From IMG/VR virus record IMGVR_UViG_2700989507_000003: a stretch of DNA of 8,771 nucleotides. One strand, 5' to 3'. The notes beneath the pieces were generated by a model. That model was not told where the DNA came from and ran no database searches. It saw only the letters and a list, made by a program, of their open reading frames with translations. Shown here one piece after another: positions 1 to 8,771 of this stretch. Source of the DNA: a virus (taxonomy: Duplodnaviria > Heunggongvirae > Uroviricota > Caudoviricetes). The position numbers were made by a program, and so were the translations under genes. Positions within the stretch are counted from its first letter, which is position 1. The number at the start of each line of letters is the position of its first letter.

Positions 1-2677
1 CCTTCAGCATGTACAGCGCAGCCAGGTCATCATTTGTGTCCTTCTGCACGCGCTGTATCTGCTGAATGGTGGCGCTCTGGTCTTCCAGCGTTTTACTGAC
101 CGTCTGTGTGATTTCATTGCGGGTTTCTGTGATGGTGGTCTGCATTTCCGCCATCTCGTCCTTCAGCTGACTGTTGTCAATCTCTGCCCACAGCGCCTCT
201 GCCAGATGCGTTTTTCCTATCTTTTCCCGGAAAAGTTCCAGATAGCCCGCAGCATCATTGCTCGCCCGTCCACTGGCTTCCACAAAAGCAGATTTACCCA
301 CCAGGTTGACGCTGCGCACATAAAACCAGAAATCCTTTCCGGGCTTAATGTGCGGACCGGAGACACTCCACTGACTGCCGGTCCCCAGATAACGGGCAGA
401 GGTTTCCACCTGTGCGGCGTCTGCAATTTTTGCCTCCGAAAACCAGAACTCAAACTGCACCGTCGGGTCATAAATGGTCAGTTTCGGGACTGCCGTTATC
501 TGAAAATACCCCGGCGTCAGTTCAACACCGGCAGGCGCTGCCGGTGCGTTAATCCGGAAGGTGGTGGTGGCCGGTTCGCCCTGCTGGCCATAACTGTTAA
601 TTGCCCTGACTGTCAGGGTGTATTCCCCGAGCGGCAGACCACTGAAACGATGCTCTGTATCCGCAGTGATGGCGGTGGTCACCAGACGGCTGTCTTCTCC
701 GCTTCCGCTGGTCAGGCGCAGACTGAAGCGCACACCCTTCACCACCCGCGGCGTGTCCCATTTCGCCTGTGCCAGATACTGACCGTCAGCCGCGCTCACC
801 TCCACCGTCAGGTGCTGCACTGCCGGTGGAATAACGCTGTTCAGGGTGCCTGACTGCGGCTCAAAGCTGGCCCCGTTATCCACGATGGCTTCTTTTTCCG
901 GTACGTGCTGCACCGCCGTGATGGCAAAGGTGCCGTCCGTGTTTTCCCGGATGGAGACACAGCGGAACAGGCGACGACGCAGTGACGGCAGGGAGAGTCC
1001 CCATACACCGTATGTCTCCACACCATCAGGCAGGGTGCTGACCTGTATCCGGTCCGGCGCGGGGTGTGCGGTGATGTCCACACTCACCGGCTTACCGCTG
1101 CCGTTAATCAGGTTCACCGTGGCGGCACCTGTCTCCGGCAGGGTCACCTCACGGTCCAGTGTCAGGGTGCGGCTGGCGGCATCGATGGACAGGATACGTC
1201 CGCCGGTCAGGGTCCCGGCATAGTCGTTATCACAGATTTCAATAATGTCACCGGGTGTGTGACGCAGCCCCTGTGACCCGAGCGTGAAATCCACCGTCTG
1301 CGTTTCCAGCAGTCCGGTCTTTATCACCCACAGCCCGGCACGGTGGGCCTGACCGCGACTGGTGCAGCCGAACGCATCCATCTTCAGCAGGTTGCGCCCG
1401 TAGCGCAGTATGGCTTCCGGGTCTTCCACCAGTTCCGTGGAGGTCTGCCAGCCGTTCTGCGGGTCGGTGTAATTCACCTCCACCGCCGTGTGGCGGTCCT
1501 TCAGGGCGCTGAAGCTGTAGCGAAACCCCACGCCGTTATCATCCACCACCACATCGCAGTTGGTGTACGGCCACACCACATCCGACGGGCGGTCCTGAAC
1601 GAACGTCAGCGTCTGGCCGTTCCATACCGGCATACAGCGCATCGCCGAGCAGAAATCACTGAGAACGTCCCACGCCTTACGCTGTTGTGACAGGTACGCA
1701 TTAAAGGTCATCCGCGGCTCTGTCCCTCCGAAGCCGTCCGGGACACGCTGGTCACAGTACTGCCCGATGGCATACAGCGCCCACTTGTCCACATCCGCGG
1801 CCCCCAGGCGTTTTCCCATGCCGTAGCGCGGGTGAGTCAGCATGTCCCACAGGCACCAGGCCGGGTTGTTGCTGTATGCCGGTTTCAGGCTGCCGTCCCA
1901 GATGCCGCTGTACGTGCGTTTTTCCGGGTCATAGTTTGACGGTACCTGAATGATGCGACCGCGGATATGGTAGTTCACCGTCATCTGCTGACCGCCAAAC
2001 TGCTCCGCATCCACCTGCAGCCCCACAATCGCCGTGTTCGGGTAGCACTGTTTCACATCGATGATTTCGGTGTATGACGACCAGAGCGTCTTATTCTGCA
2101 GCTGGTCCGTGGTGCTGTCCGCCGTCTCCCTGACCATCCGGATGTTAAAGGGGCGGGGAGGCAGATTATCCAGAATCACCGACGCCAGGTACTGTGAGGT
2201 GGTCTTGCCGTTAATGGTGACATCCTTTTCCGTCACCCAGTTACCGTTACGCTGCAACTGAATCAGCAGTCGGACAGAAGAGGGATTACGGTCGCCCTTT
2301 GAGGTGGTCTCCAACAGTGACTGCACCCCGAAGGTGACCCGCAGGCGGTCAATGTTCGCGGACGTAATGGTGCGCGTCACCGGCTTTGCTTTCGTCACTT
2401 CCACGCCCAGTGCGGTTTCCGCCCCGGAGGACTCAAAGCCTTCAGGTGGTGTCTGCTCCTGCTCCCCGGCGCGCCAGACCGCTGTCACACCATGTATCAC
2501 AGGATTACCGTCCGTGTCCGTCAGCGGGGTTTTGTTCACCAGAATACTCTGCAGCCCCTTCACCGGACCTTCAATCGGCCCTTCACCAATCGCATCAATC
2601 ACGCTCATCATCTGCGTGGACTTAAGATTGTCCTTTGCCTCAACCGGCGTGTGCGCCTTGCCGCCACCTTTGCCCAT
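1..2677 (-). CDS. J: Host-specificity / central tail fibre protein J, 5' portion (about 892 codons); 3' end lies beyond the window start
   Basis: ATG at 2677..2675 preceded by AAAGGGTGAGACA. Hand translation gives [39 protein letters not shown] at the N-terminus, [19 protein letters not shown] around 1800-1860, and [19 protein letters not shown] at the window edge, all in the same phase. The ORF track shows no stop-terminated minus ORF in this phase, consistent with an open frame running off the window. The N-terminal two thirds match my recollection of lambda gpJ, and the gene sits immediately downstream of I. Confidence 0.9.
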
Positions 2678-2710
2678 TGTCTCACCCTTTACTGTGATCA
2701 CTGTTACGCA

Positions 2711-2742
2711 CAAAAACAACAGGCATCCCGGAGGATGCCTGT
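2711..2742 (-). terminator. Intrinsic-terminator-like hairpin on the operon strand, about 35 nt upstream of the J start
   Basis: Perfect 10-bp inverted repeat ACAGGCATCC / GGATGCCTGT (2719-2728 and 2733-2742) with a 4-nt loop. On the minus strand it is followed by TGTTTTTGTG (2718..2709), and on the plus strand it is preceded by an A-tract. Read directly from the sequence; function not demonstrated. Confidence 0.4.
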
Positions 2743-2876
2743 ATCATGACTGAATAAAAATTCTGAATATCTTCACATTTTCTGTACGCCCCCGTGGCAG
2801 ATATCATTCCCGGGCGTTACAGTTTTTTCGGGCCAATAAAAACAAAACTCCCTGTGGTTAATCTTCATTTTCTGTT

Positions 2877-2907
2877 CCCGCAGCCTTCGGTCACTGCGGG
2901 ATTTTTT
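2877..2907 (+). terminator. Intrinsic-terminator-like hairpin oriented on the plus strand (antisense to the tail operon), abutting the I stop codon
   Basis: 7-bp stem CCCGCAG (2877-2883) / CTGCGGG (2894-2900) with a 10-nt loop, followed on the plus strand by A then TTTTTT CGC TTTT (2901-2914). On the minus strand the hairpin is followed by AACAGAAAATG, so it is not terminator-like in the operon direction. Confidence 0.4.
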
Positions 2908-2912
2908 CGCTT

Positions 2913-3593
2913 TTATGCCTGCCGCCCGATAACCACCACCTTCCCGTCACCGCCTTCATCACGGGTACTGATGTCCTGGGAGATTCGCCGTGAGCCAACC
3001 AGCATTTCACCGTAAGGCACCGGCATCGGGTTCCCCTGTGCAATCATGTTATCCAGCGAGGAAAAGTACGTGTTCTGTCTGCCGTTATCCGTGCTTTTGT
3101 ACTCCGGTACTTTAGCCTTCGGGGCCAGCATCTGAGCCACACCACCCAGTATCATGCTGGCCCCCAGTGAAAACAGCATCGTGGTGGCAGAAAAACCACC
3201 GGCTGCCAGGGCTGAACCCCATAACGCCATCGTTGCGCCGGCGGTGAAGAAAGAGCCCACGATGGCTGCCGCCCCCAGCACAATCTGCAGTCCACCCTTT
3301 CCGGCCCCGGCCAGTCGCGGCACAATGTGGATGACCGTTCCCTCACCCAGCTGTTCGTGAAGACGGGCGTACACCGCCTCCGGTGCCGTGTCATCACCGG
3401 CAATACGTATCTGGTACCAGCCTTCGTTCATCTGACGGCGGAATCCGGGCACCTGTAACGACAGCGCCCGGATGGCTTCCGCTGCCGTGTTCACATACAG
3501 GCTGAGGCGGCGGCCAAATCGTTGTAAATCCCCGTGAAGGCAGATGCGTGCCAGTGGCGGTGACGCCAGACAGAATGCGTTCGTCGTTGCCAT
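2913..3593 (-). CDS. I: Tail assembly protein I (226 aa)
   Basis: ORF-track ORF 2913..3593(-). Protein MATTNAFCLASPPLARICLHGDLQRFGRR...QNTYFSSLDNMIAQGN...VVVIGRQA matches my recollection of lambda gpI (223 aa) along its length. Start lies inside the 3' end of K (103-nt overlap), similar to the K/I overlap in lambda. Stop TAA at 2915..2913. Confidence 0.9.
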   Translation of the reverse strand: MATTNAFCLASPPLARICLHGDLQRFGRRLSLYVNTAAEAIRALSLQVPGFRRQMNEGWYQIRIAGDDTAPEAVYARLHEQLGEGTVIHIVPRLAGAGKGGLQIVLGAAAIVGSFFTAGATMALWGSALAAGGFSATTMLFSLGASMILGGVAQMLAPKAKVPEYKSTDNGRQNTYFSSLDNMIAQGNPMPVPYGEMLVGSRRISQDISTRDEGGDGKVVVIGRQA

Positions 3594-4234
3594 TTTTCGG
3601 AATACCTCTCCCGTTTACTCAGTTGTTCAGGCAGATGGTGAAGCAGTTCACCGTTGCCGCAGTAAATGGCGGCATGATTGGCCACCGATGCGCCAAAGCA
3701 GCACAGCAGGATATCGCCCGCCTGTGCAGAGGACAGGGGCACCCGGTAAAAGCCGGTGACCGCCATATTGTCCAGATACAGGTTCTGACCATTGCGCCAC
3801 CACTCATCCTCGCGGTGAAAATCCGGCAGCGTTATCCCCGCCAGATGGCAGGCATCCCTGAACAGCGTGTAACAGTCCGTCACCCCGTGTTCAAAACGAC
3901 GCCCGGTCAGGTGCGGCACACAGCGGAATTTATGAATGTCCCCCCGGCAGACCAGCCACCAGGGCAGGGCACTTTTTATCTGCAGCCGCCGGTCGGCCTC
4001 GCTCAGCCAGGGCAGGCCACCGGGATGGCTGTGGACCAGTGCCACAATCTCCCCCTGCATCTCTGCCCGCAGCCAGTCTTCCGGGGCAATACGAAAATAT
4101 GCCTCAGGCTCTGCAGAGATATTCACGCACGGCTGGTACCGGTCACCCTCCGGCGTGCTTATCACGAAGCCGCAAGACTCCGCAGGCGCACACCGCCGGG
4201 CATGCGCCAGAATCGCTGATTCTGTCTCTGTCAT
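3491..4234 (-). CDS. K: Tail tip assembly protein K (247 aa from ATG 4234) with JAMM/MPN-like and NlpC/P60-like motifs
   Basis: The ORF track gives 3491..4489 (332 aa), but the first 85 codons overlap L in another frame. ATG at 4234..4232 lies 4 nt after the L stop (TAA 4241..4239) and yields MTETESAILAHARRCA..., matching the gpK N-terminus as I recall it. HSHPGGLPWLSEAD fits the JAMM pattern H-x-H-x7-S-x2-D; a Cys in GVTDCYTLF and downstream His residues fit an NlpC/P60-type C-terminal half. Confidence 0.85.
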   Translation of the reverse strand: MTETESAILAHARRCAPAESCGFVISTPEGDRYQPCVNISAEPEAYFRIAPEDWLRAEMQGEIVALVHSHPGGLPWLSEADRRLQIKSALPWWLVCRGDIHKFRCVPHLTGRRFEHGVTDCYTLFRDACHLAGITLPDFHREDEWWRNGQNLYLDNMAVTGFYRVPLSSAQAGDILLCCFGASVANHAAIYCGNGELLHHLPEQLSKRERYSEKWQRRTHSVWRHRHWHASAFTGIYNDLAAASACM

Positions 4235-4238
4235 GGAT

Positions 4239-4937
4239 TTACTGCGAAAGTTTATTAATGGAAAGGAAACCGCCAAAATTAGCCACCATGCCGCGCATCT
4301 CACACCCGCGCATGCACTTGCTGCATCTGTCCTTACGGATATCCGTGGTGGGGTTGTCGAACTCATCCGCCACCGCAGGACCGTTATACCCGCATTCATC
4401 TCCCCGGTAATCCCACATACAGGTGTTCGCCAGCATGATGCGACCGGGAAACAGCGCCCCATCCGTCTCGGTCGGTGTAGCCAGCACAAACGAGGCCGTC
4501 ATGGCTGTCAGCTGCGACATCTGCTCCACCACCCAGCGGTCACTCAGCTCCTGCTCCGGGTCCGCCTCCGGATTGCCCGCAACGAAATTCACCGCATCCA
4601 GAAAACGGGCATACACCCGGCGGCGGACCACCGTGGCCCCCACCAGACTCTGCAGGTCCTCCGCCATCCCGGTGACAAGGCCAAACAGATTGGACACCGT
4701 CAGCGACGGGCGGGCACTGCTGCCCTTTCCGTTCATCTCAAAGCCGCTGCCCTCAATCGGGTACGCCTGATATTCACGCCCCTGCCAGGTCACCGGCTCC
4801 CCTTTTTCATTCAGCTCATTGCAGAAAAAATACCGCTCACCGCCCTGCGCCGTCAGGTCGATTTCCCAGAGTACCACCCGCGGTGACTGCTCTGATTTAA
4901 CCGACTCGTTCAGACTTTCTTCGTGAATATCCTGCAT
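4239..4937 (-). CDS. L: Minor tail (tail tip) protein L (232 aa)
   Basis: ORF-track ORF 4239..4937(-). MQDIHEESLNESVKSEQSPRVVLWEIDLTAQGGERYFFCNE... is the same length as lambda gpL and closely similar as I recall it. The start ATG overlaps the M stop as ATGA (4939..4935). C-terminal Cys cluster C173, C182, C205, C208, C212. Confidence 0.92.
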   Translation of the reverse strand: MQDIHEESLNESVKSEQSPRVVLWEIDLTAQGGERYFFCNELNEKGEPVTWQGREYQAYPIEGSGFEMNGKGSSARPSLTVSNLFGLVTGMAEDLQSLVGATVVRRRVYARFLDAVNFVAGNPEADPEQELSDRWVVEQMSQLTAMTASFVLATPTETDGALFPGRIMLANTCMWDYRGDECGYNGPAVADEFDNPTTDIRKDRCSKCMRGCEMRGMVANFGGFLSINKLSQ

Positions 4938-5266
4938 CAGTTCACCACCTGCTTAAACTCCGCGCTGAACTCAACGCGCAACATCCCGACCCGCGCAGAC
5001 CACCCGGCACAGGTCACCTTTATCTGCCGGTATGCATAGGGTGGCTTCCACAAAAATGCCTTCCAGCCCCCGTGCTCTGCCAGAAACGCTTCCAGATGCC
5101 GGGCCTCCTCCCGGGTCACGGAAAGCGTCACCCGGTATGTTTTCAGGTCAGCATTCAGCCCTGCCGCCATACGCTGTGAGTACCCGTCACCAAAACGCAC
5201 TTCACGCACCGATGGCTGTGAGTTCACCTCCATATCCGGCTTCACTTTCCAGCGAAAGGTTTTCAT
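4937..5266 (-). CDS. M: Minor tail protein M (109 aa)
   Basis: ORF-track ORF 4937..5266(-). MKTFRWKVKPDMEVNSQPSVREVRFGDGYSQR...RVEFSAEFKQVVN has the same length as lambda gpM and near-identical termini as I recall them. The start ATG overlaps the H stop as ATGA (5266..5263). Confidence 0.92.
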   Translation of the reverse strand: MKTFRWKVKPDMEVNSQPSVREVRFGDGYSQRMAAGLNADLKTYRVTLSVTREEARHLEAFLAEHGGWKAFLWKPPYAYRQIKVTCAGWSARVGMLRVEFSAEFKQVVN

Positions 5267-7875
5267 CGCCCGCTCCCTGATAACATACCGCCATCACGCA
5301 ACTGCAGCCGGAGCTCATCCTGCGCCCCCTTGCGGGCCATGTCATACACCGCCTTCATCAGCTGCGGCCCCGCCTGTCCGTTGGTGCCGTCGTTCTGAAT
5401 CACCACGTGATTGTTCTGATTAAAATTAATGCCTTCCGTCCGCCGCATCTGCGCCGGACTTCCGGCACCGCCCACATAACCACCTTCCGCATAGCCGCGC
5501 ATCAGACGGTAAAGATTCCCCACACCTATCCGGCTGGTTGCCTCTTTCGTGAAAACAAACTCCCCGCGGTGAACTATCCCCGCAGGCTCATATTTGCCGC
5601 CCGTCCCCGTAAATCCTCCGGTCGCGAAATGGAAGTTCGCCGCCGCAGCCTCAATGGCCGTCCCCGAGGAAGCAGATGCACCACCACCGAAAGCACCGCC
5701 AATGGCGCTGCCGATACGCCCGACAATGCCCACCATGGCCTGTTTAAGCAGGATTTCTGTCATCATGGACAGCACAGAACGGGTGAATCCCCGCCAGTCT
5801 GCCTCTGCACCGGTCAGCATCGCCGCCATATTCTGTGCAATACCGTCAAAGGTCTGCGTGGCAGCACTTTTAACCTGCGAAAAACTGTCCGTCGCACTTT
5901 CCGCCCACTCGCCCCAGCCGGACTTCAGCCCGGCCATCCAGCTTCCACGAAGCTGCTCCTCCGCAGACCAGGTGTTCTTCAGTGCCGATGTGGCCTTCGC
6001 CAGCGCAGCCGGATTATCACCGTACACGTCCCGAAGACGCTGCGCTTCAGACTCCCGCTGCGCCTGACGGTCAGTGAGACCGCGGGCTTTTGCGCTGATG
6101 GCGGCCTGCTTCGAGCTCTGCTGCTCTTCAAACCGCACCGCCTGCTGTGCCAGCTCATTCAGGCGTTTCTGGTATTCAACCTTGTCGCCCAGCTCAGCCA
6201 GCTGGCGTTTGTACTCCAGCGTCTCGTCTTTATGCGCCAGCAGGGATTTTTCCTGCTCAGATAACTGTCGTTTCGTGGCAGCCTCTTTCAGGACCGCATA
6301 CTGACTTTCCGCCTTCCATAAATCACGGCGCTGCCGGCTGATTTTCTCATTCGCACCGCTGTGTTTTTCCAGCGTCCTGAGCTCAGCTTCAAGGGCAAGC
6401 AGAGCCTCTCTTGCCTGCTCCTCTTCCCTCTCCCCGGCAGAGCGCGTTTTCGGTGATGTATGCTTTTTACCTGTCAGCTCTTCAGCCAGACGGCTGACGG
6501 CTTCCTGCTGCCCTGGACCTTTGCTGACGCCTGTTGCACGCGAGCGGTTGATGTACCCTATTTCCCCCTGGCGTATACGCGCATCCCGTTCCGCAATGGA
6601 TTTTCTCAGCGCCAGTTCATCGCGTTTTGTTTTCTCAATAAATACGCGGTTCTCTTCTGCCAGTTCACCAAACAACGCACCAACGCCGGGCACATTCTTT
6701 GTCGTTTCCCAGGCTGACTGAATAAATTCAGCCAGCGCCAGATCCCCCTGCACAAGCAGCAGCTTCACTTGTTCAACGGTTCCGGCCACCACGTCAGTGA
6801 TCAGACTGAGTGCCCCCAGTGTATGATCACCTATCCATGCCCATGCGTCAGAAGTCCAGGTTTTAACATCGTCCCAGATTTTTTCCACCGGCGTGGCCGC
6901 TTTATCAAGTTGCTCCAGACGTGCATTCATGACATCCGCAAACAGGGACATCGCCTCCGTCACCGCAGCCTGTTTACCTTTCGTGCGCTCAAGCTCATCA
7001 ATATGGCGTAACTGGGAAACGCTCAGGAAGTTATACTGCTGATTCAGGGAGGCCAGCGCCTTCACCGGATCTGCTGCAATCCCTTCAAAGGCTTTTTCCA
7101 CCTTCCCGGCATCGTCCCCCACCGTCTGCAGCCATCTCTGAGAGGTTTCCCCCATGATCCGTAGCTGCCCGGCGGTATATTTCCCGCTTTCTGCCAGACG
7201 GGCCAGATTTTCTGCCGCCTGTCTGATACCACCACCGGCTTCATCGCTGATCACCCCGGCCATTTTCCACAATTCTGCCGTTGTGGTGGCAGCCGCCCCT
7301 CCGGTCAGGATCAGTGAACGCAATAAGGCCCGGTCAGCCTGCTCTGCCTGCCAGGCGGCGGCAGCAAGCGCGGCCAGTACGGCAACCCCGCCACCTGCCG
7401 CCACACGGGCCACCGACATAAATCGTCCCAGCTCACCGGCATTCCGGGCATTTTCAGCCAGTGCATTTGCCGTATCTGACAGCGACTCCTCTGATGATTC
7501 AGAGGCATCCCTGATCCCGAGAAGTTCCTCCTTCAGCAGGGTAAGCAGGCTGAGCGGTCCACCGAATGAATCGCTGATCTGCCCCCCCTGCTGCAGCATG
7601 ATAAGGAAGGGATTCTGACCACCGGCAAGCTGAGTGACAATATCCGTGAACTGTGCGGGCAGTGTGCGCATGGCAGCCTTATACTGTCCGACTGATATCC
7701 CGGCTTTTTGTGCCGCCAGCGCCTGTCGGCTCAGCCCCTGTTCAACAGTACTGGCGGTTTTTCTGGCATCCGCCTCCAGACTGGAAAAATGACGGCGTAC
7801 CCGGGCCATCTGTTCATCAAACCGGGCCGCATCCAGACTCAAATCAATAACCAGATCACCCGCTGGCTGGGACAT
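5263..7875 (-). CDS. H: Tail tape measure protein H (870 aa)
   Basis: ORF-track ORF 5263..7875(-). N-terminus MSQPAGDLVIDLSLDAARFDEQMARVRRHFSS... and the C-terminal third (...LEAELRTLEKHSGANEKISRQRRDLWKAESQ...FHFATGGFTGTGGKYEPAGIVHRGEFVFTKEATSRIGVGNLYRLMRGYA...) resemble lambda gpH as I recall it; the central region is Ala/Gly/Glu-rich and helical in character. GGAGG lies 8 nt upstream of the ATG (7888..7884). The start overlaps the T stop by 20 nt. Confidence 0.93.
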   Translation of the reverse strand: MSQPAGDLVIDLSLDAARFDEQMARVRRHFSSLEADARKTASTVEQGLSRQALAAQKAGISVGQYKAAMRTLPAQFTDIVTQLAGGQNPFLIMLQQGGQISDSFGGPLSLLTLLKEELLGIRDASESSEESLSDTANALAENARNAGELGRFMSVARVAAGGGVAVLAALAAAAWQAEQADRALLRSLILTGGAAATTTAELWKMAGVISDEAGGGIRQAAENLARLAESGKYTAGQLRIMGETSQRWLQTVGDDAGKVEKAFEGIAADPVKALASLNQQYNFLSVSQLRHIDELERTKGKQAAVTEAMSLFADVMNARLEQLDKAATPVEKIWDDVKTWTSDAWAWIGDHTLGALSLITDVVAGTVEQVKLLLVQGDLALAEFIQSAWETTKNVPGVGALFGELAEENRVFIEKTKRDELALRKSIAERDARIRQGEIGYINRSRATGVSKGPGQQEAVSRLAEELTGKKHTSPKTRSAGEREEEQAREALLALEAELRTLEKHSGANEKISRQRRDLWKAESQYAVLKEAATKRQLSEQEKSLLAHKDETLEYKRQLAELGDKVEYQKRLNELAQQAVRFEEQQSSKQAAISAKARGLTDRQAQRESEAQRLRDVYGDNPAALAKATSALKNTWSAEEQLRGSWMAGLKSGWGEWAESATDSFSQVKSAATQTFDGIAQNMAAMLTGAEADWRGFTRSVLSMMTEILLKQAMVGIVGRIGSAIGGAFGGGASASSGTAIEAAAANFHFATGGFTGTGGKYEPAGIVHRGEFVFTKEATSRIGVGNLYRLMRGYAEGGYVGGAGSPAQMRRTEGINFNQNNHVVIQNDGTNGQAGPQLMKAVYDMARKGAQDELRLQLRDGGMLSGSGR

Positions 7876-8320
7876 ATCTCACACCTCCGGAAATCCCCGC
7901 TGAAGCCATCATTAATGCAACATCATCCTCGCTGACATCCACCACATCCGCAGAAGGTGAAATATCGCGCCCTCCGTCCCCTCCGAACCGGACGCCTCCG
8001 GCAACTCCTGTCGCTTTCTGCATCAGCATTTCTTCCTCGTCCGGCATCTCCGTCTGCTCTTCCTCACACGCTGGAGCAAGCAGACTGAAATCCGCCGGAT
8101 GCATATCCGGATCGCCAAAAAACAGGCTGAGTACGGCGTACATCAGCCCGGAAAAATGAGCGTCCAGTTGGGTATCCTGAAAATAATGCGTGCAGTAAAA
8201 ACGTCGCCAGTCGGCATATTCGGTGGATGTCATCCCGGCAAGCATGGCGCGCCAGTCGGGTCTCCCCATCTCTCGCGCCAGTTTCAGGACAAAGTTCAGC
8301 TCGCCTTCGAATGCTTTTTT
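7856..8320 (-). CDS. T: T segment of the tail assembly chaperone G-T fusion, read in the -1 frame from the slippery site; predicted fusion is G residues 1-135 + AFEGELNFVLKLARE + the 137-aa T ORF, about 287 aa
   Basis: The -1 frame relative to G is open from 8332 (in-frame TGA at 8335..8333) to the stop at 7858..7856. It contains ORF-track ORF 7856..8269 (MGRPDWRAMLAGMTSTEYADWRRFY...DPDMHPADFSLL...GGVRFG...), which resembles lambda gpT as I recall it. The ATG at 8269 has no convincing Shine-Dalgarno sequence, consistent with expression only as a G-T fusion as in lambda. Confidence 0.85.
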   Translation of the reverse strand, partial: KKAFEGELNFVLKLAREMGRPDWRAMLAGMTSTEYADWRRFYCTHYFQDTQLDAHFSGLMYAVLSLFFGDPDMHPADFSLLAPACEEEQTEMPDEEEMLMQKATGVAGGVRFGGDGGRDISPSADVVDVSEDDVALMMASAGISGGVRYVPASG

Positions 8321-8718
8321 GATGTTACCGGCTCAGTCGCTTCTGCTTTCCCGGTTTGTTCAGGATCGGCATCGTGCCGGTTATCCAGCATACCTGAAAG
8401 ATAAAGCACCCGGTTCGTTGCCTGATTCAGTGCATCAGCAGGCCATCCCAGCATCACTTCACGGCGGATCTGCTGCATCTCTGTCTCCGGAGAGGCCAGA
8501 GTGCCTTTGAGGGAATGGGAATGCCATAGCGACATCGCCACAAGCAGGGATGCCGTTTCCAGATATCGCTGGTTAATGTGCACGACATAATGCTTCGTTG
8601 TCTCCTGTTGTTCTGCGTCTGAAACAAACTTTATATAATCAAACCGCTGCAGCGCAGACAATTCGGAAAGCGTGACGGACACACCGTTATATTCAAATTG
8701 TTCTGTTTTCAGAAACAT
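8296..8718 (-). CDS. G: Tail assembly chaperone G (140 aa)
   Basis: ORF-track ORF 8296..8718(-). MFLKTEQFEYNGVSVTLSELSALQR... has the same length as lambda gpG and an N-terminus and central LVAMSLWH motif matching my recollection of it. GGAGG (8729..8725) lies 6 nt upstream of the ATG. Followed by T in the -1 frame. Confidence 0.9.
   Translation of the reverse strand: MFLKTEQFEYNGVSVTLSELSALQRFDYIKFVSDAEQQETTKHYVVHINQRYLETASLLVAMSLWHSHSLKGTLASPETEMQQIRREVMLGWPADALNQATNRVLYLSGMLDNRHDADPEQTGKAEATEPVTSKKHSKAS
8314..8320 (-). promoter_or_regulatory. Programmed -1 ribosomal frameshift slippery heptamer A_AAA_AAG (G into T)
   Basis: The minus strand reads ACA TCA AAA AAG CAT in the G frame (K134, K135), i.e. 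X_XXY_YYZ = A_AAA_AAG. It lies 16 nt upstream of the G stop, and the -1 frame is open from here through T. Same heptamer class as E. coli dnaX. Confidence 0.75.
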
Positions 8719-8724
8719 GTATTA

Positions 8725-8729
8725 CCTCC
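8725..8729 (-). promoter_or_regulatory. Shine-Dalgarno sequence for G
   Basis: The minus strand reads GGAGG TAATAC ATG, a consensus Shine-Dalgarno with a 6-nt spacer. Confidence 0.6.
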
Positions 8730-8734
8730 GTTTA

Positions 8735-8771
8735 CCCTGCAGCGCCCGCTTCAGTAACGGTGACTTCAGCC
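8735..8771 (-). CDS. V: 3' end (last 12 codons) of the upstream gene, probably the major tail protein by synteny; 5' end beyond the window
   Basis: The minus strand reads GCT GAA GTC ACC GTT ACT GAA GCG GGC GCT GCA GGG TAA (…AEVTVTEAGAAG*), with the stop at 8734..8732 just upstream of the G Shine-Dalgarno. Identity inferred only from position in the lambda gene order; the fragment is too short to identify by sequence. Confidence 0.4.

Follow-up and report, generated by a model that had tools for sequence, protein, structure and literature searches.

The divergent segment of a lambdoid prophage J protein is very probably a longer allele of its alpha-helical shaft and not its receptor-binding end

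The window analysed here is 8771 bp of DNA, the whole of contig JZDZ01000072.1 of the draft assembly GCA_000965655.1, and it carries a block of tail genes on the minus strand. Every product of the tail block matched its expected Pfam family above the gathering score, and the open reading frames, the Pfam matches and the called genes all placed J after G-T-H-M-L-K-I, which is the lambda-type position. J begins at an ATG at 2677 (MGKGGGK...) and its frame runs without a stop to base 2, which gives 892 aa. The first-pass annotation of this DNA had noted that the remainder of J lies outside the window, and the contig itself ends there; as J is truncated by the contig end, extending the window cannot recover the rest of the gene. 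The features that are needed below are the following.

8296-8718, minus strand: gene G (ORF and Pfam).
7856-8269, minus strand: gene T (ORF and Pfam).
5263-7875, minus strand: gene H, the tape-measure gene (ORF and Pfam).
4937-5266, minus strand: gene M (ORF and Pfam).
4239-4937, minus strand: gene L (ORF and Pfam).
3491-4234, minus strand: gene K (ORF and Pfam).
2913-3593, minus strand: gene I (ORF and Pfam).
2913-8718, minus strand: the tail genes I, K, L, M, H, T and G taken together, upstream of J and in lambda order (ORFs, Pfam and the gene calls of the source contig).
2678-2912, minus strand: the I-J intergenic spacer of 235 nt, listed as context only and outside the finding.
1-2677, minus strand: J, the tip attachment or central tail fibre protein, N-terminal 892 codons (open frame from the ATG at 2677, Pfam and colinearity with lambda).
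542-853, minus strand: first Ig/FNIII domain, J residues 609-712 (Pfam PF24421 Ig_J, E = 6.8e-42).
230-538, minus strand: second Ig/FNIII domain, J residues 714-816 (Pfam PF24489 Ig_J_second, E = 1.7e-38).
17-259, minus strand: the divergent segment, very probably the alpha-helical shaft, J residues 807-887, equivalent to lambda gpJ 809-861 (alignment of the flanks to solved structures, with the limits of PMC11101478).
86-169, minus strand: 28 residues without a lambda counterpart, about 837-864 (MAFFT gap and the stretch left unaligned by HMMER).
2-16, minus strand: the five codons at the contig end (YMLK region), which correspond to lambda 862-866, where the protein passes into the beta-prism (alignment with the RM12761 and lambda J proteins).

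The I-J spacer, which is about 60 nt in lambda, contains a terminator-like hairpin at 2742-2719. An Rfam scan of the window returned no family at gathering score.

Four Pfam domains were recognised in the J product, FNIII-A_GpJ (143.9 bits), Phage-tail_3 (129.6 bits), Ig_J (142.3 bits) and Ig_J_second (131.3 bits), against cut-offs of 23-29 bits. As the reference we used lambda gpJ (1132 aa, from NC_001416), of which structures have been solved (PDB 8iyk, 8xci and 8xcj) and with which the window protein shares its gene position, its series of Pfam domains and colinearity over all 892 residues, the MAFFT alignment requiring two 1-residue gaps and one 28-residue insertion. Identity to gpJ was 76% for J residues 1-640 and 67% for residues 641-808; the second Ig/FNIII domain, whose end forms the upstream boundary of the divergent segment, is likewise 67% identical. 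The drop in identity begins at the GYL of GYLELF, J residue 811 (nt 247), and across lambda 809-861 the proteins agree at 17 of 53 residues (32%), with the window protein carrying the additional 28 residues. At the flank identity of 0.72, the probability of obtaining 17 or fewer matches in 53 is 2e-9. DNA identity to lambda J is about 75% throughout, with a trough of 50-58% in the last 250 nt, and this trough was all that the DNA comparison revealed, no sharp recombination junction being found between the two J genes.

These comparisons bear on several claims of the first-pass annotation, which had singled out a peptide encoded below about position 250 as departing from lambda J near the window edge. 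The peptide that it quoted is the exact translation of the minus strand, its position is right and the divergence is real. The accompanying statement that the protein up to that point follows lambda gpJ closely is correct as to colinearity, but at about 75% identity in both protein and DNA the two are far from near-identical. It had also allowed that the segment might turn out to be colinear with, and similar to, lambda residues of about 800-900; the segment is indeed colinear, but only 32% identical, and its counterpart is lambda about 816-866 and not the whole of 800-900.

Relatives with a complete J allowed the segment to be placed between its two flanks. The J protein of RM12761 (E. coli O145:H28, WP_025380388.1, 1159 aa) is encoded by DNA 100% identical to the last 300 nt of the window. 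When its C-terminal 459 residues were compared by HMMER with the solved lambda chains (8iyk, 8xci and 8xcj, matched on both flanks), query residues 1-135 corresponded to lambda 702-836 and residues 164-458 to lambda 837-1131, so that only 28 residues (136-163) were left unaligned. The placement of this 28-residue gap is approximate to within a few residues, since identity in that region is only 32%. The Pfam boundaries gave the same picture. The last residue of Ig_J_second is 816 in the window protein and 818 in lambda, and the first of Phage_Tail_Tip is 872 in RM12761 J and 845 in lambda, which leaves a gap between the two models of 54 residues in RM12761 J compared with 26 in lambda. No Pfam model spans the shaft, and from these boundary positions the extra 28 residues must therefore fall in the part of the shaft that the models do not cover. 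Thus, by both HMMER and the Pfam gap, the shaft lies after the second FNIII domain (FNIII-2) and before the beta-prism, and is flanked on either side by homologous sequence.

Beyond the shaft, the similarity to lambda returns. Over the next ~125 residues, which form the prism, RM12761 J is back to 70% identity with gpJ, with conserved stretches such as KDG..YVAGIG, FVAQGNQ.FMNDVFLKRL and NPPAFSLTPDG.LTAKNADISGSVNANSGTL, and only in its last ~160 residues, the Ig_GpJ_C receptor domain, does the identity fall to 44%. Both the Phage_Tail_Tip prism and the Ig_GpJ_C domain are present in RM12761 J and lie beyond the end of the window's contig, and in the relatives the receptor-binding domain starts about 120 residues beyond the window. 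We therefore favour, with a probability of roughly 0.85, the interpretation that the divergent piece is the helical shaft linking the tail hub to the fibre, present as one common allele that is 28 residues longer than that of lambda, and that it is not the receptor-binding end of the protein.

In lambda gpJ the domains follow one another in the order FNIII-1, FNIII-2, shaft, prism and receptor domain, and the shaft (residues 809-861) is remodelled when LamB is bound, residues 841-861 becoming beta strands atop the prism once the receptor is engaged (PMC11101478). An AlphaFold2 model of J residues 641-892 as a monomer contained two beta-sandwich domains followed by helices over 810-891, at positions 170-179, 183-193 and 197-251 of the 252-residue query; the pLDDT of the shaft in this monomer model was low (38-74). 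A low value is unsurprising for a single chain of a trimer. By homology with lambda, the job of the shaft would be mechanical: it would form a helical rod under the FNIII ring, with the tail-tip hub on one side and the beta-prism fibre and terminal receptor-binding domain on the other, and in the free virion three copies would form a helical bundle beneath the FNIII-2 ring that clamps the tip shut. Binding of the distal domain to its receptor would twist the prism; the shaft might then loosen or unwind and partly refold onto the prism, passing the signal upward, so that the FNIII strings would separate and the hub, or tail tip, would open. The central fibres of the F-type pyocins F7 and F2 may be regarded as analogous, as they too have a long trimeric alpha-helical shaft between hub and beta-prism that is variable in length among homologues, but their shafts are far longer (163 residues or more), include an insertion domain and have side fibres bound to them.

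The composition of the segment had led the first-pass annotation to describe it as heptad-like and rich in Gln, Glu and Thr. The second part of this description was borne out (29 of the 89 residues in the flagged segment are T, E or Q); the first is loose, as the hydrophobic periodicity of the window shaft peaks at 3.6-3.625 and not at 3.5 (p about 0.55 over the whole band, about 0.02 at a fixed 3.6). A canonical heptad coiled coil was rejected, since no single register places the core residues and the power at 3.5 is unremarkable. With a strict heptad failing, a 29/8 (3.625) periodicity was adopted, which is significant in longer homologues only. These came from a search of 1.8 billion representative proteins with the fragment from FNIII-2 to the receptor domain, which identified two rarer E. 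coli J proteins with shafts of 160 residues (GDM45370.1) and 258 residues (WP_436627100.1). Both contain obvious 29-residue tandem repeats, with self-similarity at offsets of 29, 58 and 87, and both are periodic in hydrophobicity at 3.625-3.65 (~29/8; p <= 0.001) with essentially no power at 3.5. Of 1000 shuffles, none or almost none reached the peak observed in the long homologues.

Measured from GYL to KDG, the window shaft has 87 residues, corresponding to three 29-residue units, and that of lambda has 59. When the window shaft was written in rows of 29, its middle row could be matched to the repeat unit of the longer homologues; roughly this row is what lambda is missing. The difference from lambda thus amounts to about one repeat unit, and the repeat is better described as one of 29 residues (7+11+11-like). 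Internal duplication was rejected as the origin of the extra 28 residues, the 87-residue shaft showing no self-similarity. Nor is there a clean deletion in lambda: 84 nt are absent at the DNA level, but clean deletion junctions are lacking. The rise of an alpha-helix is about 0.15 nm per residue, and the extra unit, if fully helical, would add roughly 4 nm of rod.

To determine the distribution of shaft lengths, C-terminal halves of J from 80 loci in IMG/VR and 35 in GTDB were reduced to 54 usable unique sequences; the homologous-protein search had given mostly partial J fragments from draft assemblies, useless for linking shaft to receptor domain. The shaft had 87 residues in 48 of the 54 and 59 residues in the other 6, no other length being found, although these relatives were collected by similarity to the window and the allele counts are biased toward the window type. 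Three main alleles could be distinguished: the long window type, a second long type (e.g. locus L079) and the short lambda type. Within an allele the shaft sequence is conserved at 86-100%. Among 5426 complete E. coli genomes, the window type occurred in 746, the lambda-type short shaft in 2587 and the second long type in 3549, so that the window shaft is one of at least three common alleles, and the supposition that only lambda has the short shaft is wrong. Many lambda-identical matches in unrelated genera represent lambda contamination.

The same 54 sequences showed that the shaft cassette assorts independently of the type of receptor domain. The window-type shaft was paired with five receptor-domain clusters, and two clusters (R4 and R6) occurred with long and short shafts alike. 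Upstream, lambda-like FNIII-2 domains accompanied the second long allele in some sequences and the short allele in others. In contrast to this free assortment, 51 of the 54 sequences showed linkage between the shaft allele and the N-terminal 55 residues of the prism. Partial megablast matches to the 3' region of RM12761 J start or end at a few recurring positions, located within the shaft, at the conserved FVAQGNQ patch and where the receptor domain begins. From the assortment, the linkage and the match ends together we conclude that the shaft and the upper prism form a mosaic cassette distinct from the receptor module. The shaft travels with the top of the prism and exchanges partners freely on both sides, with the upstream FNIII domain as with the downstream receptor domain.

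Such variability could also mean that the shaft is a low-constraint spacer that has drifted, in which repeats are gained and lost without functional consequence. The 32% identity to lambda between preserved flanks fits this reading, lengths of 59, 87, 160 and 258 residues all exist in E. coli J proteins, and identical receptor domains function with either of the main lengths. Against it, conservation within each allele is high, just two lengths prevail across thousands of genomes, shaft and prism top co-segregate, and the lambda counterpart of the shaft belongs to the opening mechanism (PMC11101478). We consider neutral drift possible but rather unlikely. At the other extreme, the shaft and prism top might constitute an exchangeable 'trigger cassette' of 29-residue (7+11+11) units, whose number of copies (about 2, 3, 5.5 and 9 in the J proteins of E. 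coli) would tune the reach of the fibre or the stroke of the helix-to-sheet transition by which the tail opens, so that the three-unit allele would differ functionally from the two-unit allele of lambda, for example by being suited to hosts with thicker surface layers; this suggestion is speculative, and unlikely as it stands.

A related idea is that the extra 29-residue unit enlarges an element that switches fold. The conversion of lambda 841-861 into beta strands atop the prism in the open state provides a precedent (PMC11101478), the F7 pyocin switches a 163-residue coiled coil, with similar behaviour predicted for many siphophage fibres (PMC12874032), and the prism top with which the shaft allele co-segregates would be the surface for refolding. 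However, the insertion maps near the part of the lambda shaft that stays helical, and the strand motif SxSxxMxxLxS occurred once in the long shaft, where 0.99 occurrences were expected, and not at all in the lambda shaft; the F7-pyocin-type motif is thus not enriched, and enlargement of a fold-switching element seems quite improbable.

The first-pass annotation had itself proposed that a swapped distal module begins at the divergence, such that everything to the C-terminus would be foreign to lambda and a new receptor would follow. What stands of this proposal is that the divergence is localised and lies in a mosaic cassette: identity drops sharply at the boundary of FNIII-2 and shaft, FNIII-2 types recombine with different shaft alleles at that boundary, and one relative (P0010) changes to an unrelated distal fibre, albeit further downstream. 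What does not stand is that the segment is the start of a swapped receptor region. Where relatives match the final 300 nt exactly, their prism is again 70% identical to lambda, the R4 and R6 receptor domains occur with both shafts, and the chimeric gpJ A8, described below, uses another receptor with the lambda shaft and prism in place. The similarity of the prism, the alignment to the solved chains and the pairings of shaft with receptor domain thus largely refute the swapped module, which we regard as very unlikely.

A8 was engineered by giving lambda gpJ the C-terminus of a natural variant, and it delivered DNA via OmpC into a lamB-deleted host (Brodel et al. 2024, PMC11338833; PDB 9wca/9wcb). 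The solved A8 chain keeps the lambda shaft and prism, its fusion point lying just after GSVNANSGTL. Since A8 uses OmpC with the lambda shaft retained, the shaft is not needed for a change of receptor; the receptor is set by the last ~160 residues of J and not by the shaft. The receptor domain of the closest relatives is identical to that of A8 gpJ in 9wca at 157 of 159 residues (98.7%), whereas at 44% identity to lambda gpJ about 1001-1132 it lacks the close similarity expected of a LamB-binding domain of the lambda type. A8 differs from the natural protein in being an engineered fusion with the short lambda shaft and prism, where the protein here has the long shaft, and its link to the window runs through the relatives.

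The closest relatives are 97-98% identical to the whole window over 8.8 kb, and in all of the best of them the 3' end of J matches that of RM12761 at 99% identity or more. The lambdoid prophages of EHEC/STEC strains such as RM12761, and the long-tailed Stx1a- and Stx2a-converting phages, have a J essentially identical to that of the window over about 2 kb, the RM12761-type gene differing by a few patchy changes within nt 1-600 of J and around residues 601-608. Records at least 99% identical numbered 66 over the last 300 nt of the window and 52 when 800 nt of downstream J, covering shaft and receptor domain, were added. On this sequence evidence the J of the window strain quite probably ends in the A8/OmpC-type domain. 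A receptor other than LamB is accordingly likely for the window phage, as the first-pass annotation had supposed; its supposition was probably right, as the relatives carry the A8/OmpC type, but the evidence comes from outside the window and is independent of the segment on which it had been based.

That the longer shaft serves to anchor side fibres or some other accessory protein, in the manner of an F-type pyocin, is extremely improbable: three side-fibre trimers do bind a kink in the shaft of the F2 pyocin (PMC13455828) and in the prophage relatives a side tail fibre gene follows J and lom, but the side fibres of Ur-lambda attach via a collar at the gpV/gpM junction and not to the J shaft (PMC12617516), the tail module of the window prophage is lambda-like throughout, and no kink-forming glycine is evident in the extra unit.

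The identification of the segment as a longer shaft is real but ordinary, in that this J allele is already known, widespread and annotated. Hundreds of sequenced EHEC/STEC prophages already have it annotated, so that a match to it in a genome scan has little significance, and the likely receptor domain has already been characterised, both functionally and structurally, as the A8/OmpC type. A literature search for earlier descriptions of the shaft polymorphism found nothing relevant. For annotation, the lesson is that divergence from lambda J at the FNIII-2 boundary does not amount to a receptor switch, and that receptor calls need the last ~160 residues. The discrete shaft lengths, their co-segregation with the prism top and the free reassortment of receptor domains provide natural variants with which the role of shaft length could be tested in the mechanism of tail opening described for lambda and the F-type pyocins, a minor point that may be of use in work on siphophage tail triggering.

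Two further points concern the relatives' gene and the missing end of J. The gene is annotated in the relatives as 'phage attachment tail tip protein J', and the end of an A8-type J reads ...NNVTINENCQIKGKL...STAGISIS. The contig that carries the rest of the window J would be expected to start with ...VQKTKDGIPYVAGIG.

The partial J protein P0010 (436 aa, encoded on a 31.5-kb contig) has a shaft, the helical segment preceding the beta-prism, and an upper prism of the window type, and beyond FVAQGNQLF it continues into an unrelated distal sequence (...GWRFSRNGKLEINSSNDGG...). Thus, a quite different distal fibre can be joined to J inside the conserved patch of the prism. The shaft itself is extended in two rare variants, the E. 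coli J proteins P0123 (GDM45370.1) and P0147 (WP_436627100.1), in which it reaches 160 and 258 residues and is built of near-perfect tandem repeats of 29 and 58 residues; each protein forms a singleton cluster in a collection of 15 billion proteins. A further homologue, P0150 (774 aa), is a J fragment running from the second FNIII domain onward and fused directly to an unrelated N-terminal sequence, which looks like either a misassembly or a rearranged prophage.

On a smaller scale, at about 860-885 of the window (J residues about 601-608) the protein reads NGASFE-PQ, whereas both lambda and the E. coli O145:H28 strain RM12761 have NGAHFDGDQ. As the RM12761 protein is otherwise near-identical, this local mismatch with its one-codon deletion suggests a short gene-conversion tract.

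The window corresponds in full to the draft contig JZDZ01000072.1 (GCA_000965655.1), so that the assembly break at position 1 falls inside J, at the transition from shaft to prism. Many E. coli genomes carry several copies of J, and the piece at the contig end occurs at a median of 4 places per genome, which is consistent with a repeat-induced break; we infer that its source would be downstream J sequence common to prophages of the same genome. Segments of J identical to that of lambda were also found on contigs of GTDB representative genomes (L090-L099) from Neobacillus, Kitasatospora, Leeuwenhoekiella, Pseudomonas, Shewanella, Desulfosporosinus, Oceanobacillus and other genera. The labels of several of these contigs give a coverage of about 1x, and the segments most likely represent contamination of the assemblies with lambda DNA rather than real prophages.

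Upstream of J, the spacer separating it from I is 235 nt long, compared to about 60 nt in lambda, and contains a terminator-like hairpin located about 40 nt upstream of the J start codon:

2678-2912, minus strand, I-J intergenic spacer (235 nt)
2742-2719, minus strand, terminator-like hairpin, ACAGGCATCC-TCCG-GGATGCCTGT, then TGTTTTTGTG

Neither an open reading frame of at least 50 aa nor an Rfam match was found within 2678-2912. The same spacer is present, unannotated, in about 70 records of Stx-converting phages at 95-99% identity.

Finally, the heptamer A_AAA_AAG at 8314-8320 (minus strand) appears to be the site of the programmed -1 frameshift between G and T, for which lambda uses G_GGA_AAG instead. 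A -1 slip at this heptamer gives an open G-T fusion of 287 aa that continues into the T frame.

Follow-up and report, generated by a model that had tools for sequence, protein, structure and literature searches.

A predicted PasB/EcOnc22-24-type small RNA gene in the I-J tail gene spacer of a lambdoid prophage

Through small RNAs (sRNAs) carried by prophages, phage cargo in EHEC and EPEC is connected with the regulation of the host and of virulence. Among the five prophage sRNAs that RIL-seq revealed in EPEC E2348/69 is PasB (pathogenicity-associated sRNA B), from prophage PP6; it had 37 RIL-seq interactions/partners, was present at a higher level in overnight static LB than in DMEM, and was strongly reduced in a delta-hfq strain (log2 fold change of -6.8 [padj 2e-40] and -2.4) (Pearl Mizrahi et al. 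2021, PMC8550237). Table S6 of that study places PasB at NC_011601.1 1466343..1466261 (minus strand, 83 nt), between E2348C_1436 and E2348C_1437, and gives AATCCCGCAGTGATCGCGGAGCT as its northern probe; Zhu, Shabalina & Storz (2026, bioRxiv 10.64898/2026.05.13.724894) have since located the PasB seed immediately 5' of the terminator. In our analysis E2348C_1436 is the tail gene I (ending at 1466255) and E2348C_1437 is J (starting at 1466496), both on the plus strand, and from these coordinates it follows that PasB lies in the I-J spacer, antisense to the tail genes, with its terminator against the I stop codon. For EHEC Sakai, EcOnc22, EcOnc23 and EcOnc24 were reported as homologous Hfq-CRAC peaks on the plus strand of prophages Sp15, Sp14 and Sp11, respectively (Tree et al. 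2014, PMC4104026, Table S2), and EcOnc22, itself Hfq-bound, gave a northern band of ~85 nt and was destabilised in delta-hfq.

The coordinates of Tree et al. are shifted by ~+138 bp relative to the Sakai record used here (NC_002695.1 versus NC_002695.2), as measured with Rfam-located landmarks (AsxR, +135..139 at 1.27 Mb; AgvB1, +137..146 at 1.94 Mb; STnc100-type, +99..227 at 3.49 Mb). PasA/EcOnc51 was ambiguous as a landmark. Taken at face value, the published coordinates would set EcOnc22-24 on a hairpin close to the start of J, a placement that this shift rules out. All three lie in the I-J spacers of Sp15, Sp14 and Sp11, where the tail genes are on the minus strand and the peaks are consequently antisense, and after the +138 correction the EcOnc22 Hfq peak covers the predicted sRNA body up to the terminator loop. 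One strand of the Sakai I-J spacers has ~100-fold more Hfq-CRAC reads than the other (21,000-33,000 versus 100-390; Tree et al. Table S1B), and the dominant column of that table would, judging from Table S2, be the antisense strand. With the +138 bp correction we infer that PasB and EcOnc22-24 are one family, which includes the allele described below. This link is absent from the 2021 and 2026 Pas papers: Table S6 of the former has no note on an EHEC homologue, and the term "EcOnc" is missing from the text of the latter.

Two other kinds of prophage cargo invite comparison. The AgvB/AsxR anti-sRNAs of EHEC (Rfam RF02702 and RF02703) are, as is predicted for the sRNA described here, prophage-borne and Hfq-binding, have their own promoter and terminator, are antisense or convergent to phage genes, occupy a cargo slot and are expressed in lysogens. 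In contrast to it, they are 54-60 nt long and unrelated in sequence, their slot lies downstream of Q/PR', and the window gave no Rfam match to them. An AgvB/AsxR identity was first suspected for our locus and was rejected because those RNAs sit at the PR' moron site and not in the tail module. The lom and bor genes of lambda are protein morons of lambdoid phages. Together with sodC of Sakai Sp10, they resemble our locus, with its predicted promoter and expression, in being lower-GC cassettes with promoter and terminator that are placed between conserved late genes, missing from close relatives and expressed from the prophage, and sodC occupies exactly the same I-J slot in the same antisense orientation; the cargo of our locus, in contrast, is a predicted non-coding RNA, and no ORF is conserved there.

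The 8,771-nt stretch of DNA analysed here (the window) is a lambdoid tail module on the minus strand, running through H, M, L, K and I to J, which starts at 2677 and runs off the window end. The features discussed are as follows.

1-2677, minus strand: 5' part of J, tip attachment/host specificity protein (context; Pfam GpJ domains, E 1e-37 to 1e-42)
2678-2912, no strand: I-J intergenic spacer, a cargo slot of lambdoid prophages (235 nt by ORF map)
2682-2807, minus strand: 41-codon ORF, apparently not a gene, with its start in a variable region
2710-2742, minus strand: J-proximal, intrinsic-terminator-like hairpin (2742-2719) with T-tract (2718-2710), 33 nt upstream of the J start codon
2744-2761, no strand: TCATGACTGAATAAAAAT, a conserved block that separates the box from the J-proximal hairpin
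2762-2777, plus strand: invariant palindromic box TCTGA-N6-TCACA of CRP/FNR type, putative activator site, always 24 nt upstream of the -10 hexamer
2773-2868, minus strand: 31-codon ORF, apparently not a gene, whose ATG is the complement of the sRNA seed
2802-2807, plus strand: predicted -10 hexamer TATCAT of the sRNA promoter, aligning with TATAAT (E2348/69) and AATAAT (Sp15)
2814-2907, plus strand: predicted ~94-nt Hfq-type sRNA, PasB/EcOnc22-24 family allele, antisense to the tail operon (5' end predicted)
2846-2868, plus strand: conserved single-stranded core, likely seed (AACTCC at 2846-2851, TTAATCTTCAT at 2858-2868)
2876-2907, plus strand: Rho-independent terminator of the sRNA (stem-loop 2876-2901, U-tract T6 2902-2907)
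2913-3593, minus strand: tail assembly protein I (context; Pfam PF06805 Lambda_tail_I, E 5.6e-16)

A preliminary description of this DNA had singled out the I-J spacer as unusually long, AT-rich in its centre and bounded by terminator-like hairpins with T-tracts on opposite strands, and it was accurate on all three counts: the spacer measures 235 nt versus 60 nt in lambda, GC content is 40-47% at 2700-2899 versus 52-65% in the flanks, and both hairpins fold stably (J-proximal, -19.3 kcal/mol, z = -7.0; plus-strand, -14.0 kcal/mol, z = -3.6). Terminator-like sites found in 2400-3200 with a simple scanner numbered three, versus 0.8 expected by chance. For the plus-strand hairpin this scanner gave only a shorter alternative stem at 2896-2910.

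Judged by sequence homology, the spacer holds a new allele of the known PasB/EcOnc22-24 family, diverged and unannotated. A covariance model (R1) built from 16 alleles, none of them of the window type, matched 2814-2908 on the plus strand over its full length (positions 1-95 of 95) with 64.7 bits and an E value of 1.1e-10. Over the predicted RNA, identity was 76.5% to E2348/69 PasB and 73.5% to the Sakai Sp15 allele, and the plus strand of the window aligned with both, with PasB base for base along terminator, seed, -10 hexamer and box. The window allele shares with PasB the slot, the antisense strand, the terminator core CCCGCAG/CUGCGGG with its U-tract, the seed region, the position of the -10 hexamer and the upstream box; the two differ in the 5' half and the terminator loop, and PasB has TATAAT with a TTCACA -35 element, whereas the window has TATCAT and no TTCACA. 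With EcOnc22-24 it shares the antisense position in the I-J spacer, the retained box, a near-consensus -10 hexamer and the lack of a -35 element. Of the interpretations offered in the preliminary description, the end of an antisense transcript proved apt for the I-proximal hairpin, which by homology, position, strand and the R1 match reads as the terminator of a PasB/EcOnc22-24-type sRNA.

Alignments comprised eleven reference spacers and 84 distinct variants (IMG/VR and reference prophages, recovered with the box pattern), with a set of 46 distinct alleles for terminator and seed. The 84 variants have the same layout, which reads on the sRNA strand as J start, hairpin, conserved block, box, 24 variable nt, -10 hexamer, G, body and terminator; E2348/69 PP6 and Sakai Sp11, Sp14 and Sp15 are arranged likewise, with the sRNA opposite I/J as at 2814-2907 (plus strand) in the window. 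Family members thus all sit in one tail-module slot and have promoter box and seed in common, and the window combines homology in sequence and structure with a 3' terminator bearing a U-tract of at least 5 and an unpaired conserved seed upstream of that terminator. The family is absent from Rfam 15; an Rfam scan of the whole window (E up to 1) gave no match, and scans of the E2348/69 and Sp15 spacers gave none at gathering score.

The terminator abuts the I stop codon, and its stem is homologous to the one covered by the PasB northern probe. Its 7-bp core is paired in 96-100% of the 46 distinct alleles, among which one G-C to A-U compensatory variant was found. Upstream of it, AACTCC and TTAATCTTCAT form invariant or near-invariant columns in the reference, model and 46-allele alignments, and the whole core (2846-2868) is unpaired in the consensus fold. 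A long-range pairing of the U-tract with upstream ACAGAAAA was predicted in the window and was dropped, not being conserved in other alleles.

The preliminary description had found no convincing promoter on either strand. This holds for a canonical -35/-10 scan of the window allele, which returned no promoter and no recognisable -35 element, but not for the alignment, in which TATCAT (one mismatch) falls on the TATAAT of an 11/12 sigma-70 promoter (TTCACA-16-TATAAT) at the homologous place in E2348/69. Among the 84 variants the hexamer is TATAAT in 38, AATAAT in 21 and TATCAT in 14. An invariant G 7 nt downstream of it (2814 in the window) is the predicted transcription start and the likely 5' end of the sRNA; the 5' end of PasB from RNA-seq coverage lies ~15 nt downstream of the start predicted from its -10 hexamer. 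The Sp15 allele, which is northern-positive, also lacks a -35 element in a canonical sigma-70 scan, and the existence of an expressed allele that resembles the window in this respect points to an activator-dependent promoter. The AT-rich centre of the spacer is thereby accounted for as the predicted sRNA promoter.

A candidate site for such an activator is the box, whose variation among alleles is confined to the N6 positions. In the window (TCTGAATATCTTCACA) it agrees with 9/10 positions of the CRP core (TGTGA-N6-TCACA); CRP-type matches across the window numbered two versus 0.39 expected, a count reached in 9/200 shuffles and not significant alone. Activation by CRP occurs from -41.5 (class II), or from -61.5, -71.5 and so on. 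The centre of the box is at ~-44.5 from the predicted start, off the canonical CRP/FNR activation positions, and a CRP class II assignment was rejected on these grounds (good motif, wrong spacing), leaving the box as a putative activator site. CRP control would agree with PasB being more abundant in LB than in DMEM. Some prophages have 2-3 diverged sRNA genes in tandem in the slot, and every copy brings a box, a -10 hexamer and a terminator (the box is repeated before each copy in L018, L059, L073 and L093), and this repetition as a unit indicates that the box belongs to the sRNA gene and not to J.

At the opposite end of the spacer, the J-proximal hairpin consists of 10 bp (6 GC) and a 4-nt loop followed by TGTTTTTGT (UGUUUUUGU) at 2718-2710, and the E2348/69 and Sp15 alleles likewise have a GC-rich stem with a U-rich tract. 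Only on the tail-gene strand does a T-tract follow the stem. One stem pair is T-A in some alleles and C-G in others, a compensatory change, and full pairing by way of G·U is confined to the tail-gene strand in six of the eleven stem variants and to the other strand in one, with four equal on both; these stem changes favour an RNA-level role on the I-to-J transcript. The hairpin is present once per slot beside J and does not accompany tandem sRNA copies, and the block at 2744-2761, conserved in the reference and 84-variant alignments, behaves in the same way. In slots of the PPompW/Sp12 and sodC types the hairpin is replaced by other sequence, which in the PPompW/Sp12 type includes another hairpin, flanked on either side by T-rich runs. 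From its sequence, we consider the hairpin probably an intrinsic terminator that insulates J in lysogens; it could also stabilise the 5' UTR or be part of a minor sense sRNA. The earlier suggestion of a structured element that modulates J may apply to this hairpin only.

In the reading we prefer, the spacer would be a self-contained non-coding "moron" that occupies the slot between I and J in an E. coli prophage of lambdoid (Stx-phage-like) type, made up of a PasB/EcOnc22-24-type sRNA gene and a separate J-proximal terminator, and we put the probability of this combined explanation at about 0.82. The sRNA gene would lie opposite the tail genes, with its box at 2762-2777, its -10 hexamer at 2802-2807 and its start at G2814. 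The RNA body of ~94 nt would be largely unstructured, would comprise a 5' part rich in U, a linker rich in A and the core AACUCC...UUAAUCUUCAU, and would end in the Rho-independent terminator with a U6 tail (2876-2907). By homology with studied alleles, the RNA would be made in the lysogen from its own promoter, independently of the Q-dependent late operon, would be stabilised by Hfq and would pair in trans with host and prophage mRNAs. The J-proximal hairpin (2742-2710), as a separate element, would stop transcription that is not Q-modified before it reaches J in the lysogen, and Q-modified polymerase would read through it in lytic growth. Homology, position, strand, terminator, -10 hexamer, conservation and the non-conservation of ORFs were computed here, and expression, size, Hfq dependence and RIL-seq partners come from the literature on other alleles. 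Expression of the window allele is presumed by analogy with these studied alleles, which are only 73-77% identical to it, as is its Hfq-type character.

Rather than a gene for a trans-acting RNA, the spacer could be mainly a cis-acting leader of J, in which the hairpins, by shaping the 5' UTR, adjust how J is translated or how stable its mRNA is, or in which the antisense RNA acts chiefly in cis on the late I-J transcript via cleavage by RNase III. On the mRNA strand the J-proximal hairpin does precede the J ATG by 33 nt, and it is conserved with compensatory change; the late transcript, moreover, contains a perfect complement of the sRNA. Yet lambda, with its 60-nt gap, and many other phages bearing I and J manage without these elements, the sRNA module is tandem-duplicated or displaced by sodC regardless of J, and PasB has dozens of trans partners in RIL-seq, so that we regard a primarily cis-acting spacer as unlikely. 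About equally tentative is a broader proposal in which the slot would be a two-part regulatory unit, the antisense RNA (driven by a box that responds to host signals, and acting also in cis on late transcripts that cross the I-J junction) and the sense-strand terminator together keeping J and the lom, tail-fibre and effector genes downstream of it off in lysogens, or in which the sense-strand hairpin would define a second small RNA. Under either version, tandem arrays of 2-3 diverged sRNA genes would make the slot a hotspot for new prophage seeds.

Slightly less likely again is the specific case of a second small RNA on the tail-gene strand, formed by the J-proximal hairpin together with 18 conserved nt on its 5' side and arising from the 3' end of an I-derived transcript or from a weak promoter of its own; it would consist of a short seed with a terminator, on the AgvB/AsxR pattern. 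Hairpin and U-tract would be a classical Hfq-binding 3' module on that strand, the G·U asymmetry speaks for function at the RNA level there, the adjoining block (2744-2761) is conserved, and the filter of Tree et al. (PMC4104026) would drop sense-strand peaks within 100 bp of a CDS. Against this, inspection by eye of several alleles revealed nothing conserved that could be recognised as a promoter on the tail-gene strand, none of the sRNAs in the EPEC RIL-seq tables corresponds to it, and in the Sakai I-J spacers the minor strand has ~1% as many Hfq-CRAC reads as the major strand, a bias that argues against an abundant Hfq-bound sense sRNA.

The reading of the spacer as a non-coding moron also draws on its distribution. 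A nucleotide search found the spacer in 147 phage records, almost all of them Stx-converting or related E. coli phages, with identities in bands from >99% down to ~74%. Homologues of I were found in 1725 phage records (257 of these at ≥60% identity), and lambda is among the phages without the spacer, which is thus far from universal between I and J homologues. Of 5426 complete E. coli genomes, 690 carried the window-type allele, at a median of 3 copies in each carrier; one of them is O26:H11 strain 11368, whose copy at NC_013361.1 1212648-1212882 is 99.6% identical. No record carrying the spacer had any annotation under it. The spacer lies between conserved neighbours, is absent in relatives and deviates in composition, and no ORF in it is conserved in frame across alleles. 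The earlier suggestion of a small moron-like insertion therefore fits the behaviour of the slot (absence from lambda, lower GC, own predicted promoter and terminator, and sodC in Sp10) but has to be amended as to the cargo, which would be a non-coding RNA and not a protein.

Occupancy of the slot also varies within Sakai, where Sp12 carries an E2348/69-like PasB and Sp10 has, downstream of sodC, a PasB-like body without box and -10 hexamer. The latter arrangement, along with the weakened -10 hexamer and missing -35 element of the window allele, would suit the view that the spacer now has no function and is a relic of a larger moron (sodC, for example) in the course of decay. We consider this improbable, since box, -10 hexamer, seed and terminator are conserved across 84 variants while the intervening sequence varies freely, and related alleles are demonstrably expressed and Hfq-bound.

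The two small minus-strand ORFs noted earlier both exist (31 and 41 aa), although the TGA of the 41-codon ORF (2684-2682) leaves 4 nt before the J ATG and not 8 as had been stated. Across alleles the 31-codon ORF is 22, 31, 32 or 39 aa long, with shifted frames and unrelated C-termini, and is absent in JLK-2012. Its MKIN start is the reverse complement of the conserved UUAAUCUUCAU of the sRNA (ATGAAGATTAA gives MKIN). The 41-codon ORF had no counterpart in the other alleles examined, in which only short ORFs (19-28 aa) overlap its 3' part. A protein-coding reading was rejected on the lack of frame conservation across alleles, and both ORFs appear to be by-products of the sRNA sequence and not genes. 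That either of them encodes a micro-protein, i.e., a protein moron, is very improbable: an ATG-started MKIN/MKIS ORF does recur in several alleles and PhiR12_4 has a 32-aa hypothetical protein annotated there, but indels between alleles shift the frame, the sRNA seed is complementary to those N-terminal codons that are conserved, there is no Shine-Dalgarno sequence, the region upstream of the ATG is locked in the terminator complement (-17.4 kcal/mol), and the ORF lies on the strand of the late operon, almost silent in lysogens.

The locus is thus largely explained by a known class of prophage sRNA, of which the window copy is a diverged, unannotated allele, and nothing previously known is overturned. 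New here, as incremental additions, are the equation of PasB with EcOnc22-24, the common promoter box, the tandem arrays and the strand-specific conservation of the J-proximal hairpin. Treating EPEC PasB, EHEC EcOnc22-24 and the window allele as one family would allow a unified nomenclature across the EPEC and EHEC literature, and the alignment is ready for an Rfam model of loci that are now annotated as empty spacers or spurious small ORFs. With PasB as query, the window was matched by blastn at word size 11 but not by megablast; BLAST surveys at default settings probably did not count the window allele for this reason, which suggests that published distribution counts are too low. A scan of genome contigs with the 3' half of the sRNA gave 22 matches, 20 of which were unrelated terminators; the two true matches came from very small contigs in assemblies of Parendozoicomonas and Streptomyces and probably reflect contamination.

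The palindrome TCTGA-N6-TCACA (window 2762-2777) was invariant and present in every allele of A3, the alignment of reference spacers between tail genes I and J (the I-J slot). It lay a constant 24 nt upstream of the -10 hexamer of the sRNA promoter in the window and in all A3 alleles, placing the centre of this box at approximately -44.5. By likeness of sequence the box resembles a CRP/FNR-type site, a putative assignment with non-canonical spacing. Some IMG/VR prophage contigs carried two or three tandem genes within the I-J slot that resembled PasB, the Hfq-dependent prophage sRNA of EPEC E2348/69:

L059, 4300-5110: three tandem PasB-like copies
L018, 9750-10350: two tandem PasB-like copies
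L073, 3950-4550: two tandem PasB-like copies
L093, 7220-7820: two tandem PasB-like copies

In these contigs a separate TCTGA-N6-TCACA box, -10 hexamer and terminator accompanied every tandem copy, and one paralogue in the arrays had both a divergent body (..CCUCCUUAAGGUGACUAUUCG..) and a divergent terminator (CUCCCG...CGGGAG). Genuine PasB-type loci, box included, were also found on very small contigs in assemblies of two unrelated organisms, Parendozoicomonas haliclonae (460-nt contig L142) and Streptomyces flavalbus (3408-nt contig L148); these most likely represent E. coli phage contamination.

Other forms of the I-J slot were found in EHEC Sakai and PPompW:

L159, 18485-19335 (NC_002695.2 1963484-1964334), antisense to tail genes: sodC (ECs_1989), the Cu/Zn superoxide dismutase moron occupying the slot of Sakai Sp10
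L160, 13393-13733: longer slot variant (341-342 nt in Sp12 and PPompW) of Sakai Sp12
L014: the same longer variant in PPompW

A PasB-like body and terminator immediately followed the sodC terminator in Sp10, with box and -10 lost, and may constitute a 3'-UTR sRNA or else a relic. In the Sp12 and PPompW slots, ∼140 nt of unrelated sequence replaced the J-proximal hairpin (2742-2719, minus strand, in the window); this replacement contained a hairpin, CCCCGGTATC...GATACCGGGG, flanked on both sides by T-rich runs, which is possibly a bidirectional terminator.

The EcOnc coordinates in Table S2 of Tree et al. 2014 (PMC4104026) were offset by approximately +138 bp relative to NC_002695.2, an offset that held at least for 1.27-1.94 Mb and was consistent up to 3.49 Mb; applying the old numbers to the current RefSeq Sakai record assigns peaks to the wrong features. 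Back-to-back, opposite-strand STnc100 and AgvB Rfam matches at the PR' moron site, which are the convergent sRNA pairs of Tree et al. (PMC4104026), served solely as coordinate landmarks:

L007, 428-682: STnc100/AgvB pair of Sakai Sp10
L008, 587-839: STnc100/AgvB pair of Sakai Sp17

The longest I ORF in the window would encode 226 aa from a candidate start ATG at 3593 and shares ∼100 nt (3491-3593) with the 3' end of the upstream K-like ORF. The E2348/69 homologue is annotated in its long form (681 nt) by Pearl Mizrahi et al. 2021 (PMC8550237) and from a later start in RefSeq (582 nt).

Follow-up and report, generated by a model that had tools for sequence, protein, structure and literature searches.

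A very probable lambda-type G/T frameshift at an A_AAA_AAG heptamer occupying the lambda slip position in the tail module of a Stx1a-converting prophage

Two heptamers of slippery appearance, A_AAA_AAG and an upstream GGGAAAG, lie near the end of gene G in the prophage studied here, and the locus raises the question of whether translation passes from G into the overlapping T reading frame, and at which of the two. The window, that is, the whole stretch of 8,771 nucleotides that was analysed, carries on its minus strand a tail module comprising the end of V and then G, T, H, M, L, K, I and J, in which M, L, K and I are lambda homologues downstream of H and the start of J runs beyond the window edge. 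The host element is a lambda-like Stx1a-converting prophage with its tail module on the minus strand; the G-T region was 100.0 % identical to that of the Stx1a-converting phage Stx1_9793, and VT1-Sakai and CP-1639 showed ~95 % identity to the window. G and T form an overlapping ORF pair between V, annotated immediately upstream in relatives, and H. Gene G (8718..8296, minus strand; ATG 8718..8716, TGA 8298..8296) encodes a tail assembly chaperone of 140 aa with a Phage_TAC_2 domain (PF06894, E = 7.5e-35), and the tape measure gene H (5263..7875, minus strand; 870 aa, Pfam TMP_2 and Tape_meas_lam_C) starts 20 nt within the end of T.

The T frame lies at -1 relative to G and is open from position 8332 only, a TGA in the -1 frame (8333..8335, minus strand) setting the upstream limit of a productive shift, which must accordingly fall within the 34 nt of 8332..8299. 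All in-phase positions from this -1-frame stop to the G stop were scanned for X_XXY_YYZ heptamers, and A_AAA_AAG (8314..8320, minus strand) was the only one found. This heptamer, present as a single copy in the window and read as (TC)A_AAA_AAG in the G frame, is phased such that two tRNA-Lys could slip back in tandem by one base; the in-phase tetramer A_AAA (8320..8317) overlaps it and would give the same protein product. The gap between the heptamer and the G stop is 15 nt (8313..8299), or 16 if counted from base to base. Reading in the T frame would begin with the codon GCA (8314..8312), and the T part of the fusion (7856..8314, minus strand) extends to the stop at 7858..7856. The fusion of about 287 aa predicted in the initial annotation was rebuilt as join(8718..8314, 8314..7856) and came to exactly 287 aa, with Phage_TAC_2 followed by Phage_tail_T (PF06223, E = 3.4e-11 in Pfam).

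Occurrence by itself singled out neither heptamer, since against shuffled sequence AAAAAAG was found once in the whole window with 0.71 expected, and GGGAAAG likewise once with 1.30 expected. Their significance must therefore come from phase and conservation; that of AAAAAAG rests on phase, position and conservation, none of which GGGAAAG possesses. The latter (8346..8352, minus strand) is read as GGG_AAA_G, that is, as the codons GGG AAA plus a G, encoding Gly123-Lys124 of G. It shares its letters with the lambda slip site and lies 32 nt upstream of the A_AAA_AAG heptamer, and the initial annotation had viewed it as a displaced lambda-type heptamer that may be a relic or the source of a minor truncated product. 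Although all its heptamer coordinates and frame statements held when rechecked, this interpretation of the upstream heptamer appears extremely unlikely. A -1 slip at GGG_AAA_G would leave tRNA-Gly opposite CGG and tRNA-Lys opposite GAA, each mismatched in the first base of the codon, and any -1 event there would run through CGG GAA AGC AGA AGC GAC TGA and terminate at 8335..8333. In addition, E. coli genes show no avoidance of GGGAAAG when it is phased XXX_ZZZ_N (z = +1.85; PMC4066793, Table S3).

For a comparison of the junction, the final 27 codons of G were set out in phase for the window, lambda (J02459) and seven annotated relatives. The G gene of lambda ends with ...TCT GCG GGA AAG TGT TCG ACG GTG AGC TGA, and that of the window with ...ACA TCA AAA AAG CAT TCG AAG GCG AGC TGA. 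The slip sites thus stand at the identical codon position, each separated from its G stop by 15 nt; the A-site Lys codon AAG is common to them, and both continue as xxT TCG AxG GxG AGC TGA. This identity of codon position and of spacing to the G stop indicates that the lambda site has been substituted in place (GCG GGA AAG to TCA AAA AAG) rather than moved, and the notion of a displaced lambda-type heptamer thus loses its ground, A_AAA_AAG occupying the very codons of the lambda G_GGA_AAG. The upstream GGGAAAG aligned in frame, with no indel, with GAG GAC G of lambda. Gene order (V, G, T, H) and Pfam families are the same in lambda and the window, the GT proteins are 57% identical, and in both the -1 frame enters the common T start xFxGELxFxLKLAREMGRPDWRAMLAGM. 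The two nevertheless differ in the central part of G (residues about 26-130), where the window allele departs from that of lambda, in the productive overlap, which is 34 nt in the window versus 61 nt in lambda, and in the P-site codon, AAA (Lys) in the window versus GGA (Gly) in lambda, so that both slipping tRNAs are tRNA-Lys in the window only. PMC5009743 and PMC3296357 cite Levin et al. 1993 for the experimental proof of the lambda site. By homology, the locus is thus a member of the lambda G/GT family, which bears out the initial view that a tail-chaperone -1 frameshift of this kind is not a new mechanism.

The conservation of the two heptamers was assessed at 84 loci with an intact G, taken from annotated phages and IMG/VR. 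The G allele of the window was present at 71 of them, and all 71 carried AAAAAAG at the homologous position, although the neighbouring codons vary; the remaining 13 had lambda-type G alleles, with GGGAAAG at the homologous position in every case (13/13). For the upstream heptamer, the 71 loci with the A_AAA_AAG allele divided into GGGAAAG (51), GGGAAAA (12) and GGTAAAG (8), so that it was altered in 20/71 close relatives. Six ASU11-type loci lack the -1-frame TGA (ACT to ACA) and have an overlap of 61 nt, yet the phase of their upstream heptamer is still wrong. The initial annotation had looked to an alignment of the G-T junction with homologous prophages for a decision on which heptamer is conserved in phase, and the alignment spoke for A_AAA_AAG, kept in phase throughout, while GGGAAAG varied. 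The upstream heptamer drifts like any codon pair. With its wrong phase, its in-frame counterpart in lambda, its variability and its chance frequency, it is an incidental Gly-Lys codon pair with no role, and not a relic.

About 644 of 5426 complete E. coli genomes (about 12 %) carried at least 80 % of the window segment 8240-8420, and up to 7 places per genome matched it when matches of any length were counted. The A_AAA_AAG version is therefore a common prophage allele and not an oddity. A sequencing error near 8333-8352, which had been named as a possible cause of the non-lambda phasing, is likewise excluded, since the identical junction occurs in 45 independent loci and in these E. coli genomes, and no indel was found relative to lambda G.

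The wider family was surveyed through distant G/T pairs from Kluyvera, Atlantibacter and Entomohabitans prophages and from 80 IMG/VR contigs at 45-66 % protein identity. A scan of genome contigs returned mostly lambda DNA in unrelated assemblies, and informative loci came only from Kluyvera, Atlantibacter, Entomohabitans and Escherichia. G_GAA_AAG stood at the slip position in 71 of the 80 distant loci; G_GGA_AAA, A_GAA_AAG and G_GCA_AAG occurred as single cases, and one distant locus (L196) had A_AAA_AAG itself. Over ~190 related loci, the slip position held mostly G_GGA_AAG, A_AAA_AAG or G_GAA_AAG, the P-site codon varying among Gly, Lys, Glu and Ala and the constant part being the A_AAR lysine core only. 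The distance from the site to the G stop was 15 nt almost throughout, the exceptions being Entomohabitans and the loci L105/L120 with 3 nt. The window heptamer is thus one of several interchangeable versions of one site. The G_GAA_AAG variants, which occur in the Kluyvera, Atlantibacter and Entomohabitans prophages as well as in IMG/VR contigs, share with it homologous G/T genes, the same position, the A_AAG core and candidate downstream helices, but their P-site GAA (Glu) codon would re-pair on GGA only via a G.U pair at the middle position, making them in effect tetramer sites.

The six consecutive A residues within the heptamer call for consideration of transcriptional slippage, in which RNA polymerase would insert one A into the mRNA and so yield the fusion. 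As the extra A would give the identical protein (...SKKAFEG...), protein sequence cannot separate ribosomal from transcriptional slippage. However, bacterial transcription slips productively on runs of about 8-9 or more A/T (PMC3711429), compared with A6 here, and the homologous G_GGA_AAG, G_GAA_AAG and G_GCA_AAG sites have A3-A4 only at the same place, indicating that the conserved feature is the A_AAG codon geometry and not a homopolymer. Moreover, frameshifting at the lambda site responds to tRNA-Lys modification, which points to a ribosomal event (PMC3296357). Polymerase slippage is thus a very improbable source of the fusion, and ribosomal slippage at A_AAA_AAG is preferred.

A free-standing T ORF of 137 aa, from ATG 8269 to 7856, is also present in the ORF list; in GenBank and RefSeq, T is entered as an ORF of its own from this internal ATG, under the names 'minor tail protein T' or 'phage tail assembly protein T', which we counted against the fusion. 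If T were translated independently from ATG 8269, no fusion would be necessary. The T frame, however, is open for 21 codons before that ATG (AFEGELNFVLKLARE), and these codons are kept as protein across the family, in every lineage and even where the nucleotides differ. ATG 8269 itself encodes the Met of the LAREMG motif, for which other lineages have Phe (LAREFG) and hence no start codon at this place. Furthermore, the T sequences of lambda are made only as gpGT, according to Levin 1993 as reported in PMC5009743. An independently translated T that dispenses with the fusion therefore seems most improbable.

Taken together, we consider it very probable that the locus employs the well-known lambda-type G/T programmed -1 frameshift at A_AAA_AAG, a site homologous in position to that of lambda; the initial assignment of this heptamer as the slip site leading into the open T frame is thus supported by its being the only in-phase candidate and by its conservation. 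From the observed anatomy, phase, homology and conservation we infer slippage itself and its rate as follows. Most ribosomes would read G to its TGA and produce the 140-aa chaperone gpG, and a few per cent would slip back by one base on A_AAA_AAG (8320..8314). At the moment of the slip, tRNA-Lys(mnm5s2UUU) would occupy AAA in the P site and AAG in the A site, and in the -1 frame both tRNAs would again be perfectly matched, to AAA AAA. Translation would then continue in the T frame to 7856, giving the 287-aa gpGT with the predicted junction peptide ...VTSKKAFEGELNFVLK. If gpGT works as it does in lambda, its G part would bind the tape measure protein and its T part would recruit the major tail protein. 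In E. coli, AAA and AAG are read by one and the same tRNA-Lys (mnm5s2UUU), whose better pairing with AAA renders A_AAG shift-prone (PMC5009743).

In lambda, GT amounts to ~4 %, and the G:GT ratio matters for tail assembly (PMC3296357; PMC5009743); a prophage tail-chaperone cluster showed 6-7 % frameshifting in E. coli reporters (PMC3711429). The initial annotation had supposed that the ratio may differ here from that of lambda. When Sharma et al. (2014) compared all 64 heptamers within the same E. coli reporter, AAAAAAG gave 0.29 % with no stimulator, 4.3 % with the IS911 stimulators and 39 % with the IS3 pseudoknot, and GGGAAAG gave 0.28 %, 3.8 % and 43 %, respectively (PMC4066793, Table S3). 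This near-equal slipperiness of the two heptamers argues against that supposition, and the heptamer by itself gives no reason to expect another G:GT ratio. The lambda rate of roughly 4 % is, for its part, more than 10 times that of the bare heptamer in reporters (0.28 %).

To our knowledge, the classic lambda site is usually described as having no defined stimulator. Upstream of the window heptamer, an anti-SD duplex scan revealed no Shine-Dalgarno-like stimulator at 6-17 nt, no duplex there being better than -4.3 kcal/mol and the best one, GAGCCGGUA, reaching -4.1 kcal/mol. The weak GGGA of the window (at -33) and GAGGA of lambda were considered as Shine-Dalgarno elements and rejected, as they lie ~32-36 nt upstream of the heptamer, which is too far, and are absent in the PhiR12-type allele. 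Downstream, no local hairpin was found in the first 54 nt, which folded worse than shuffled sequence (z = +1.99), and an Rfam search returned no family match, only a chance snoRNA match (E = 0.71). When 114 nt were folded, however, a long-range helix beginning 8 nt past the heptamer appeared (MFE -39.4 kcal/mol, z = -1.99). The initial statement that there is neither a Shine-Dalgarno element nor a strong hairpin thus stands for the 6-17 nt upstream and the 54 nt downstream, but is only partly right in view of this candidate fold at longer range.

In this candidate long-range helix, predicted by MFE folding, RNAalifold and pair counts, the 5' strand GGCGAGC (8299..8305, minus strand), which abuts the G stop, would pair with the 3' strand GCUUGCC (8237..8243, minus strand). 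It would enclose a candidate inner hairpin (8245..8280, minus strand), in which UGGCGCG (8280..8274) pairs with CGCGCCA (8251..8245) and which is nearly invariant. RNAalifold recovered the outer helix from alignments of 17 and of 38 non-identical relatives, the input sequences being related to one another. Pair 8305-8237 was G-C in 16/38 and A-U in 22/38 and mispaired in none, pair 8303-8239 alternated between C-G and U-G, and in the G_GAA_AAG lineages the outer helix is two pairs longer with a spacer of 6 nt. The stem codons showed little synonymous variation (Leu CTG 0.09 bit, Ala GCG 0.09, Asp GAC 0 and Ala GCC 0.22), and the loop codons and those immediately flanking the helix showed much of it (Gly 1.0, Arg 2.2, Pro 1.5 and Gly 1.75). 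On the other hand, true covariation was confined to one helix pair and probably reflects one or two evolutionary events; the outer helix contains a G.G mismatch in 11 of the 38 sequences, breaks of the inner helix among relatives are uncompensated, and the 5' strand of the outer helix falls in the dual-coding overlap of G and T. A predicted structure has also been flagged for the lambda gpG cluster, with the entry 'N/Y' (Sharma et al., PMC4066793, Table S4). We therefore put forward only tentatively, as a rather doubtful possibility, that the lambda G-T family carries a conserved two-helix RNA element acting as a 3' stimulator 6-8 nt past the slip site, and any help that it lends to slippage is likewise what we infer. 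If so, the classic lambda site may have its missing stimulator in this family-wide downstream helix.

Though unannotated, the locus belongs to the lambda G/GT frameshift family as an ordinary member, with a well-known heptamer at the canonical position. Its biological import is small, in that a common E. coli prophage allele, of Shiga-toxin and other prophages, uses A_AAA_AAG at the lambda position. For annotation, T should be given as a G-T fusion by ribosomal slippage, with the coordinates of the join above. With tRNA-Lys slipping in both the P and the A site, this allele may also have a G:GT ratio that is more sensitive than that of lambda to the mnm5s2U34 modification state of the host, as extrapolated from PMC3296357.

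The A_AAA_AAG heptamer is known from other systems. A tail-chaperone cluster of the O157 Sakai prophages with this heptamer is listed as a true case (PMC4066793, Table S4), and its member ECs1801 of E. coli O157 Sakai (cluster A_AAA_AAG_25) agrees with the window in heptamer, host and biological role. That this cluster might represent the G gene of the window was nevertheless rejected, as it belongs to a different chaperone family, in which the motif falls at the extreme end of the gene and a 124-aa protein is extended to 226 aa, compared with the 140-aa Phage_TAC_2 protein extended to 287 aa in the window. E. coli dnaX shares with the window the identical heptamer, the host ribosome and the single tRNA-Lys (PMC5009743). 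In dnaX, the SD-like element AGGGAG precedes the heptamer by 10 nt, a stem-loop follows it after 6 nt, and frameshifting reaches about 50 %, whereas the window has neither an SD-like element at that distance nor a local hairpin. The outcome of the shift is also reversed, the frameshift product being the shorter one in dnaX and the longer one in the G/T pair of the window.

A candidate two-helix RNA element (window 8237..8305, minus strand; alignments A2 and A4) may be conserved throughout the lambda G/T family, where it would begin 6-8 nt 3' of the slip site. One pair of the element covaries (G-C / A-U) and its stem codons show little synonymous variation in these alignments. A search of Rfam for the element gave no family match. 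On the 5' side, the only anti-SD-like matches near the slip site were GGGA in the window (8346..8352; -4.3 kcal/mol) and GAGGA in lambda (L003; -5.8 kcal/mol), which occupy homologous codons about 32-36 nt 5' of the slip site; the PhiR12-type allele lacks such a match. A role of GGGA/GAGGA as a 5' stimulator was rejected, because this distance exceeds that of known 5' stimulators.

In public records, including RefSeq PGAP, T is given as a separate ORF starting from an internal ATG (8269, minus strand), and the feature tables of the five loci compared (L001, L002, L004, L005 and L089) contain no G-T fusion by ribosomal slippage. The annotated start is the Met codon of LAREMG, the same place being occupied by Phe in other lineages.

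The end of T, compared with window 7856..7960 in L001, L004, L005 and about 25 IMG/VR loci, was found in two architectures. The window-type end gives a fusion of 287-290 aa and a 20-nt overlap of T with the start of H, and the VT1-Sakai-type end gives a shorter fusion of 252 aa, terminating in ...GGVRFGEEGRRL, with about 43 nt between T and H. Mosaic joints directly adjoin the slip site when three loci are set against window 8200..8330: L084 joins a lambda-type G with GGGAAAG to a window-type T start, L082 combines a lambda-type G with a window-type T end, and in L068 a G of the window type is followed by a T ending in the alternative way. The highly conserved opening ~100 nt of T probably act as a recombination point.

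G is interrupted in phage 204576 (L006, CP025907.1), which has a truncated frame of 76 aa, and in the Shigella flexneri record L114 (CP182557.1), by multiple stops; the cause in both records is either prophage decay or faulty assembly. Lambda-like G-T DNA was also observed on short, low-coverage contigs (genome_contigs loci L092-L097, L099-L104, L109-L111) in assemblies of unrelated organisms, namely Neobacillus, Oceanobacillus, Kitasatospora, Chromatium, Shewanella, Paenibacillus, Leeuwenhoekiella, Enterococcus, Pseudoxanthomonas and Psychrobacter. The junction is exactly that of lambda in L092-L102 and L109-L111, and L103 and L104 are without an intact G. These contigs are almost certainly laboratory lambda DNA contamination.

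Further along the tail module, a strong terminator-like hairpin (2719..2742, minus strand), with a 10-bp stem containing 6 G-C pairs followed by a T run, lies shortly 5' of the J start, and a second terminator-like site is located at 2896..2910 on the plus strand. The hairpin falls inside the gap between I (ending at 2913) and J (starting at about 2677), which spans 235 nt in the window; the corresponding gap in lambda is much shorter.
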